The notes under the pieces: generated by a model | The model's input: the letters and a program-made list of their open reading frames with translations, nothing else | Told to the model about the DNA's origin: nothing | Database searches by the model: none | Shown: piece after piece, positions 1-10,640 of the stretch | Numbering within the stretch: position 1 is the first letter of the stretch | Layout: the number at the start of each line of letters is the position of its first letter | Source of the DNA: a virus | Lineage: Duplodnaviria; Heunggongvirae; Uroviricota; Caudoviricetes | Strand: one strand, 5' to 3' | Length of the DNA stretch: 10,640 bases | IMG/VR virus record: IMGVR_UViG_2541047125_000015 | Made by a program: the position numbers and the translations under genes

Positions 1-51
1 TAATTCCTGGCTAAACATCAAAAAGGCGACGTTGCCAGCGTATCCGGCACG

Positions 52-237
52 ATGCAGGTCAGCCAGTGGACCGGACAGAACGGGGAAACGCGGCAGGGTT
101 ATCAGGTTATTGCAGACAGCGTAATCAGTGCCCGTGCGGCACGTCCTGGTGGGAGCCGACGCAAGACCACAGGCACACAGGGTAATCAGCCACCAGCGGG
201 AGGCGATGACCCTTACGGTGATGATATTCCGTTCTGA
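52..237 (+). CDS. SSB-like C-terminal fragment (single-stranded DNA-binding protein tail); probably a truncated or disrupted ssb
   Basis: ORF ends ...PPAGGDDPYGDDIPF, the acidic DDIPF tip typical of bacterial and phage SSB. Upstream residues QWTGQNGETRQGYQVIADSV align by eye with the E. coli SSB segment KWTDQSGQDRYTTEVVVNV. An in-frame TAA sits at 1..3 and there is no Shine-Dalgarno before ATG52, so this is not a normal full-length ssb. Confidence 0.45.
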   Translation: MQVSQWTGQNGETRQGYQVIADSVISARAARPGGSRRKTTGTQGNQPPAGGDDPYGDDIPF

Positions 238-249
238 GGGGTGGGGACG

Positions 250-522
250 ATGGTACATGACCGCATAGCGGAAGAACTGGAGGCGAAAGGCTTTTACCGG
301 AGAGCGTCGGCGCGATGGGGTGAAGTCATGCAACTGGTGGAGACAGACAAGGAACGGCATCAGGTTACGATGCGACGGCTGGAATGTTCCAGGAAGGCAC
401 AGAGGCCACCGGAGCCGCCGGATAATTACGGAGACCTGAAAAAGGCGGTCGATCGCACTTATGCCGAAATGGGTATGGATGGTGCTGGTGATGAAATATG
501 GCGAAATTACCAGGACAGATAA
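250..522 (+). CDS. PerC-family transcriptional regulator-like small protein
   Basis: 91 aa from ATG250 (track start GTG241). MVHDRIAEELEAKGFYRRASARWGEVM...DKERHQVTMRRLEC fits the E..LE.KG.WRRAA.RW...D.ER.....RR..C pattern I recall for prophage PerC-like proteins. Recalled from memory, not searched. Start lies 13 nt after the SSB-like stop. Confidence 0.6.
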   Translation: MVHDRIAEELEAKGFYRRASARWGEVMQLVETDKERHQVTMRRLECSRKAQRPPEPPDNYGDLKKAVDRTYAEMGMDGAGDEIWRNYQDR

Positions 523-529
523 TCACACA

Positions 530-550
530 GCCGGAGCAATCCGGCTTTTT
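530..550 (+). terminator. Rho-independent terminator after the PerC-like gene
   Basis: GCCGGA-gcaa-TCCGGC hairpin followed directly by TTTTT, starting 8 nt after the TAA at 520..522. Confidence 0.55.
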
Positions 551-570
551 GTCATGTTTTGTAAATTATT

Positions 571-600
571 TGTTCGTGGTTGTTCCACGTTGTTCGCTGA
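571..600. repeat. Three helically phased TGTTC(G/C) direct repeats
   Basis: tgttcgtggt / tgttccacgt / tgttcgctga: TGTTC begins at 571, 581 and 591, exactly 10 bp apart. The same motif recurs at 8248 and 8258. Confidence 0.5.
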
Positions 601-672
601 CCGGATCGGCATATTTTACCCGAACTGAATCATGATTATTCTCGCCCGTGGTGCCAGGACGCTGGGGCCACT

Positions 673-719
673 TTCCCGCCTGTTAATGTGCTCGCCAATA
701 TTCATTACCAGGCGGGAAA
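673..719. promoter_or_regulatory. 16-bp imperfect inverted repeat upstream of the capsid gene
   Basis: ttcccgcctgttaatg (673..688) and cattaccaggcgggaa (704..719) are reverse complements with one mismatch, separated by 15 nt; no T-tract follows, so it is not a canonical terminator. Confidence 0.4.
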
Positions 720-809
720 ACGATCGGTGCGATTGCTGATTTCCTTATGAAAAACGGTTGAGTGTTTGCCGCGTCCTGGAGTTCCTTACTTAACTTCAGG
801 ACTTTTTTT

Positions 810-1967
810 ATGCCGAGAATAATCGAATTACGCCAGCAGAAAACCGCCATTAAAAATCAGATGCGCGACATGCTGGAGAACGCGGAAAAAGAAAACCGCA
901 GCCTTAACGATGCTGAGGGCGCAAAATTTGACGAATTACGCGCTAAAGCTGAATCCCTCGATAAAGACATCTCCCGCCTTGAGGCCGTTGCTGACGAAGA
1001 GCGCAGTAAACCAGGCAAAAACAGCCAGACCACTGACCCCGCCGAACTACGTCACTACATTCTGACAGGTGAAACCCGCGCATTGAGTACAGGCGTTCCC
1101 GCTGATGGTGGTTATACCGTTATCCCCGAACTGAACACCGAAATCATGCGAATGCTGACGGATGAATCCACCATGCGCCGCATCTGTACCGTGAAGAAAA
1201 TCAGCAGCAACGAGTTTAAGCAGCTTGTTTCCGCTGGCGGTGCGACCGTTAACCACGGTGAAGAGGGTAAGGCACGCGAACAGACCAGCACCCCGCAGAT
1301 TAACGAGGTGAGCATTAAGCTGTATCCGGTCTATGCGTACCCGCGCACCACGCAGGAAATCGTGGATTTTTCCGATGTGGACATCCTTTCATGGCTGACG
1401 GGCGAGATTGGCGACACCTTCACGGAAACCGAAGAAAGCGATCTGGTTGTGGGCGACGGTGACAAAAAAGCAAAAGGTTTTTTATCCGTACCCCGTGCAG
1501 AGAAGAACGACAAAGAGCGTGATTTTGGTACGTTGCAGGTAATTAAACCTTCCGAATCTCTGGCGTGGACATCTGCGGACCCGCTGATCGACCTGAAATT
1601 TGCATTACGTAAAAAATACCGCAAAAACGCGGTTTGGGTGGTTAACTCCACGACGGCGGCAAAACTCCAGAAGGTGAAGAACGCGAACGGTGATTACATC
1701 TGGCGCGACCGTTTACAGGCGGGTGATCCTGATACGTTGCTGGGCCTTCCGGTCGAATATCTGGAGTTTATGCCTGATAACGTTATTGCCCTGGGTGACT
1801 TCAAACGCGGTTACTACATTGTTGATCACGAAACAGGTGTTCGCACCAGACCGGACAACCTCACAGAGCCGGGCTTTATCAAAATTTTCACGCAGAAATA
1901 TTTAGGCGGTGGCGTGGTGGATTCGAACGCTATAAAGATTCTGGAACTGCCGCAGGACGACGATTAA
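810..1967 (+). CDS. Phage major capsid protein, HK97 family
   Basis: 385 aa from ATG810 (track ORF starts at GTG762; ATG810 has a better-placed SD-like cagga). N-terminal charged coiled-coil delta-like segment, then a large domain with motifs typical of HK97-fold capsids (ADGGYTVIPEL..., GDFKRGYYIVDH). Length and position next to the protease fit. Confidence 0.9.
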   Translation: MPRIIELRQQKTAIKNQMRDMLENAEKENRSLNDAEGAKFDELRAKAESLDKDISRLEAVADEERSKPGKNSQTTDPAELRHYILTGETRALSTGVPADGGYTVIPELNTEIMRMLTDESTMRRICTVKKISSNEFKQLVSAGGATVNHGEEGKAREQTSTPQINEVSIKLYPVYAYPRTTQEIVDFSDVDILSWLTGEIGDTFTETEESDLVVGDGDKKAKGFLSVPRAEKNDKERDFGTLQVIKPSESLAWTSADPLIDLKFALRKKYRKNAVWVVNSTTAAKLQKVKNANGDYIWRDRLQAGDPDTLLGLPVEYLEFMPDNVIALGDFKRGYYIVDHETGVRTRPDNLTEPGFIKIFTQKYLGGGVVDSNAIKILELPQDDD

Positions 1968-1976
1968 CAGCACACC

Positions 1977-2006
1977 GAAGGGGCTAAAAAGCCCCTTCTC
2001 TGTTTT
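1977..2006 (+). terminator. Rho-independent terminator after the capsid gene
   Basis: GAAGGGGC-taaaaa-GCCCCTTC (8-bp perfect stem) followed by tctgtttt, 10 nt after the capsid stop. Confidence 0.7.
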
Positions 2007-2021
2007 ACAGGTGAAAAAATT

Positions 2022-2579
2022 ATGATGAGTATGGAAATCCGGTCATCGGAAATCACCACCAGCGGCAGCAACACGCTTACGGGCTACGTTGTTCGCTGGG
2101 ATAACCTTTCAGAACTGCTATGGGGCGAATTTTACGAAAAATTCCAGCGGGGGGCGTTTACTGAATGGCTTGCGGTGGGTAATGACGTTCGCGGCCTGTA
2201 TGAGCATGACCACAGCATGTTACTGGGGCGCACCCGTTCCGGTACGCTGAGACTGGAAGAGGATGACACAGGGTTACGTTTTGAACTGATCCCACCGGAT
2301 ACCAGCACAGGGCGGGACGTTATCGAACTGGTTAAACGTGGTGACATCTCGGGCATGAGCTTTGGCTTTCGTTCCCGTAAGGATGTATGGGATACGACAG
2401 TCGATCCATGTGTGCGTACTGTACTGATAGCGGAACTGTACGAAATTACCGTGACATCCGTACCGGCTTACCCTGATTCCGGCGTGGAGCTGGCCCGCCG
2501 TTCCCTGTATGAGCAGCACCCTGAAAAAATGCCTCGTGCGGATAATCGCCGCTGGTGGGCGGATTTAGCGGGGGTGTGA
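2022..2579 (+). CDS. Prohead (maturation) protease, HK97 family
   Basis: 185 aa; GYVVRWDNLSE...RGLYEHDHSMLLGRTRSGTLRLEEDDTGLRFELIPPDTSTGRDVIELVKRGDISGMSFGF is the conserved core of HK97-type prohead proteases. SD-like aggtga 8 nt upstream. Confidence 0.9.
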   Translation: MMSMEIRSSEITTSGSNTLTGYVVRWDNLSELLWGEFYEKFQRGAFTEWLAVGNDVRGLYEHDHSMLLGRTRSGTLRLEEDDTGLRFELIPPDTSTGRDVIELVKRGDISGMSFGFRSRKDVWDTTVDPCVRTVLIAELYEITVTSVPAYPDSGVELARRSLYEQHPEKMPRADNRRWWADLAGV

Positions 2580-2580
2580 T

Positions 2581-3792
2581 ATGTGGCCTTTCAGAAGAAA
2601 AAAAGAGCAGCGCAGCATGACGCTTGATGAGTTTATGGCGCTGGCTGGCACATCGAACACGGGGGCGGGTGAGTACGTATCATCGGGGACAGCGGAATCA
2701 CTGCCCGCCGTCATGAACGCCGTCACGGTCATCTCTGAGGCGGTGGCTACCATGCCGTGTTACCTGTACCTGGTACGCAATGAGAAGGGGAAGGAGGCCC
2801 GAGAGTGGCTTGATTCTCATCCGGTCGATCACATCCTCAACGAGCGCCCGAACGCATGGCAAACCCCCTACCAGTTTAAGCGAATGATGATCCGCCACTG
2901 CCTGTTAAACGGTAATGCTTATGCGGTGATTCGGTGGGGGCGTGATGGTTTTCCGGTGGCTTTACATCCTTACCCGCCGCAGTCGGTGAACGTGGAGCAG
3001 ACAGGTGAGCATAACTGGCGCTACTGCATCACTGACGCCTACACCGGAAACACCCGCAACTATTTACCGTGGGAGGTTCTCCACCTTCGTTACTCCACGG
3101 ATGACGGTTTTATGGGGCGCTCACCTGTAACCATCTGCCGCGAATCGCTGGGGCTTGGGCTGGCCCAACAACGCCACGGCGCGAGCGTGATGCGTGATGG
3201 CATGATGGCGGCAGGGGTTATCACGTCAGGCGAGTGGCTGGACGGCGTGAAGGGTAAACAGGCATTAGCCGCACTGGAACGCTACAAAGGGGCCAGAAAC
3301 GCCGGAAAAACGCCCATCCTTGAAGGGGGTATGAGCTATCAGCAGCTGGGCATGAGTAATCAGGATGCTGAATGGCTGGCCTCCCGTCGCTTCACCATTG
3401 AAGACATCGCCCGAATGTTCAACGTCTCGCCGATTTTTTTGCAGGAATACAGCAACAGCACCTACAGCAATTTCAGCGAGGCAAGCCGCGCATTTCTCAC
3501 CATGACGATGCGCCCGTGGCTGGCGAACTTTGAGCAGCAGATAAAAAACGCCCTGCTGGTGGCCTCGCCTGTACCTGGTATCCGGTATCAGGTGGAGTTT
3601 GACAGCGCGGACCTGTTACGGGCCACACCTGGCGAACGCTTTGCCACCTATGAACGCGGCATCAAATCCGGCGTTATGTGCCCGAACGAAGCCCGCGAAC
3701 GTGAAGGGCTGTCCCCGCGTGATGGTGGTGATGAGTTCAGCCAGGCATGGAAACAGGAAGTAAAAATCAGCGAGGGAGAAAAACCGGAATGA
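2581..3792 (+). CDS. Phage portal protein, HK97 family
   Basis: 403 aa; portal-like blocks (LPAVMNAVTVISEAVATMP, NGNAYAVI, FTIEDIARMFNVSPIFLQEYSNSTYSNFSEASRAF). Start is 1 nt after the protease stop. Confidence 0.9.
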   Translation: MWPFRRKKEQRSMTLDEFMALAGTSNTGAGEYVSSGTAESLPAVMNAVTVISEAVATMPCYLYLVRNEKGKEAREWLDSHPVDHILNERPNAWQTPYQFKRMMIRHCLLNGNAYAVIRWGRDGFPVALHPYPPQSVNVEQTGEHNWRYCITDAYTGNTRNYLPWEVLHLRYSTDDGFMGRSPVTICRESLGLGLAQQRHGASVMRDGMMAAGVITSGEWLDGVKGKQALAALERYKGARNAGKTPILEGGMSYQQLGMSNQDAEWLASRRFTIEDIARMFNVSPIFLQEYSNSTYSNFSEASRAFLTMTMRPWLANFEQQIKNALLVASPVPGIRYQVEFDSADLLRATPGERFATYERGIKSGVMCPNEAREREGLSPRDGGDEFSQAWKQEVKISEGEKPE

Positions 3793-4127
3793 ACATAGGG
3801 CGACTGCGTGACAGGATAACGATTCAGACCCTGAAACAGACCAGGGATATAACCGGCGAAATACTCGAAACGTGGGTGGACGGTCACACACTCTGGGCAA
3901 GCGTGAACATGATCAGCAGCAAGGAGGCCATTTCATCGGGTGCAGAACTGGCGACTGGAACGGTAAGGATATGGATACGCTACAGGAAGGACATCAACGC
4001 CACCAGCCGGATAAAGGTCAATACGGGGCCGCTGGCGGGGCGTGTACTGAATATCATCGGGCAGCCGCTGCCGGATGCCGCCAGGACACGCCTTGAAATT
4101 CTTTGTCGTGAGGGCGCGGAAAAATGA
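3789..4127 (+). CDS. Head-tail adaptor / head closure protein (SPP1 gp16-like head-tail joining family)
   Basis: 113 aa from ATG3789, which overlaps the portal stop as ATGA (track ORF starts further upstream at 3747 inside the portal). RDRITIQTLKQTRDITGEILETWVDGHTLWASV...VRIWIRYRKDI...RLEILCRE matches the family pattern R.RI.I....TRD..G...E.W....WA.V ... IRYR.DI. Confidence 0.75.
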   Translation: MNIGRLRDRITIQTLKQTRDITGEILETWVDGHTLWASVNMISSKEAISSGAELATGTVRIWIRYRKDINATSRIKVNTGPLAGRVLNIIGQPLPDAARTRLEILCREGAEK

Positions 4128-4420
4128 CAGAAGAACTTATCACCCTGGAAGAAGTGAAACTCCATTGCCGCATCGATGGCGACGAGGAAGACCAGTTAAT
4201 CAGCGGATACATCGCCGCATCGCTTGAGGCGTGCCAGATACACATAGGCAGGCGCTTTGATGACGGGCTGGAGTTCACGCCAGCCATAAAGATTGGCTGC
4301 ATGATGTTTATCGCTCACCTGTATGAAAATCGCCAGATTGTCGCGGATAACGCAAAAACACGCGTACCCATGACGATTGGTGCACTCTGGACGGCTTACC
4401 GTGATGTGGGGGTGTACTGA
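4124..4420 (+). CDS. gp6-like head-tail connector protein
   Basis: 98 aa; LITLEEVKLHCRIDGDEEDQLISGYIAASLEA is the characteristic N-terminus of gp6-like connector proteins. Start overlaps the adaptor stop by 4 nt. Confidence 0.8.
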   Translation: MTEELITLEEVKLHCRIDGDEEDQLISGYIAASLEACQIHIGRRFDDGLEFTPAIKIGCMMFIAHLYENRQIVADNAKTRVPMTIGALWTAYRDVGVY

Positions 4421-4860
4421 TGCCGTGGCAACCATTAAGACGATGCACAGAACCAGGCTGTAACAGGCGCGTGAAGTCCGGCAAGTGTGAGGAGCACAGG
4501 CGGGCGGCATGGCGTGCAGAGGATGCCAGACGAGGACACCGCCGCGCGCGTGGGTACTCCAGACAGTGGGACAAATACCGCGCCATGTATCTGAGTAAAA
4601 ACCCGTTATGCGTGCGATGCCTTGAGAAGGGGATATATACGCCCGCCGTGGTGGTGGATCACATTATCCCGATTAATGGCGGTGATGATGTTCTCTTCTG
4701 GCCCGAATGGAACCATCAGCCATTGTGCCAGGCGTGCCATAACCAGAAAACGAAATGGCTTGATCCGGCAACAAAAAGCAAGCGTGCCGCAGGTGGATTT
4801 CGTGAAGAGGAAGAACGGGCCGCTAACCGCAATAACTGGATGTATGACGCTGATGAATGA
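4420..4860 (+). CDS. HNH endonuclease (phage packaging-associated)
   Basis: 146 aa; Cys-rich N-terminus (CTEPGC...GKCEEH), then VVDHIIPI...NHQPLCQACHNQKT, the HNH His/Asn and zinc-binding Cys/His pattern. Sits immediately upstream of terS as in HK97-like phages; start overlaps the connector stop by 1 nt. Confidence 0.85.
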   Translation: MPWQPLRRCTEPGCNRRVKSGKCEEHRRAAWRAEDARRGHRRARGYSRQWDKYRAMYLSKNPLCVRCLEKGIYTPAVVVDHIIPINGGDDVLFWPEWNHQPLCQACHNQKTKWLDPATKSKRAAGGFREEEERAANRNNWMYDADE

Positions 4861-5026
4861 GCGGGAACAAAACCGCCTTATCCGTGGACTTATAAGGCAG
4901 CGTGACGCATGGAAGACACAGGAAACAGGGCATAAAGATAAAGCGTCAGGACGCGCAGAACGCATCACAGCGAAGCGATTAACCGACCGTGACTGCGAGG
5001 TTATGGAATGTTTCCGCAATCGCTGA
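4844..5026 (+). CDS. Possible small basic ORF between HNH and terS (uncertain)
   Basis: Only the distal 60 codons of track ORF 4622..5026 lie outside the HNH gene. ATG4844 or ATG4853 would give about 58-61 aa (MNEREQNRLIRGLIRQRDAWK...). No convincing SD; may be non-coding cos-flanking DNA. Confidence 0.2.
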   Translation: MTLMNEREQNRLIRGLIRQRDAWKTQETGHKDKASGRAERITAKRLTDRDCEVMECFRNR

Positions 5027-5037
5027 TGAGGCTGTAT

Positions 5038-5082
5038 GACGGGGTGGGGGGCGTTTTCAGGACAAACCCGCCCCCGCCGGGC
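5038..5082. promoter_or_regulatory. Candidate cos / terminase recognition region (G-run and C-run dyad)
   Basis: gacggggtggggggcg ... cccgcccccgccgggc; gggggcg (5047..5053) is complementary to cgccccc (5069..5075). It lies in the 288-bp gap between HNH and terS, where HK97-like phages place cos. An AT-rich stretch follows. Confidence 0.3.
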
Positions 5083-5148
5083 ACCGAACGCCTCCTCAAA
5101 TTTTTATGCACGGGAATTTTTTGAAAAATAATCTGACGAAAAATAAAC

Positions 5149-5505
5149 ATGGCAAGACCACCGAAAGCCCCCGCCTACCTTGATGACATCGCCGTAAAGC
5201 AGTGGCGGGAAAAATCGCGCCAGCTTGCGGAACGGGGAGACCTCACCCCCGCCGACTGGAGTAATCTCGAACTGTATTGCGTCAACTACTCGATATACAG
5301 GAAAGCCGTCGCAGACCTTGCGGCACGCGGGTTCAGCATTGTTAACAGTCAGGGCGGAGAGAGCAGAAACCCCGCATTAAGCGCGAAATCCGACGCTGAA
5401 AGAGTGATGATAAAAATGGCCTCCTTGCTTGGTTTTGACCCGATAAGCCGCCGTAAAAATCCACCGGAAACAGAAGAAGAGGACGAGCTTGACCACCTGG
5501 AATAA
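5149..5505 (+). CDS. terS: Terminase small subunit, P27 family
   Basis: 118 aa; LTPADWSNLELYCVNYSIYRKAVADLAARGF...NPALSAKSDAERVMIKMASLLGF fits the P27-type small terminase pattern, and it sits directly upstream of terL. Confidence 0.85.
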   Translation: MARPPKAPAYLDDIAVKQWREKSRQLAERGDLTPADWSNLELYCVNYSIYRKAVADLAARGFSIVNSQGGESRNPALSAKSDAERVMIKMASLLGFDPISRRKNPPETEEEDELDHLE

Positions 5506-7150
5506 GTACGCAGAAGACGTAAAAACGGGCAAAATTCCGGCCTGTAAACGGTTAAAACAGGCCGTTAAACGGTACTTTTCGGACCTTAAAAGTCCCCTTT
5601 ACACGTTCGATAGTGAGGTTGTGGAGCGGTTTATTGCCTTTTCAAGGGTGTGCCCGCACGTAAAAGGGCCGTTGCGTGGCAGACCCATTGAGCTGGAGCC
5701 GTGGCAGCAGTTCGCCTTTGCGTGCATCCTGGGTTTTAAGGTTAAGGCCACCGGACGGCGCAAATACTCGAGCGCTTTTATCGAAGTACCGCGAAAAAAT
5801 GCGAAATCCACGACCGCCGCGATTCTGGCTGACTGGTTTCTGATTATGGAGAACGGGCAGCAGGATATTTACACCGCAGCGGTGAGCCGTGACCAGGCAC
5901 GGATCGTGTTTGATGATGCGCGTCAGATGTGCCTTTTATCCCGACCGTTACGCAGGCGGGTGAATATTCAGGCCCACAAGGTGATACACCCGAAAACCAA
6001 CAGCCTGTTAAAGCCGCTGGCAGCAAAAGCGGCAACCATCGAGGGGACAAACCCGAGTCTTGCCATTGTGGACGAATATCACCTGCACCCCGATAACGGC
6101 GTTTATTCCGCGCTTGAGCTGGGGATGGGTGCACGTCCCGAAGGGCTGTTATTTGCCATTACCACATCGGGAAGTAACGTCGTTTCAGCCTGTAAGCAGC
6201 ACTATGATTATTGCTGCCAGATCCTGGACGGCGAAGAGGTCAACGAATCGCTTTTTGTGCTGATTTACGAGCTGGACGATGAAAACGAGGTTGACGATCC
6301 GGCGATGTGGATAAAGGCGAATCCCAATATCGATGTTTCCGTTGATCGTGAAAAACTGGCCTCAACCATCCAGAAAGCGCGGGGTATTCCGTCGCAGTGG
6401 GTGGAGATGATGACAAAGCGGTTTAACATCTGGTGCCAGGGGGCCACCCCGTGGATGGGTAACGGGGCGTGGGCTGAGTGTGCCGGAACGTTCACGGAGG
6501 AGGATTTACACGGCCAGGAATGTTACGCGGGGCTTGATTTGTCATCCACAAGCGACATTTCCAGCGTGTGCTATGCCTTTCCGGTCGGCAAAAAAATTAT
6601 GCTGCTTTCCCGTCACTATCTGCCGGAATTTCAGCTACAGAACCCCGCCAACAAGAACCGGGCCATTTATCGCCAGTGGGCTAAATCGGGCTGGTTGCGG
6701 ATAACGCCGGGCGACTGCATTGATTACGACCGGATCCGCGATGACATCATGGAGGACGCGGAAAAATTTGATATCAGGCTGGTGGGCTTTGATACGTGGA
6801 ACGCCACGCATCTCAGGACGCAATTACAGGGGGCAGGGTTTGAGGTTGAGCCGTTCCCGCAAACCTATCTGAGATTCAGTCCGGCGGCGAAATCGTTCGA
6901 AGTTTTTGTTAACCGCAGGGTGATAGTCCATCGTGATGATCCGGTGTTGTCGTGGTCGATGAGTAACGTCGTGATGCAGAGTGACGCGAACGCCAATATC
7001 AAGCCAAACAAGAAAAAATCACCGAACAAGATAGACCCGAGCGTGGCGGCACTGATGGCGTTTGGCACATTCCAGGCAGAGCATGAAGATTTTGCTTTTG
7101 ATATAAGCGACAGCCACCGCGAAAAACTGGAAGAATTTAACGGGGTGTGA
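5489..7150 (+). CDS. terL: Terminase large subunit
   Basis: 553 aa; an ATPase-like N-terminal region (PRKNAKSTTAA) and a nuclease-like C-terminal region. Starts at TTG5489, the only start codon after the in-frame stop at 5444..5446, with SD gagga 5 nt upstream. Overlaps terS by 17 nt. Confidence 0.9.
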   Translation: MTTWNKYAEDVKTGKIPACKRLKQAVKRYFSDLKSPLYTFDSEVVERFIAFSRVCPHVKGPLRGRPIELEPWQQFAFACILGFKVKATGRRKYSSAFIEVPRKNAKSTTAAILADWFLIMENGQQDIYTAAVSRDQARIVFDDARQMCLLSRPLRRRVNIQAHKVIHPKTNSLLKPLAAKAATIEGTNPSLAIVDEYHLHPDNGVYSALELGMGARPEGLLFAITTSGSNVVSACKQHYDYCCQILDGEEVNESLFVLIYELDDENEVDDPAMWIKANPNIDVSVDREKLASTIQKARGIPSQWVEMMTKRFNIWCQGATPWMGNGAWAECAGTFTEEDLHGQECYAGLDLSSTSDISSVCYAFPVGKKIMLLSRHYLPEFQLQNPANKNRAIYRQWAKSGWLRITPGDCIDYDRIRDDIMEDAEKFDIRLVGFDTWNATHLRTQLQGAGFEVEPFPQTYLRFSPAAKSFEVFVNRRVIVHRDDPVLSWSMSNVVMQSDANANIKPNKKKSPNKIDPSVAALMAFGTFQAEHEDFAFDISDSHREKLEEFNGV

Positions 7151-7164
7151 ATGAGGTTCCAGGC

Positions 7165-7446
7165 ATGACAGAGGCCGAAATACTGGGATTAATCCGCCGC
7201 GTTGCCGGAATCAGCCAGCAGGCTGACGAACAGGCCGCGCAGCCGGACAGCGTGACCGCCGAAAATTATGCGCGTGTGGTTGCTGAGGTGATGCGCCGTG
7301 ATGGTATCCAGCTTAACGATGTAGATATGCGCAACATACGGATCCGCGTTCTTGAAATGCTGGCCTACCGTCGCCGCGTTGAGATGTATCGGGAGAAAGA
7401 GAAAATTACTTACCACTGGAAGAAGCCGGAACGATTGCGGCGGTAA
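7165..7446 (+). CDS. Small hypothetical protein downstream of terL
   Basis: 93 aa from ATG7165 (SD gagg 8 nt upstream; track start GTG7147 overlaps the terL stop). Protein-like composition (MTEAEILGLIRRVAGISQQADEQ...RRRVEMYREKEK); no family recognised. Confidence 0.5.
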   Translation: MTEAEILGLIRRVAGISQQADEQAAQPDSVTAENYARVVAEVMRRDGIQLNDVDMRNIRIRVLEMLAYRRRVEMYREKEKITYHWKKPERLRR

Positions 7447-7461
7447 CTTGCTGATATTCCC

Positions 7462-7505
7462 GATAACGCAAAATTGCGCTGGCTGACTTGTTGCATTGCA
7501 AAAAG
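7462..7505. repeat. Direct repeat A, copy 1 (about 43 bp)
   Basis: gataacgcaaaattgcgctggctgacttgttgcattgcaaaaag. Shares GATAACGC..ATTGCGCTGGCTG...TGCA with copy 2 and contains the palindrome ttgcaTtgcaa. Confidence 0.55.
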
Positions 7506-7600
7506 TTAAGCAGGAAGGCACGGCCTGTAAGATGGGATGCAGTAAGTAGTTCAAGGCTACCTTGTGCTGGCACGCACAGTTAAGCCGTCGGTGCTGGATA

Positions 7601-7615
7601 TCCCCCACTGGGGGA
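7601..7615. promoter_or_regulatory. Perfect 15-bp palindrome TCCCCCA-c-TGGGGGA
   Basis: Read directly from the sequence; lies between the two A repeats. Confidence 0.5.
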
Positions 7616-7647
7616 AAAGCTGGCTACATCCCTCACATCTGAGGACT

Positions 7648-7690
7648 GATAACGCGACATTGCGCTGGCTGGCAAAGTGCAAAATTGCAC
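7648..7690. repeat. Direct repeat A, copy 2 (about 43 bp)
   Basis: gataacgcgacattgcgctggctggcaaagtgcaaaattgcac; roughly 70% identical to copy 1 by eye; ends in the palindrome gtgcaAAATtgcac. Confidence 0.55.
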
Positions 7691-7697
7691 GATGGCC

Positions 7698-7858
7698 TAA
7701 CCCATTGATTATTTCGAAAACCTGCAATGCAGGAAATCGGGGAAGTAAGCCTAAGCTATTGATTGTTTCGAAAACCCTCATTGGGGGATGTCGGGAAAGT
7801 AAGACTAACCCATTGATTCTTCCACAATCCTCAATTTGAGGAGGCAGGGAACATCCCC
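7698..7858. repeat. Tandem array of three ~53-55-bp direct repeat units (B1-B3), each with a TTTCGAAA-type palindrome and a short hairpin
   Basis: Units at 7698..7750, 7751..7805 and 7806..7858 share TAAcCcATTGATT - TTTCGAAAACC - 13-nt hairpin - G-rich tail. Hairpins: cctgcAATgcagg, ccctcATTggggg, cctcaATTtgagg. Confidence 0.65.
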
Positions 7859-7894
7859 TAAATCCGGTGATGTATTCGGCCCCTTTAACGGGTA

Positions 7895-7930
7895 TTGCGA
7901 TTTTCGCAACCCCCTACGAAATTTTCGTAG
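7895..7930. promoter_or_regulatory. Two adjacent dyads built on CGAAA/TTTCG half-sites
   Basis: ttgcg-atttt-cgcaa (7895..7909) and the perfect inverted repeat CTACGAAA-t-TTTCGTAG (7914..7930); same half-site as the TTTCGAAA cores of the B units. Confidence 0.45.
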
Positions 7931-7955
7931 TTTAATTACTCGTCAGATTAATCGC

Positions 7956-8007
7956 TAACCCACTGATATTTTCGGAAACCTCAATTTGAGGAGGCCGGAA
8001 CGTCTAC
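7956..8007. repeat. Fourth B-type repeat unit (B4), about 100 bp downstream of the tandem array
   Basis: taacccactgatattttcggaaacctcaatttgaggaggccggaacgtctac; same architecture, and its hairpin cctcaATTtgagg is identical to that of B3. Confidence 0.6.
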
Positions 8008-8240
8008 ATAGCTGCATCGCCGTAATGATGATTCAGCCCACCAGCCAAATCAGCACAGCAACGACAGAATAGCCCGACACAGAAAAACCACGAATATGGG
8101 GTTTTTGTTATGGCATGGTCATGATGACCGCCCCTGCTCTGAATGGTGGAAATCACCACGCAGATCATCAACCAGCTTCATGACGGATAGCCGGAAAATG
8201 ATAACGGTTAAGCAAAACCATCAGCAAATTTCCCTTTTGT

Positions 8241-8304
8241 TTGTTATTGTTCGTCGTTGTTCGTAGAGCTTCAACGAAATGTGTGGTCAGTTGTGTGGTC
8301 AGTT
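8241..8304. promoter_or_regulatory. Phased TGTTCGT repeats plus a perfect 12-bp tandem duplication just upstream of int
   Basis: TGTTCGT at 8248 and 8258 (10-bp phasing, preceded by ttgtttgttat); gtgtggtcagtt repeated exactly twice at 8281..8292 and 8293..8304, 36 bp before the int start. Confidence 0.5.
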
Positions 8305-8339
8305 TTTTGGGGCTGGAGGACTGAAAAGAGGATCTGATA

Positions 8340-9560
8340 GTGGGAAAAGCACTAAACAAACTGAGCGATTCGACATTAAAAAAATTGGCGGCTGTCCAGG
8401 CAGAAAAAGAGCGTTTTTACTCCGACGGGGGCGGGCTGGAGATTAAACACTCAAAAGGCGGAAAATTAACCTGGTATTTCCGGTACCGAACGGGAGGCCG
8501 TGAGGTTGCCGCAGAGCGGTTAAAGCTGGGGGCTTACCCTGAATTGTCGCTGAAAGCTGCAAGGGAAAAACGCGCACAGTGCCGGGCATGGCTGGCTGAG
8601 GGTAAAAACCCCCGTTATGAGTTGTGCGCCACAGTACAGGAAGCGCTAAAACCCGTTACGGTGAAGGAGGCGATTAACTACTGGCTGGAGGAATATGCGA
8701 AGGATAACCGCAAAGACTACATAAAGCTGGTGCAACGTATGGATAAGCACATCATTTGCCATATAGGGGCAATTCCTCTTGATAAATGCGACACAAGGCA
8801 GTGGATCGCATGTTTTGACCGTGTACGAAAAAAAGCACCAGTAGCAGCGGGGCACGTCATGCAAACCTGCAAACAGGCGCTAAAGTTCTGCCGCAGGAGA
8901 CGCTACGCGTTCAGTAATGCCCTGGACGATTTGATCGTCAGCGATGTGGGTAAGAGAGCAGAAATTCGCGAGAGGGTGCACAGTAACAGCGAATTAAAGG
9001 AAATTTTACGCGCTATTGATGGTGATGTGTTCGCGCCTTACTACAGCGCGTTAATGCGCTTGCTGATTGTGTTCGGGTGCAGAACTGCAGAGGTCAGACT
9101 TTCAGAGATCAAAGAATGGGATCTGAAAGAAATGTTGTGGACAGTGCCAAAAGAGCACAGCAAAACGAAGGTAACGATATTCAGGCCAATCCCCGATGGC
9201 ATTTTGCCGTTCATTCAGAAGCTGGTGGATCAGAACCGGCATACAGGGTTATTGCTCGGAGAACTGAAAAAAGATACCACGGTAGCGCAATATGGGCGAA
9301 ATGCGCATAAGCGGCTTAACCAGGAACATTGGTCACTGCATGACTTTCGCCACACGTTTACAACGATGCTGAACGATTTAGGTGTCGATCCGCATATCGT
9401 GGAGCACATCACAGCGCATCAGATGCCCGGTCAGCAAAAAACCTATAACCATTCACGCTATTTACAGGCGAAGCGGGACGCTCTGAATCTGTGGGTTGAG
9501 CGCCTCGATGTGCTGGCTGGAAATCATGAAAATATTGTTATGCTGAAGGTGGCCAAATGA
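8340..9560 (+). CDS. int: Tyrosine site-specific integrase, P4 type
   Basis: 406 aa from GTG8340 with SD aagagga upstream. N-terminal arm-binding-type region (LEIKHSKGGKLTWYFRYRTGGREV...LGAYPELSLKAAREKR) and C-terminal catalytic region with LHDFRHTF (H-x-x-R) and a downstream Tyr (KTYNHSRYL). Confidence 0.9.
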   Translation: MGKALNKLSDSTLKKLAAVQAEKERFYSDGGGLEIKHSKGGKLTWYFRYRTGGREVAAERLKLGAYPELSLKAAREKRAQCRAWLAEGKNPRYELCATVQEALKPVTVKEAINYWLEEYAKDNRKDYIKLVQRMDKHIICHIGAIPLDKCDTRQWIACFDRVRKKAPVAAGHVMQTCKQALKFCRRRRYAFSNALDDLIVSDVGKRAEIRERVHSNSELKEILRAIDGDVFAPYYSALMRLLIVFGCRTAEVRLSEIKEWDLKEMLWTVPKEHSKTKVTIFRPIPDGILPFIQKLVDQNRHTGLLLGELKKDTTVAQYGRNAHKRLNQEHWSLHDFRHTFTTMLNDLGVDPHIVEHITAHQMPGQQKTYNHSRYLQAKRDALNLWVERLDVLAGNHENIVMLKVAK

Positions 9561-10330
9561 AATTACCTAAAAGACTCTATTATCCGTTACCTGAAGCGGC
9601 AGAAAAGTTAGGCTGTGCAATAAAAGATCTTTATCATTACGCATATATAGGTGCTCTTAATATTTCTGTATATATACCAAAAATTGATGCTAAAAAATTC
9701 AATTTTTCATTATGTCATTTTATCAATGGTTGTAATGAGGAAGAATTAATAAAATATCCTTTCAATGATGAATCTGCTGTTTTTGGAAGTAATTTTACAG
9801 TTGGTTTAACTGGTGACACTGAATTTTTAGATAGTGCCATTATTGGTCCTGTAGGGAATTCTATCAAATGTTATTATGTTAGCAGCTTATCAGGGTTTTA
9901 TTATACTCCGGCATATGTTTTTGCTGATGTCGAATTTAGCATGAGACAATATATAAAATGTTCTCATCTTACGAATAAGTATGGTGATGATAATCTCATG
10001 TATGTTTTTTGTAAGGGTGGTTATGAATTTGATGTTAACTATTTGTGTGTGATGGCTAGTGATTTAGATAATATAAAAAATACGGGAGACTTCCCGAAGA
10101 TAACAGAAGATAGCCCAAAAGCATCGTCAAAAAGGAATGAGGTTATTTACTCTTTAATTAAACTTATTCCAGAAATGGGTGATGTAGACCTGGACACGGA
10201 ATCATTACCTAAAATAGCAGATTTAATTGATTCTATAGCTGCATCCAGAGGGATAGAATTTCCAAAAACACATTGGCAGACATGGCAAAAGTATTTGGGG
10301 CGTGAATCTCAACAAAAACGTAAAAAGTGA
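9557..10330 (+). CDS. AT-rich hypothetical protein (orphan cargo gene), translationally coupled to int
   Basis: 257 aa; ATG9557 overlaps the int stop as ATGA, with SD-like aaggtgg upstream. The DNA is visibly AT-rich (about one-third G+C by eye, versus about half in int) with AAA/ATT/TTT-rich codons. N-terminal RLYYPLPEAAEKLGCAIKDLYHYAYIG loosely resembles an AlpA/excisionase-type HTH; the rest matches nothing I recognise. Confidence 0.7.
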   Translation: MKLPKRLYYPLPEAAEKLGCAIKDLYHYAYIGALNISVYIPKIDAKKFNFSLCHFINGCNEEELIKYPFNDESAVFGSNFTVGLTGDTEFLDSAIIGPVGNSIKCYYVSSLSGFYYTPAYVFADVEFSMRQYIKCSHLTNKYGDDNLMYVFCKGGYEFDVNYLCVMASDLDNIKNTGDFPKITEDSPKASSKRNEVIYSLIKLIPEMGDVDLDTESLPKIADLIDSIAASRGIEFPKTHWQTWQKYLGRESQQKRKK

Positions 10331-10359
10331 TATCACGTGCTGGTAGTGTGATATCACAC
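10327..10359. promoter_or_regulatory. Two copies of the palindrome GTGATATCAC, 21 bp centre to centre (candidate operator)
   Basis: gtgatatcac at 10327..10336 (overlapping the orphan stop) and at 10348..10357, the latter within the 14-bp palindrome gtgtgatatcacac (10346..10359). Spacing is two helical turns. Confidence 0.5.
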
Positions 10360-10386
10360 AAACGGCGTTTTACTACCGCCTAGAAT

Positions 10387-10421
10387 CGTCCTCGTTCGGC
10401 AACGTTCGAGGACGTTTTTTT
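10387..10421 (+). terminator. Hairpin plus T7 tract abutting the alpA start codon (terminator or 5'-UTR structure)
   Basis: CGTCCTCG - 12-nt loop - CGAGGACG followed by ttttttt and then ATG10422. The 3' arm contains the only SD-like sequence (gagga) for alpA. Confidence 0.5.
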
Positions 10422-10640
10422 ATGAATCAAAATACACAATTTCAATCACTATCAGATCGCGTAATCCGTGAGGATGAATGCCGTAAGTTAACAGGAGTGT
10501 GCCGCACTACACGCTACGAACTGGAGAAAAAAGGGAATTTCCCGTCACGCCGTAATCTGGGTGGTCGTTCAGTAGGTTGGCTGCTTTCCGAGGTTATGGA
10601 ATGGGTTAAAAGCCGGGATCGTATTAATTCAGGCAAGGCA
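10422..10640 (+). CDS. alpA: AlpA-family phage regulatory protein (HTH), 3' end cut by the window
   Basis: MNQNTQFQSLSDRVIREDECRKLTGVCRTTRYELEKKGNFPSRRNLGGRSVGWLLSEVMEWV matches the AlpA/excisionase-like pattern (hydrophobic-R-x-x-E-x-x-x-x-TG-x-x-R-x-T-x-Y-x-x-x-x-x-G-x-FP...GGR.V.W...EV..W). The ORF runs to the last base of the window. Confidence 0.8.
   Translation, partial: MNQNTQFQSLSDRVIREDECRKLTGVCRTTRYELEKKGNFPSRRNLGGRSVGWLLSEVMEWVKSRDRINSGKA

Follow-up and report, generated by a model that had tools for sequence, protein, structure and literature searches.

Phased GTTCG repeats in the att arms and upstream of the capsid operon of an Escherichia coli cf-PICI are candidate operators for its excisionase AlpA

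Short direct repeats with a GTTCG core, spaced at one per helical turn, were found in both att arms of a capsid-forming PICI (cf-PICI) of Escherichia coli and upstream of its capsid operon. These TGTTCG decamers are interpreted, with a probability of roughly 0.6, as operator arrays for the island's AlpA, a small winged-helix excisionase and regulator (RDF) of the AlpA/Vis/TorI class. This interpretation is based on the match of motif and layout to the GTTCG sites of TorI, the RDF of the K-12 element KplE1 (CPS-53), to which the island AlpA is 31% identical (pairwise E 3e-5). That a single protein reads both the att arms and the capsid-upstream site is quite likely, since the motifs at the two locations switch together between island lineages.

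Results

Origin of the analyzed sequence

The window, i.e., the whole analyzed stretch of 10,640 nucleotides (IMG/VR record IMGVR_UViG_2541047125_000015), is a cf-PICI of E. coli O157 and spans a collapsed junction of the island's two ends. Its packaging module showed approximately 97% identity to islands in O157:H7 strains; the prototype cf-PICI in the literature is EcCIEDL933. Pfam matches identified a packaging operon on the + strand (810..7150), encoding an HK97-type major capsid protein (810-1967), prohead protease, portal, head completion, connector and HNH proteins, TerS (5149-5505), and TerL (5489-7150). The same strand carried a perC-family gene (241..522; PF06069, E 1.1e-43), which is the last gene before the capsid-operon control region, a gene for a P4-like tyrosine integrase with an arm-binding domain (int, 8340..9560; PF13356 and PF00589), and the 74-codon alpA gene (10422..10640; PF05930, E 3.4e-16), from which the window end clips 6 nt.

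In three E. coli genomes, the island was 100% identical to the window but was present as two pieces in permuted order. Window positions 4-8306 corresponded to positions 10115-18417 of the island locus L001 (right part of the island), while positions 8237-10640 corresponded to L001 2501-4904 (left part), with alpA at L001 4686-4910. The two pieces overlapped by 70 bp that were identical at both island ends. This 70-bp block (window 8237..8306, + strand; L001 2501-2570 and 18348-18417) belongs to both att arms of the integrated island, and the window junction runs through it. Because the window is a circular permutation, the repeat cluster located in this block (cluster B) occurs twice in the chromosome, once in each att arm. 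The original prediction had placed cluster B just before int; this applies to the window, in which int starts at 8340. A total of 63 + 14 + 85 bp of the true attP is missing at the window junction, and the true att core and a third related block (L001 2438-2463) are absent from the window. The missing 85 bp carry this additional phased block, which reads GGTTCGGGG TTGTTCGTAG TTGTTTGG. The most plausible reading of the window junction is that the two 70-bp copies collapsed into one, via either assembly or recombination.

Organization of the att arms

E. coli K-12 contains an intact thiM TPP riboswitch and none of the island DNA. The L001 riboswitch is interrupted, with AGAAATGCCCGTAT (2402-2415) at the end of its 5' half and AGAAATACCCGTAT (18481-18494) where its 3' half resumes; the att core AGAAAT[G/A]CCCGTAT of the thiM leader is located at these two positions. 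In islands with other integrase alleles, the int-side arm begins at its own core and has homologous sequence (..ATTTTATCAwTTAGTGTTTTTTG..). These observations place the crossover core in the thiM leader and identify the 70-bp block as an element of both arms. The possibility that the window junction represents a true attP was ruled out by the intact K-12 riboswitch, as well as by the P' arms of other Int types, which begin at their own cores with homologous sequence.

Cluster B consists of three decamers on the + strand, TTGTTTGTTA, TTGTTCGTCG, and TTGTTCGTAG (8237..8266), the proposed AlpA/RDF sites of the att arms. As originally described, TGTTCG is present at 8248-8253 and 8258-8263 with 10-bp phasing; preceding these copies in phase is the degenerate decamer TTGTTTGTTA (8237-8246), with TGTTTG at 8238. 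The adjacent perfect tandem of the 12-mer TGTGTGGTCAGT (8280..8303, + strand), also part of the original description, represents the proposed integrase arm-type sites. In L001, TGTT blocks were located at 2438-2463, 2502-2530, and 18349-18377, and tandem 12-mers at 2544-2567 and 18391-18414. The TGTT blocks are thus placed between the crossover core and int, beside the 12-mers, as in known RDF arrays. From core to int, a distal TGTT block, a proximal TGTT block, a short spacer that includes CAACGAA, and the tandem 12-mer followed each other in the same order in every E. coli integrase type examined. In the P arm of EDL933-type islands (L007), TTGTTCCACGTTGTTTC was again followed by 12-mers.

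The sequence of the 12-mer switched between GGTGTAGTTAAT and GGTGTAGTCACT exactly where the first approximately 45 residues of Int change allele, while the TGTT blocks and the remainder of Int were unchanged between these two N-terminal alleles. Because the 12-mer is contiguous with the 5' end of int, this joint switch may partly reflect linkage. In the P4 record, tandem 12-mers beside int and in the other arm are annotated as 'attP arm sequence repeat'. The island 12-mers were assigned to the arm-binding domain of the integrase as its putative sites, and a different protein was assumed for the TGTT repeats; because the 12-mers track the N-terminal allele of Int and mirror the P4 arm repeats, the TGTT repeats would be left for the RDF.

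The control region upstream of the capsid gene

A terminator-like hairpin with a T-run (529..546, + strand) closes the upstream unit alpA-rep-ssb-perC. The box TTTTGTAAATTAT (557..569, + strand), near-invariant across lineages, lies directly 5' of cluster A, which comprises three head-to-tail decamers on the + strand (570..599): TTGTTCGTGG (570-579), TTGTTCCACG (580-589), and TTGTTCGCTG (590-599). Their hexamers, TGTTCG (571-576), TGTTCC (581-586), and TGTTCG (591-596), have the exact 10-bp spacing that had originally been reported. In an alignment of seven islands from five genera, the box showed 11 consecutive invariant columns (557-567) in addition to 569, written as TTTTGTAAATT.T, and it was found in 13/13 repeat variants. 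The commonest third repeat among these variants was TTGTTCACTG.

Downstream of the repeats, a weak -35-like TTTACC (615..620, + strand) is separated by a 16-nt spacer from a -10-like TATTCT (637..642, + strand), of which columns T637, A638, T639, and T642 are invariant (TATnnT). The putative -35 element fell below the threshold of the consensus scan, as expected for the activator-dependent promoter that is proposed here. In all 13 distinct variants, the box was located 78-80 bp and the third decamer 44-46 bp from TATnnT, despite the intervening DNA being unrelated between lineages. A conserved 5' leader hairpin (648..671, + strand), which is also present in the MFE fold and in which three pairs showed compensatory changes in eight sequences, started 6-9 nt past TATnnT in the seven-island alignment. 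A terminator-like hairpin (773-802) followed by T7 (773..809, + strand) abuts the capsid ATG at 810. The region is consistent with a weak sigma-70 promoter with a start at about position 648-650, which would centre the GTTCG cores of cluster A at about -75, -65, and -55 of the capsid-operon promoter. With an invariant TATnnT at a constant distance, this arrangement would fit the geometry of class I activation, relative to the putative start site.

No sigma-70 promoter within the box or repeats was conserved across lineages, and inspection of both elements by eye revealed no match to the consensus sequences of P2 Ogr/Delta (TGT-N12-ACA), CRP, or IHF. In the window, a search of Rfam yielded no RNA family besides a chance snoRNA match.

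In divergent E. coli cf-PICIs, the sole detectable similarity to window positions 440-830 was a segment of 51-61 bp over the box and repeats, with 88-93% identity. Conservation of approximately 55 bp at this level amid unrelated flanks, together with the constant distance to TATnnT, argues that the block formed by the box and cluster A is under selection. Accessory genes were inserted directly upstream of the box, in agreement with the variable region that has been reported before the packaging operon of cf-PICIs. The control region was matched in 788/5426 E. coli genomes.

Two other functions were considered for cluster A and rejected. A role as TerS/cos site was ruled out by the distance of the repeats to terS (4.5 kb), by the absence of a cluster from the HNH-terS gap, and by two islands (L009 and L064) whose packaging-module DNA is approximately 96% identical, yet whose repeats differ. 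Binding by the product of a small ORF upstream of the box in some islands was ruled out because this ORF is not universal.

Frequency of phased repeats

The hexamer alone was not enriched in the window (17 found versus 12.5 expected). In contrast, the phased pair TGTTCS-N4-TGTTCS occurred 3 times versus 0.01 expected, a number that was reached in 0/200 shuffles. The repeats, which lie in the same direction on one helical face, are therefore non-random as had been predicted, with the excess over chance residing in their phasing and not in the frequency of the lone hexamer.

The suggested scan of related islands gave similar results. In the full island L001, GTTC-N6-GTTC was found 7 times versus 0.62 expected, with 6/7 copies on the + strand in regulatory intergenic DNA. 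The seven pairs corresponded to three arm blocks (two in the P' arm and one in the P arm, all on the + strand), two overlapping pairs in cluster A, a pair before alpA, and one stray pair inside the replicase gene. The EDL933-type island L007 contained 7 phased pairs versus 1.04 expected. Islands of this type also carried five TTGTT decamers on the opposite strand between int and alpA (L007 4040-4100).

The pair before alpA, CGTTCG-N4-CGTTCG (10393-10408), which had escaped the original prediction, is contained in a hairpin that, with a T7, directly precedes the gene (10387..10421, + strand). It may be an AlpA autoregulatory site. The pair was kept only in islands with the same alpA upstream region: L053 and L065, in which AlpA is 97% identical and the upstream region is different, have no pair in the alpA leader. 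Its presence is tied to the allele of the upstream region, not to that of AlpA.

Covariation of capsid-upstream and att-arm motifs

Two types of capsid-upstream repeats were distinguished. The T type (TGTTCG TGTTCC TGTTC[A/G] and close variants) occurred in E. coli and Shigella. The A type (CGTACC/TTTACC/CTTACC and variants) occurred in genome loci of Citrobacter (L009), Erwinia (L010), and Rosenbergiella (L008). It was also present in IMG/VR copies of the Citrobacter and Erwinia loci (L060 and L066) and in the IMG/VR contig L061. T-type islands encode an Int of roughly 400 aa and PF05930 AlpA alleles, whereas in A-type islands the integrase has 474 aa, an HTH_17 (excisionase-type) protein is encoded at the position of alpA, and perC is absent. 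In L009, L010, and L061, TACYY-N5-TACYY was found 5, 5, and 3 times versus 0.30, 0.18, and 0.19 expected. These pairs were located at the capsid-upstream site and, between the tRNA core and int, in two blocks (L009 2385 and 2456; L010 2461 and 2522), with the remaining pairs near the island end or int (L010 16759; L061 8892). The cross-control was clean: neither the T patterns in A islands nor the A patterns in T islands exceeded background.

This joint switch of arm and capsid-upstream motifs (GTTCG versus TACYY) is the strongest argument for a common reader of both locations. It indicates that, as originally predicted, a shared binding protein very probably acts at both sites, and supports the proposal that the head and int modules belong to one regulatory circuit. 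However, the type of Int covaries with the motif type as well, so that covariation alone cannot separate AlpA from Int as the binder.

Exceptions to the pattern were observed. The hybrid island L064 combines an HTH_17 regulator that is 99% identical to that of the TACYY-type island L009 with a degenerate T-type cluster A (TGTGCG CTTTCA TGTTCG), and is approximately 96% identical to L009 outside a swapped segment of about 600 bp. L064 thereby breaks the covariation of motif and regulator. Its near-consensus -35 element, TTTACA, may have allowed it to escape activator control, as a better -35 would perhaps free the promoter from the need for an activator. In islands of the L005 and L059 type, whose AlpA is 47-53% identical, a T-type cluster A was combined with P' arms that contain only loosely phased TGTT motifs.

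Similarity to characterized RDF systems

TorI binds five sites in attL cooperatively, whose cores (GTTCG/GATCG/GTCCG) have been mutated experimentally (PMC2951348). Three of these sites, spaced 2 nt apart, abut the -35 element of PintS and are followed by Int arm sites, which carry TAAA, and by intS, which TorI represses (PMC2951348). The K-12 sequence at the TorI sites reads aGTTCGtcatgGTTCGcttcaGATCGTTGACA and has 10-bp phasing. The island shares with this system the GTTCG core, the presence of two blocks between att core and int, and a three-site block with 10-bp phasing by the int promoter that is followed by Int arm-type sites and then int; cluster B thus parallels TorI sites I3-I5. The island repeats are likewise arranged head-to-tail at one per helical turn, and the island encodes a small winged-helix RDF. 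TorI is a cooperative RDF of this class and a homolog of AlpA; binding by the island protein is proposed. Unlike the TorI sites, the island block has further copies in the opposite att arm, in the alpA leader, and, at a distance of approximately 8 kb, upstream of the capsid operon. The known function of TorI is repression of intS, and no structural-gene target is known for it, whereas the island arrays include a capsid-operon site.

The island AlpA was also 37% identical to AlpA of CP4-57, and a relative in the PDB, 8c3t, carries the name 'AlpA family'. In P4, the AlpA-family excisionase Vis has two binding boxes, which lie between int and the attP core, and it also regulates two late promoters, PLL and Psid. 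P4 resembles the island in being a satellite with a P4-like integrase and tandem 12-mer arm repeats, and in having an RDF that doubles as a late-gene regulator. In contrast to the island, P4 has no capsid genes of its own, and the effect of Vis on PLL is negative. In our own reading of the sequences, the int-side arms of CP4-57 and P4 contain phased (G/A)TCCG motifs at the equivalent position, and the P' arm of P4 carries repeats of this type instead of the island's GTTCG.

P2 Cox reportedly activates P4 PLL via three phased cox boxes, and three TTAAAG repeats with 10-bp spacing are visible in the P4 record at 9176-9205. Cluster A would similarly place an RDF on three 10-bp-phased direct repeats upstream of a satellite promoter; however, Cox is encoded by the helper and belongs to another protein family, whereas the candidate regulator of the island is island-encoded. 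On the lambda X1-X1.5-X2 sites, winged-helix Xis monomers form a head-to-tail micro-filament over adjacent direct repeats, one per helical turn. The lambda Xis sites are confined to the P arm, unlike the island arrays, and to our knowledge have no role at structural-gene promoters.

Alternative explanations

Among the alternatives to AlpA, binding by Int itself was given the highest probability. According to this explanation, the P4-like integrase would contact the TGTTCG repeats as arm-type sites through its N-terminal domain, and the capsid-upstream copy would enable Int, perhaps with AlpA, to repress or time the packaging operon. Presence of the repeats in both att arms fits Int and RDF sites alike, TACYY repeats are accompanied by the 474-aa Int and TGTTCG repeats by the Int of roughly 400 aa, and in L061 a tandem by int (CTTACCTGACCC GTTACCTGACCC) contains the TTACC core of the cluster A of the same island. 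Against it, the place of the annotated P4 arm repeats is occupied by the 12-mer tandems, which change with the N-terminal allele of Int when the TGTT blocks do not, and in KplE1 GTTCG is the mapped RDF site and TAAA the Int arm motif (PMC2951348). The TorI precedent and the link of 12-mers to Int alleles thus favor AlpA over Int, which is considered an unlikely binder. It is still less probable that cluster A is merely a non-functional relic of an old att arm, left by capture of the capsid module, and that its likeness to the int-side cluster reflects ancestry. Cluster A does resemble the distal block of the P' arm (GGTTCGGGG TTGTTCGTAG TTGTTTGG) and is situated at a hot spot of recombination with exchange of accessory genes; yet it is conserved where its flanks have been replaced, retains its fixed spacing to the -10-like element, and changes motif type in step with the arms.

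The remaining candidates were regulators or replication proteins. Binding of the arrays by a host response regulator of the OmpR family, which would bring capsid expression under a host signal, was considered very improbable. The candidate, TorR, recognizes tandem decamers (CTGTTCATAT); the K-12 torR-torC region reads CTGTTCATATCTGTTCATAT ... CCGTTCATCC ... CTGTTCATAT, with a TGTTCA core and 10-bp tandem close to TTGTTCACTG. However, this genuine resemblance extends only to the TGTTC core and the 10-bp tandem, while the rest of the decamer and the genomic context differ; the arrays are present in both att arms in an RDF layout and switch to TACYY with the recombination module of the island, and overexpression of alpA is enough to drive EcCIEDL933 reproduction. 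A comparably low probability was given to activation of the capsid operon through the repeats by PerC, one of the regulators named in the original prediction. Its gene is adjacent and its family is annotated as transcriptional activators, but T-type repeats are kept in islands in which perC is a remnant or absent (L007, L042, L059, L062, and L064), A-type islands do without it, and copies in the att arms would have no reason. AlpA is the better candidate among the proteins listed originally. The least probable alternative was the one suggested at the outset, that the repeats are replication iterons for the island primase-helicase, as at the P4 ori and crr. The P4 iteron had been described correctly, its type-1 repeat GGTGAACA being the reverse complement of TGTTCACC, and the first five bases of the island repeats, TGTTC, match TGTTCACC; the island L005 has TGTTCACC iterons at its ori. 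However, the repeats read TGTTCG/TGTTCC and not this octamer, from which they differ in length, and they lie away from the ori, all in one direction, whereas the replicase-bound P4 iterons occur in both orientations at ori. The ori of L001 (9003-9375), adjacent to the DUF927 replicase of the island, contains 11 copies of AACCCGCA in both orientations versus 0.82 expected, and no TGTTCG. Moreover, cluster A was the same with DUF927, primase-type, and RepA-type replicases, and L005 keeps a separate cluster A besides its ori iterons. The proposed link to the P4 alpha protein was therefore abandoned.

Discussion

Phased direct repeats for winged-helix RDFs and regulation of late promoters by RDFs are already known; P4 Vis and RdfS are RDFs that double as transcription regulators. 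The literature searched defined no AlpA binding site in PICIs and described no control region of a cf-PICI packaging operon. AlpA is required for induction and transfer of cf-PICIs, and its overexpression has been used to drive reproduction of EcCIEDL933 for purification. It activates PICI genes as well as its own promoter (PMC6092414). In EcCICFT073, expression of int was unchanged by AlpA (PMC6092414), an observation that has no bearing on a possible function as an RDF.

Based on these data, a mechanism can be proposed in which a helper phage induces alpA and AlpA polymerizes head-to-tail along one DNA face, forming a cooperative array. Between the crossover core and the 12-mers of the att arms, this array would shape the excisive intasome and direct Int to excision, and might also modulate or damp the int promoter. 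At positions 570-599, AlpA would polymerize on cluster A and recruit RNA polymerase to the weak capsid-operon promoter as a class-I-type activator, while the further pair in the alpA leader would possibly serve control of alpA itself. A single protein, AlpA, would then trigger both excision and capsid production. Activation from -55 to -75 is a tentative element of this scheme, with close to an even chance of being correct. Antitermination of the Q type, as described for AlpA of Pseudomonas aeruginosa, was ruled out as an alternative mode of action; that protein is unrelated, larger, and Q21-like, phmmer found no similarity, and the shared name was treated as a coincidence.

In Gram-negative PICIs and cf-PICIs, AlpA acts as the master switch, and the repeats provide a mutable candidate operator at four kinds of sites: the P' arm, the P arm, the alpA leader, and the capsid promoter. 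The predicted motif, GTTCG at one per helical turn, and its natural specificity variants make coupling of excision and capsid production by AlpA directly testable. Islands of this kind are carried by many E. coli genomes, in which the motif would also aid annotation of late promoters and att arms. More speculatively, and in our estimation doubtfully, the box and its three exchangeable repeats may form a portable 'late switch' whose specificity is swapped along with the recombination module. In that case, cf-PICI lineages would represent orthogonal induction groups, transcription of the capsid operon would be licensed directly by the same AlpA/RDF filament with which the island commits to excision, and TorR might cross-talk with the switch. 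If such a portable late switch exists, it would constitute a checkpoint between excision and particle assembly of a kind that has so far not been described for phage satellites.

Phased Repeats and the Conserved Element Upstream of the Capsid Operon

A near-invariant element, hereafter the box (TTTTGTAAATTAT, window 557-569), was found immediately 5' of the capsid-upstream decamers in every lineage. This sequence is loosely similar to the high-affinity motif of H-NS. In EDL933-type islands, a box-like sequence, TTCTGTAAA(T/C)CAT, occurred approximately 100 bp 5' of alpA (L023 4573; L007 ~4270). The int-alpA interval of these islands also carried five phased TTGTT decamers (TTGTTCGTAG, TTGTTCCGCA, TTGTTGCTCA, TTGTTGCACG, and TTGTATCTGT; L007 4040-4100, minus strand), an array whose orientation was reversed relative to that of all other arrays. 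The original prediction had likened the capsid-upstream repeats to P4-type iterons. Such iterons (TGTTCACC, in inverted orientation) do exist in this island family, in an island with a primase-family replicase (L005), but their position is the origin of replication (7528-7542 and 7658-7672).

The slot directly 5' of the box is a cargo hot spot. Two islands that are otherwise approximately 96% identical carried different accessory genes at this position, both on the minus strand (L009 9307-9717; L064 6000-6473). One of the products (136 aa) is built from TSRQGTDGRV repeats, and the second (157 aa) bears no relation to it.

Leader Regions of the Capsid Operon and alpA

The leader of the capsid operon (window 646-809) was strongly folded, with a minimum free energy of -70 kcal/mol and a z-score of -4.8. 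It comprised a conserved 5' hairpin with three compensatory pairs (648-671), a long stem whose sequence varied among lineages (672-719), and a terminator-like hairpin with a U7 tract that adjoins the capsid ATG. Within the operon, immediately 3' of the capsid gene, a further strong terminator-like hairpin (GAAGGGGCT..AGCCCCTTC, window 1977-1998) may set the ratio of capsid versus downstream expression.

Upstream of alpA, two copies of the palindromic 10-mer GTGATATCAC, 21 bp apart (window 10327-10336 and 10348-10357), were followed by a -10-like TAGAAT (window 10381-10386) and by a hairpin with a T7 run that ends at the alpA ATG. This succession of a -10-like element, a hairpin and a T-run matched the layout before the capsid gene. 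This region (window 10327-10421) may be the point at which a helper-phage signal acts on alpA.

Non-coding Repeats, Island Ends, and Insertion Site

A 54-nt direct repeat was present four times in the non-coding DNA 3' of the packaging module (window 7695-8006), its copies sharing 61-80% identity and each containing a short internal hairpin. No Rfam match was found for this region, of which window 7800-7848 showed 94-98% identity to a stretch that Stx and lambdoid phages carry at their roi/antirepressor genes.

In the window, the right and left island ends were bridged by a 70-bp repeat (window 8237-8306; L001 2501-2570 and 18348-18417 in the integrated island). Relative to the true attP, this junction lacked 162 bp, including the core AGAAAT[G/A]CCCGTAT and the third repeat block, and it has the appearance of a recombinant, or of a collapse during assembly, rather than of a product of Int.

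The insertion point of the island was located within the thiM TPP riboswitch (L001 2361-2415 and 18460-18542; L002, the island-free K-12 region, 1837-1933). The K-12 aptamer was whole (RF00059, 71.2 bits). In the island-bearing strain, the sole aptamer remnant before thiM scored 36.9 bits, below the threshold, so the control of thiMD may be affected there.

Follow-up and report, generated by a model that had tools for sequence, protein, structure and literature searches.

Head and packaging genes of a putative EcCIEDL933-type capsid-forming island inserted in the thiM riboswitch of Escherichia coli O157

Phage-type head and packaging genes that occur without tail genes raise the question of what kind of element carries them. 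The window analysed here, a 10,640-nt stretch of viral DNA (IMGVR_UViG_2541047125_000015), encodes such a set, which a first-pass annotation had read as the signature of a capsid-forming satellite. Near-identity to the island EcCIEDL933 supports this reading, and neither the genes flanking the element nor a comparison of large terminases (TerL) refuted it. The window almost certainly belongs to an EcCIEDL933-lineage capsid-forming phage-inducible chromosomal island (cf-PICI) from E. coli O157. The element class is already known, cf-PICIs having been published since 2022; they matter for the spread of genes across species by means of their own heads and tails captured from different phages.

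Gene content of the head and packaging block

Pfam and PHROG profile searches identified eight intact genes between positions 810 (the capsid ATG) and 7150 (the terL stop), all on the plus strand in one co-directional block, bearing out the gene set named in the first-pass annotation. Each of the eight scores above the Pfam gathering threshold, and together they follow the published cf-PICI order. The block opens with an HK97-fold major capsid protein of 385 aa with an N-terminal delta domain (810-1967; PF05065, E 2e-61), in which an SxGxxAD cleavage motif occupies residues 93-99, followed by a prohead serine protease of the S78 type (2022-2579; PF04586, E 4e-46) and a portal protein (2581-3792; PF04860, E 1e-90). 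Next come a head-closure protein (PHROG Hc1; 3789-4127; PF05521, E 5e-24; phrog_25) and a gp6-like protein (PHROG Ad1; 4124-4420; PF05135, E 8e-12; phrog_40), for which the naming is reversed in the cf-PICI papers, Hc1 being the 'head-tail adaptor' and Ad1 the 'head-tail connector'. The packaging genes encode an HNH endonuclease that serves as packaging cofactor (4420-4860; PF01844, E 2e-8; phrog_144, E 8e-45), a small terminase of the P27 family (terS, 5149-5505; PF05119, E 1e-23), and a large terminase with ATPase and nuclease domains and a TTG start (terL, 5489-7150; PF03354 and PF20441; phrog_9, E 2e-181). Two conserved plus-strand ORFs of unassigned function had been omitted from the earlier gene list, one of 60 aa (4844-5026; phrog_3173, E 4e-36; annotated in loci L001, L002, and L026) and one of 93 aa (7165-7446; phrog_1561, E 2e-56). 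The tight overlaps claimed for the block are present: ATGA at the portal/head-closure and head-closure/connector junctions, TGATG at the connector/HNH junction, TGAtATG at the protease/portal junction, and overlaps of 17 nt between HNH and the 60-aa ORF and between terS and terL.

Two plus-strand hairpins bracket the capsid gene. The upstream one (773-809; 11 pairs followed by T7) ends at the capsid ATG and may be terminator-like or act in translational control, and the downstream one (1977-2008), a strong hairpin with a T-run, is attenuator-like and coincides in position with a putative terminator of HK97. A scan for promoters found sigma-70-like sites to be fewer than in shuffled sequences and absent upstream of the capsid gene, and an Rfam search of the whole window returned only a sub-threshold chance match to a snoRNA. 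A cos region is predicted directly 5' of terS (5027-5148), where a G-run, a spacer, a C-run, and an A/T-rich stretch follow one another. The cos site of HK97 likewise lies between HNH and terS, 49 nt ahead of terS, and the termini of the 16.5-kb record vB_KppS-Ant fall in the region matching the predicted site. Window positions 4861-5160 share only chance 7-8-mers with the HK97 cos region, so the prediction is one of position and architecture only.

The block shares with HK97-like phages (HK97 and the helpers HK106 and HK446) the HK97-fold capsid, delta domain, S78 protease, HNH and P27/HK97-type terminase, and gp6-like and gp7-like head completion proteins. At the protein level, identity to HK97 is 26-49% or undetectable, and is highest (49%) between the head-closure protein and gp7. 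HK97 has the order terS-terL-portal-protease-capsid-Ad1-Hc1-tail, with HNH at the right end. The claimed difference from this order is real, in that capsid-protease-portal and Hc1-Ad1 are truly reversed, whereas the HNH-cos-terS-terL adjacency is that of a circularised HK97 genome. Neither the window nor the full 16-kb island of a closed genome contains tail or lysis genes, as had been claimed for tail genes, and the island is small beside the 40-kb HK97-like phages, which carry the tail, lysis, and immunity genes that it lacks. EcCIEDL933 heads are T=4 rather than T=7 (10.1101/2025.02.11.637232).

The complete island and its relatives

Window positions 4-8306 are 100% identical to positions 19615-27917 of L001, the locus of a complete island in E. 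coli O157:H7 MB41-1, and positions 8237-10640 are 100% identical to L001 positions 12001-14404. The entire element in MB41-1 spans 16,079 bp between duplicated 14-nt cores (15,847 bp from one 70-bp arm repeat to the other) with the order int, orf257, alpA, Icd-like genes, small ORFs, DUF4222, DUF927 primase, SSB, perC, and the head and packaging block. Its flanks are chromosomal, with thiM on one side and an HTH-like gene followed by rcnR on the other, and contiguous tail, lysis, or immunity genes are absent there, as they are from the complete gene list of the island. The portion beyond the window amounts to 5.4 kb, of which the primase takes up 2.1 kb. This alignment shows the window to be circularly permuted, so that its terL-to-int adjacency differs from the integrated order. 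Integrase, alpA, and primase-replicase had been expected to the left of the head block; all three are present in the island, but int and alpA lie to the right because the window is permuted.

The remaining plus-strand genes of the window agree with this arrangement. At the left end is the 3' part of an SSB gene truncated by the window start (4-237), which maps to the SSB coding sequence of L001, its PF00436 match falling below the Pfam cut-off (E 4.8e-5, 23.8 bits vs 26). A PerC-family regulator follows (250-522; PF06069, E 1e-43; a RefSeq coding sequence in L001), with a terminator-like hairpin 3' of it (529-551). At the right end are a tyrosine integrase with an arm-binding domain (8340-9560; PF13356 and PF00589), orf257 (9557-10330), and alpA, the PICI master regulator (10422-10640; phrog_2790, E 8e-18), which the window end truncates 6 nt ahead of its stop and which matches PF05930 as a full gene in the island.

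Judged by the cf-PICI definitions of SatelliteFinder (PMC10085698) and He et al. (10.1101/2025.02.11.637232), the island is within the size range of ~10-18 kb, has an integrase at one end followed by alpA and primase-replicase, and is free of the holin, lysis, and tail genes that such islands exclude. Its TerL, compared by ranked tblastn rather than a tree, and its capsid protein, 99% identical to that of EcCIEDL933, stand apart from phage homologues, with the gammaproteobacterial cf-PICI clade. The traits of an HK97-like temperate phage (contiguous tail, lysis, and immunity genes; terS-terL-portal-protease-capsid) are missing.

The closest characterised relative is EcCIEDL933, the prototype cf-PICI, in the chromosome of E. 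coli O157:H7 EDL933; it is 95.9% identical at the DNA level to window positions 524-7458, with the same order from perC to the 93-aa ORF. Protein identities are 100% for the connector, 99.3% for portal and HNH, 99.2% for TerS, 99.0% for the capsid, 96.6% for TerL, 94.6% for head closure, and 93.2% for the protease. The capsid protein matches PDB 9GYI, which is the EcCIEDL933 capsid according to its authors (10.1101/2025.02.11.637232), at 381 of 385 residues; the functionally tested residues D257, K290, D295, E319, and R345, the loop 227-248, and SxGxxAD are all conserved. The two islands also share the DUF927 primase type and TTGTT arrays in the capsid leader and att arms. They differ in the integrase (only 67.5% identical), in the attachment site (between roxA and phoQ for EcCIEDL933, in the thiM TPP riboswitch here), in the low-GC 257-aa ORF between int and the 74-aa alpA variant of the present island, and in a small additional ORF that EcCIEDL933 has between perC and its capsid gene. 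The variant thus pairs the prototype head module with a different, thiM riboswitch-targeting integrase. Since the head-closure protein differs from that of EcCIEDL933 at 6 of 112 residues, the choice of tails could differ as well.

A sister cf-PICI at tqsA in O157:H7 SS TX 754-1 (L002) is 97.0% identical in DNA over window positions 4-7484 and has the same arm architecture (three TTGTT units, then two copies of a 12-nt tandem), although its integrase (~70% DNA identity) and target gene are different and its right arm has ~430 fewer non-coding bases. In EDL933 both the tqsA and thiM sites are empty. Two sister islands in MB41-1 were ruled out, as tqsA is intact there. More distant cf-PICIs of Klebsiella and Pasteurella, filed as phages (vB_KppS-Ant, LR881103, 16.5 kb; Pmp7; Pmp8), have the same module order and satellite size, with TerL identities of 69-81% and DNA only ~70-77% identical. 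vB_KppS-Ant was deposited in the same permuted order (terS first, int after terL) and has a full-length tape-measure homologue 3' of terL, which the present island lacks. The classical PICIs EcCICFT073 and EcCIED1a have a left half of the same type (int, alpA, primase, perC) with helper-induced alpA control, but lack capsid, portal, and terL genes and redirect helper packaging.

Every head and packaging gene has phage homologues and the capsid protein has an HK97-like fold and maturation motif, as would be expected of a decayed HK97-like prophage that had lost its tail, lysis, and immunity genes rather than of a dedicated satellite. Such an origin is nonetheless highly improbable and largely refuted: all ORFs are intact and tightly coupled, the insertion is a precise 16,079 bp with an intact empty site, the left half is of PICI type (int, alpA, DUF927 primase), the gene order departs from that of HK97, and the near-identical EcCIEDL933 is a working satellite. 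TerL relatedness, checked by ranked tblastn of 50,697 records rather than by phylogeny, argues in the same direction. Identities of 81, 81, 69, and 69% were obtained only in four satellite-like records, comprising three filed under phages (10.7-16.5 kb) and a Klebsiella record of 106.5 kb in which the final ~16 kb resembles a permuted satellite, and no real phage exceeds 35.5%. The PDB matches ranking next after 9GYI are the Rhodobacter gene transfer agent (GTA) capsids 6TB9 and 6TBA (E 1e-46), which bring to mind a capsid system domesticated by its host, for instance a GTA, that packages random host DNA. This alternative is even less credible given that the element has its own integrase and replication module, that its terS and HNH are of the cos-type P27 family, that its insertion boundaries are discrete, and that EcCIEDL933 packages itself exclusively. 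The island is therefore best read as a cf-PICI.

Attachment site and the terL-to-int junction

Insertion of the MB41-1 island is precise and falls within the thiM TPP riboswitch aptamer. The duplicated core is AGAAAT(G/A)CCCGTAT (14 nt), and the intact empty site is present in another O157:H7 strain. The same integrase is also used at this site by islands with other cargo.

In the window, the two island ends are joined through a 70-bp arm repeat (8237-8306) made of three TTGTT units followed by two copies of GTGTGGTCAGT, which is present in both arms of the island. This junction might be the genuine attP of an excised circle or packaged concatemer, and thus direct evidence of mobilisation; both halves of the window are 100% identical to one island, their order fits a circle or concatemer, and cf-PICI DNA is common in viromes (10.1101/2025.02.11.637232). 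We consider this unlikely. When the insertion is set against the empty site, the real crossover maps to the 14-nt core within the thiM riboswitch, separated from the left 70-bp repeat by 85 nt and from the right by 63 nt, and a true integrase-made attP is expected to contain two copies of the repeat at a spacing of 232 bp, flanking the core. In the window a single copy is present and these 232 bp, including the core, are missing, whereas the two arm repeats of the packaged relative vB_KppS-Ant are spaced 233 bp apart. An assembler or RecA would be expected to collapse a perfect 70-bp repeat, and the reciprocal scar was found in 0 of 5,426 complete genomes. Searches of viral and metagenome contigs with the collapsed junction (both exact and with the 70-bp core masked) and with the predicted true attP gave no matches, nor did the junction region match plasmid records. 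The one-copy junction may therefore be an assembly collapse, and perfect 70-bp arm repeats can give a false one-copy attP in assemblies. The arm repeats of the tqsA sister cannot collapse in this way because they are only 76% alike.

Proposed life cycle and regulation

Helper-phage induction through alpA, small capsids of the island's own proteins, self-only packaging, and helper-tail-dependent transfer have been demonstrated for EcCIEDL933 (10.1101/2022.09.08.507074). The mechanism established there experimentally (Alqurainy et al., 10.1101/2022.09.08.507074; 10.1101/2025.02.11.637232) is extended to the present island on the basis of 93-100% protein identity. A helper prophage (HK106 or HK446 for EcCIEDL933) would turn on alpA, whose product would be required for excision and island gene expression, and the island would replicate by its own DUF927 primase-helicase. 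The operon 810-7446 would yield the capsid protein, which the S78 protease would trim after the delta domain, and the trimmed protein would assemble into small T=4 heads on the portal that the island itself encodes. The island's TerS, TerL, and HNH would recognise its own cos site, predicted to lie at 5027-5148, cut there, and load the small heads exclusively with island DNA. Helper-made tails, probably the sole structural part borrowed from the helper, would then dock on a surface presented by the head-closure and gp6-like proteins. That adaptor and connector set the choice of tails, as the first-pass annotation had proposed, has since been demonstrated experimentally (10.1101/2025.02.11.637232).

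Between the two terminator-like hairpins in the leader of the capsid and packaging operon (529-551 and 773-809) lie three TTGTT units phased at 10 bp (570-594, plus strand; 0 expected by chance), a candidate AlpA operator. The phased array recurs in both att arms and, in EcCIEDL933 and the tqsA island, additionally in the int-alpA spacer. A tentative joint reading, a serious possibility though short of probable, is that one DNA-binding protein, most likely AlpA, acts directly through at least three phased TTGTT units at both att arms (excision), at the promoter region of its own gene in islands of the EcCIEDL933 type (autoregulation), and at the capsid operon leader, and that the split thiM aptamer frees thiMD from thiamine control in lysogens. 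If the operator is shared, excision and head production would be wired to one switch. The arrays linking the att arms and capsid leader (and the alpA promoter region in EcCIEDL933-type islands) thus offer a testable regulatory model.

A family of 54-nt repeats occurs in the non-coding right arm (7447-8236), with four units (7695-7856 and 7953-8006) beside a 24-nt repeat (at 7462 and 7648); folding of the 54-nt units as RNA on both strands gave z-scores of -1.5 to +0.2 and no support for a stable RNA. The function of orf257 (GC 0.32-0.38) is unassigned: its product has no Pfam, PHROG, or PADLOC family, its homologues are hypothetical enterobacterial proteins only, and no PDB fold matches its AlphaFold model (pLDDT 78) at E < 0.3. 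The gene adjoins this integrase in 10 of 10 places.

Gene content and likeness to the prototype EcCIEDL933

All plausible long open reading frames (ORFs) called in the window lie on the + strand, and their identities were assigned with Pfam and PHROG scans. The 3' end of an SSB gene (4-237) and a PerC-family regulator (250-522) precede genes for an HK97-family major capsid protein (810-1967), S78 prohead protease (2022-2579), portal (2581-3792), head-closure protein (3789-4127; PF05521), gp6-like connector (4124-4420; PF05135), HNH endonuclease (4420-4860), a 60-aa ORF (4844-5026), a P27-family small terminase (terS, 5149-5505), and the large terminase (terL, 5489-7150). These are followed by a 93-aa ORF (orf93, 7165-7446), a non-coding stretch of 893 bases (7447-8339), a tyrosine integrase with an arm-binding domain (8340-9560), a 257-aa low-GC ORF (orf257, 9557-10330), and alpA, which runs from 10422 to the window end. 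No tRNA genes and no Rfam families were found in the window. The limits of 810-7150 that the first-pass annotation had set for a tail-less head and packaging module are exact, coinciding with the capsid ATG (810) and the terL stop (7150). The ATGA and TGATG junctions described there are also present, the former at the portal/head-closure and head-closure/connector overlaps and the latter at connector/HNH; outside that span, int and orf257 are likewise joined by an ATGA overlap. The orf257 gene (GC 0.32-0.38), which overlaps the integrase stop, accompanies the island's integrase in all ten places examined. Pfam, PHROGs, and PADLOC yielded no family for it, and PDB no fold match; it may represent cargo or a regulator.

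The head and packaging block is nearly that of EcCIEDL933, the published prototype capsid-forming PICI (cf-PICI) of E. coli O157:H7 EDL933. DNA identity is 95.9% over window 524-7458, and the proteins are 99.0% (capsid), 93.2% (protease), 99.3% (portal), 94.6% (head-closure), 100% (connector), 99.3% (HNH), 99.2% (TerS), and 96.6% (TerL) identical; the integrase is 67.5% identical. We located EcCIEDL933 between roxA and phoQ in the EDL933 chromosome; tqsA and thiM were rejected as its site, both being empty in that strain. The island capsid is identical at 381 of 385 positions to PDB 9GYI, stated to be the EcCIEDL933 capsid (10.1101/2025.02.11.637232), and keeps the SxGxxAD maturation motif (93-99) and the loop at 227-248. 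Residues D257, K290, D295, E319, and R345, whose mutation abolished transfer (10.1101/2025.02.11.637232), are all present.

EcCIEDL933 is induced by helper phages HK106 and HK446 and requires alpA, and each of its packaging genes is needed for transfer of the island but not of the phage (10.1101/2022.09.08.507074). It builds small T=4 capsids from its own protein (10.1101/2025.02.11.637232), the helper contributes only tails (10.1101/2022.09.08.507074; 10.1101/2025.02.11.637232), and tail selection lies with the adaptor and connector pair (10.1101/2025.02.11.637232). Given the 93% to 100% protein identity, the same cycle would be expected here, with induction by a helper and alpA, small T=4 heads of the island's own making, and helper tails. 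By its position, the cos site should lie within 5027-5148, where a G-run/C-run element is followed by A/T-rich sequence directly upstream of terS. The HK97 cos end is similarly 49 nt before terS, and the record ends of vB_KppS-Ant (LR881103), a 16.5-kb Klebsiella cf-PICI filed as a phage, fall in the corresponding spacer before terS.

Satellite lineage versus phage remnant

A remnant of an ordinary phage would be expected to carry a TerL that nests inside phages, a point raised in the first-pass annotation. In a tblastn search of 50,697 phage records, TerL identity was 81%, 81%, 69%, and 69% in four records and at most 35.5% in all real phages, so that the protein sides with satellite-like elements. 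Three of the four top records are satellite-sized (16.5, 10.7, and 15.3 kb); the fourth is the unannotated 106-kb Klebsiella record PQ569648, the last 16 kb of which resembles a permuted satellite and which is possibly a chimeric assembly. Among the GenBank phage records LR881103, OR544138, OR544139, and PQ569648, several are satellite-size cf-PICIs. Compared with HK97, identity is 49% for the head-closure protein, 39% for HNH, 35% for the protease, 28% for TerL, and 26% for the portal, while capsid, connector, and TerS have no detectable similarity. The most phage-like of them is the tail-facing head-closure protein, in keeping with a part obliged to dock on phage tails. The TerL and HK97 results agree with the published phylogeny (10.1101/2022.09.08.507074).

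Gene order also bears on this comparison. In the HK97 record the order is terS, terL, portal, protease, capsid, Ad1, Hc1, and then tail genes, with the HNH gene 319 nt from the right cos end. Because of that position, circularized HK97 also shows the HNH/cos/terS-terL adjacency of the window. The capsid-protease-portal and Hc1-Ad1 orders are truly reversed relative to HK97, and the earlier description of an inverted order is therefore correct; unlike in HK97, nothing tail-like follows these genes in the window. Together, the near-prototype head and packaging block, the satellite-like TerL, and the lack of tail and lysis genes support the cf-PICI reading. In every respect that can be tested in silico, the island agrees with the SatelliteFinder cfPICI model (PMC10085698) and with He et al. 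(10.1101/2025.02.11.637232). The family of which it is a member was described in 2022-2023, and a detailed study followed in 2025. Directly after terL, vB_KppS-Ant has a full-length tape-measure homologue (phrog_2854, E 2e-176; 2036-4333 in its locus, L003), which is unexpected in a class of elements defined by the absence of tail genes.

The chromosomal island at thiM and the window junction

Three closed E. coli O157 chromosomes match the window at 100% identity, but in two pieces. In the locus of E. coli O157:H7 MB41-1 (L001), window 4-8306 corresponds to 19615-27917 and window 8237-10640 to 12001-14404; window bases 1-3 are TAA versus GAC in MB41-1, the sequences being otherwise identical, which means that the source of the window departs from MB41-1 upstream of position 4. 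The MB41-1 island reads int, orf257, alpA, Icd-like genes, four small ORFs, DUF4222, a 710-aa DUF927 primase, two small ORFs, SSB, perC, the head and packaging block, and orf93, with chromosomal genes on both flanks. Relative to this order, the window is circularly permuted. Int and alpA, which were to be sought to the left of the window, are both inside it, on its right side. The tail-less claim holds in the complete MB41-1 island, which lacks tail, lysis, and repressor modules; the portion outside the window is too short for one.

The boundaries were defined by comparison of MB41-1 with an island-free O157:H7 strain. The insert is 16,079 bp, bounded by a 14-nt duplication, AGAAAT(G/A)CCCGTAT, within the aptamer of the thiM TPP riboswitch. 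The empty site carries the riboswitch intact; the 5' half present in MB41-1 reaches only 20 bits, where the gathering score is 54. With the island in place, 16 kb lie between thiMD and the 5' half of the riboswitch with its promoter (island flanks at L001 11864-11915 and 27981-28075). At the thiM site in L005 and L008, the same int-orf257-alpA module is linked to islands that carry a D5_N primase and, instead of the HK97-type block, a gene matching PF03864 (lambda gpE-type capsid); the integration module is therefore shuffled between satellite types. A tandem 21-nt repeat, TAACCCGCAAAAG..., is present outside the window just 3' of the DUF927 primase gene (L001 18599-18640). The tqsA sister island of O157:H7 SS TX 754-1 has the repeat conserved as well, and it is a candidate replication-origin iteron.

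At 8237-8306 the window is closed via a perfect 70-bp repeat that both island arms carry (arm regions L001 11902-12070 and 27848-27994). This repeat is distinct from the 14-nt core, its copies lying 85 nt in from the left end and 63 nt in from the right end. An integrase-made circle should therefore hold both copies, 232 bp apart and flanking the core. This layout is seen in the induced-lysate deposit of the related vB_KppS-Ant, where the arm repeats are 233 bp apart; the tqsA island has the same arm repeats, but only 76% alike. The window junction has one copy and no core, and the 232 bp expected of a true attP are missing. Such a junction is probably either an assembly path closed via the perfect repeat or a product of homologous recombination (RecA). 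Neither the one-copy junction nor the predicted true attP was found in viral, metagenome, or plasmid collections, and no complete E. coli genome searched carries the reciprocal scar. Mobilization is not proven by the permuted order.

Putative regulatory signals and repeats

Three TTGTT units in exact 10-bp phase, an arrangement of which none is expected by chance, are present in the capsid-operon leader (570-594) and in the arm repeat (8237-8261); in the integrated island the array is found at both att arms. EcCIEDL933 and the tqsA island have it in four places, namely the left arm, right arm, capsid leader, and int-alpA spacer, the last with three to five phased units on the opposite strand (in the EcCIEDL933-type locus L026, at 4240, 5616-5650 on the minus strand, 11883, and 19468). 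Since AlpA is reportedly needed for excision and for late expression (10.1101/2022.09.08.507074) and is reported to activate its own promoter, the array is a good candidate for an AlpA operator. Terminator-like hairpins are present 3' of perC (529-551) and of the capsid gene (1977-2008; strong), and in two places a hairpin followed by T7 runs right up to the start ATG, at the capsid gene (773-809) and at alpA (10390-10421). Two GTGATATCAC palindromes are located upstream of alpA (10328-10358).

A 24-nt repeat is present at 7462-7485 and 7648-7671, and the tqsA island has no counterpart of window 7485-7913. The right arm contains four 54-nt units (7695-7856 and 7953-8006), which fold no better than shuffles. 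Their 5' half is conserved, and each has a variable 5-6-bp palindrome that differs per unit except in the last two, which share one. In antisense, every unit is similar to a 45-nt stretch of roi, the anti-repressor gene of Stx and lambdoid phages, the best match reaching 97.7% identity over 43 nt.

Follow-up and report, generated by a model that had tools for sequence, protein, structure and literature searches.

Does a satellite that carries terminase genes package its DNA from a cos site of its own, or does it carry a copy of the cos of its helper phage? The question is raised by a gap of 122 nt upstream of terS (positions 5027-5148) in a 10,640-nt stretch of viral DNA, IMGVR_UViG_2541047125_000015; this whole stretch, as analyzed here, is termed the window. 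An earlier note had marked the gap as a candidate cos site of a satellite. It had described a G-run and a C-run forming a dyad (5038..5082), followed by an A/T-rich stretch, and had reasoned that a matching sequence in the helper would indicate piracy of the helper terminase and a mismatch autonomous packaging. For the prototype satellite EcCIEDL933, this question of piracy versus autonomy is already settled experimentally.

Gene content and identity of the element

The window is a capsid-forming PICI (cf-PICI) of E. coli, near EcCIEDL933. Its description as a satellite is borne out by its gene content, which includes capsid, protease, portal, connectors, HNH endonuclease, terS, terL, int and a DUF927 primase, with tail genes absent (Table 1). 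E. coli 10671 carries an island of ~15.9 kb to which the window is 100% identical; the RefSeq annotation of this island also includes an integrase, a DUF927 primase, an SSB and PerC, and has no tail genes. The features by which cf-PICIs are recognized are present: a backbone of int, an alpA-type regulator and a primase-replicase, a capsid-to-terL set of the element's own, and a length of ~15-16 kb. The gene set and its order are those of proteobacterial cf-PICIs, of which EcCIEDL933 is the prototype (bioRxiv 10.1101/2022.09.08.507074). The order capsid, protease, portal, connectors, hnh, terS, terL and the integrase/primase backbone are shared with both EcCIEDL933 and KpCIDSM30104. Packaging in cf-PICIs is of the cos type, into small capsids that the satellite makes itself, and the window shows no essential difference from this scheme.

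Table 1. Predicted genes and packaging-site features of the window
Feature	Position	Strand	Basis
Major capsid protein	762-1967	+	Pfam
Prohead protease	2022-2579	+	Pfam
Portal	2581-3792	+	Pfam
Head completion protein	3747-4127	+	Pfam
Head-tail connector	4124-4420	+	Pfam
HNH endonuclease, satellite packaging module	4420-4860	+	Pfam HNH PF01844, E = 1.8e-8; PHROG 144, E = 8e-45
Small ORF, 60 aa	4844-5026	+	PHROG 3173, E = 3.7e-36; RefSeq hypothetical protein
G-run GGGGTGGGGGGCG	5041-5053		
Putative upstream cos block, G-run GGGGTGGGGGGCG then TTTTCAGGAC	5041-5063	+	invariant or near-invariant columns in 36 sequences
Spacer	5064-5081	+	information content ~zero over most columns, no indels (36 sequences)
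C-rich run CCCGCCCCCGCC	5067-5078		
Block 2, ACC.CCCGCCCCC/TCAAATTTTTACGCACGG..ATTTTTTTGAAAATAA	5082-5131		conserved without indels
Predicted cohesive end (cosN), 10-nt 3' overhang 5'-CGAACGCCTC-3'	5085-5094	+	homology
Putative downstream cos block CTCAAATTTTTATGCACGGGAATTTTTTGAAAAATAA, predicted left end of packaged DNA	5095-5131	+	most conserved stretch of the gap
A/T-rich stretch	~5096 to 5148		
Small terminase terS, P27 family / Terminase_4	5149-5505	+	Pfam PF05119, E = 1.3e-23
Large terminase terL, ATPase and nuclease domains	5489-7150	+	Pfam PF03354, PF20441

Against the E. coli 10671 chromosome the window aligns as two segments that meet at 8306/8307, and this junction identifies it as a circularized or concatemeric (attP) form of the island. 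At 8306/8307 the right end of the island, past terL and a 99-aa ORF, abuts the sequence upstream of int. The region from 7447 to 8339 is non-coding and contains repeated motifs resembling 'CCCATTGATT..TTCGAAAACC'. Between 9450 and 10350, G+C content falls sharply to 29-37% over a 257-aa ORF (9557-10330) that adjoins int. No PHROG family matched this ORF, which is probably an accessory gene of recent acquisition.

The gap had been placed between the HNH gene and terS. This holds on the terS side, but on the HNH side the 60-aa ORF intervenes: it overlaps the end of the HNH gene, and its stop codon falls 14 nt short of the G-run. In Enterobacterales relatives, the sequence encoding its C terminus is conserved. 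ORFs of this family (PHROG 3173) are present in Enterobacterales cf-PICIs and apparently absent from those of Pasteurellaceae. The ORF might be the 'hypothetical gene 1792' of EcCIEDL933, whose mutation lowered transfer.

Conserved layout of the site

No nucleotide-level description of a cf-PICI cos was found in the searchable cf-PICI papers. We compared the regions upstream of terS in 80 IMG/VR loci and in 43 further loci from species-representative genomes of Enterobacterales, Aeromonas and Pasteurellaceae, in which TerS is 58-99% identical, and also searched IMG/VR with two sequence patterns. An alignment without gaps, reaching from the G-run to the T-tract, was possible for 36 sequences from these three groups. 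They share a layout of two conserved blocks around a spacer that is constant in length and variable in sequence. The consensus of the first block, corresponding to 5041-5063 of the window, is GGGGTGGGGG..GTTT.A.GAC. The end of the G-run keeps a fixed phase, 41-42 bp upstream of the cut predicted below. Among 99 unique IMG/VR sequences, which were selected by block 2, the start of GGTGGGGG lies exactly 52 nt before CTCAAA in 85 and 51-54 nt before it in 96. In the window GGGGNGGGGGG, from the G-run, occurs once compared to 0.04 occurrences expected, so the G-run is unlikely to have arisen by chance; TCAAATTTTTAYGCACGG likewise occurs once, with 0.03 expected.

The distance from the G-run to the start of terS is ~100-115 nt in most of these loci, but 216 nt in Rodentibacter and 185 nt in Haemophilus sp. 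FF7, so the module does not belong to the signals for terS expression. In Rodentibacter, Haemophilus sp. FF7 and Bisgaard Taxon 46, the conserved block and terS are separated by 100-200 nt rich in palindromes (such as CCAATCCAAATTTGGATCGG); these inserts resemble small repeat elements that have moved in between the two. A further observation in Pasteurellaceae concerns Pasteurellaceae bacterium Macca, whose genome holds at least nine loci with a TerS of the window type, which suggests an unusual amplification of cf-PICI-like elements. The cos motif is absent from the 170 nt upstream of terS in the one Macca locus that was read.

The G-run, the C-run and the A/T-rich stretch that had been pointed out are all found inside the gap. 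The dyad that was thought to join the two runs did not hold up as a structure. It amounts to a complement of 7 bp only, between 5047-5053 and 5069-5075. As single-stranded DNA, 5030-5100 has a folding z of +0.62, and 146 of 200 shuffled sequences fold as well or better. Across 27 diverse relatives the stem shows no excess of covariation, with 60.3% of cells paired as against 60.7% in shuffles. The stem is also broken without compensation, because position 5071, a C in the window, is A or T in most E. coli relatives. A hairpin was thus ruled out by folding energy and pair counts. The C-run itself lies within the variable spacer and is lineage-specific.

The same layout is found in phages whose cos has been mapped or can be read by comparison. 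In SfI, TGCCCGCCCC is a 10-nt gap in the virion DNA, as determined by run-off sequencing (PMC3636060). Downstream of their HNH genes, SfV and ST64B read G-run, 31 nt, TGCCCGCCCC, (C)TCGAATTTTTATACCCGCGAAAAATGAAA or (C)TCGAATTTTTATACCCGCGAAAAATGAAATTT, and then terS. The window resembles SfI, SfV and ST64B in the succession of an HNH gene, a G-run, an interval of ~31 nt and a 10-nt C-rich cohesive end ((T/C)(G/A)CCCGCCCC), and also past the cut, where (C)TC(G/A)AATTTTTA...CG..A/T-tract...TGAAA is followed by terS. The distance from the G-run to the cut is 41 nt, as in SfV and ST64B. The differences are that SfI, SfV and ST64B are phages, whereas the window element is a tail-less satellite of 16 kb; that the overhang of the window is degenerate (CGAACGCCTC); and that a small ORF lies between its HNH gene and the site. 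The TerS proteins of SfV and ST64B, although of the same P27 family, are only ~36% identical to that of the window.

HK97 provides the second comparison. Its ends carry 10-nt 3' overhangs, and its HNH protein, gp74, stimulates cleavage (PMC9410871). HK97 TerS binds at +15..+29, where it recognizes a C:G pair at +21 together with the A/T tract beside it (PMC11331095). Both HK97 and HK106, which encode HNH (gp74), TerS (gp1) and TerL (gp2), read G-run, 42 nt ending in the overhang, the cut and then GTTTGAATTTAACGCTAACCCGATTTTTTTAG, so that the G-run precedes the cut by 42 nt in these phages and by 41-42 nt in cf-PICIs. HK106 likewise has a 3' overhang of 10 nt and a TerS site at +15..+29. The overhang of the window, predicted by homology, would be a 10-nt 3' extension like that of HK97. 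When positions are numbered from the cut, ACGC at +12..+15 and a T-tract from +23 or +24 are common to HK97 and the cf-PICI consensus. The TerS site of HK97 consists of a G:C step and then a T-tract, and a counterpart is predicted for the window by position and sequence. Unlike the window, HK97 has a long non-coding stretch between HNH and the G-run, and its TerS is ~27% identical to that of the window.

Physical ends and the predicted cut

Two related cf-PICIs give information on the ends of packaged DNA, which in cf-PICIs forms concatemers through cohesive ends (He et al.). The sequence of vB_KppS-Ant was obtained with Nextera XT from virion DNA of particles grown on K. pneumoniae DSM 30104 (PMC8006926). 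The record proves to be that of a cf-PICI, with its first base 22 nt before terS. It is 100% identical to the chromosome of ATCC 13883 (= DSM 30104) over flanks of 2.4 kb and 2.8 kb, and is without exactly 69 nt across the site; the missing stretch begins just after TTTTCAGGAC and extends until just past GAAAATAAA. Tagmentation libraries under-represent the ends of linear molecules, and we interpreted the absence of the 69 nt as sequence lost at such ends. By gene content and chromosomal identity, vB_KppS-Ant (LR881103.1) is the cf-PICI of K. pneumoniae DSM 30104; it has been described as a filamentous ssDNA prophage (PMC8006926). Its ORF 2036-4333, annotated as a tape measure protein, occupies the position of the cf-PICI accessory genes.

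The second case is IMGVR_UViG_3300022664_000095, a metagenomic cf-PICI contig of 15,518 nt with terS, terL, int, primase, capsid, protease, portal and HNH genes and no tail genes. Identity to the proteins of the window is 82% for TerS and TerL and 73% for HNH. The contig starts exactly with CTCAAATTTTTACGCACGG (given also as CTCAAATTT) and ends with ...GCAAGGCAC (given also as ...GGGGTGGGGGAGGTTTTCAGGACAAAACCCAAGCCGCAAGGCAC), 10 nt before its start sequence. Between these two points its relatives carry a 10-mer (CACCCGCCCC and variants), and exactly this 10-mer is therefore omitted. An independent count agrees: 12 of 13 close relatives have a common 63-mer located 1265 nt ahead of CTCAAA, and in the contig 1255 nt follow the 63-mer. 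End repair removes 3' overhangs, leaving such a 10-mer missing rather than duplicated. The first base of the search pattern had been set at the predicted +1 before this contig came up, and its tail was retrieved from IMG/VR by means of the G-run pattern. The evidence for exact ends comes from this one metagenomic contig, for which the type of library is not given.

Taken with the conserved layout and the homology to mapped cos sites, the ends of these two relatives make it very likely that the earlier note was right in placing a candidate cos site ahead of terS. We regard 5041-5131, with high confidence, as the HK97/SfV-type cos of an E. coli cf-PICI, served by the element's own HNH, TerS and TerL proteins. 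By homology to the ends of related cf-PICIs, packaged DNA very probably begins within the gap, as had been expected for a satellite with its own cos. The predicted cohesive end, homologous both to the 10 nt missing between the ends of IMGVR_UViG_3300022664_000095 and to the SfI cos gap TGCCCGCCCC, falls to the right of the dyad span that had been emphasized (5038..5082) and that is not the functional core, and the predicted cut lies ~20 bases to the right of that dyad. Nicks would fall at 5084/5085 on the bottom strand and at 5094/5095 on the top strand, and the packaged genome would start at C5095, with terS first. A 3' polarity is indicated for the overhang because the 10-mer is lost, not duplicated, in assemblies and because HK97 and SfI provide precedents. 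The TerS site is predicted at +15..+29, that is, 5109-5123 (CACGGGAATTTTTTG).

The overhang CGAACGCCTC differs from the family sequence CACCCGCCCC at 3-4 of 10 positions and is degenerate in this E. coli lineage, so the cut could sit a few bases away. None of the 79 E. coli-type IMG/VR contigs ends at the site, which is internal in all of them. It is because the 10-mer of the E. coli lineage has diverged, and because no E. coli-type contig ends there, that the exact nicks are given here as predicted positions.

In the mechanism that we propose, TerS would bind the conserved block just past the cut, with its predicted core, a G/C step and then a T-tract, at 5109-5123. The TerL nuclease and the HNH protein would nick the two strands 10 bp apart at the predicted positions, leaving 10-nt 3' ends CGAACGCCTC. 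DNA would then be translocated rightward, terS first, into the small capsid made by the satellite, until the next cos of the concatemer is cut. Situated 41-42 bp before the cut, the G-run block would be a phased and conserved subsite, probably for nuclease positioning or termination.

The site is thus an ordinary member of the known HK97/SfV-type kind of cos, located to the nucleotide by homology, and the current picture of cf-PICI biology is unchanged. What is gained is a testable prediction, at the level of the nucleotide, of the cf-PICI genome cut and TerS site, which should be useful for cos-plasmid reporters and for spotting packaged cf-PICI DNA in viromes. It should also be of use in explaining why satellite and helper packaging are mutually exclusive despite a shared HK97-type machinery.

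Helper specificity and alternative readings

Several satellites exploit the packaging machinery of their helpers. P4 and cos SaPIs of the SaPIbov5 type copy the helper cos, and Rpp PICIs retarget the helper TerS. Like all of these, the window element would have its DNA packaged from a cos site; unlike them, it encodes its own HNH, TerS and TerL. That it nevertheless carries its helper's cos, for cleavage by the terminase of the helper in a piracy of the P4 or cos-SaPI kind, appears extremely improbable. HK106, the verified helper of EcCIEDL933, is HK97-like and also uses an HNH protein, and its cos has a similar layout of G-run, 42-nt interval, C-rich overhang and T-tract. However, when the HK106 cos and the window are anchored at the cut, only 40 of 97 positions are identical, and the overhangs (CGCCGCCAAA in HK106, CGAACGCCTC in the window) as well as the cores of the TerS site differ. 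A blastn search of 50,697 phage records matched the site to none but cf-PICI-like records, and strain 10671 has a single copy of it. Genetic results for EcCIEDL933 point the same way. For its transfer, EcCIEDL933 needs the hnh, terS and terL that it encodes itself (Alqurainy et al., bioRxiv 10.1101/2022.09.08.507074). All but one of the mutations in its packaging module abolish transfer, and the exception, in a hypothetical gene, reduces it severely (bioRxiv 10.1101/2022.09.08.507074). Mutants of HK106 in the homologous packaging genes leave satellite transfer unaffected (bioRxiv 10.1101/2022.09.08.507074). The difference from the HK106 cos and the lack of a phage match thus favor a cos of the satellite's own over a copy of the helper's, and the helper mismatch, in agreement with the EcCIEDL933 genetics (bioRxiv 10.1101/2022.09.08.507074), indicates the autonomous packaging that had been foreseen for this outcome. 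One phage record was set aside as a comparison: in that of Klebsiella phage P12620-1 (PQ569648.1, 106 kb), similarity to cf-PICI terS (at ~90.6 kb) starts abruptly at the start codon, with unrelated sequence upstream, and the record is probably a chimeric assembly and uninformative.

Two other readings retain the dyad. A cos could be present with the C-run CCCGCCCCCG (5067-5076) as its cohesive end, within a dyad-symmetric recognition element flanked by the G-run; indeed the window has, at 5067-5075, the same CCCGCCCCC that forms the cosN core in the family consensus and in SfI. We consider this quite unlikely and dropped it: the family alignment puts the run in the variable spacer, where most E. 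coli relatives read CCCGACCCC or CCGTCCCTG, and the dyad has neither conservation nor covariation. The distance from the G-run to the mapped cut, 41-42 nt in HK97, SfV and the end-mapped cf-PICI contig, instead places the cut at 5094/5095. The dyad might also be a transcriptional element between the head and terminase genes (a terminator, attenuator hairpin or promoter) with no part in packaging, as its intergenic position, its nature as a G+C-rich inverted repeat and the A/T-rich stretch after it would suggest. There are one weak terminator-like and one weak promoter-like match, but both are on the minus strand only; neither a T-run after the stem nor a plus-strand promoter match was found. 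Folding no better than in shuffles, the absence of covariation, the displaced G-runs of Rodentibacter and Haemophilus sp. FF7 relative to terS, and the physical ends of packaged relatives that map to the site all make a transcriptional role very improbable.

With a cos cut at 5094/5095 as the preferred reading, the G-run block is proposed to be a cosQ-like or nuclease-positioning subsite. The block (GGGGTGGGGG.. with TTTCAGGAC) is found in the same phase in HK97 and HK106, in SfV and ST64B and in all cf-PICIs examined, and we suggest tentatively, as a possibility on which we would not insist, that it is a distinct and so far uncharacterized subsite of HNH-dependent packaging. As such it could be the place where the HNH protein docks, or a signal for termination like cosQ. 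Between flanking blocks that are nearly invariant, the cohesive-end position of cf-PICIs is occupied by at least 15 different 10-mers, including CACCCGCCCC, CGCCTGCCCC, CGAACGCCTC, CGCCCGCCCC, CGACCGCCCC and at least ten more. If the G-run block is such a distinct subsite, these variants would mark lineage-specific packaging specificities.

What the first reader, a model, noticed from the sequence alone, without database searches (positions are those of the whole stretch)
7447..8339. 0.9-kb gene-free, dyad-dense region between terL-side genes and int: likely island junction or att region
A complete head and packaging module ends at 7446 and an integrase begins at 8340, so the element boundary or attachment site is expected in between. 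The region holds perfect palindromes (TCCCCCA-c-TGGGGGA at 7601..7615; CTACGAAA-t-TTTCGTAG at 7914..7930; ttgcg-atttt-cgcaa at 7895..7909), a cctca-catc-tgagg hairpin at 7631..7644 echoing the B-unit hairpins, and recurring CGAAA/TTTCG half-sites. Two readings are possible: tandem islands sharing one att site (the satellite ends here and a second int-led island begins), or one element with an internal int. I found no tRNA-like T-arm or CCA end here, so the att core, if present, is not an obvious tRNA 3' end.
Basis: partly seen in the sequence, partly recalled or inferred. Interest (0 to 1): 0.55.

Follow-up and report, generated by a model that had tools for sequence, protein, structure and literature searches.

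The report
Satellite tail joined to its integrase
The gap is not a border between two islands: it is the non-coding tail of one capsid-forming phage satellite (cf-PICI) joined to that satellite's own integrase end, and the tail holds four copies of a short IHF-site-plus-palindrome module copied from the roi genes of helper-type lambdoid phages.

Summary
The interval 7447-8339 has no credible gene and is strongly enriched in dyads (25 versus 6.8±3.1 in shuffles).

Window 4-8306 is 100% identical to the right end of a cf-PICI in E. coli O157:H7 MB41-1. Window 8237-10640 is 100% identical to the left (int) end of the same element. The two matches overlap in an exact 70-bp repeat (8237-8306).

So the window is a permuted copy of one roughly 16-kb satellite. 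That 70-bp repeat is not the crossover core. Integrated copies are bounded by a 14-bp duplication (AGAAATACCCGTAT) inside the thiM TPP riboswitch. The 70-bp repeats lie inside that duplication and look like arm cassettes (TTGTTYG x3, TGTGTGGTCAGT x2). The window lacks the core and 159 bp of a canonical attP.

The dyads belong to a modular tail (7447-8211) shared by E. coli PICIs that use different att sites. Its centre is four 54-nt units, each a (near-)perfect IHF consensus plus a covarying 13-nt palindrome. Each unit type matches the same short stretch inside a different roi allele of lambdoid/Stx phages.

My best reading is that these are DNA sites that recruit IHF and helper Roi protein. 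That function is inferred, not shown.

The parts
7165..7446 (+). Last gene of the satellite (93 aa, phrog_1561, function unknown). The non-coding tail always follows this gene.
   Evidence: the last PICI gene at four different att sites. (phrog_1561, E 1e-56). No Pfam hit.
7447..7485 (+). Tail module A, nearly universal directly after the stop codon. It contains copy 1 of the 24-nt repeat GATAACGCAAAATTGCGCTGGCTG (7462-7485), with the dyad CGCAAAATTGCG.
7483..7672 (+). Tail module B, variably present. It includes the dyads 7601-7615 and 7631-7644 and copy 2 of the 24-nt repeat (7648-7671). Recombination between the two 24-nt copies gives the short tails seen in other PICIs.
   Evidence: RNA fold z = -2.45 for 7440-7700.
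7677..7690 (.). Perfect dyad GTGCAAAATTGCAC, immediately before unit 1.
7695..7748 (-). Unit 1: IHF consensus AATCAATGGGTTA (7698-7710, minus strand) plus the dyad CCTGCAaTGCAGG (7721-7733). It matches the homologous stretch of the roi alleles of CP-1639 and Stx2a_WGPS6.
7749..7802 (-). Unit 2: IHF consensus AATCAATAGCTTA (7752-7764, minus strand) plus the dyad CCCTCAtTGGGGG, which is CCCCCATTGGGGG in other PICIs. It matches the roi allele of HK629 and VT2-Sakai (88.7% over 53 nt).
7803..7856 (-). Unit 3: IHF consensus AATCAATGGGTTA (7806-7818, minus strand) plus the dyad CCTCAAtTTGAGG (7829-7841). It is 97.7% identical over 43 nt to a stretch inside roi of JLK-2012 and Lahn2 (95.3% to Stx1a phages).
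7895..7930 (.). Module D dyads TTGCGattttCGCAA (7895-7909) and CTACGAAAtTTTCGTAG (7914-7930). They travel together with unit 4 in other PICIs.
   Evidence: A marginal 24-nt exact match lies in a KilAC antirepressor gene of Hafnia phage Pocitis76 (E 0.07).
7953..8006 (-). Unit 4: an IHF-like site with one mismatch (TATCAGTGGGTTA) plus the dyad CCTCAAtTTGAGG (7979-7991). This is the most widespread unit and the only one in many PICIs.
8051..8211 (.). Tail module E, non-coding and shared by PICIs integrated at thiM and at clpS. It contains a hairpin flanked by A and T runs (8083-8106) and the dyad GGTCATGATGACC (8117-8129). Function unknown.
8237..8306 (+). The 70-bp repeat present at both ends of the integrated element, read here as an att arm cassette. 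It holds three 10-bp-phased TTGTTYG repeats (8237-8266) and a tandem TGTGTGGTCAGT x2 (8280-8303, candidate arm-type Int sites). In the window it is the point where the right end joins the left end.
8307..8339 (+). Left-end-specific leader of int, including a GGAGG Shine-Dalgarno-like motif.
8340..9560 (+). Tyrosine integrase of the same cf-PICI (Arm-DNA-bind_3 plus Phage_integrase domains).

Best explanation
Shown:
- The interval is the non-coding right-hand tail of one capsid-forming PICI of E. coli. It is fused through a 70-bp direct repeat (8237-8306) to the left, integrase end of the same element. The window is therefore a circular permutation of a single roughly 16-kb satellite, not a boundary between two islands.
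- In chromosomes this element sits inside the thiM TPP riboswitch and is bounded by a 14-bp duplication, AGAAATACCCGTAT.

Inferred:
- The 70-bp repeats lie 63 and 82 bp inside that duplication and act as arm cassettes. The TGTGTGGTCAGT x2 would bind the arm-binding domain of Int. The phased TTGTTYG x3 would bind a factor common to PICIs, most plausibly the AlpA/Vis-like protein.
- A canonical attP would then read 70-63-14-82-70 bp. The window lacks the central 159 bp. Its joint therefore arose by recombination between the two 70-bp repeats (an unequal-crossover tandem copy or a RecA-made circle), or by an assembler walking through the repeat.
- The dyads belong to a modular tail (7447-8211) common to E. 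coli PICIs whatever their integrase. Its core is four 54-nt units, each an IHF consensus next to a 13-nt palindrome whose two arms covary. They are copied from the intragenic site of three allelic classes of lambdoid roi genes.
- These units most likely work as double-stranded DNA sites. On a replicating satellite they would recruit host IHF and the helper phage's Roi protein (Rha-type N-terminal DNA-binding domain plus KilAC domain). That would either titrate Roi or couple the satellite to the helper's early gene expression.
For: Permutation:
- Window 4-8306 equals MB41-1 cf-PICI right end, and window 8237-10640 equals its left end. Both are 100% identical and overlap by exactly 70 bp.

Target site:
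- Empty sites in K-12, O157 and thousands of other genomes join the two riboswitch halves directly. RefSeq annotates 'riboswitch' there.
- Three independent PICIs at thiM show the same nested layout.
- Split sub-threshold TPP hits lie on both flanks.
- All 76 genomes carrying the 70-bp repeat have at least two copies, and none has a relic alone.

Arm reading:
- A clpS-site PICI with a 67%-identical Int has the same design. It has an 18-bp target duplication, with TTGTTCG phased repeats and a different tandem 12-mer (GGTGTAGTTAAT x2) in both arms.
- The Int carries an arm-binding domain.
- Phased TTGTTYG pairs occur 4 times against 0.42 expected.

Tail:
- It is shared in mosaic form by 1338 of 5426 E. 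coli genomes, downstream of the same last gene, at the thiM, clpS, phoQ and prophage-portal sites.

Units:
- The only three perfect IHF consensus matches in the 10.6-kb window are in units 1-3 (0 of 200 shuffles reach 3).
- Each unit type matches a different roi allele at codons ~41-58.
- HK022 roi, the allele whose Roi/IHF site was studied experimentally, has its only IHF consensus plus a dyad at the same position.
- Across 22 distinct units the dyad arms are 95.5% complementary, with 3 of 6 pairs changed on both sides (0 of 500 shuffles).
- Variation concentrates in the free NNNN positions of the IHF consensus. That fits protein binding rather than base pairing.
- No other part of roi and no Roi-like protein is present in the PICIs examined.
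- In IMG/VR PICI loci the units number 0-3 per tail and are always in the same orientation.
Against: - The window's exact joint was not found in 5426 complete E. coli genomes, in plasmids, or in IMG/VR or JGI contigs. The predicted canonical attP joint was not found either. How the joint arose is therefore unresolved.
- Binding of IHF, Roi, Int or AlpA to any of these sequences has not been tested. The statement that HK022 Roi binds within its own gene beside an IHF site comes from my memory of the abstract of Clerget & Boccard 1996. The paper is cited in PMC3430580 and PMC4587872 but its text is not held.
- Lambda, which has no roi as far as I recall, is a helper for EcCICFT073. Some PICI tails have no unit. 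Roi cannot therefore be essential to the PICI life cycle.
- The constant orientation and the high identity among tails could reflect common descent rather than selection.
Confidence: 0.6

Rival explanations
1. Two distinct islands lie in tandem and share one att site. The head-module satellite ends here and a second, unrelated int-led island begins.
For: The gene order alone (packaging module, then a gap, then int) fits this. Positions 1 and 3 of the window differ from MB41-1, so the source is not that genome.
Against: Int, the 257-aa ORF and alpA downstream are 100% identical to the left end of the very element whose right end lies upstream. A tandem pair made by Int would carry the 14-bp core plus 63+82 bp between the copies, and that is absent. 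All 76 genomes carrying the 70-bp repeat hold it only as separate places (median 2, up to 4), and none has the predicted 70-63-14-82-70 joint of an Int-made tandem pair contiguous.
Confidence: 0.08
2. The joint is a genuine attP. Int recombines within the 70-bp identity, and the riboswitch-flanked 215 bp is an older relic that serves as the landing pad.
For: A 70-bp exact identity between attL and attR is the classic signature used to call att sites. The window shows exactly the product expected.
Against: No genome has the relic alone, although it would be the required attB, while thousands have the intact riboswitch. The 14-bp duplication of riboswitch sequence at the outer ends shows integration there. 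The clpS-type relative has only partial arm repeats but a clear 18-bp outer duplication.
Confidence: 0.1
3. The units act as RNA. Read-through transcripts of the satellite's late operon carry segments antisense to helper roi mRNA and silence Roi.
For: All units lie antisense to roi relative to the PICI operon. Unit 3 is complementary to 42 of 43 nt of one roi allele. The region folds somewhat better than shuffles (z -2.45).
Against: Conservation follows the IHF consensus and the dyad, not the cognate roi sequence. For example, unit 1 has CCC where its cognate roi has GTT, and the spacer lengths differ. Identities of 88% with indels are poor for antisense pairing. No promoter or terminator signal defines an RNA.
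Confidence: 0.1
4. The units are functionless scars: fragments of roi picked up by recombination with lambdoid phages and then duplicated.
For: They are in-frame 18-codon pieces of roi. Copy number varies from 0 to 4, and some PICIs lack them.
Against: Three different alleles contribute the same ~50-nt window, trimmed to the IHF site plus dyad and arranged head to tail at a 54-nt period. In non-coding DNA the IHF consensus stays perfect in three of four units of this window, with single mismatches in some units of other PICIs, and the dyads keep complementarity through compensatory change, including a fourth type, CAGCC/GGCTG.
Confidence: 0.14
5. The dyads are transcript-level punctuation: terminators, insulators or 3'-end stabilising hairpins. 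They would protect late-operon mRNA and stop read-through into int or the host thiM, as REP/BIME elements do.
For: The hairpins are dense just after the last gene of a long operon. The IHF-site-plus-palindrome arrangement recalls RIP/BIME-1 elements (from my own knowledge).
Against: Only two weak terminator-like sites were found, no more than in shuffles. The stems are short (5-7 bp) and mostly lack T-runs. This reading does not explain the allele-by-allele homology to roi.
Confidence: 0.08

Closest known systems
Capsid-forming PICIs (EcCIEDL933 family; Alqurainy et al., bioRxiv 10.1101/2022.09.08.507074)
   Same: The gene content matches: int, alpA, a primase-type replication gene, then major capsid, protease, portal, head closure and connector proteins, HNH, a P27-type TerS and TerL. 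There are no tail or lysis genes. The size is ~16 kb, and the element sits at a fixed E. coli att site.
   Different: In my term searches of that paper I found no description of the non-coding tail or its roi-derived units, and no named attB sites. The copy in the window is permuted and lacks the att core.
Lambda-type attP (core flanked by arm-type Int sites, IHF sites and Xis sites)
   Same: The Int has an arm-binding domain. Tandem 12-mers sit in both arms at about 70-130 bp from the inferred core. Phased short repeats are suited to an Xis/Vis/AlpA-like factor.
   Different: The two arms carry an identical 70-bp cassette. The core is a piece of a riboswitch, not a tRNA 3' end. The core is missing from the window.
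Intragenic Roi/IHF site of phage HK022 roi (Clerget & Boccard 1996, J Bacteriol 178:4077; details from memory of the abstract)
   Same: The same sequence module sits at the same place in roi: an IHF consensus at nt 153 with a dyad 9-14 nt upstream. It is homologous to the PICI units.
   Different: In PICIs the module is non-coding, present in up to four copies and drawn from several alleles. It is not linked to any roi gene.
BstA/aba self-immunity (Owen et al. 2021, PMC8585504)
   Same: This is a precedent for a short DNA element overlapping the gene of a phage DNA-binding protein. The element acts as DNA, needs copy number, and is specific to its own allele.
   Different: BstA has a KilA-N-like domain, not Rha plus KilAC. 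The aba sequence is unrelated to the units. The one BTP1 match was a chance hit (E=7). No abortive-infection role is known for Roi.
RIP/BIME-1 repetitive elements of E. coli (IHF site flanked by palindromic units; from my own knowledge)
   Same: Non-coding repeats that combine an IHF site with short palindromes.
   Different: There is no sequence relation. The PICI units are confined to satellite tails and roi genes and are not dispersed through the chromosome.

Membership tests
cf-PICI (capsid-forming phage-inducible chromosomal island) | int and alpA at the left end, with a primase/replication module | tested here: met
   Int has Pfam integrase domains. Phage_AlpA and a DUF927 primase are present in the identical element.
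cf-PICI (capsid-forming phage-inducible chromosomal island) | Own capsid, portal, protease, HNH, TerS and TerL genes, no tail or lysis genes, size ~15 kb | tested here: met
   RefSeq annotation of the identical element. Terminase_4 and HNH domains. 16,079 bp between the core copies.
cf-PICI (capsid-forming phage-inducible chromosomal island) | Helper-dependent induction and packaging into PICI-made small capsids | not testable with these tools
   Needs induction and transfer experiments.
Functional attP of a tyrosine integrase | A core sequence identical to the chromosomal attB | tested here: not met
   The attB core AGAAATACCCGTAT has no match in the window with fewer than 3 mismatches.
Functional attP of a tyrosine integrase | Repeated arm-type sites next to int, and an Int with an arm-binding domain | tested here: met
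   TGTGTGGTCAGT x2 at 8280-8303, inside a cassette found on both arms. Arm-DNA-bind_3 domain. A parallel arrangement exists in the clpS-type PICI. Binding itself was not tested.
tRNA-gene-targeting island | A tRNA or tmRNA 3' end at the junction | tested here: not met
   ARAGORN finds none. The target is the thiM TPP riboswitch.
Roi/IHF binding module of lambdoid roi genes | Sequence homology to roi codons ~41-58, with an IHF consensus and an adjacent dyad | tested here: met
Roi/IHF binding module of lambdoid roi genes | Actual binding of Roi and IHF | not testable with these tools
   Needs EMSA, footprinting or ChIP. The literature basis is recalled from memory, not read.
cos packaging site | A cosQ/cosN-type site just upstream of the terS or rpp gene | not tested
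   Set aside on location and conservation only; no cos motif search of the interval was run. Published PICI cos sites lie just upstream of rpp. The tail is shared by elements with unrelated terminases, lambda-type Rpp versus P27-type TerS/TerL.

The most novel reading that the evidence does not exclude
E. coli phage satellites carry in their non-coding tail a multi-allelic array of helper-phage Roi operator/IHF modules. This would be a DNA-based decoy or sensor, functionally like the aba element of BstA. On the amplified satellite it would sequester or read out the Roi (Rha-KilAC) proteins of several classes of lambdoid and Stx helper phages. It would also recast the intragenic Roi site of roi as a cognate self-control element.
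Probability: 0.3. Interest if true: 0.75.

Novelty: new variant of a known kind. Interest (0 to 1): 0.55.

Why it matters
Three consequences follow.

1. Annotation. A long direct repeat at both ends of an island is not necessarily its att core. Here the longest repeat (70 bp) is an arm cassette and the real target is a 14-bp piece of the thiM TPP riboswitch. Repeat-bounded "circular" satellite sequences can therefore lack a functional attP. Integration also splits a riboswitch that controls thiamine salvage genes.

2. Biology. About a quarter of complete E. coli genomes (1338 of 5426) carry sequence matching this tail, mostly only parts of it, and I found no paper describing it. Its core is an array of protein-binding-type modules taken from three alleles of a poorly understood lambdoid early gene (roi) that is common in Shiga-toxin phages.

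3. Testability. If the array binds Roi and IHF, it would be a new way for satellites to sense or disarm helpers. It would also give a handle on what Roi does, using simple gel-shift and deletion experiments.

Tried and rejected
- tRNA/tmRNA scan: nothing found.
- Rfam on the window: only a spurious snoRNA hit, outside the interval.
- Short ORFs in the gap: no family hits and no conserved frame in module E.
- cos site: set aside, because published PICI cos sites lie upstream of rpp/terS and the tail is shared by elements with unrelated terminases.
- A relic-only attB (82+70+63 bp inside the riboswitch): sought and found in none of 5426 genomes.
- The window's joint: not found in complete E. coli genomes, IMG/VR, JGI metagenomes or plasmids.
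- The predicted canonical attP joint: not found in IMG/VR or JGI metagenomes, nor contiguous in complete E. coli genomes; the IMG/VR scan for the 63-bp right flank also found nothing.
- Exact-protein look-ups of the 93-aa protein and of Int: only integrated copies among the longest contigs. The 99-aa GTG-start version is not on record.
- The single genome-contig scan with the 99-aa form of the last gene (window 7147-7443): one locus only.
- A degenerate unit pattern in IMG/VR: mostly chance hits, so I filtered them with an nhmmer profile.
- A weak match of unit 1 to bstA of phage BTP1: a chance hit (E=7), at the wrong end of the gene.
- The rest of the tail with the units masked: no phage homology apart from one marginal 24-nt hit.
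- A Roi-like protein encoded by the PICIs: none found.
- GTTCG pair upstream of alpA (10384-10398): I first took it for a further phased site, but it is better read as the stem of a terminator-like hairpin followed by a T-run.
- The Clerget & Boccard paper could not be read.
Full report
OBSERVATION.
The interval 7447-8339 lies between the stop codon of a 93/99-aa ORF that follows terL and the GTG start of a tyrosine integrase. The interval holds 25 perfect inverted repeats (stem >=5, loop <=6). Dinucleotide shuffles give 6.8 +/- 3.1 (0 of 300 reach 25), and equal-length coding windows of the same sequence give 1-8.

There is no tRNA and no Rfam match at E<=1 in the interval. The short ORFs have no family hits, and RefSeq annotates nothing there in identical genomes.

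- a 54-nt unit in four copies, three in tandem at 7695, 7749 and 7803 and one at 7953;
- a 24-nt repeat at 7462 and 7648;
- a perfect 12-nt tandem, TGTGTGGTCAGT x2, at 8280-8303.

WHAT THE TWO SIDES ARE.
Window 7447-8306 is 100% identical to the sequence after the last gene of a capsid-forming PICI in four E. coli O157 genomes. In those genomes thiM follows 159 bp later. Window 8250-10640 (int, a 257-aa ORF, alpA) is 100% identical to the left end of that same element in the same genomes.

A base-by-base comparison shows:
- window 4-8306 equals the right part of the element;
- window 8237-10640 equals the left part;
- the two overlap in an exact 70-bp direct repeat at 8237-8306.

The window is therefore a permutation of one satellite, with its right end joined to its own left end. 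It is not a junction between two different islands. Two of the first three bases differ from MB41-1, so the source is a related copy and not that genome.

WHERE THE REAL ATT CORE IS.
I built the attB that the 70-bp repeat would imply. No genome among 5426 has it. Empty sites instead join a sequence about 82 bp left of the left repeat directly to a sequence about 63 bp right of the right repeat, and RefSeq annotates that spot as the thiM riboswitch.

Three independent thiM-site PICIs (one cf-PICI and two classical) share this layout:
- riboswitch 5' half, ending ...CTGAGAAATACCCGTAT;
- 82 bp;
- 70-bp repeat;
- int ... tail;
- 70-bp repeat;
- 63 bp, ending ...AGTAAGAAATACCCGTAT;
- riboswitch 3' half, then thiM.

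Rfam gives split, sub-threshold TPP hits on both flanks, 20 and 36.9 bits against a gathering score of 54.3. All 76 genomes that carry the 70-bp repeat have at least two copies of it, never one alone.

A clpS-site PICI whose Int is 67% identical has the same design. It has an 18-bp outer target duplication. Inside that, both arms carry 10-bp-phased TTGTTCG repeats and a tandem 12-mer, here GGTGTAGTTAAT x2, one copy lying just upstream of int.

I conclude the following by inference from comparative anatomy:
- The crossover core is the 14-bp riboswitch piece.
- The 70-bp repeats are arm cassettes.
- The integrase-specific 12-mers are candidate arm-type Int sites, since the Int has an Arm-DNA-bind_3 domain.
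- The TTGTTYG triplets are sites for a factor common to PICIs, for which the AlpA/Vis-like protein is the obvious candidate.

A canonical attP would read 70-63-14-82-70 bp. The window lacks the central 159 bp, and the core has no match in it.

Its joint therefore reflects one of three things: recombination between the two 70-bp repeats giving an unequal-crossover tandem copy, the same recombination giving a RecA-made circle, or an assembler path through a repeat longer than its k-mer. I could not decide among these. Neither this joint nor the predicted canonical joint turned up in the collections I searched. I scanned complete E. coli genomes, IMG/VR and JGI metagenomes for both joints, and plasmids only for the window's own joint. 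The longest contigs carrying the exact Int or the exact 93-aa protein are all integrated copies.

THE TAIL IS A SHARED, MODULAR PICI FEATURE.
The same ~93-aa gene (phrog_1561) ends both cf-PICIs and classical Rpp-type PICIs at thiM, clpS, phoQ and inside a lambdoid prophage portal gene. The last case is a helper-embedded PICI as described in PMC10111431. In every case 600-1370 bp of non-coding DNA follows. Parts of the window's tail occur in 1338 of 5426 complete E. coli genomes.

Local alignments resolve these modules:
- A, 7447-7485;
- B, 7483-7672;
- the unit array, 7690-7856;
- D, 7914-8004;
- E, 8051-8211.

Module E is also present in clpS-site elements, so only 8212-8339 is specific to the thiM integrase. 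Recombination between the 24-nt repeats, or between units 3 and 4, explains the shorter tails. The latter is the common 150-bp deletion. Module E has no conserved reading frame.

Published PICI cos sites lie upstream of rpp, and the tail is shared by elements with unrelated terminases. I therefore did not pursue a cos role.

THE 54-NT UNITS.
On the minus strand each unit carries the IHF consensus WATCAANNNNTTR. It is perfect in units 1-3, and these are the only three perfect matches in the whole window (0.47 expected, 0 of 200 shuffles reach 3). Nine to fourteen bases away lies a 13-nt palindrome: CCTGCAaTGCAGG, CCCYCAtTGGGGG or CCTCAAtTTGAGG.

Each unit type matches a different allele of the lambdoid gene roi, on its coding strand (minus strand of the window), at the same place (codons ~41-58):
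- Unit 3 is 97.7% identical over 43 nt to a stretch inside roi of JLK-2012 and Lahn2, and 95.3% to Stx1a phages.
- Unit 2 matches roi of VT2-Sakai and HK629, 88.7% over 53 nt.
- Unit 1 matches roi of CP-1639 and Stx2a_WGPS6, with an identical dyad.

Roi is a Phage_pRha plus ANT/KilAC protein. Its N-terminal ~65 residues differ between alleles, and the rest is nearly invariant. HK022 roi has its only IHF consensus at nt 153 and a CCTGCATTGCAG dyad just upstream, at the homologous position.

From my memory of the abstract of Clerget & Boccard (1996):
- HK022 Roi binds a site inside its own gene beside an IHF site.
- IHF stabilises that binding.
- Roi blocks lytic growth in IHF mutants.

The paper is cited in PMC3430580 and PMC4587872, but I could not read it.

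Evidence on selection and distribution:
- Across 22 distinct units from PICIs and roi alleles, the dyad arms are 95.5% complementary. Three of six pairs show changes on both sides (18 cells), and 0 of 500 shuffles reach this.
- A further dyad type, CAGCC/GGCTG, appears in IMG/VR PICIs.
- In those PICIs the units number 0-3 per tail, always in the same orientation, 50-600 nt after the last gene.
- No other part of roi, and no Roi-like protein, is encoded by the PICIs examined.

MECHANISM.
Variation among units and roi alleles falls in the free NNNN positions of the IHF consensus and in both dyad arms together. The IHF core and the dyad symmetry stay fixed. That pattern is what protein-DNA recognition predicts. 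It is not what antisense pairing with a particular roi mRNA predicts: unit 1 differs from its cognate roi exactly in the IHF N positions and in spacer length.

I therefore favour this reading: the array is double-stranded DNA that recruits host IHF and, in trans, the Roi protein of a resident or infecting lambdoid phage. Three specificity classes are represented, and two of the three were found in Stx phages of O157:H7 hosts (VT2-Sakai for unit 2 and Stx2a_WGPS6 for unit 1). The unit-3 allele occurs in Stx1a-converting phages whose hosts are not given in the records, and in phages of other EHEC serotypes (O55:H7, O84:H-).

On an amplified satellite such an array could titrate Roi, or it could time a satellite function to the helper's delayed-early expression. 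The BstA/aba system is a documented precedent for an allele-specific, DNA-based element that overlaps the gene of a phage DNA-binding protein and works by copy number. It is an analogy only. The sequences are unrelated, and the single BTP1 match was chance.

Roi cannot be essential. Lambda is a helper for EcCICFT073, and the phage factor that switches on alpA is unknown. Some tails have no unit.

The rival readings (antisense RNA, inert gene scraps, transcript punctuation) are listed with their tests. I could not assign a function to modules A, B and E or to the 24-nt repeats.

VERDICT.
The att-region reading is partly supported. The island's ends do meet here, but they belong to one element. 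The joint runs through an arm repeat rather than the core, and the palindromes are not att features.

The cf-PICI and its integrase system are of a known kind. The nested arm-cassette layout, the riboswitch target, and above all the roi-derived IHF/dyad array in PICI tails were not described in any paper I could find.

Confidence is high for the structural conclusions and moderate to low for the proposed function.

Noticed in passing
L003 5776-5789 and L001 12924-12937 (outside the window): Integration splits the thiM TPP riboswitch. The 5' half stays at attL. At attR only a 36.9-bit partial TPP hit remains (gathering score 54.3), with satellite DNA replacing the 5' half. Thiamine control of thiMD may be altered in the 76 carrier genomes.
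   Followed up: partly
window 568-600: Three 10-bp-phased TTGTTCS repeats (TTGTTCG, TTGTTCC, TTGTTCG) lie between a PerC-family activator gene (241-522) and the capsid operon. The same TTGTTYG motif and phasing occur in the att arm cassette (8237-8266) and in the clpS-type PICI arms. One PICI factor may act at both the late promoter and the att arms.
   Followed up: partly
window 9557-10330: A 257-aa ORF between int and alpA has very low G+C (29-37% against ~52% elsewhere). It has no Pfam or PHROG hit and overlaps the int stop codon. It may be an acquired accessory or defence gene.
   Followed up: partly
window 10327-10357 and 10380-10420: Two copies of the perfect palindrome GTGATATCAC lie 11 nt apart just upstream of alpA and look like operators. 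A hairpin plus T-run follows and looks like the terminator of the 257-aa ORF.
   Followed up: no
L004, L023, L026, L028 (roi genes of JLK-2012, HK629, WGPS6, HK022): All four roi alleles keep ATC-AAT-nnn-TTA at codons 51-54, including the rare Leu codon TTA. They also keep a dyad at codons ~44-47, even though those amino acids differ (PQIE, PPMV, PALQ). This points to a DNA-level constraint inside roi. The allele-specific N-terminal domain and its own putative site lie in the same stretch.
   Followed up: partly
L002 (E. coli EC93) 10001-10807: A classical PICI with the same tail ends next to a truncated lambdoid portal gene. This is a helper-embedded PICI as described in PMC10111431. Its Int is only 40% identical to the window's.
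   Followed up: partly
window 7914-7937: The 24 nt CTACGAAATTTTCGTAGTTTAATT match exactly inside a KilAC antirepressor gene of Hafnia phage Pocitis76 (E 0.07). Unit 4's minus-strand translation continues to resemble Roi past the unit (ISGLAINLTSN versus INGLGLNQSF). Module D may be a longer fragment of another roi-like allele.
   Followed up: partly
window 7462-7485, 7648-7671, 7677-7690: The 24-nt repeat GATAACGCrAmATTGCGCTGGCTG and the nearby GTGCAAAATTGCAC share a GCAAAATTGC-type dyad. The first copy is the most conserved piece of all PICI tails. No homologue was found in phages and no function can be assigned.
   Followed up: partly
L013 (Logan SRR27905077) 3283-4600: The same cf-PICI packaging module and 93-aa gene sit next to small multidrug-resistance-family genes instead of thiM. 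The module therefore travels with other integrases and att sites.
   Followed up: no
window 10146-10243: A sub-threshold Rfam hit to the eukaryotic snoRNA SNORA5 (24.8 bits, E 0.086) lies in the low-GC ORF. It is almost certainly spurious.
   Followed up: no

Follow-up and report, generated by a model that had tools for sequence, protein, structure and literature searches.

A mosaic array of hairpin and IHF-consensus units at the right end of an E. coli O157 capsid-forming phage-inducible chromosomal island, with antisense counterparts in helper-phage regulator genes

The window analysed here, a 10,640-nucleotide stretch of DNA (IMG/VR record IMGVR_UViG_2541047125_000015), is a capsid-forming phage-inducible chromosomal island (cf-PICI) of E. 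coli O157. The entire window is 100% identical to a chromosomal island present in E. coli O157 strains, in which the order runs int ... DUF927 primase ... capsid ... terminase ... 93-aa ORF ... thiM, and is circularly permuted relative to that integrated form: positions 7400-8306 correspond to the right end of the integrated island, and those from 8307 onwards to its left end. The major capsid gene is the first of the ORFs listed, and is followed, in order, by those for a prohead protease, a portal, a head closure protein, a connector, an HNH endonuclease and a P27-type small terminase. The genes that define the surroundings of the feature under study are as follows.

762-1967, major capsid
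5489-7150, large terminase
7165..7446, + strand, 93-aa ORF (phrog_1561), the final gene of the packaging module
8340..9560, + strand, P4-type tyrosine integrase

Between the 93-aa ORF and the integrase lies a gene-free stretch of ~0.9 kb. The feature under study is located in this non-coding right end, which separates the end of the packaging module from the attachment region. Homologues of the 93-aa ORF were recorded only in E. coli/Shigella islands, all as near-identical proteins, and a scan of genome contigs with the 93-aa protein returned a single locus, in Shigella; searches of Pfam and PDB gave no match for the ORF, and a 3-helix structure model of moderate confidence gave no fold match. 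As to the idea that the ORF encodes a binder, these results speak neither for it nor against it. A tRNA scan of the window found none, and no Rha- or Roi-type protein was found among the genes of this island.

Attention had been drawn to this stretch by an earlier note, which described a pair of ~43-bp direct repeats, each ending in a TGCA-type palindrome and together flanking a 15-bp palindrome, and interpreted the layout as arm sites around a recombination core or, alternatively, as a small duplicated regulatory cassette. The two repeat copies are delimited here as follows.

7462..7485, + strand, direct repeat copy 1 (A1, GATAACGCAAAATTGCGCTGGCTG)
7648..7671, + strand, direct repeat copy 2 (A2), a 5'-truncated A unit consisting of the hairpin and the GCTGGCTG tail, without the IHF-type part

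The repeat itself is real, but extends over 24 nt only: A1 and A2 are identical at 22/24 positions with a spacing of 186 nt, a level of identity reached in 0/200 first-order Markov simulations of 7447-8339 (simulated maximum 19), whereas the remaining ~20 nt of the length originally proposed are out of register (6/19 identical). The palindromes were confirmed, both in the two tails (TTGCATTGCAA at 7491-7501 and GTGCAAAATTGCAC at 7677-7690) and between the repeats, where TCCCCCA-c-TGGGGGA at 7601-7615 is a perfect 7-1-7 structure. The whole of 7447-8339 proved to be rich in such structures, with 11 perfect hairpins (stem of at least 6, loop of at most 4) compared with 1.3 +/- 1.35 in simulated sequence and 0-1 in coding stretches of the same length, so that A1, A2 and the palindrome represent a sample of a larger pattern rather than an isolated structure. 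The notion of a duplicated cassette was loosely right in that A1 and A2 are two copies of one repeated unit type (the A unit), and the repeated element to which they belong is probably regulatory or architectural.

The interpretation as arm sites fared differently once the occupied site in MB41-1 (L098, L001) had been compared with the empty site in O157:H7 PV15-279 (L300), a comparison that the earlier note had itself proposed. The crossover core thereby located is a 14-bp sequence, AGAAAT(A/G)CCCGTAT, which lies within the thiM TPP riboswitch and is absent from the window, and the repeats that accompany it are found elsewhere in the right end.

8237..8306, + strand, 70-bp block with two copies each of TTGTTCG and TGTGTGGTCAGT, the arm-type repeat block of the integrase

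Once the island is integrated, this block is present in both of its arms, with one copy ~85 bp ahead of the core centre and the other ~147 bp behind it; the distance from the integrated copy of 8237-8306 to the core is ~65 bp. The doubled arm motifs of related PICI integrases have a similar layout (Tommasini et al. 2023, PMC10111431). The ends of the window are joined through the 70-bp block, and the true core is consequently missing from it; the block was also considered as the att core in its own right, a candidacy rejected on the evidence of the empty-site comparison that it is present in both arms.

Against this background, the A repeats lie 540-840 bp from the 8237-8306 block, the end of which is 616 bp from A2, and the array in which they occur falls outside the ~50-250 bp from the core at which integrase arm sites are placed. 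Nor does the A unit have the specificity to one integrase or att type that arm sites display: it is common to islands that differ in their integrase and occupy thiM, clpS, phoQ or a prophage portal gene, and those at the latter three sites have their own, different doubled motifs beside the core, yet still contain the A unit. The segment that bears the 7601-7615 palindrome is, in addition, optional. Although a genuine direct repeat is present less than 1 kb from the integrase gene, the comparison of the empty with the occupied site refutes the view that A1 and A2 are arm-type sites of the integrase bracketing a palindromic core at 7601-7615. The earlier note was therefore a correct sighting with a wrong primary interpretation, and is corrected here to the extent that the locus is not an att site, the true core being that in the thiM TPP riboswitch.

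Alignment of the region downstream of the 93-aa ORF at 57 loci (49 distinct) from E. coli genomes and IMG/VR contigs established that the right-end non-coding stretch is a mosaic array of short modules. All 57/57 sampled loci were located at island right ends, and the array was common to cf-PICIs and classical PICIs at four insertion sites. The commonest module, read on the + strand, is 48-54 nt in length and consists of [G]C(G/C)(G/C)TAAC-NNN-YTGAT-WTTYYCGRAA, followed by a hairpin of 5-10 bp and then by ..TCGG; 61 distinct units of this family were collected from the 49 distinct loci, their conservation at the TAA..TGA positions being in part a matter of ascertainment because collection of a unit required TAA..TGA. 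The modules identified in the window are listed below.

7444..7485, + strand, array unit 1 (contains A1), with hairpin CGCAA-AA-TTGCG at 7467-7478 and tail GCTGGCTG
7486..7618, + strand, optional ~134-nt module bounded by GCTGGCT, with hairpin TTGCATTGCAA at 7491-7501 and palindrome TCCCCCACTGGGGGA at 7601-7615
7619..7647, + strand, common module GCTGGCTACATCCCTCACATCTGAGGACT, with hairpin CCTCA-CATC-TGAGG at 7631-7644
7677..7690, + strand, palindrome GTGCAAAATTGCAC, the normal continuation of the A unit in L023 and L089
7695..7748, + strand, 54-nt unit with strict IHF consensus on the minus strand at 7698-7710 and hairpin CCTGCAATGCAGG
7749..7802, + strand, 54-nt unit with strict IHF consensus on the minus strand at 7752-7764 and hairpin CCCTCATTGGGGG
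7803..7856, + strand, 54-nt unit with strict IHF consensus on the minus strand at 7806-7818 and hairpin CCTCAATTTGAGG
7895..7930, + strand, two hairpins, TTGCGATTTTCGCAA at 7895-7909 and CTACGAAATTTTCGTAG at 7914-7930
7953..8006, + strand, fourth 54-nt unit, with relaxed IHF consensus on the minus strand at 7956-7968 and hairpin CCTCAATTTGAGG
8083..8106, + strand, terminator-like hairpin AAAAACCAC-GAATAT-GGGGTTTTT
8117..8129, no strand assigned, conserved palindrome GGTCATGATGACC (GGTCATAATGACC in other islands)

The first unit begins inside the stop codon of the 93-aa ORF, A1 being its hairpin half, and its minus strand includes, at 7444-7456, a relaxed match to the IHF consensus (TATCAGCAAGTTA); units of the same type recur internally in the arrays of three other islands (L005, L029 and L030). 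Further downstream, the hairpin at 7914-7930, which is followed by TTTAATT, looks like a weak terminator, and the counterpart of the 8083-8106 hairpin in L005 is a compensated form, AAAAACAAC..GTTGTTTTT. Some related islands (L028, L034 and L078) are without any units.

The mosaic character of the array is most evident around A1 and A2. The optional module is missing from L004-type islands, in which ...GCGCTGGCT runs straight into ACATCCC... with the junction at GCTGGCT, and a 162-nt query that spans it (7486-7647) was found complete in 85/5426 genomes, compared with 924 for the front of A1. The latter search, conducted on complete genomes, recorded a median of 1 and a maximum of 6 places per genome, while A1 with the TTGCATTGCAA tail was present in 54/5426 genomes only. 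Variants of the optional module at ~80% identity retain the hairpins, and in most islands it is the common module GCTGGCTACATCCCTCACATCTGAGGACT that directly succeeds the A unit. An undivided form is represented by L023, in which the A unit is directly followed by GTGCAAATTTGCAC and then by a GCCTAAC unit, and in L088 and L089 the 7486-7671 module is placed behind a different hairpin. From these two arrangements, the A1...A2 interval has the appearance of a join between two array variants at GCTGGCT(G), and the optional module was probably brought in by recombination between variants at this common tail.

Several other identities were considered for the array and rejected. A minus-strand ORF at 7557-7781 reads RVFETINSLGLL in the manner of Roi; as coding sequence it was dismissed because the units are stop-free in two phases to the same extent (52/61 each), because some unit periods are not divisible by three, and because RefSeq has no annotation at this place. 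The many GGA motifs raised the prospect of a CsrA sponge, but these motifs occur in stems, not in loops. The anatomy of the array does not fit CRISPR-like repeats or type III toxin-antitoxin repeats.

When 29 PICI and phage units were aligned without gaps, every one of the paired positions of the hairpin (6/6) changed on both sides, over 33 cells, giving a covariation score that was reached in 0/500 shuffles; 85% of the cells were paired, compared with 30-56% when the partner was slid. The units accordingly behave as structured hairpins, the pairs of which are kept by compensatory changes, and among the 34 distinct hairpins recorded the stems measure 4-10 bp and the loops 2-8 nt. When read on the + strand, the few wobble pairs comprised 8 G.T against 4 A.C, and the fold z-scores were -2.31 for the + strand and -1.25 for the - strand; both lean to the + strand, but too slightly to assign the strand from them. 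The palindromes of the PICI hairpins, furthermore, are in many cases more complete than those of the corresponding phage sequences (CCCCC/GGGGG as opposed to CCACC/GGGGG; CAGCC/GGCTG as opposed to CAGCC/GGCGG), which argues for selection on structure, and not only on a match to phage.

On the minus strand, the conserved half of the unit corresponds to the IHF consensus, WATCAA-N4-TTR, and on the strength of this match the units are assigned predicted IHF sites. Over the first 650 nt of the 49 distinct loci, the consensus occurred 93 times on the minus strand and 13 times on the plus strand, against an expectation of 1.2 per strand. The only strict matches within the 10.6-kb window were three on the minus strand, at 7698, 7752 and 7806, and a relaxed pattern (A to G at one position) added those at 7956 and 7444, the latter in the A1 unit. 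The predicted sites fit WATCAANNNNTTR with an A/T-rich 5' stretch, GAAA(A/T)A being present ahead of the core, and the variable positions of the PICI units are largely those within the N4 of the consensus.

A search of phage genomes with the array then gave annotated matches only inside genes designated Roi, anti-repressor Ant, 'DNA-binding protein', Rha or KilA-N. Every annotated match was antisense to the gene and was located at one fixed position within it, at ~codons 40-58 in the N-terminal domain; among the matches listed, all but one were on the opposite strand of the record, and phage phi191 is deposited the other way round. Positions 7742-7794 of the window matched roi of HK629 and VT2-Sakai at 47/53 (88.7%, antisense, E=1e-9), the unit at 7803 matched, at 37/38, a segment of Stx1a phage records that lacks gene annotation and corresponds to a roi-type gene, and other units matched phiP27 Ant, an Stx2a 'DNA-binding protein', D6 Ant and the KilA-N gene of Salmonella UPF_BP1. 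The A1 unit itself gave no match to phage genomes; an A-type variant from other islands (TAACTCACTGAG..GCGCAAAATTGCGC) matched the Rha gene of phi191/P13374 at 33/39, the hairpin GCGCAAAATTGCGC being common to both. Perfect stretches between the + strand of the array and the phage genes were up to 25 nt in length, and among 120 viral contigs the exact 23-mer TTTCGGAAACCTCAATTTGAGGA was recorded in 98 Roi/Ant-like coding sequences and 15 PICI arrays. That these matches represent island DNA mis-assembled into phage records is unlikely, because they lie in frame inside long coding sequences in more than 100 records. The hairpin types of the islands pair one-to-one with phage alleles, as set out below.

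CCTGCAATGCAGG, ..PALQV.. allele (phage antirepressor ..LPALQVFEK...)
CCTCAATTTGAGG, ..PQIEV.. allele
CCTCAAATTGAGG, ..PQFEV.. allele
CAGCCATTGGCGG, ..PPMAV.. allele
CCCCCATTGGGGG, close to the ..PPMVV.. allele (CCACC..GGGGG)
CCACAGACTGTGG, close to the ..PQTVE.. allele
AAAGCTCAttttTGAGCTTT, a Salmonella-phage KilA-N gene
GCGCAAAATTGCGC (A type), phi191/P13374 Rha gene (..ERNFAL..)

In roi, a single strict IHF consensus is present, and it lies within the element; the surrounding 3 kb hold no other. Since the same hairpin covaries in the phage genes, these genes carry a covarying palindrome in coding sequence beside an IHF consensus; the N-terminal helix-turn-helix of the Roi alleles is nearly invariant while the palindromes differ. 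The Roi protein of HK022 reportedly binds inside its own gene beside an IHF site, IHF being said to stabilise this binding, and harm to phage growth from Roi and Rha is reported only for IHF mutants.

The feature is very probably an array of IHF-consensus/hairpin units that are antisense copies of an element inside helper-phage regulator genes. What the array does is a matter of more tentative judgement, for which a role at the level of DNA is put forward: as judged from sequence, the array is possibly, though by no means assuredly, a DNA platform for IHF, perhaps in combination with helper Roi/Rha proteins. The unit would then be a cis element working alike in phage and satellite. IHF would bind and bend its conserved half, and the adjacent palindrome would act as a second determinant, either as a site for a Roi/Rha-family protein or through a structure formed in single-stranded DNA. 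A replicating satellite would offer 4-8 such sites per copy, covering several phage alleles, and the array may thereby build an IHF-bent nucleoprotein stretch beside attP, and may capture or sense helper proteins of the Roi/Rha type.

Two features of the units count for such a role, namely that their variation falls largely in the N4 of the consensus and that the better palindromes of the PICI copies lower complementarity to phage. Counting against it are the lean of the wobble pairs and fold z-scores to the + strand, the lack of a Rha/Roi-type protein on the island, the lack of an IHF half in A2, and the islands L028, L034 and L078, which have no units. Stems that covary freely, with loops of 2-8 nt, would moreover be unusual for a dimeric protein site and suggest a single-stranded hairpin, of RNA or ssDNA, and a helix-turn-helix that is invariant across Roi alleles with different palindromes is a poor fit with allele-specific operator recognition. 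Taken as a whole, array identity together with a DNA-level cis element is the best explanation that can be offered, and comes close to an even chance of being right. A bolder proposal, that satellites carry a multi-allele library of the helper cis element with which to sense, titrate or antisense-silence Bro-network regulators (roi, ant, rha, kilA) across many helper types, is considered unlikely; if true, it would represent a new sequence-matched layer of satellite-helper interaction, and would mean that a very widespread family of phage genes contains, within its coding sequence, a regulatory element that has gone unrecognised.

The main rival to the DNA-level role, to which we attach only a modest probability, places the function in RNA, such that the array would constitute a long 3' UTR of the late (capsid-terminase) operon with its hairpins acting in the + strand transcript. 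They might shield the mRNA against 3' exonucleases in the manner of REP hairpins, or serve as an antisense RNA that covers several alleles and is directed against the roi/ant/rha mRNAs of helper or competitor phages. In favour of a role in RNA, no terminator precedes the array, the start of which lies in the stop codon of the final late gene, and the + strand has terminator-like hairpins only further on, at 7914-7930 and 8083-8106; the stems covary with variable loops, and the wobble pairs and fold z-scores mildly favour the + strand, which is also the strand antisense to the phage genes, including in the perfect stretches of up to 25 nt. Regulatory RNAs, among them P4 CI and P1 c4, are moreover known to reside in genes of the Bro network (PMC10111431). 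The Rfam 15 covariance models, however, gave no match in the array at E<=1, the C4 and IsrK families included, and no relevant match in L001, L087, L097 or L098. The PICI units differ from the known phage alleles at N4 and by stem-improving changes, both of which reduce complementarity, loops of 3 nt are poor for kissing interactions, and the strand bias is weak (8 against 4).

It is improbable that the predicted IHF sites and hairpins amount to a transcriptional insulator, in the form of a roadblock/terminator array that would stop read-through from the late operon into attP/int or host genes, or leftward transcription from the flank (from phoQ, for example), with the element in phage roi serving correspondingly as an IHF-dependent intragenic attenuator. 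Unit orientation is indeed uniform, the minus strand of many units reads as a hairpin followed by TTTTCG/TTTCCG, the host gene at the phoQ insertion site points into the array, and harm from Roi and Rha in IHF mutants alone would fit a limitation of their expression by IHF. Set against these observations, stems of 5 bp with poor U tracts make weak intrinsic terminators, and a scan for such terminators called no unit; on the minus strand, runs of 3-4 T are present in some unit types only, and several types (those with 10-bp stems and the KilA-N type) are without a T tract on either side. An insulator would also leave the tracking of phage alleles by the units unexplained. Little probability likewise attaches to the array as a neutral by-product, that is, as debris of short-homology recombination or gene conversion with co-resident helper prophages that was kept by tandem duplication. 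Its highly mosaic nature, its variable content between islands and its absence from some are what such a process would leave, and the phage alleles that match best belong to Stx/lambdoid phages from the same STEC hosts; but only one 48-54-nt segment of phage genes was found, in one orientation and with sharp boundaries, the hairpins are maintained and even improved where there is no coding constraint, and the IHF consensus is kept in 93 copies.

Sensing of, and interference with, helpers by Gram-negative PICIs and cf-PICIs are only partly known, and the array provides a concrete hypothesis on the satellite-helper interaction. No published description of it was found in the literature on PICIs/cf-PICIs and on Roi/antirepressor genes, and no earlier analysis of the non-coding right end of PICIs was found there. 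The covarying hairpin beside an IHF site in the phage genes may, in turn, explain why harm from Roi and Rha is reported only for IHF mutants.

Comparison with known systems begins with the lambda/P4-type attP arm and IHF sites, which the array resembles in combining direct repeats and IHF consensus matches in non-coding DNA beside an integrase gene, but from which it differs in lying 300-860 bp beyond the true arm repeats (8237-8306) and in not being integrase-specific. Repeats and an IHF site beside packaging genes are likewise features of lambda cosB (R sites plus IHF site I1) and of the PICI cos sites used by Rpp. Classical PICIs, however, carry their lambda-type cosQ/cosN upstream of the 93-aa ORF: in those that share this ORF and the array, two cosQ-cosN copies flank rpp (RefSeq 'terminase small subunit'), in agreement with the cos1/cos2 sites of PICIs (PMC6739421, PMC9026076). 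A search of 7447-8339 for the lambda-type cosN GGGCGGCGACCT with up to 3 mismatches gave no match, and the array was rejected as a cos site as it contains no cosN-like sequence; the cos of this cf-PICI would be expected in the HNH-terS gap (5027-5148).

The regulatory RNAs hosted by Bro-network genes (P4 CI/seqA, P1 c4 and IsrK) are conceptually close to the array, being nucleic-acid elements superimposed on antirepressor-type genes (Tommasini et al., PMC10111431), and the + strand of the island would be antisense to such genes; the array differs from them in its unit structure and in having no Rfam C4/IsrK match.

Among bacterial repeats, the RIP/RIB (BIME-1) elements of E. coli offer the nearest architecture, namely short extragenic palindromes by an IHF consensus, repeated, and located after the last gene of an operon. 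REP sequences themselves have no sequence relation to the array units, and REP/BIME elements are dispersed between chromosomal genes in hundreds of copies, a distribution different from that of the units, which occur only at PICI right ends (1-6 places per genome, in 924/5426 genomes) and in phage Bro-network genes. The site reported for Roi and IHF in HK022 roi has, in addition, a likeness of sequence, as recorded in the 47/53 match between 7742-7794 and the roi genes of HK629/VT2-Sakai, and the matching segment holds the only IHF consensus of roi beside a short palindrome, although the Roi site as reported may not be equivalent to that palindrome. The island element differs in being non-coding, tandemly repeated in several allelic forms and antisense to the late operon, on an island that has no roi-type gene. 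The closest known objects to the array are, on this comparison, the intragenic Roi/IHF site of roi and the REP-plus-IHF (RIP/BIME-1) architecture.

Comparison of the occupied thiM site of MB41-1 (L098 1177-1345, L001 12838-12984) with the empty site of O157:H7 PV15-279 (L300 216-312) placed the island insertion site in the interior of the thiM TPP riboswitch, with the core AGAAAT(A/G)CCCGTAT. Within the window, the right and left island ends are fused via the 70-bp arm block (8237-8306) of doubled, integrase-type repeats, and because the ends are joined through this block, ~230 bp including the true core are missing. Judged from its sequence, the window is a collapsed or artificially circularised form of the island that holds no faithful attP.

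Inspection of the non-coding DNA preceding the arm block yielded the following features:
8083-8106: terminator-like hairpin AAAAACCACGAATATGGGGTTTTT, with A and T runs on its flanks
8117-8129: conserved palindrome GGTCATGATGACC, between array and arm block
8146-8159: conserved palindrome TGGTGGAAATCACCA, between array and arm block

The hairpin, present in compensated form in the compared locus L005 (AAAAACAAC..GTTGTTTTT), probably marks the end of a + strand transcript running through the array of IHF consensus and hairpin units. Both palindromes are conserved also in islands with different integrases, and are possibly protein sites, perhaps of the AlpA or Xis type.

A 74-aa minus-strand ORF (7557-7781), which reads MRVFETINSLGLLPRFPALQVFEIINGLG, was rejected as an artefact of the units, these keeping a Roi-like reading frame across two 54-nt periods. 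Within the Roi/Ant/Rha/KilA-N coding sequences of phages, a short palindrome was recorded at approximately codons 40-58, adjoining an IHF consensus, at these positions:
L087: 1501-1553
L091-L097: ~385-460
L099-L178: ~418-480

This palindrome covaries from allele to allele inside coding sequence, and is perfect over 5-9 bp in several alleles.

Among the islands, the first 200 nt past the 93-aa ORF, the last packaging-module gene, carry GTGAC iteron-like repeats (CCGTGACGGAGAGTGACAACCAGTGACACGCCGTGAC) in place of units in L028, L034, L078 and L080, and behind these repeats comes a hairpin (GACGTGACCAACGTCATTTTTT) that resembles a strong terminator. In one island (L067, ~3320 onward) an insertion sequence with transposase ORFs lies directly behind the first unit of the array. 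The hairpin modules are not confined to one context, since the copy of the 7486-7690 module in E. coli RM10042 (L089 1110-1440) lies apart from a 93-aa ORF, with PerC-family genes on one side and a Q antiterminator gene on the other.

In the classical PICIs that share the 93-aa ORF, rpp (annotated 'terminase small subunit' in RefSeq) has a lambda-type cosQ-cosN copy on either side. The two copies are mutually inverted, and the second lies upstream of that ORF at a distance of 76 bp. The positions of the copies are:
L002: 520
L003: 265
L004: 276 and 1143 (-)
most of L009-L085: near 2058-2401 (+) and 2925 (-)

In the cf-PICI, a G/C-rich inverted repeat (GGGGTGGGGGGCG...CGCCCCCGCC) was observed within the gap between the HNH-downstream ORF and terS (window 5027-5148), and this gap is where an HK97-type cos site would be expected.

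Follow-up and report, generated by a model that had tools for sequence, protein, structure and literature searches.

Tandem non-coding copies of a short phage roi gene segment at the end of E. coli phage satellites

Organization of the terminal module

The window here analysed, a 10,640-nucleotide stretch of DNA, corresponds to the O157:H7 capsid-forming satellite (cf-PICI, EcCIEDL933-like) in circularly permuted form. Between its last late gene and att lies a 0.7-kb non-coding module (7447-8130), made of a leader, an array of repeated units and a tail, whose features and neighbouring elements, as read from the sequence and from comparison with other satellites and phages, are the following.

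7165-7446, + strand: 93-aa ORF of unknown function (PHROG 1561) that usually precedes the module, given as context and not part of the array.
7447-8130, no strand assigned: conserved terminal non-coding module of E. coli satellites.
7462-7485, + strand: leader repeat copy 1, GATAACGCAAAATTGCGCTGGCTG, with a palindromic core.
7648-7671, + strand: leader repeat copy 2, 92% identical to copy 1 and followed by the palindrome GTGCAAAATTGCAC; it lies directly upstream of unit 1 in all satellites examined.
7695-7748, + strand: unit 1 (U1), with an IHF core on the minus strand at 7698-7710, TTTCGAAA at 7712-7719 and the dyad CCTGCAATGCAGG at 7721-7733.
7749-7802, + strand: unit 2 (U2), with an IHF core on the minus strand at 7752-7764, TTTCGAAA at 7766-7773 and the dyad CCCTCATTGGGGG at 7775-7787 (perfect CCCCCATTGGGGG in most other satellites).
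7803-7856, + strand: unit 3 (U3), with an IHF core on the minus strand at 7806-7818 and the dyad TCCTCAATTTGAGGA at 7828-7842.
7886-7937, + strand: degenerate fifth unit (U3b), carrying TTGCGATTTTCGCAA (7895-7909) and the dyad CTACGAAATTTTCGTAG (7914-7930), but no IHF consensus.
7953-8006, + strand: unit 4 (U4), with the IHF-like core TATCAGTGGGTTA on the minus strand at 7956-7968 (1 mismatch) and the dyad CCTCAATTTGAGG at 7979-7991.
8081-8106, + strand: A-tract, weak stem and T-tract (AGAAAAACCACGAATATGGGGTTTTT), a possible weak bidirectional terminator within the module tail.
8117-8129, no strand assigned: palindrome GGTCATGATGACC marking the end of the module, where homology between satellite types stops.
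8237-8306, no strand assigned: att identity block shared by attL and attR of the integrated island, containing a doubled TGTGTGGTCAGT (8280-8303), the likely integrase-specific arm or core-proximal sites; it is not part of the array.
8340-9560, + strand: tyrosine integrase with an Arm-DNA-bind_3 domain, given as context.

The 93-aa ORF, annotated in RefSeq, gave a PHROG hit with E=1e-56 and no Pfam hit, and is about 85% identical between two satellite types, while the non-coding DNA after it is about 100% identical. The module is the best-conserved part of otherwise divergent E. coli satellites, being the only long segment near 100% identity between a cf-PICI and a helper-embedded PICI, and its leader (7447-7700) occurs in 808 of 5426 complete E. 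coli genomes. No phage homologue was found for the leader or for its repeats. A sigma-54 promoter search of the leader gave one exact TGGC-N7-TTGCW match, but matches with one mismatch were at chance level and the motif is not conserved. The A-tract/T-tract element of the tail was not called by the terminator scan and gave only a weak match (E=3) to KilA-N genes.

No plausible ORF exists on either strand of the module. An open frame runs across U3-U1 on the minus strand, but it has no start upstream of U2, is flanked by stops and is not annotated in RefSeq, so that a minus-strand coding repeat protein was rejected. No ORF follows the array before att, in disagreement with a type III toxin-antitoxin (ToxI-like) arrangement, in which the repeats immediately precede a toxin ORF. 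Scans for tRNA and tmRNA found nothing, and Rfam 15 models, including C4, isrK and phage sRNAs, gave no hit at the gathering threshold in the window or in the whole island, the best sub-threshold hits having E of 0.16 or worse and being irrelevant.

Repeated units, co-varying dyads and homology to roi

The earlier note, made from the sequence alone, described four direct repeats of about 53 bp, three tandem and one displaced, whose hairpin stems differ between units but stay paired, and this observation is confirmed. Repeat detection reports one family of four 54-nt copies at 7695-7748, 7749-7802, 7803-7856 and 7953-8006, with identities to copy 1 of 80, 63 and 61% and spacings of 54, 54 and 150, and tandem repeat analysis (TRF) finds the three tandem copies (period 54, score 164); the period is therefore 54. 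The shared motif TAACCCATTGATT is exact in U1 and U3, while U2 has TAAGCTATTGATT and U4 has TAACCCACTGATA, and TTTCGAAA is exact in U1 and U2 but degenerate in U3 and U4. The hairpins, CCTGC-AAT-GCAGG (7721-7733), CCCTC-ATT-GGGGG (7775-7787, one T.G pair) and CCTCA-ATT-TGAGG (7829-7841 and 7979-7991), are exactly as the note described, with the fifth, diverged unit lying in the apparent gap.

The pattern exceeds chance. Perfect odd palindromes with arms of at least 6 bp number 6 in 7447-8130, against 0.19 expected (maximum 2 in 300 shuffles; about 30-fold enrichment), while the rest of the window is at expectation. Better than chance covariation on a larger alignment had been set beforehand as a condition, and on 21 distinct units or roi alleles the 6 dyad pairs are complementary in 98.4% of cells, with four of the 6 pairs changing on both sides; none of 500 shuffles reaches this, and slid controls give 27-59%. 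Other satellites show at least three further dyad types at the same unit position.

Two facts that the note missed are decisive. First, each unit matches the same roughly 54 nt (codons 41-58) of lambdoid-phage roi ('anti-repressor') genes, which encode a Rha-type winged-helix DNA-binding N-terminus and a KilAC C-terminus. The blastn hits, at E=1e-9 to 3e-11, all fall in register at the same gene position (nt about 118-171; about 120-175 across the matched genes). Unit 2 matches roi of VT2-Sakai/HK629 at 88.7% over 53 nt (E=1e-9), units 3 and 4 match the roi or antirepressor genes of phi330, H-19B, CUS-3, P27, HK140 and Kapi1 and are 95-98% identical to prophage KilAC genes (over 43 nt for unit 3), and unit 1 matches the Stx2a_WGPS6 antirepressor. 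Different units match different roi alleles in the dyad and adjacent spacer: U1 matches allele C (PALQ class) at 24 of 24 positions, U2 allele A (PPMV class) at 20 of 23, U3 allele D (phi330 class) at 38 of 38, and U4 allele B (PQIEVSE class) at 23 of 23, while positions 7914-7937 of U3b match the same relative position of a Hafnia-phage KilAC antirepressor gene at 24 of 24. On the contrary, the IHF part is homogenised among satellite units rather than allele-specific. The allele classes also differ in the predicted recognition helix, and helix and dyad classes coincide: KQSIER with CCCCCAATGG(T)GG, K(I/V)SI(E/D)R with CTGCATTGCAG, and KRTIET with CCTCAAWTTGAGG, although this co-variation could be plain linkage, since the two lie within 60 nt of each other.

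Second, the units hold an IHF core consensus (WATCAANNNNTTR) on the minus strand. The exact matches in units 1-3 are the only three in the window, against 0.47 expected, and none of 200 shuffles reaches 3; U4 has one mismatch. The A/T-rich 5' flank reads TTTTCGAAAT, and variation among 28 distinct units falls mainly in the N4 positions. All 160 sampled roi loci keep exactly one IHF core, at nt 153-165, through amino-acid changes and always with ATC and TTA codons, and HK022 roi has a single IHF core, next to the dyad.

A whole roi pseudogene was rejected, since tblastn finds only aa 42-60, and no Roi homologue was found in the satellites. A loose tandem pattern searched in viral contigs returned only chance hits, and a stricter one searched in 100,044 species-representative genomes returned 78 chance hits, none in Enterobacteriaceae, suggesting that the canonical array is confined to particular E. 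coli strains.

Interpretation of the array

The interpretation given in the earlier note is only partly supported. It was right in that symmetry, and not sequence, is what is kept at the dyad position, and in that the units are not plasmid-type iterons, and are not a CRISPR array, as they abut without spacers, are only 61-80% alike, and no cas genes are present. Most of the candidate roles it proposed, on the contrary, are contradicted by the comparative data and appear very unlikely, despite the proximity of the array to att and int in the permuted window and the repeat character of the region. Integrase arm-type or AlpA sites are not supported because the array is about 100% identical between satellites whose integrases are only 40% identical and which use different att sites, because it lies 230-610 bp from the att block, with the likely integrase-specific doubled motifs nearer the core (8280-8303; an analogous doubled motif is described in HE-PICIs, PMC10111431), and because the whole block is inverted relative to att in L391, an EcCIMP1-like satellite. 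A replication origin is not supported, since the array lies about 9 kb from the primase/rep gene and is shared by islands with unrelated replicases (a DUF927 primase, a RepA helicase or a DUF5906 primase), whereas the mapped PICI ori is next to pri (PMC6092414). Regarding a packaging signal, the lambda cosN search was negative in the window, the satellite cosN lies 1 kb away, upstream of the terS/rpp gene (at 14066 in the sequence designated L002; PMC9026076), and the same array occurs with lambda-type and P27/HNH-type packaging modules.

A related possibility is an IHF-phased architectural element for excision/integration, replication or packaging, with the dyads bound by an unidentified satellite or host factor, such as the adjacent 93-aa protein, and the resemblance to roi being only ancestral. 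The exact 54-bp phasing of three IHF cores (about 5 helical turns), the constant location in the terminal region next to att and the frequent adjacency of the 93-aa ORF favour it. However, the 93-aa ORF is absent next to some arrays, the observations just mentioned on integrases, att sites, replicases, packaging systems, distance and inversion oppose it, and it does not explain why different units track different roi alleles, so that this reading is considered unlikely.

What the sequence comparisons establish is that the array is a tandem set of 'roi boxes', non-coding copies of the intragenic segment, each with an IHF core consensus, a roughly 10-bp spacer and a 13-bp perfect dyad of the form CC-NNN-A-W-T-NNN-GG; that dyad and spacer are allele-specific, the four units matching four roi allele classes; and that the array sits in the most conserved, terminal non-coding module of satellites which encode no Roi homologue themselves. 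Beyond this, function is inferred from sequence alone, both for binding and bending by IHF and for binding of Roi to the dyads. In the preferred reading, which is held tentatively (probability around 0.4), the array would work as double-stranded DNA, with host IHF binding and bending each unit and Roi-type proteins made by co-resident or infecting lambdoid phages binding their cognate dyads. The satellite would therefore carry one docking site per Roi specificity class, titrating or sensing these phage regulators, especially once it has amplified, and the co-varying stems would be the two half-sites of operators for homodimeric proteins of different specificity, not RNA helices. The gain for the satellite might be buffering of a protein that can block lytic growth, a roadblock or insulator at the end of the late operon, or a cue.

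In agreement with this reading, HK022 Roi is reported to bind a site inside its own gene that is closely linked to an IHF site, IHF reportedly stabilising Roi binding (Clerget & Boccard 1996, J Bacteriol 178:4077, cited in PMC3430580). The symmetry includes the bases flanking the centre (A30/T32 are invariant), as expected for a double-stranded dyad, and in most satellites the dyad of unit 2 is more perfect than the one in the gene. The satellite copies the hypervariable, allele-specific cassette, needing one unit per allele, and not the near-invariant remainder of roi, which would serve better for antisense pairing or recombination, and the inversion of the block relative to island polarity and att in another satellite indicates that orientation does not matter. 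Nonetheless, the only proven helpers of this satellite, HK106 and HK446, have no roi gene and no unit-like sequence; Roi therefore cannot be the obligatory induction signal, and any Roi-linked role must be accessory or directed at other phages. In addition, arms of 4-9 bp and centres of 3 or 5 nt are found among unit types, which is more natural for hairpins than for a single operator family, and many units are recent copies, so that conservation may partly reflect youth.

An antisense or structured RNA array, the remaining candidate of the note in its structured-RNA form, is not excluded, although it is considered unlikely. In this view the + strand would be transcribed, for example as the 3' UTR of the satellite late operon, yielding hairpin-bearing segments complementary to the 5' coding region of roi mRNAs of several alleles, which would silence or sense them, resembling the control of antirepressors by sar (P22) or c4 (P1). 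In this window the + strand is antisense to every matching roi gene, the array directly follows the late genes with no strong terminator between them, both strands fold better than shuffles (z = -3.1 for + and -2.4 for -), compensatory changes keep the stems, stem lengths vary between unit types, and the T.G pair of unit 2 is tolerated only in + strand RNA. On the contrary, there is no Rfam hit, no convincing promoter was found and there is only a weak terminator-like hairpin; minus-strand intrinsic terminators (dyad plus TTTT) were not called by the terminator scan and are absent in the U3 type. Moreover, 3-nt loops are poor kissing loops, and the symmetry runs through the 'loop', in which A-W-T is invariant. 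Complementarity to the cognate allele is perfect for only 23-38 nt and is broken in the IHF part, U2 having 6 mismatches in 51 nt against allele A. The block is inverted relative to island transcription in L391, where read-through RNA would be sense to roi; the wobble evidence is mixed, two variants favouring the minus strand and one the plus strand; targeting the hypervariable cassette rather than the invariant part of roi is an inefficient design; and the retained IHF consensus is left unexplained.

It is also possible, though rather doubtful, that the units are relics of repeated illegitimate or homologous exchange with phage roi genes, or short homology patches that let phage recombinases (Red, Erf, RecT) recombine satellite and phage, the IHF site and dyad being passengers inherited from the gene. 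The units are in frame with each other (54 nt = 18 codons) and read as roi-like peptide on the minus strand. Their number and composition vary from 1 to 5 between satellites, with hybrid units and a deletion, recombination between the identical dyads of U3 and U4 explaining the 150-bp shorter array in other satellites, and perfect identity runs of 23-38 bp are within the range used by phage annealases. However, only the 54-nt cassette was ever copied, while a conserved part of roi would give homology to all alleles with one patch; the module is the best-conserved part of divergent satellites, with at least one unit kept in all 12 distinct loci examined; and in a non-coding context the dyads stay perfect (124 of 126 cells) and the IHF core intact, while the unit tails drift.

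A bolder and less likely extension of the preferred reading is that the satellite keeps a multi-allelic catalogue of operator modules taken from its phages' own regulator gene, with one IHF-assisted docking site per Roi specificity class, enabling it to capture or read the Roi protein of whichever lambdoid phage is present. The hypervariable cassette of roi and the changing unit composition of satellite arrays would then be the two sides of an arms race, the array being a protein-level, DNA-encoded recognition array between a satellite and phages, and the roi cassette a self-contained specificity module in which the operator lies inside the codons for the protein's own DNA-binding wing.

E. 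coli phage satellites (PICIs and cf-PICIs) are common and shape phage and virulence-gene traffic, even though the way in which Gram-negative satellites interact with phage regulators is largely unknown. No description of this module, their best-conserved non-coding DNA, was found in the searchable literature, and searches linking Roi or IHF to PICIs found nothing relevant. Should the array bind IHF and Roi-type proteins, it would provide a concrete, testable cis-element linking satellites to a widespread but poorly understood phage regulator family (Rha/KilAC 'antirepressors', including those of Stx phages), it would explain why roi carries a hypervariable cassette, and it would show that covariation in repeats can reflect operator specificity classes rather than RNA structure.

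Comparison with known systems

In the IHF-containing nucleoprotein sites of lambda (attP H1/H2/H'; cosB R3-I1-R2-R1) an IHF consensus is likewise interleaved with sites for a sequence-specific phage protein, and the location near att is shared, but the array is not linked to the integrase type or to cosN, and its units are 54-bp tandem modules with dyads rather than arm-type or R direct repeats. Titration site clusters, such as datA for DnaA or the incA/iteron arrays of P1 and plasmids, share the proposed mode of action, in which clustered high-affinity sites sequester a regulator with an effect amplified by copy number; here the bound regulator would belong to another element, the phage, the sites are of several specificities, and no replication function or initiator linkage is present. 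The antisense RNAs that control phage antirepressors (P22 sar, P1/P7 c4, P4 CI) have the same target class, and in this window the array is complementary to the mRNA strand, but it gives no match to the Rfam C4 or isrK models, has no defined promoter or terminator, and its orientation relative to transcription is not conserved.

RIP/RIB-type BIMEs of E. coli, REP palindromes flanking an IHF site, also combine small palindromes with an IHF consensus in a repeated non-coding module, although the palindromes here are unrelated to REP in sequence and length, and the units are homologous to a phage gene segment and confined to satellites. Silent partial-gene cassette arrays, as Neisseria pilS, are similarly tandem, non-expressed sets of allelic copies of the hypervariable part of a gene expressed elsewhere; in the present case donor and recipient would be different genetic elements with opposed interests, the copies are only 18 codons long, and no evidence of transfer to roi was found. 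Finally, the intragenic Roi/IHF site reported for phage HK022 roi is, as inferred from the sequence, the same module, an IHF core plus an adjacent dyad at nt 130-165 of roi, present in all five allele classes sampled, and the units are direct copies of this module; here the module, whose binding by Roi is inferred, is outside any gene, multimerised to 1-5 copies that combine several allele types, and carried by a satellite that has no roi.

Repeat units and their setting in the satellite

The sequence was first explored for the direct repeats with co-varying hairpin stems that the earlier note had described, and that observation holds, as the repeats are present as described. A repeat search returned a single family of four 54-nt copies, the second to fourth being 80, 63 and 61% identical to the first, while TRF recovered the tandem part with a period of 54. 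Each copy carries a 5-bp-stem, 3-nt-loop inverted repeat at the same register, and a fifth, diverged unit lies in the apparent gap before the last copy:

7695, unit 1 (U1), with CCTGC-AAT-GCAGG
7749, unit 2 (U2), with CCCTC-ATT-GGGGG
7803, unit 3 (U3), with CCTCA-ATT-TGAGG
about 7886-7937, diverged fifth unit, with the dyad CTACGAAATTTTCGTAG
7953, unit 4 (U4), with CCTCA-ATT-TGAGG

This pattern is far beyond chance, since the non-coding stretch 7447-8130 contains 6 perfect odd palindromes with arms of at least 6 bp, against 0.19 expected, whereas the rest of the window is at expectation. Two further perfect palindromes lie outside the annotated units, at 7601-7615 and 8117-8129. The first, TCCCCCACTGGGGGA, resembles the unit-2 dyad and may be an old degenerate unit, while the second, GGTCATGATGACC, marks the point where homology between satellite types ends.

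The window encodes capsid, protease, portal, head-completion and connector proteins, an HNH endonuclease, a P27-type TerS and TerL, followed, after about 0.9 kb of non-coding DNA, by an integrase and a hypothetical gene. It is 100% identical to an island of E. coli O157:H7 strains, in whose chromosomes the integrase is at the left end and the repeat region at the right end, next to thiM. Thus, the window is the circularly permuted (or tandem) form of a capsid-forming satellite of the EcCIEDL933 type (bioRxiv 10.1101/2022.09.08.507074). The features surrounding the array are as follows:

569-600, TTGTTCG(N3) repeats upstream of the capsid gene, similar to repeats of the att block
4860-5149, 290-bp non-coding gap between the HNH endonuclease and TerS genes, the usual place for the cos site of HNH-dependent HK97-like packaging systems
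7165-7446, 93-aa ORF (PHROG 1561, function unknown, no Pfam hit)
7462-7485 and 7648-7671, two copies of a 24-nt leader repeat, GATAACGC.A.ATTGCGCTGGCTG
8237-8306 (with 8280-8303 and 8248-8267), 70-bp att identity block shared by attL and attR, containing a doubled TGTGTGGTCAGT and GTTGTTCG-type repeats
9557-10330, 257-aa protein encoded directly after the integrase and overlapping its stop codon, with no Pfam or PHROG match

The array ends 230 bp from the att block and starts 540 bp from it. Other satellites carry different doubled or tripled short motifs near att (GGTGTAGTTAAT x2, GTTGGTTCAG x3, TGTATTGC x2), these being probably integrase- or regulator-specific sites. Each copy of the leader repeat is followed by a small palindrome (TTGCATTGCAA or GTGCAAAATTGCAC). 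This repeat is conserved directly upstream of unit 1 in all satellites examined, and its first copy holds the only exact sigma-54-like TGGC-N7-TTGCW match of the window (7480-7495), although 1-mismatch matches are at chance level. The 93-aa ORF precedes the module in most satellites, and its 3' end resembles a unit tail (GAAGAAGCCGGAACG at 7419 versus GAGGAGGCCGGAACG at 7988), being followed by an IHF-like TATCAGCAAGTTA on the minus strand.

Conservation was then evaluated by comparing this island with L002, a helper-embedded PICI inserted in a prophage portal gene, which has a different integrase (40% identity), a different replicase and a lambda-type packaging module. The non-coding stretch 7420-8130 is essentially 100% identical between the two, while the 93-aa ORF just upstream is only about 85% identical and the remainder of the islands is 75-92% identical or unalignable. 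L002 lacks exactly 150 bp, which is explained by recombination between the identical dyads of units 3 and 4. In L002 the alpA gene lies directly after int, the place occupied here by the 257-aa protein, with the alpA-like HTH gene coming after it. The satellite-specific leader (7447-7700) occurs in 808 of 5426 complete E. coli genomes. In 12 distinct loci the array shows 1-5 units of varying type, and it always lies in the terminal non-coding region next to att, at six different insertion sites. A strict tandem-unit pattern found nothing in Enterobacteriaceae among 100,044 species-representative genomes.

Homology of the units to phage roi genes

A blastn search of the module against 50,697 phage records hit only the units, and only inside roi / 'anti-repressor' genes of lambdoid and Stx phages, no phage homologue being found for the leader. 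All hits fall at the same place in the gene, nt about 120-175 (codons 41-58), and in this window they are antisense to it. The encoded proteins have a Phage_pRha-type N-terminus and a KilAC (ANT) C-terminus, and tblastn shows that no other part of roi is present. Sampling of 160 roi loci from IMG/VR (L024-L103 and L311-L390) shows that roi is nearly invariant after codon 64 but has a hypervariable N-terminal cassette that falls into five classes. Some alleles have a second palindrome (ATGGCAATGCCAT) at nt 17-29.

Classes of the hypervariable roi cassette (class; cassette residues; dyad)
A; PPMVVFEKINNLG; CCCCCAATGGTGG
B/B'; PQ(I/F)EVSERINNLG; CCTCAAWTTGAGG
C; PALQVFEKINNLG; CCTGCATTGCAGG
D; PQIEDCGRINGLG; CCTCAAATTGAGG
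HK022; PPALQHTNIINDLG; CTGCATTGCAG

The units of the window map one-to-one onto four of these classes in the dyad plus the adjacent 10-nt spacer, with U1 matching C at 24/24, U2 matching A at 20/23, U3 matching D at 38/38 and U4 matching B at 23/23. The IHF-core part is, by contrast, homogenised among the satellite units. The fifth unit matches the same position of a different KilAC antirepressor, from Hafnia phage Pocitis76 (24/24).

IHF consensus, dyad symmetry and unsupported roles

On the minus strand each of units 1-3 contains an exact IHF core consensus, WATCAANNNNTTR. These are the only three in the 10.6-kb window, where 0.47 are expected and 0 of 200 shuffles reach three, and unit 4 has one mismatch. 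All 160 roi loci, in every cassette class, have exactly one IHF core, at nt 153-165 (within gene nt 130-165), kept through amino-acid substitutions in the N4 codon and always using ATC (Ile) and TTA (Leu). HK022 roi has a single IHF core in the whole gene, 10 bp from the dyad. This concurs with the work of Clerget & Boccard (1996; reference B59 in PMC3430580), who reportedly found that Roi binds a site within its own gene closely linked to an IHF site, that IHF stabilises this binding, and that Roi blocks lytic growth in IHF-deficient hosts.

In an ungapped alignment of 21 distinct units and alleles, the six symmetric pairs are complementary in 98.4% of cells and four pairs show changes on both sides, while 0 of 500 shuffles reach this and slid controls give 27-59%. 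The pair flanking the centre (A..T) is invariant and only the central base flips between A and T. The element is therefore a perfect 13-bp dyad, not merely a stem with a free loop. Other satellites add further types at the same position, namely TTCGCC-AGC-GGCGAA, AATTTCCAC-TGACT-GTGGAAATT and CAGC-CATTA-GCTG.

The interpretation put forward in the earlier note is only partly supported: its candidate roles as integrase arm-type or accessory-factor sites, satellite replication origin or packaging signal find no support, although its suggestion of a transcribed array of structured RNA repeats is not excluded. Regarding integrase or AlpA arm sites, the array is independent of integrase type, and the integrase-specific doubled motifs lie closer to the core (8280-8303 here; compare PMC10111431). 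Moreover, in an EcCIMP1-like satellite next to dinD (L391 16001-16131, = L305 2488-2630) the whole leader+unit block is inverted relative to both att and island gene polarity, lying just beyond a PerC-family gene; this satellite type encodes an AntA/AntB antirepressor of its own. Regarding cos, the satellite cosN in L002 is 1 kb upstream, before the terS/rpp gene (PMC9026076, PMC6739421), and a search of the window returned no cosN-like site. Regarding a replication origin of the iteron type, the array is far from, and independent of, the replicase, and the PICI ori maps beside pri (PMC6092414). Searches of the sequence likewise gave no support for a CRISPR array, in agreement with the earlier note, nor for a type III antitoxin array, a tRNA or any known Rfam family, and no plausible gene is present.

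Inferred mechanism and comparison with known systems

Three ways remain in which a satellite could use copies of a phage gene segment: as protein-binding DNA, as antisense RNA or as recombination homology. The first is tentatively favoured, with a probability of about 0.4. The segment copied is the one place in roi that holds an IHF site and, reportedly, a closely linked Roi site. In addition, the satellite copied the hypervariable, allele-specific cassette and needs one unit per allele, whereas for antisense pairing or recombination the invariant 500 nt of roi would serve all alleles at once. Within units, the allele-specific part is the dyad and spacer while the IHF part is generic, which is the pattern expected for a specific operator combined with a generic bending site, and which breaks long complementarity. 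The symmetry also extends through the centre, unit 2 being a more perfect dyad than its gene counterpart, and the orientation of the block is not conserved. Finally, the predicted recognition helices of Roi fall into the same classes as the dyads, although linkage could produce this.

Nonetheless, several observations weigh against this reading. The only experimentally shown helpers of EcCIEDL933, HK106 and HK446 (L309 and L310, whole genomes), have ninF directly followed by ninG and contain no roi gene and no unit-like sequence, so that Roi cannot be the obligatory inducer and the array must be accessory or aimed at other (roi+) phages, such as the Stx prophages of the same hosts. Stem geometry varies among unit types, which suits hairpins, and RNA folding is better than shuffles on both strands (z = -3.1 and -2.4), although this does not discriminate between strands and the wobble evidence is mixed. 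Many units are, moreover, young copies. Homology, allele mapping, IHF consensus, dyad covariation, conservation and distribution are regarded as demonstrated by the analysis, while binding of IHF and Roi, titration or sensing, and the benefit to the satellite are inferred from sequence. On this reading, exact 54-bp phasing of IHF bends with interleaved Roi dimers would build a compact nucleoprotein array which, after satellite amplification, could titrate or read out Roi from any of several phage types.

Literature searches found no link of Roi or IHF to PICIs and no description of this terminal module. Clusters of regulator-binding sites are themselves known, and what would be new here is that they are multi-allelic, borrowed from inside a phage gene and carried by a satellite. 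If the arms-race or decoy reading is right, the array would be a new type of satellite-phage recognition device, and it would also give a function to the hypervariable roi cassette.

Among known systems, the antisense regulators (sar, c4, CI) remain a rival on mechanism, but their defining transcription-unit features were not found for the array. The closest known object is the intragenic Roi/IHF site of HK022 roi, of which module the units are copies, while the proposed working mode resembles titration clusters (datA, incA) and IHF-assisted nucleoprotein sites (attP, cosB).

Follow-up and report, generated by a model that had tools for sequence, protein, structure and literature searches.

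The window, that is, the whole stretch of 10,640 nucleotides analysed here, is a circularly permuted capsid-forming PICI (cf-PICI) from Shiga-toxigenic E. coli. Its positions 4–8306 are 100% identical to positions 27512–35814 of L001, and its positions 8237–10640 are 100% identical to positions 19898–22301 of the same locus, with the two matches overlapping by 70 bp. Since the 70-bp att core stands at both ends of the island, the window represents the circular (attP) permutation of the element. An Rfam scan of the window returned no match. The gene at the center of this study, ORF257, is present as an identical allele in 47 genomes, from which the prototype strain EDL933 is absent. It lies in the following arrangement:

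8237–8306, no strand assigned: att core, a 70-bp stretch found at each end of the island when integrated
8340–9560, plus strand: int, a tyrosine integrase of 406 aa (Arm-DNA-bind_3, E = 2e-18; Phage_integrase, E = 8e-17)
9547–9560, plus strand: coupling junction, an AGGTGG Shine–Dalgarno-like motif in the 3' end of int followed by an ATGA start/stop overlap
9557–10330, plus strand: ORF257, 257 aa, between int and alpA
9557–9700, plus strand: ORF257 N-terminal domain (residues 1–48), a predicted excisionase/MerR-type winged helix-turn-helix
9701–10084, plus strand: ORF257 middle domain (approximately residues 49–176), β-rich and hypervariable between alleles
10085–10114, plus strand: ORF257 linker (residues 177–186), modeled with low confidence (pLDDT < 50)
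10115–10330, plus strand: ORF257 C-terminal helical domain (residues 187–257 and the stop codon), of the 'TW.KYLGR' type with a basic tail
10327–10336, no strand assigned: O1, palindrome GTGATATCAC, which includes the TGA stop codon of ORF257
10346–10359, no strand assigned: O2, palindrome GTGTGATATCACAC, with the core GTGATATCAC at 10348–10357
10381–10386, plus strand: TAGAAT, a −10-like hexamer and predicted element of the alpA promoter, directly abutting the hairpin
10387–10421, plus strand: terminator-like hairpin CGTCCTCG..CGAGGACG followed by T7
10422–10640, plus strand: alpA, truncated where the window ends (Pfam Phage_AlpA, E = 3e-16; annotated as a 74-aa HTH regulator)

The initial annotation, made from the letters of the DNA, had described a 257-aa frame at 9557–10330 that is translationally coupled to the integrase gene, and both parts of this description were confirmed. 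The ATG of ORF257 (9557–9559) overlaps the TGA of int (9558–9560) as ATGA, with the AGGTGG motif placed at 9547–9552. The same GGTG...ATGA junction recurs in the homologues from E. coli, Klebsiella and Providencia, and it also precedes the unrelated DUF6387 gene that occupies the slot in a related island. At the base composition of ORF257, the probability of a stop is 0.083 per codon and that of 257 sense codons in a row is 2e-10. Open stretches of up to 130 codons arose among 2000 shuffled sequences, and none of the five remaining frames over the gene is open for more than 57 codons. Thus, ORF257 is not a chance open reading frame.

Measurement also upheld the claim that the gene is far more AT-rich than its neighbors, with a GC content of 0.32 against 0.50 in int (0.323 with a GC3 of 0.213 against 0.495 with a GC3 of 0.553), 0.51–0.57 in the packaging genes and 0.508 in the whole window. 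However, the conclusion drawn from this break, namely a separate acquisition, fared less well. Low GC is a property of the whole ORF257 family: the slot gene has a GC of 0.38 versus 0.515 for int in Klebsiella, and 0.29 versus 0.39 in Providencia. Since the alternative DUF6387 occupant is equally AT-rich (0.32), composition is weak grounds for inferring recent arrival.

At the level of the protein, the earlier failure to recognize a family was reproduced by systematic searches. ORF257 had no match in Pfam, either as the whole protein or as each of its modules, even at E ≤ 10, and searches against NCBIfam, PHROGs and PADLOC yielded no family and at most weak helix-turn-helix matches; the sole match in PADLOC-DB was to mad1 (E = 0.015) over a 27-residue helix-turn-helix at residues 8–34. 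The family profile returned only noise against PDB sequences, and the HTH_17 and Phage_AlpA profiles did not match the protein. Profile–profile alignment with hhalign gave a probability of 0.1 against the AlpA alignment, indicating no relationship, and of 0.2 against DUF6387 (PF19924), for which there was likewise no profile match. The earlier suspicion of an AlpA/excisionase-type HTH at the N-terminus was nevertheless borne out at the level of fold, with residues 1–48 of the model matching the excisionase-type winged helix of Xis and AlpA proteins. This domain is the part common to even the most distant members of the family. The middle domain has neither a structural nor a sequence relative that we could detect, and the invariant residues G113, F114, E126 and L163 look structural. 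In the C-terminal helical domain, which is exchanged separately between alleles, no known DNA-binding fold was detected. The predicted models display no enzymatic, toxin, ATPase or transmembrane feature, and structure comparison found no effector-like match. We describe ORF257 as a member of an uncharacterized, putatively DNA-binding family.

A profile search recovered about 390 clusters of this family. We read 25 loci with a family member (some being duplicates of one contig), drawn from at least three genera, including Escherichia, Klebsiella and Providencia, and from metagenomes; all of them show the order int-X-alpA, where X is the family gene. Named organisms among the checked matches are all Enterobacterales, and the elements concerned are of several kinds: cf-PICIs and classical PICIs, along with one helper-embedded PICI and one relaxase-bearing element. 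The cf-PICI occupies the rcnR-thiM site, and the classical PICI the cspD-clpS site. An integrase gene lies directly upstream in every locus for which upstream sequence is available, and an AlpA-like gene lies downstream. The overlap with int is 4 nt in the close family; two distant members overlap it by 14 or 22 nt, and some loci have a gap of 100–320 nt instead.

The content of the slot, in turn, varies among related islands, as had been anticipated. Beside the same int (97% aa identity) and alpA (93% aa identity), the slot holds either allelic variants of the ORF257 family or an unrelated gene, a true DUF6387 member (PF19924, E = 1e-25); in islands with another integrase it is empty, leaving a 420-bp spacer. 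The DUF6387 gene resembles ORF257 in its identical position, its ATGA overlap with int and its AT-richness, but it is not homologous and no palindromes follow it. A DUF6387 gene adjacent to alpA has also been described in ICEKp258.2 (PMC10763509). Further, a second PICI carries ORF257, the palindromes and alpA as one block at 100% identity, although the integrases of the two islands are only 60–85% identical at the nucleotide level; ORF257 and alpA were exchanged between the two PICIs as a single block. Many PICIs, among them some whose alpA coding sequence is closely related, have nothing in the slot, yet inducibility is expected of them too.

AlpA is the master activator of Gram-negative PICIs, in which neither the means by which helper phages switch alpA on nor a global repressor has been identified (PMC6092414). 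Upstream of alpA, we found no good −35 element and no consensus-grade sigma-70 promoter. The putative −10 hexamer TAGAAT lies 23 nt past O2, and in the alignment the type-1 loci keep a hexamer 22–23 nt after O2, and six of the seven loci read have A as its second letter and T as its sixth; the putative −10 is overlapped by an in-frame ATG in some loci. The hairpin that follows has a minimum free energy of −19.1 kcal/mol (z = −3.5), and its right arm holds the alpA Shine–Dalgarno sequence GAGG (10408–10411). In a comparison of 12 loci, one of them the DUF6387 island, all seven of its consensus pairs showed compensatory changes.

Operator-like palindromes had been reported between ORF257 and alpA, and they take the form of two perfect 10-bp copies of GTGATATCAC with centers 21 bp apart, ahead of the alpA start at 10422. 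About 0.01 such palindromes are expected per window, and two copies arose in 0 of 200 shuffles. Comparison across loci shows conservation of both palindromes and variation in the spacer that separates them. The GTGAnnTCAC pair, with the stop codon inside O1, is present in all 14 loci that have a KYLGR-type C-terminus, one pair per island, and in none of the 11 others (second C-terminal type, 0/5; third type, 0/3; gene-less, 0/3). In the third type, GGAATATTCC occurs twice at the identical place and spacing in its stead. The second type displays no evident operator, and operator binding therefore cannot be a universal function of the family.

Two natural domain swaps single out the C-terminus as the correlate of the palindromes: P0050 combines a different middle domain with the same C-terminus and keeps them, whereas P0037 retains the N-terminus and middle domain, has another C-terminus and lacks them. 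Alleles such as the P0004 and P0006 types also share one identical C-terminus. Thus, the pair tracks the C-terminal type and not Int, AlpA, the N-terminus or the middle domain. The DUF6387 island is without palindromes even though its AlpA and Int are 93% and 97% identical to those of the window; likewise, between L090 and L092 (Int 86%, AlpA 72% identical), only the latter has them. AlpA or Int as the binder was rejected on these grounds, near-identical versions being found without palindromes and 56%-identical ones with them. The N-terminal helix-turn-helix is also disfavored as the reader, as its recognition-helix sequence does not divide the loci that have palindromes from those that lack them. 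From these comparisons of sequence we infer that the C-terminal domain is the candidate operator reader; its coding region adjoins the palindromes in the DNA, so that their co-inheritance could reflect linkage rather than recognition. No extra operator copies were found in the island or near the att core. A reverse scan of IMG/VR for the operator pair returned 64 loci. With 11-nt spacing, 8 of 11 loci belong to the ORF257 family; 42 loci with 12-nt spacing fall in a single unrelated group of ~55-kb phage contigs, in which an ORF257 homologue is absent. Hence, the motif by itself is not diagnostic.

Among known systems, the closest is iolg (integrase-overlapping gene) of the PICMI satellites of Vibrionaceae, whose function is not known (Barcia-Cruz et al. 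2024, PMC10803314). On this analogy, the gene class of ORF257 would already be named, and have a known phenotype, in another satellite family. In PICMI115, iolg lies between int and alpA with an ATGA overlap, is constitutively expressed with int, and is needed for the satellite to be excised, packaged and transferred upon helper induction (PMC10803314). The likeness to ORF257 is one of position and architecture only: both lie on the same strand between int and alpA; iolg overlaps the 3' end of int by 1, 4 or 13 nt, most commonly as ATGA, which is the overlap of ORF257 at 9557–9560; neither has a recognizable family; and both are diverse (13 families in PICMIs, swapped modules in the ORF257 family) and absent from some elements. 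In contrast, iolg is hosted by Vibrio and the ORF257 family by Enterobacterales, and PICMIs are minimalist satellites of virulent phages, whereas ORF257 resides in cf-PICIs and classical PICIs with temperate helpers. Neither the three-domain layout nor the pair of operators seen with ORF257 has been reported for iolg.

The N-terminus of ORF257 is modeled with the winged-helix excisionase fold, yet the protein shows no sequence-profile similarity to excisionase/AlpA/MerR-type proteins such as Pukovnik Xis (4j2n), RdfS (8dgl), the GIsul2 AlpA-family excisionase (8c3t) and P4 Vis. Moreover, excisionases and AlpA are single-domain proteins of 50–80 aa that act as recombination directionality factors, unlike the three modules and 257 aa of ORF257, and the gene directly after ORF257 itself encodes a genuine AlpA. 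With SaPI Stl, ORF257 shares a satellite origin, a similar size, a place adjoining int, a DNA-binding domain (putative in ORF257) at the N-terminus combined with island-variable regions, and a candidate role as the link from helper to induction. However, it has no homology to Stl and belongs to another helix-turn-helix class. Stl is divergently transcribed with its operators in the divergent intergenic region, whereas ORF257 is co-directional with alpA, has its sites at the 3' end, and is not a divergent Xre-type HTH repressor. The deletion phenotypes of Stl and PICMI iolg are opposite.

We consider it quite possible, and tentatively favor the reading, that ORF257 is part of the satellite's own integration/induction (AlpA switch) module, an enterobacterial counterpart of the iolg class, rather than cargo. 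The initial annotation had mentioned a novel regulator as its second option, and it is to this option that the constancy of the slot, the cognate palindromes and the block exchange with alpA point. Under such a scheme, ORF257 would be made alongside Int from the int transcript via the ATGA coupling and would act as a DNA-bound factor on O1/O2, between its own stop codon and alpA. Site recognition would come from the separately exchanged C-terminal helical domain, and the conserved Xis-like winged helix together with the hypervariable β domain would form the working or sensing part. By promoter prediction, the operators would be centered near −41 and −62 relative to TAGAAT, where ORF257 could gate expression of the master activator and excision factor AlpA and, through it, excision and helper-phage induction. 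The conserved hairpin, by hiding the alpA ribosome-binding site, would insulate alpA from read-through from int-ORF257. The role would probably be positive or licensing and needed for induction, if the deletion phenotype of PICMI iolg is a guide. Set against such a switch, the PICMI authors prefer a role in the excision complex over one in transcriptional control, and the slot can carry the unrelated DUF6387 gene or, in many PICIs, no gene at all.

The view closest to that of the PICMI authors is that ORF257 is a recombination accessory factor that joins Int and AlpA in an excisive/integrative complex at the att site through its Xis-like N-terminus, with the palindromes near alpA being incidental or merely parking or titrating the protein. 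The conservation of translational coupling to int throughout the superfamily is consistent with this, as are the winged helix being the sole universally conserved part and the type-2 members without an operator. Further, iolg is needed for PICMI excision, for which an Int–IOLG–AlpA complex has been proposed, and satellite transcription in PICMI115 is unchanged by AlpA in trans (PMC10803314). We nonetheless think it unlikely: two different palindrome pairs at the same place and spacing, co-varying with the C-terminal type, would be left unexplained, as would the travel of ORF257 with alpA rather than int; the same integrase works beside a DUF6387 gene, and other PICI integrases beside an empty slot; and palindrome copies are absent near the att core. 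Slightly less probable still is an Stl-like maintenance repressor, produced constitutively with Int and occupying O1/O2 to keep alpA off until a helper protein removes it via the middle domain. Co-expression with int in the quiescent state, a DNA-binding fold followed by a hypervariable, recombining middle with conserved flanks (comparable to the diversity of SaPI Stl), the abutment of O2 on the expected −35 region and the vacancy for a global repressor in Gram-negative PICIs (PMC6092414) would all suit it. Yet, if the analogy holds, the sole genetic datum for the class points the other way, as deletion of PICMI iolg abolishes excision instead of rendering it constitutive. In addition, many related PICIs are quiescent with an empty slot, the putative promoter without a −35 looks activator-dependent, and the operators lie upstream of the predicted core promoter, clear of the −10 and the start site.

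That ORF257 is anti-phage defense or abortive-infection cargo in a 5' accessory hotspot of the island, the first suggestion of the initial annotation, now seems improbable. Its strong AT bias, the variable slot with an unrelated alternative occupant, a hypervariable middle domain reminiscent of phage-sensing domains, and the frequent lack of a recognizable family among defense genes speak for it. The premise of a hotspot beside int held in part: immune systems are reported at the 5' or 3' ends of PICIs (PMC11364771), but the immune regions of cf-PICIs are expected before and after the packaging module and not in the int-alpA slot (bioRxiv 2025.02.11.637232). No defense family was matched beyond the short PADLOC hit, no enzymatic or toxin-like domain appears in the models, and the invariant residues seem to serve structure. 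The place beside int and alpA is strictly kept from one genus or element type to the next, cognate cis sites accompany the gene, and ORF257 was exchanged in one block with alpA. An AT-rich orphan beside a satellite integrase is therefore not automatically defense cargo.

Returning to the switch module, a more specific and speculative version, which we regard as unlikely, is that ORF257 is the helper-phage sensor of Gram-negative PICIs, a constitutive transcription factor anchored to O1/O2 through its C-terminal domain, whose hypervariable middle domain recognizes a helper product and so turns alpA on. Were this so, helper specificity would be encoded in a swappable middle module, and the requirement for iolg in PICMIs and the phage induction of alpA would share one answer. 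More generally, iolg of PICMIs is the one gene class shown to be necessary besides int and alpA (PMC10803314). The ORF257 family would add to it a large enterobacterial set with a defined three-module architecture, a predicted excisionase-like, putatively DNA-binding fold, and a candidate pair of binding sites before alpA that co-varies with one protein module. Finally, several family members lie in fis-site islands, with a contig beginning with the 3' end of fis, which is also the attachment site of PICMIs; a search of IMG/VR by the fis att repeat gave 14 loci, with one clear and one weak family member among them.

The slot between the integrase gene (int) and alpA is occupied by a gene for a 257-aa protein, here ORF257, which is preceded, four bases 5' of its ATG, by an AGGTGG motif. 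The features of this region are as follows:

9557-10330, + strand: ORF257, 257 aa, its ATG overlapping the int TGA as ATGA
10327-10336 and 10348-10357: O1 and O2, two perfect copies of the palindrome GTGATATCAC
10381-10386: -10-like hexamer TAGAAT, adjoining the hairpin
10387-10414: hairpin directly 5' of the alpA ATG, then T7; MFE -19.1 kcal/mol, z = -3.5
10422: alpA start

At ORF257's own base composition, the probability of 257 sense codons in succession is 2e-10, and the longest open stretch is at most 130 codons in shuffles and at most 57 in the other frames. The gene has a GC content of 0.323 (GC3 0.213), int one of 0.495 (0.553) and the window one of 0.508. Thus, the initial annotation was right in describing an AT-rich ORF translationally coupled to int and followed by palindromes and then alpA. 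Its failure to recognize a family was likewise confirmed: searches of Pfam, NCBIfam, PHROG and PADLOC returned nothing for ORF257 other than weak helix-turn-helix matches. An AlphaFold model, built with 19 homologues as input (mean pLDDT 78), predicts the following organization:

residues 8-48: N-terminal winged helix, pLDDT ~92
residues ~50-166: beta-rich middle
residues 177-186: disordered linker
C-terminus: bundle of three or four helices

A word-indexed search recovered 19 clusters of the ORF257 family, all those with a name being from Enterobacterales, and an exhaustive profile search extended this to 390 clusters at E <= 1e-3 (54 at E <= 1e-30). In all readable contexts, the gene is immediately preceded by that of a tyrosine integrase with Arm-DNA-bind_3 and immediately followed by an AlpA-like gene. 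The 4-nt overlap with int is shared across the close family (Klebsiella, Providencia, other E. coli alleles, metagenomic members and IMG/VR contigs); distant members overlap int by 14 or 22 nt or are separated from it by a short gap. The host elements include a classical 9-kb PICI, a PICI inside a prophage tape-measure gene and a relaxase-bearing element. Such a constant position is unlike the behaviour of randomly acquired cargo. The PICI beside the prophage tail tape-measure gene, in E. coli 2017.06.05CC (L094 3751-6019), encodes a 245-aa member with the 4-nt int overlap and is of the helper-embedded kind described in PMC10111431. On a metagenome contig (L097 232-5300), a distant relative with the winged helix alone in common follows an integrase in an element that also encodes NikA-like, MobC and relaxase proteins. 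Thus, this class of integrase-adjacent winged-helix genes reaches past phage satellites into mobilisable elements.

The family is also modular. Relative to the P0004-like alleles, ORF257 is 33% identical in the N-terminus, 13% in the middle and 93% in the C-terminus. The N-terminus and middle vary jointly between alleles and the C-terminus independently. Some relatives have just the N-terminus and middle in common, some just the C-terminus, and at the greatest distance the winged helix is all that is shared.

The O1/O2 pair (two copies of a palindrome of which ~0.01 copies would be expected by chance) follows this modularity closely. The first copy includes the ORF257 stop codon. Among alleles with the 'TW.KYLGR' C-terminal domain (type 1), a GTGAnnTCAC pair is present in 14/14 loci, with the stop codon inside the first copy and a centre-to-centre distance of 21-22 bp. 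None of the five loci with the second C-terminal type has this pair, and all three with the third type feature two copies of GGAATATTCC at the same position and spacing as in type 1. Islands with DUF6387 or an empty slot lack a palindrome pair, and no island with the pair has a further one. Two natural swaps show the same association: P0050 combines an unrelated longer middle with the KYLGR C-terminus and keeps the palindromes, and P0037 combines the family N-terminus and middle with the second C-terminal type and lacks them. We also considered whether the palindromes follow AlpA or Int. The AlpA and Int of the DUF6387 island are 93% and 97% identical to those of the window, yet it has no palindromes, and the Providencia AlpA is 56% identical, with perfect palindromes. 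The palindromes are conserved and the 11-12 nt spacer between them is not. Judging from these comparisons, the palindromes appear to belong to the C-terminal module. Linkage alone could yield part of this pattern because the C-terminal coding region adjoins the palindromes in the DNA; the third type, whose different palindrome follows an identical arrangement, favours recognition. The arrangement GTGATATCAC-N12-GTGATATCAC also occurs in an unrelated phage group without an ORF257 homologue (42 IMG/VR loci, L026-L089, mostly 35-60 kb contigs from metagenome 3300045988), where it is embedded in TGATATCA repeat arrays beside a consensus-like promoter; these sites are presumably operators of another repressor reading the same palindrome.

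The right arm of the hairpin upstream of alpA holds the alpA Shine-Dalgarno sequence, and in E. coli the hairpin, with T7 after it, is terminator-like. Compensatory changes were found in 7/7 consensus pairs across 12 loci, the DUF6387 island included. The hairpin recurs at the same position in L002, L006, L010, L015-L017, L019-L021, L090 and L092, being kept in L002 (the DUF6387 island) though this lacks the ORF257 family. The alpA leader has no promoter of consensus grade; the -10-like hexamer, TAGAAT in the window, lies 22-23 nt past O2 in type-1 loci. If it were the alpA -10 element, O2 and O1 would be centred near -41 and -62, and transcripts would begin in the left arm of the hairpin and hence lack it, while int-ORF257 read-through would be terminated and its ribosome-binding site hidden. 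In several loci (L002 3757, L006 6764, L014-L017), alpA could be extended in frame by 12 codons across the hairpin (MLLNNNEQEHLS-MNQ...) from an ATG overlapping the hexamer. This extension, absent in the window, may reflect a second start site or be a side effect of conserving the hairpin.

We surveyed the slot in a ranked spread drawn from the 431 E. coli genomes with a match to the region. Roughly one sixth carry an ORF257-family member and roughly one eighth DUF6387; in most, a related alpA body is all that corresponds, and a 420-bp spacer without a gene separates it from a different integrase. The slot is thus variable, as had been anticipated. The DUF6387 gene (L002 2718-3713; 331 aa), with a GC content of 0.32 as low as that of ORF257, fills this position with an identical ATGA junction, and its product proved unrelated to ORF257 on comparison; a DUF6387 gene also adjoins alpA in the Klebsiella genomic island ICEKp258.2 (PMC10763509). 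DUF6387 proteins may be another family of int/alpA partners, analogous to that of ORF257, and the contents of the slot look less like a random assortment than like a set of alternative partners for the int/alpA module.

ORF257 also moves together with alpA. A classical terS/capsid PICI at cspD/clpS in O157:H7 FRIK2533 (L093 12781-15208, compared with 9530-10640 of the window) has identical ORF257, palindromes and alpA behind a different integrase. Nucleotide identity to the window is 60-85% through int, 100% from ~9530 to ~120 nt past alpA, and ~85% thereafter, delimiting a 1.2-kb identical block shared by a capsid-forming PICI (cf-PICI) and a classical one. The two islands occur together in the strains MB41-1 and F8092B, suggesting that co-resident satellites exchanged the block recently. 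The exact allele is found in 47/5426 complete E. coli genomes, mostly of Shiga-toxigenic lineages.

The E. coli PICI and cf-PICI literature examined makes no mention of this gene. By position and ATGA overlap, the closest description is iolg of the Vibrio PICMI satellites, which lies between int and alpA and is of unknown function, as are all 13 families of PICMI int-alpA genes (PMC10803314). It is expressed constitutively with int, alpA being phage-induced, and a satellite deleted for it no longer undergoes helper-induced excision, packaging or transfer (PMC10803314). Several ORF257-family islands are on contigs that begin with the fis 3' end, which is where PICMIs attach.

These observations support the initial annotation's alternative of a novel regulator, and we consider it likely that ORF257 is part of the island's own control module. 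The specific mechanism that we consider the best explanation, at somewhat less than even odds, would make it a DNA-binding part of the AlpA switch, coupled to the integrase and of the iolg type. Its C-terminal module would hold it at O1/O2, and its role would probably be positive, i.e., induction would require it. [quoted passage not shown] The favoured suggestion of defence cargo, also a remaining rival, was not supported. According to the literature, immune systems are located at the 5' or 3' ends of PICIs (PMC11364771); in cf-PICIs, however, they are expected on either side of the packaging module (bioRxiv 2025.02.11.637232).

The remainder of the window comprises the following:

1-7446: HK97-type head and packaging set (major capsid, protease, portal, head closure, connector, HNH, TerS, TerL)
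8237-8306: att core, 70 bp, common to both ends of the integrated copy

The packaging set is followed by the integrase, ORF257 and alpA. E. coli O157:H7 MB41-1 has the same DNA at 100% identity as a 15-kb island flanked by rcnR and thiM, in the order int, ORF257, alpA, icd, primase, ssb, perC, and capsid through to terL; by this content and order, the island is a cf-PICI as defined in bioRxiv 2022.09.08.507074. Comparison with the integrated copy showed that 4-8306 is its right part and 8237-10640 its left part, the window being a circular permutation in which the right end of the island continues into the left. A tandem 12-mer, TGTGTGGTCAGT x2, lies within the att core at 8280-8303, at a distance of 37 nt from the int start, and the int promoter must therefore be within the att region or extend across it. 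The 99-aa ORF with which the packaging module ends (7147-7446; GTGA overlap with the terL stop) is without a Pfam family and is annotated in RefSeq as hypothetical with a later start. Between it and the att core, a 54-nt direct repeat occurs four times (7695-8006; copies 61-80% identical to the reference one), three times in tandem and each time with a short inverted repeat, and a separate 24-nt repeat lies at 7462-7485 and 7648-7671; cos/pac, arm sites or an origin are candidate roles for the repeats at 7462-8006.

Follow-up and report, generated by a model that had tools for sequence, protein, structure and literature searches.

A proposed promoter, twin operator and anti-SD hairpin controlling alpA in one cassette type of Gram-negative PICIs

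The window, i.e. the whole stretch of 10,640 nucleotides analysed here, is a circularly permuted copy of an E. coli O157 island that is a capsid-forming PICI (cf-PICI), a phage satellite, with the gene order int, orphan, alpA, icd, primase, SSB, perC, capsid, protease, portal, HNH, TerS and TerL. The region of interest comprises the tyrosine integrase gene int (8340-9560, 406 amino acids, based on the ORF list and the annotation of the identical chromosomal copy), an orphan gene encoding WP_000775337 (9557-10330, 257 amino acids) and alpA (10422-10640), all on the plus strand. The int stop codon TGA overlaps the ATG of the orphan gene (ATGA at 9557-9560), and the GC content of the orphan gene is 32%, compared with 51% for the window. 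The alpA product belongs to the Phage_AlpA family (Pfam PF05930, E = 3e-16); the gene is cut by the window end and the full length of 74 amino acids was obtained from the complete translation in locus L001. A module identical to this one is found at the cspD-clpS site of FRIK2455. When published TSS data for EDL933 were considered, that strain was found to have no island at the cspD-clpS site and the module is absent there.

In islands of this kind alpA is a helper-phage-induced, self-activating master regulator whose inducer is left unidentified in the published studies, and for EcCICFT073, EcCIMP1 and EcCIEDL933 it has been described as the master activator, with a promoter that is silent without helper and positively autoregulated (PMC6092414, PMC11773190, 10.1101/2022.09.08.507074). 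The description of alpA as the excision-control gene in an earlier note on this DNA is too narrow, since the role of the gene extends beyond that of an excision factor to master activation of the satellite cycle (PMC6092414). Helper phages switch on the alpA promoter through a factor that was not identified (PMC6092414), and no later report resolving the helper induction of Gram-negative PICIs was found in the literature searched. The element type and the gene are the same in these three islands as here; the accessible literature on their alpA promoters defines neither cis-elements nor a trans-factor.

Two perfect 10-bp palindromes separate the orphan gene from alpA. The first, GTGATATCAC, is located at 10327-10336 and contains the orphan stop codon (TGA at 10328-10330), and the second has the same core, GTGATATCAC, at 10348-10357 within a 14-bp perfect palindrome, GTGTGATATCACAC (10346-10359). 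The copies are 21 bp apart from start to start, and the 11-nt spacer between them (10337-10347) is fixed in length and free in sequence; both the arrangement and the overlap with the stop codon are as the earlier note had described. Even when one mismatch was allowed no further match to GTGATATCAC was present in the window, and in the 26-kb chromosomal copy of the island these two are again the only ones. Under a uniform model about 1e-5 exact twins of any 10-bp palindrome at a fixed spacing are expected in 10.6 kb, and among 2.9 million IMG/VR contigs the exact twin was found in 11 loci, eight of which are the same alpA-upstream module.

The layout is retained without gaps over about 95 bp in around 25 divergent relatives, with the orphan stop codon, a palindrome, 21 bp, a palindrome, 28-29 nt, a hairpin and the ATG in this order. 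The two palindromes have mean pairwise identities of 0.96 and 0.92, while the spacer reaches 0.32 and the 22-nt gap 0.34. The spacing of the palindromes is 20-22 bp in all modules (21 bp also in a second operator class, see below), and each island has the site only as a single pair. Conservation amid diverged spacers, the 21-bp phasing and the fixed distance to the alpA start support the proposal that the palindromes behave as an operator for a DNA-binding protein, and we treat them as candidate sites; the further suggestion that the protein is AlpA itself fared less well, as described below.

The gene whose stop codon lies in the first palindrome encodes a protein with an N-terminal winged helix of the excisionase/MerR type, a variable beta-rich middle and a conserved helical C-terminal domain. 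Its family comprises about 390 clusters at 50% identity and is always found between int and alpA; a literature search by the accession returned no matches. The loci that encode the orphan subfamily found here (class A) all have the palindromes, and none of about 40 alpA loci without the orphan has them. Locus L023, for example, shares the integrase and encodes an AlpA with 92% identity, but has a different gene in the int-alpA slot and no palindromes. Loci that were found through the orphan protein alone also have GTGAWWTCAC pairs at 20-22 bp. A search of genome contigs with AlpA alone returned just distant, unrelated loci. In a second orphan subfamily (class B), which has a different C-terminal domain, the twin is TGGAAWWTTCCA at 21 bp with the same geometry, and more distant family members have other dyads at the same place. 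This pattern of co-occurrence, together with the winged helix, makes the orphan product the most likely binder of the palindromes. Because the protein is conserved at its ends and variable in between, it may be a sensor, and the helper phage is a possible target.

It is conceivable, if rather doubtful, that the palindromes instead dock another regulator, such as a helper-phage transcription factor, another island protein or a host factor, and that the orphan gene is linked accessory or defence cargo. The reported induction of the alpA promoter by helper phages (PMC6092414) would fit such a factor, with P2 Ogr acting on the P4 late promoters as a model, and the orphan could be cargo because the int-alpA slot is a reported hot spot for accessory and immune genes in PICIs (PMC11364771). 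The C-terminal domain of the orphan protein gave no match to a DNA-binding fold and its winged helix does not track the operator class. Moreover, class-B twins are also present in P2-like phage contigs, in the tail operon between the tail tube gene and a downstream gpE-like gene, which leaves room for a phage-encoded binder. Against this, palindromes and orphan co-occur in both directions with no exception, in spite of free recombination between alpA and other upstream modules, the operator sequence shifts with the orphan subfamily, and a host factor would leave at least two specificity classes within the Enterobacterales unexplained. GTGAWWTCAC is also absent from phage HK106, the helper of the related EcCIEDL933, which is a weak argument given that EcCIEDL933 may carry another alpA module and that HK106 may thus be no helper of the module studied here.

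A PWM scan of 14 anchored modules identified a -10-like hexamer, TAGAAT in the window (10381-10386, plus strand), which abuts the hairpin. The mean score of this column was 3.41 bits, with all values above 1.5, compared with 0.77 for the next best column, and over 120 aligned columns no other -10-like element is conserved. The position of ATGAAY at the alpA start is conserved as well. No -35 hexamer was found 16-18 nt upstream of TAGAAT, and because of this a generic promoter scan of the window did not call an alpA promoter. Taking the PWM as the sole guide to the start, the alpA transcript probably starts inside the hairpin, and with a start 7-8 nt after the hexamer the palindromes would be centred at about -39.5 to -41.5 and about -60.5 to -62.5; for the copies in the window the values are about -40.5 to -41.5 (second palindrome) and about -61.5 to -62.5 (first palindrome). 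A promoter that lacks a -35 argues for an activator as the more likely reading of the regulator at the palindromes, and a repressor as the less likely one. Orphan-less modules have TTG at the -35 position; in L023 TTGCAC agrees with a -35 in 3/6 positions (TTG) and was not called by the scan, and the contrast is therefore a weak one. The -10 is ambiguous, since the hexamer reads TTAAAT in three relatives, which puts a T at the critical second position. Hexamer conservation could also be purely structural, as the A/T hexamer can pair with the ATTT after the stem as an extension of the stem, with one compensatory change in L014.

The hairpin itself (10387-10414, plus strand) consists of the 5' arm CGTCCTCG at 10387-10394, which is the anti-SD strand, a 12-nt loop and the 3' arm CGAGGACG at 10407-10414. 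The GC-rich stem of 8 bp can be extended by pairing of 10382-10385 with 10416-10419. The sole SD-like motif, GAGGA (10408-10412, plus strand), is part of the 3' arm, 9 nt ahead of the ATG, and a T7 tract (10415-10421, plus strand) abuts the ATG at 10422. The earlier note had reported this stem, the T-run and the position of the SD correctly. The segment 10380-10424 folds with -19 kcal/mol (z = -4.95), and 0/200 shuffled sequences were as stable. Across the homologous hairpins 94.5% of the cells are paired and changes on both sides are seen in 7/11 pairs; the covariation score was 0.476 compared with 0.252 for shuffles, none of 500 shuffles reached it and slid controls gave 0.08-0.20. By this covariation the hairpin is a genuine structure, and the SD is inside the 3' arm in every homologue. 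A search of Rfam gave no family match; its one hit, to a ctRNA hairpin, scored 19.9 bits where the cut-off is 50.

The hairpin with its T7 tract looks like an intrinsic terminator for int/orphan read-through in this lineage, with a GC-rich stem and a T-run directly downstream of the int-orphan operon. It differs from a usual intrinsic terminator in its 12-nt loop, in a 3' arm that doubles as the SD of the next gene and in a U-tract that is absent in many homologues; a terminator scan of the window, which accepts loops of up to 8 nt, did not list it. The T7 is missing in L013, L014, L015, L063 and L064, being replaced by ATTAGATT in L013, ATATCCAT in L014, ATGCCCCA in L064 and ATTTAAAT in L015. 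The suggestion that transcripts from int and the orphan terminate here may thus hold for this lineage, but with the U-tract lost in many homologues that keep the hairpin, termination was not supported as its conserved role.

In the window the 9-nt stretch containing the SD was computed to be unpaired with a probability of 0.08 in the read-through RNA and 0.47 in a short RNA started 7 nt after the hexamer, and over the modules the computed ranges were 0.00-0.22 and 0.35-0.72, respectively, for the same two kinds of RNA. With the -10 abutting the hairpin, the alpA transcript would start in the 5' arm and be without the anti-SD strand. In that case the hairpin would shield alpA from transcription arriving from upstream and would not be a switch on the alpA mRNA itself. 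That the hairpin gates alpA translation, as the earlier note had proposed, agrees with the constant position of the SD in a covarying 3' arm but not with an alpA transcript that probably starts inside the structure, the conserved hexamer abutting the stem; a start beyond the hairpin was what the note itself had named as speaking against gating.

Alternatively, the alpA mRNA could start upstream of the hairpin, from the int/orphan promoter or near the palindromes, and the hairpin could be a true switch, with translation or read-through opened in trans, for instance by AlpA or a helper protein at repeats in the loop, or by an antiterminator. The SD in a covarying hairpin and the conserved loop repeats would be expected on this account, a second hairpin-T7-ATG unit precedes the capsid gene, and the hexamer is explicable as stem extension. 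We nevertheless consider it unlikely: the only conserved -10-like element in the alignment abuts the stem, the loop is inverted between lineages (GTTCG in some and CGAAC in others), contrary to recognition of the loop as RNA, a switch made of RNA alone needs no rigid DNA spacing between palindromes and hairpin, and AlpA is not detectably related to the AlpA antiterminator of P. aeruginosa.

The structure of that antiterminator has been solved, and RDF-type winged-helix proteins bind phased direct repeats. Searches of the PDB with the AlpA encoded here (phmmer and profile) found only the AlpA-family excisionase of GIsul2 and, weakly, TorI, and the fold is that of an RDF-type winged helix (PDB 8c3t, E = 1e-10). 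Homology to the P. aeruginosa protein was undetectable by sequence in the PDB and the analogy with antitermination was dropped.

A direct repeat of the kind bound by such proteins, GTTCG-N5-GTTCG, spans the hairpin loop (10394-10408, plus strand) and represents candidate AlpA (RDF-type) boxes; it is inverted relative to the CGAAC-N5-CGAAC of most relatives. The same motif recurs as three GTTYG boxes with 10-bp phasing just upstream of int (8239-8263, plus strand) and as three GTTCG/GTTCC boxes, again with 10-bp phasing, between the perC terminator and the capsid gene (572-596, plus strand). In total, the island has 8 box matches where 1.5 are expected, 0/100 shuffles had as many, and the matches map to the alpA hairpin and to the regions before int and before the capsid gene. 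In more divergent islands some GTTCG/GTTCA boxes are found upstream of int (L009 and L016) and the pattern is not clean. We infer that AlpA's own sites are probably these loop repeats rather than the palindromes. The candidate boxes would occupy about +1 to +15 of the inferred promoter, a position that fits repression, whereas in another PICI the autoregulation is reported to be positive.

The alternative, one of the two suggestions made in the earlier note, is that the palindromes are AlpA's own autoregulatory operator. Their location directly upstream of alpA and the activation by AlpA of its own promoter in EcCICFT073 and EcCIMP1 would speak for it. We regard it as very improbable since about 40 loci without palindromes encode AlpA proteins with 92-100% identity over the DNA-binding region, an AlpA with only 58% identity occurs with identical palindromes, and the recognition-helix region CRTTRY is common to class-A and class-B modules; the RDF-type fold and the enrichment of GTTCG-N5-GTTCG repeats at the three sites named above point elsewhere. 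Still harder to defend is a role of the palindromes as RNA, with the two copies forming a 10-bp stem that stabilises or terminates the 3' end of the orphan mRNA. The predicted fold does pair them, L067 and L085 keep the pairing by matching AA in one copy with TT in its partner, and the unrelated locus L010 has the same twin followed by a T-run, terminator-like after an antirepressor-like gene. However, RNA pairing does not call for the palindromic symmetry that each copy has, the loop of 11 nt and the distance to the hairpin are fixed, L063, L064 and L066 lose the pairing between copies yet retain GTGA/TCAC half-sites, and no alpA module has a T-run after the palindromes.

Taken together, we propose that the region is the promoter-operator-leader of alpA in one Gram-negative PICI cassette type, in which a promoter without a -35 starts inside an anti-SD hairpin and has a twin operator that probably binds the orphan protein. 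Being read from sequence, this combined picture is in our judgement about evenly poised between being right and being wrong. The palindromes would form a twin operator on one face of the helix, for a symmetric and probably dimer-of-dimers regulator, about 41 and 62 bp upstream of the alpA start, and the likely binder would be the orphan product, whose gene is translationally coupled to int. The alpA mRNA itself would begin atop the 5' arm and, free of the anti-SD strand, would be open to translation. Read-through RNAs from int and the orphan would carry the whole hairpin with the SD masked, and in this lineage the T7 would also terminate them, the net effect being that the master activator is insulated from constitutive upstream transcription. 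AlpA would act at the GTTCG-N5-GTTCG repeats of the loop and not at the palindromes.

A broader version of the proposal is tentative, and we would sooner expect it to fail than to hold. For a large subset of Gram-negative PICIs and cf-PICIs, the orphan family could supply the induction switch that has been missing, i.e. a satellite-encoded sensor-regulator in which the variable middle recognises a helper-phage product and the conserved part binds the twin operator at -41 and -62 to activate alpA. Protein and operator specificity would have diversified together, giving at least two classes, and the placement of the promoter inside the anti-SD hairpin would ensure that only this signal, and not int transcription, yields AlpA.

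Several parts of this proposal have counterparts in known systems. The transposable elements IS10 and IS50 are reportedly protected from outside transcription by fold-back inhibition. As proposed here, the 5' segment of the read-through RNA in those elements pairs with the ribosome-binding site, and the element's own promoter starts inside the structure and gives a translatable transcript. The differences are that the protected gene would be a satellite master activator rather than a transposase, that transcription from upstream originates in the element's own int operon, that the U-tract adds termination in this lineage and that the start here is deduced from sequence. In activator-dependent class I and class II sigma-70 promoters (CRP at -61.5 and -41.5; lambda CI at OR2 on PRM), likeness is seen in a -10 without a -35, in dyads at about -41 and -62 on one helical face and in cooperative tandem sites. 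The site here, tGTGAWWTCACa, is nevertheless unlike that of CRP (TGTGA-N6-TCACA), with TGTGA/TCACA half-sites 2 bp apart instead of 6, and a repressor role is possible.

SaPI Stl and the helper antirepressors offer a conceptual likeness, in that a DNA-binding protein encoded by the satellite ties induction to the helper through a variable sensor part; Stl is, however, divergently transcribed and a proven repressor, whereas the orphan is co-oriented with and coupled to int and is of an unrelated family. The P4 late promoters PLL and Psid (activated by P2 Ogr, P4 Delta and Cox) are similar in that a satellite promoter ahead of the alpA homologue vis is turned on via a dyad located before the -35 region, but the Ogr/Delta site is a single TGT-N12-ACA near -55 and no such motif was found here.

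The region makes the helper induction of Gram-negative PICIs testable, in that for one widespread cassette it provides a putative twin operator, a putative -35-less promoter and anti-SD insulator, candidate AlpA boxes and a candidate trans-factor, WP_000775337. PICIs move virulence and anti-phage genes and are engineered as delivery vehicles, and control of their master switch is therefore of practical value. If the proposal is true, it would add a further natural example of a hairpin-embedded promoter that insulates a dangerous gene from read-through. Finally, the int-alpA modules without the orphan (L029-L060) are also without the palindromes and the hairpin at the ATG, and have CGAAC repeats about 130 bp upstream of the ATG; these may correspond to the published PICI type.

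The twin palindromes upstream of alpA, two copies of GTGATATCAC at 10327-10336 and 10348-10357 (21 bp from start to start), were read from the sequence and their coordinates re-checked; the second copy widens to a perfect 14-bp palindrome (10346-10359). With up to one mismatch allowed, these were the only two copies of GTGATATCAC in the window, and the 26-kb chromosomal copy of the island holds the same two copies and none beyond. Palindrome 1 contains the TGA stop of the orphan, an uncharacterised 257-aa gene between int and alpA (9557-10330, 32% GC vs 51% for the window), whose start codon overlaps the int stop codon (ATGA, 9557-9560). After 23 variable bases 3' of palindrome 2 there is a hexamer, TAGAAT (10381-10386), abutting a hairpin with the 5' arm CGTCCTCG (10387-10394), a 12-nt loop and the 3' arm CGAGGACG (10407-10414), and a T7 tract (10415-10421) leads directly to the alpA ATG at 10422. 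The sole SD-like motif, GAGGA (10408-10412), is located within the 3' arm, and the folding energy of this region is -19 kcal/mol (z = -4.95). The sequence description in the earlier note (twin palindromes, hairpin and SD in the 3' arm) matched on this reading.

Three independent searches for relatives used similarity to AlpA (which gave 44 IMG/VR loci), the twin-palindrome pattern in exact or relaxed form, and similarity to the orphan protein, the last being blind to the DNA motif. In all loci with an orphan homologue of the '...TW.KYLGR' C-terminus the layout was gapless, in the order stop, palindrome, 11-nt spacer, palindrome, 28-29 nt, hairpin of 26-28 nt, about 8 nt and ATG; the stop was usually the TGA inside palindrome 1, whose start lies 93-95 nt from the alpA ATG. 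The palindromes had mean pairwise identities of 0.96 and 0.92, compared with 0.32 in the spacer and 0.34 over the following 22 nt. Loci retrieved by the protein carried the variants GTGAATTCAC, GTGAAATCAC or GTGATTTCAC, with the second copy decayed in some, suggesting that the recognised core is tGTGA-WW-TCACa, and each island had one pair only. The palindrome-hairpin feature is real and under selection. In one module (L067/L106) the orphan, twin palindromes and hairpin were present and the next gene was unlike alpA (MLNTIFTPPTPEQRRNILAEYG...). An exact GTGATATCAC twin was also found downstream of an ORF6N/antirepressor-like gene (L010, 2165-2195), where CGCTTTTTATTTTT comes next and the structure resembles an ordinary terminator hairpin.

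Across loci the palindromes co-occur with the orphan gene. One locus (L023) shares the integrase and has an AlpA of 92% identity, with another, 284-aa gene in the int-alpA slot; palindromes are absent from it, although the hexamer and hairpin are kept. Orphans of a second C-terminal subfamily ('...GIKPPV.G..L..WL.DVELDY') have twins of TGGAAWWTTCCA with an unchanged 21-bp spacing and distance to the hairpin, inside the 3' coding end in L069 and L118 and after the stop in L071-73 and L120, and more distant members (L122, L123) carry different inverted repeats in that position. The orphan family comprises about 390 clusters at 50% identity, with int-orphan-alpA synteny in nearly all members whose context was examined; no domain match was found for the protein in Pfam. 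Pairwise identity is 0.54 for its conserved ends vs 0.26 for the variable beta-rich middle. The operator class follows the C-terminal domain, and no difference between classes is seen in the N-terminal winged helix. The product of the orphan gene is the likely binder of the palindromes, although the correlation may reflect linkage alone given that the C-terminal domain is encoded beside or over the sites. A serious rival is that a helper-phage or other factor, not the orphan product, binds them. In phage-inducible chromosomal islands (PICIs) AlpA activates its own promoter, which is induced by helper phages and not by the SOS response, with the phage inducer described as 'under study' and a global repressor as 'unclear' (PMC6092414), and the same control was described for EcCIMP1 (PMC11773190). 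No later paper defining alpA cis-elements or the inducing factor was found in the literature searched.

Binding by AlpA itself was rejected, since about 40 loci without palindromes (L019-L060) carry an AlpA 92-100% identical over residues 12-74, the AlpA of L015 is only 58% identical yet its palindromes are identical, and the putative recognition region CRTTRY is the same in modules with different operators. The operator suggested in the earlier note is retained on the basis of the conserved dyads, and AlpA as its binder is not.

The class-B twin of the second subfamily, TGGAAATTTCCA-N9-TGGAAATTTCC, also occurs in P2-like phage contigs (L092, 5465-5497; L093-L095, L100 and L101), just behind a terminator between the tail tube gene and the next downstream gene, which we take to be gpE-like by position. 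A regulator encoded by the phage may bind there.

Hairpin covariation was examined in 20 distinct sequences aligned without gaps, in which 94.5% of hairpin cells were paired and 7/11 pairs had changes on both sides (e.g. CTCG/CGAG vs CCTG/CAGG). The covariation score was 0.476 vs 0.252 for shuffles (0/500 as high), and slid controls gave 0.08-0.20. The SD was within the 3' arm in every aligned hairpin and the U-tract was not conserved (ATTAGATT, ATATCCAT and ATGCCCCA in relatives), which argues for SD masking as the conserved role and termination as a lineage-specific addition. The interpretation in the earlier note is partly right, the region being read as an operator and an SD-masking hairpin at the master-switch gene. 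Apart from the conservation of sequence, the covariation and the similarity in fold, these readings are what we infer. The loop orientation differs by lineage (GTTCGgcaacGTTCG in the window vs CGAACnnnnnCGAAC in L009, L016 and L028), as if flipped by recombination between the arms, and the stem is unchanged by such inversion because the arms are self-complementary.

When 14 anchored modules were scanned with -10 and -35 matrices, the outstanding -10 column was the hexamer abutting the hairpin (mean 3.41 bits, all modules >1.5; next best 0.77), with forms including TAGAAT, TACAAT, CAGAAT, CAAAAT, CAATAT, CACTAT and TTAAAT. Since the hexamer can pair with the ATTT that follows the stem, its conservation may be partly structural. 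No -35 signal was found 16-18 nt 5' of it in the 14 modules; the best -35-like columns were the GTGATA halves of the palindromes, too far away at 21-26 nt. In modules that have no orphan the -35 position reads TTG (L023 TTGcac-16-TAAGAT, L028 TTGctt-17-AAAAAT), these candidates matching at 3/6 positions only and not being called by the scan. Transcription of alpA probably begins within the hairpin: a start 7-8 nt past the hexamer (10393-10394) would place the centres of palindromes 2 and 1 at -40.5 to -41.5 and -61.5 to -62.5. Centres near -41 and -62 are the classic class II and class I activator positions. The computed probability that the SD region is unpaired was 0.35-0.72 for an RNA begun 7 nt past the hexamer, without the anti-SD arm, and 0.00-0.22 for read-through RNA. 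The same logic is found in the 'fold-back inhibition' of IS10 and IS50, whose own promoter starts inside the structure that silences outside transcripts; for alpA the start is deduced from the hexamer. In many relatives (L009, L014, L016, L028, L063, L064, L066, L081-L085) the hexamer-stem junction AATGC gives an ATG in the alpA frame 12 codons upstream (e.g. MLSNLSEREHFF-M...), which gene callers may choose as the alpA start; it is probably a by-product since it is absent from the window, L013 and L015.

Rather than a linear chromosome segment, the window is a circularly permuted form of an E. coli O157 island: positions 1-8300 correspond to the island's right-hand portion (perC, capsid, protease, portal, connectors, HNH, TerS, TerL) and 8237-10640 to the left end (int, a hypothetical gene and alpA). 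In the chromosome (NZ_CP039834) the terminase side is the right end and the att/int side the left, whereas in the window the two are directly joined, and the source would therefore be an excised circle, concatemer or packaged form. The gene content is shared with capsid-forming PICIs (cf-PICIs; 10.1101/2022.09.08.507074). E. coli O157:H7 FRIK2455 (L091, 1075900-1080990) has the orphan, the intergenic region and AlpA in identical form next to a different integrase at another site, between yljB/cspD and clpS, where EDL933 has no island. The regulator cassette travels between islands as a module.

The hairpin loop and stem edges carry a CGAAC-N5-CGAAC direct repeat in most relatives, and the inverse form GTTCG-N5-GTTCG in the window (10394-10408). 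Eight such boxes were observed in the island vs 1.5 expected (0/100 shuffles as many): three just 5' of int (8239-8263) and three between the perC terminator and the capsid gene (572-596), both with 10-bp phasing, and two in the alpA hairpin. AlpA matches an RDF-type winged helix (PDB 8c3t, E 1e-10; TorI weakly), and RDF-type winged-helix proteins bind phased direct repeats; no relation to the P. aeruginosa AlpA antiterminator was detectable by sequence search. The boxes are candidate AlpA sites, and would act as DNA rather than RNA given that the loop is inverted between lineages. Those in the alpA hairpin, at about +1 to +15 of the deduced start, are not placed as an activator site would have to be; the other alpA module (L029-L060) has these repeats some 130 bp 5' of its ATG. 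A tandem direct repeat, two copies of GTGTGGTCAGTT (8281-8304), separates the GTTCG boxes near int from the int start and may consist of integrase arm-type sites. Directly 5' of the capsid-side boxes there is a canonical terminator behind perC (GCCGGA gcaa TCCGGC TTTTT, 530-550), and the capsid gene is preceded (773-812) by the alpA design, with a hairpin GTCCTG...CAGGAC carrying AGGA in its 3' arm, a T7 tract and an ATG at 810.
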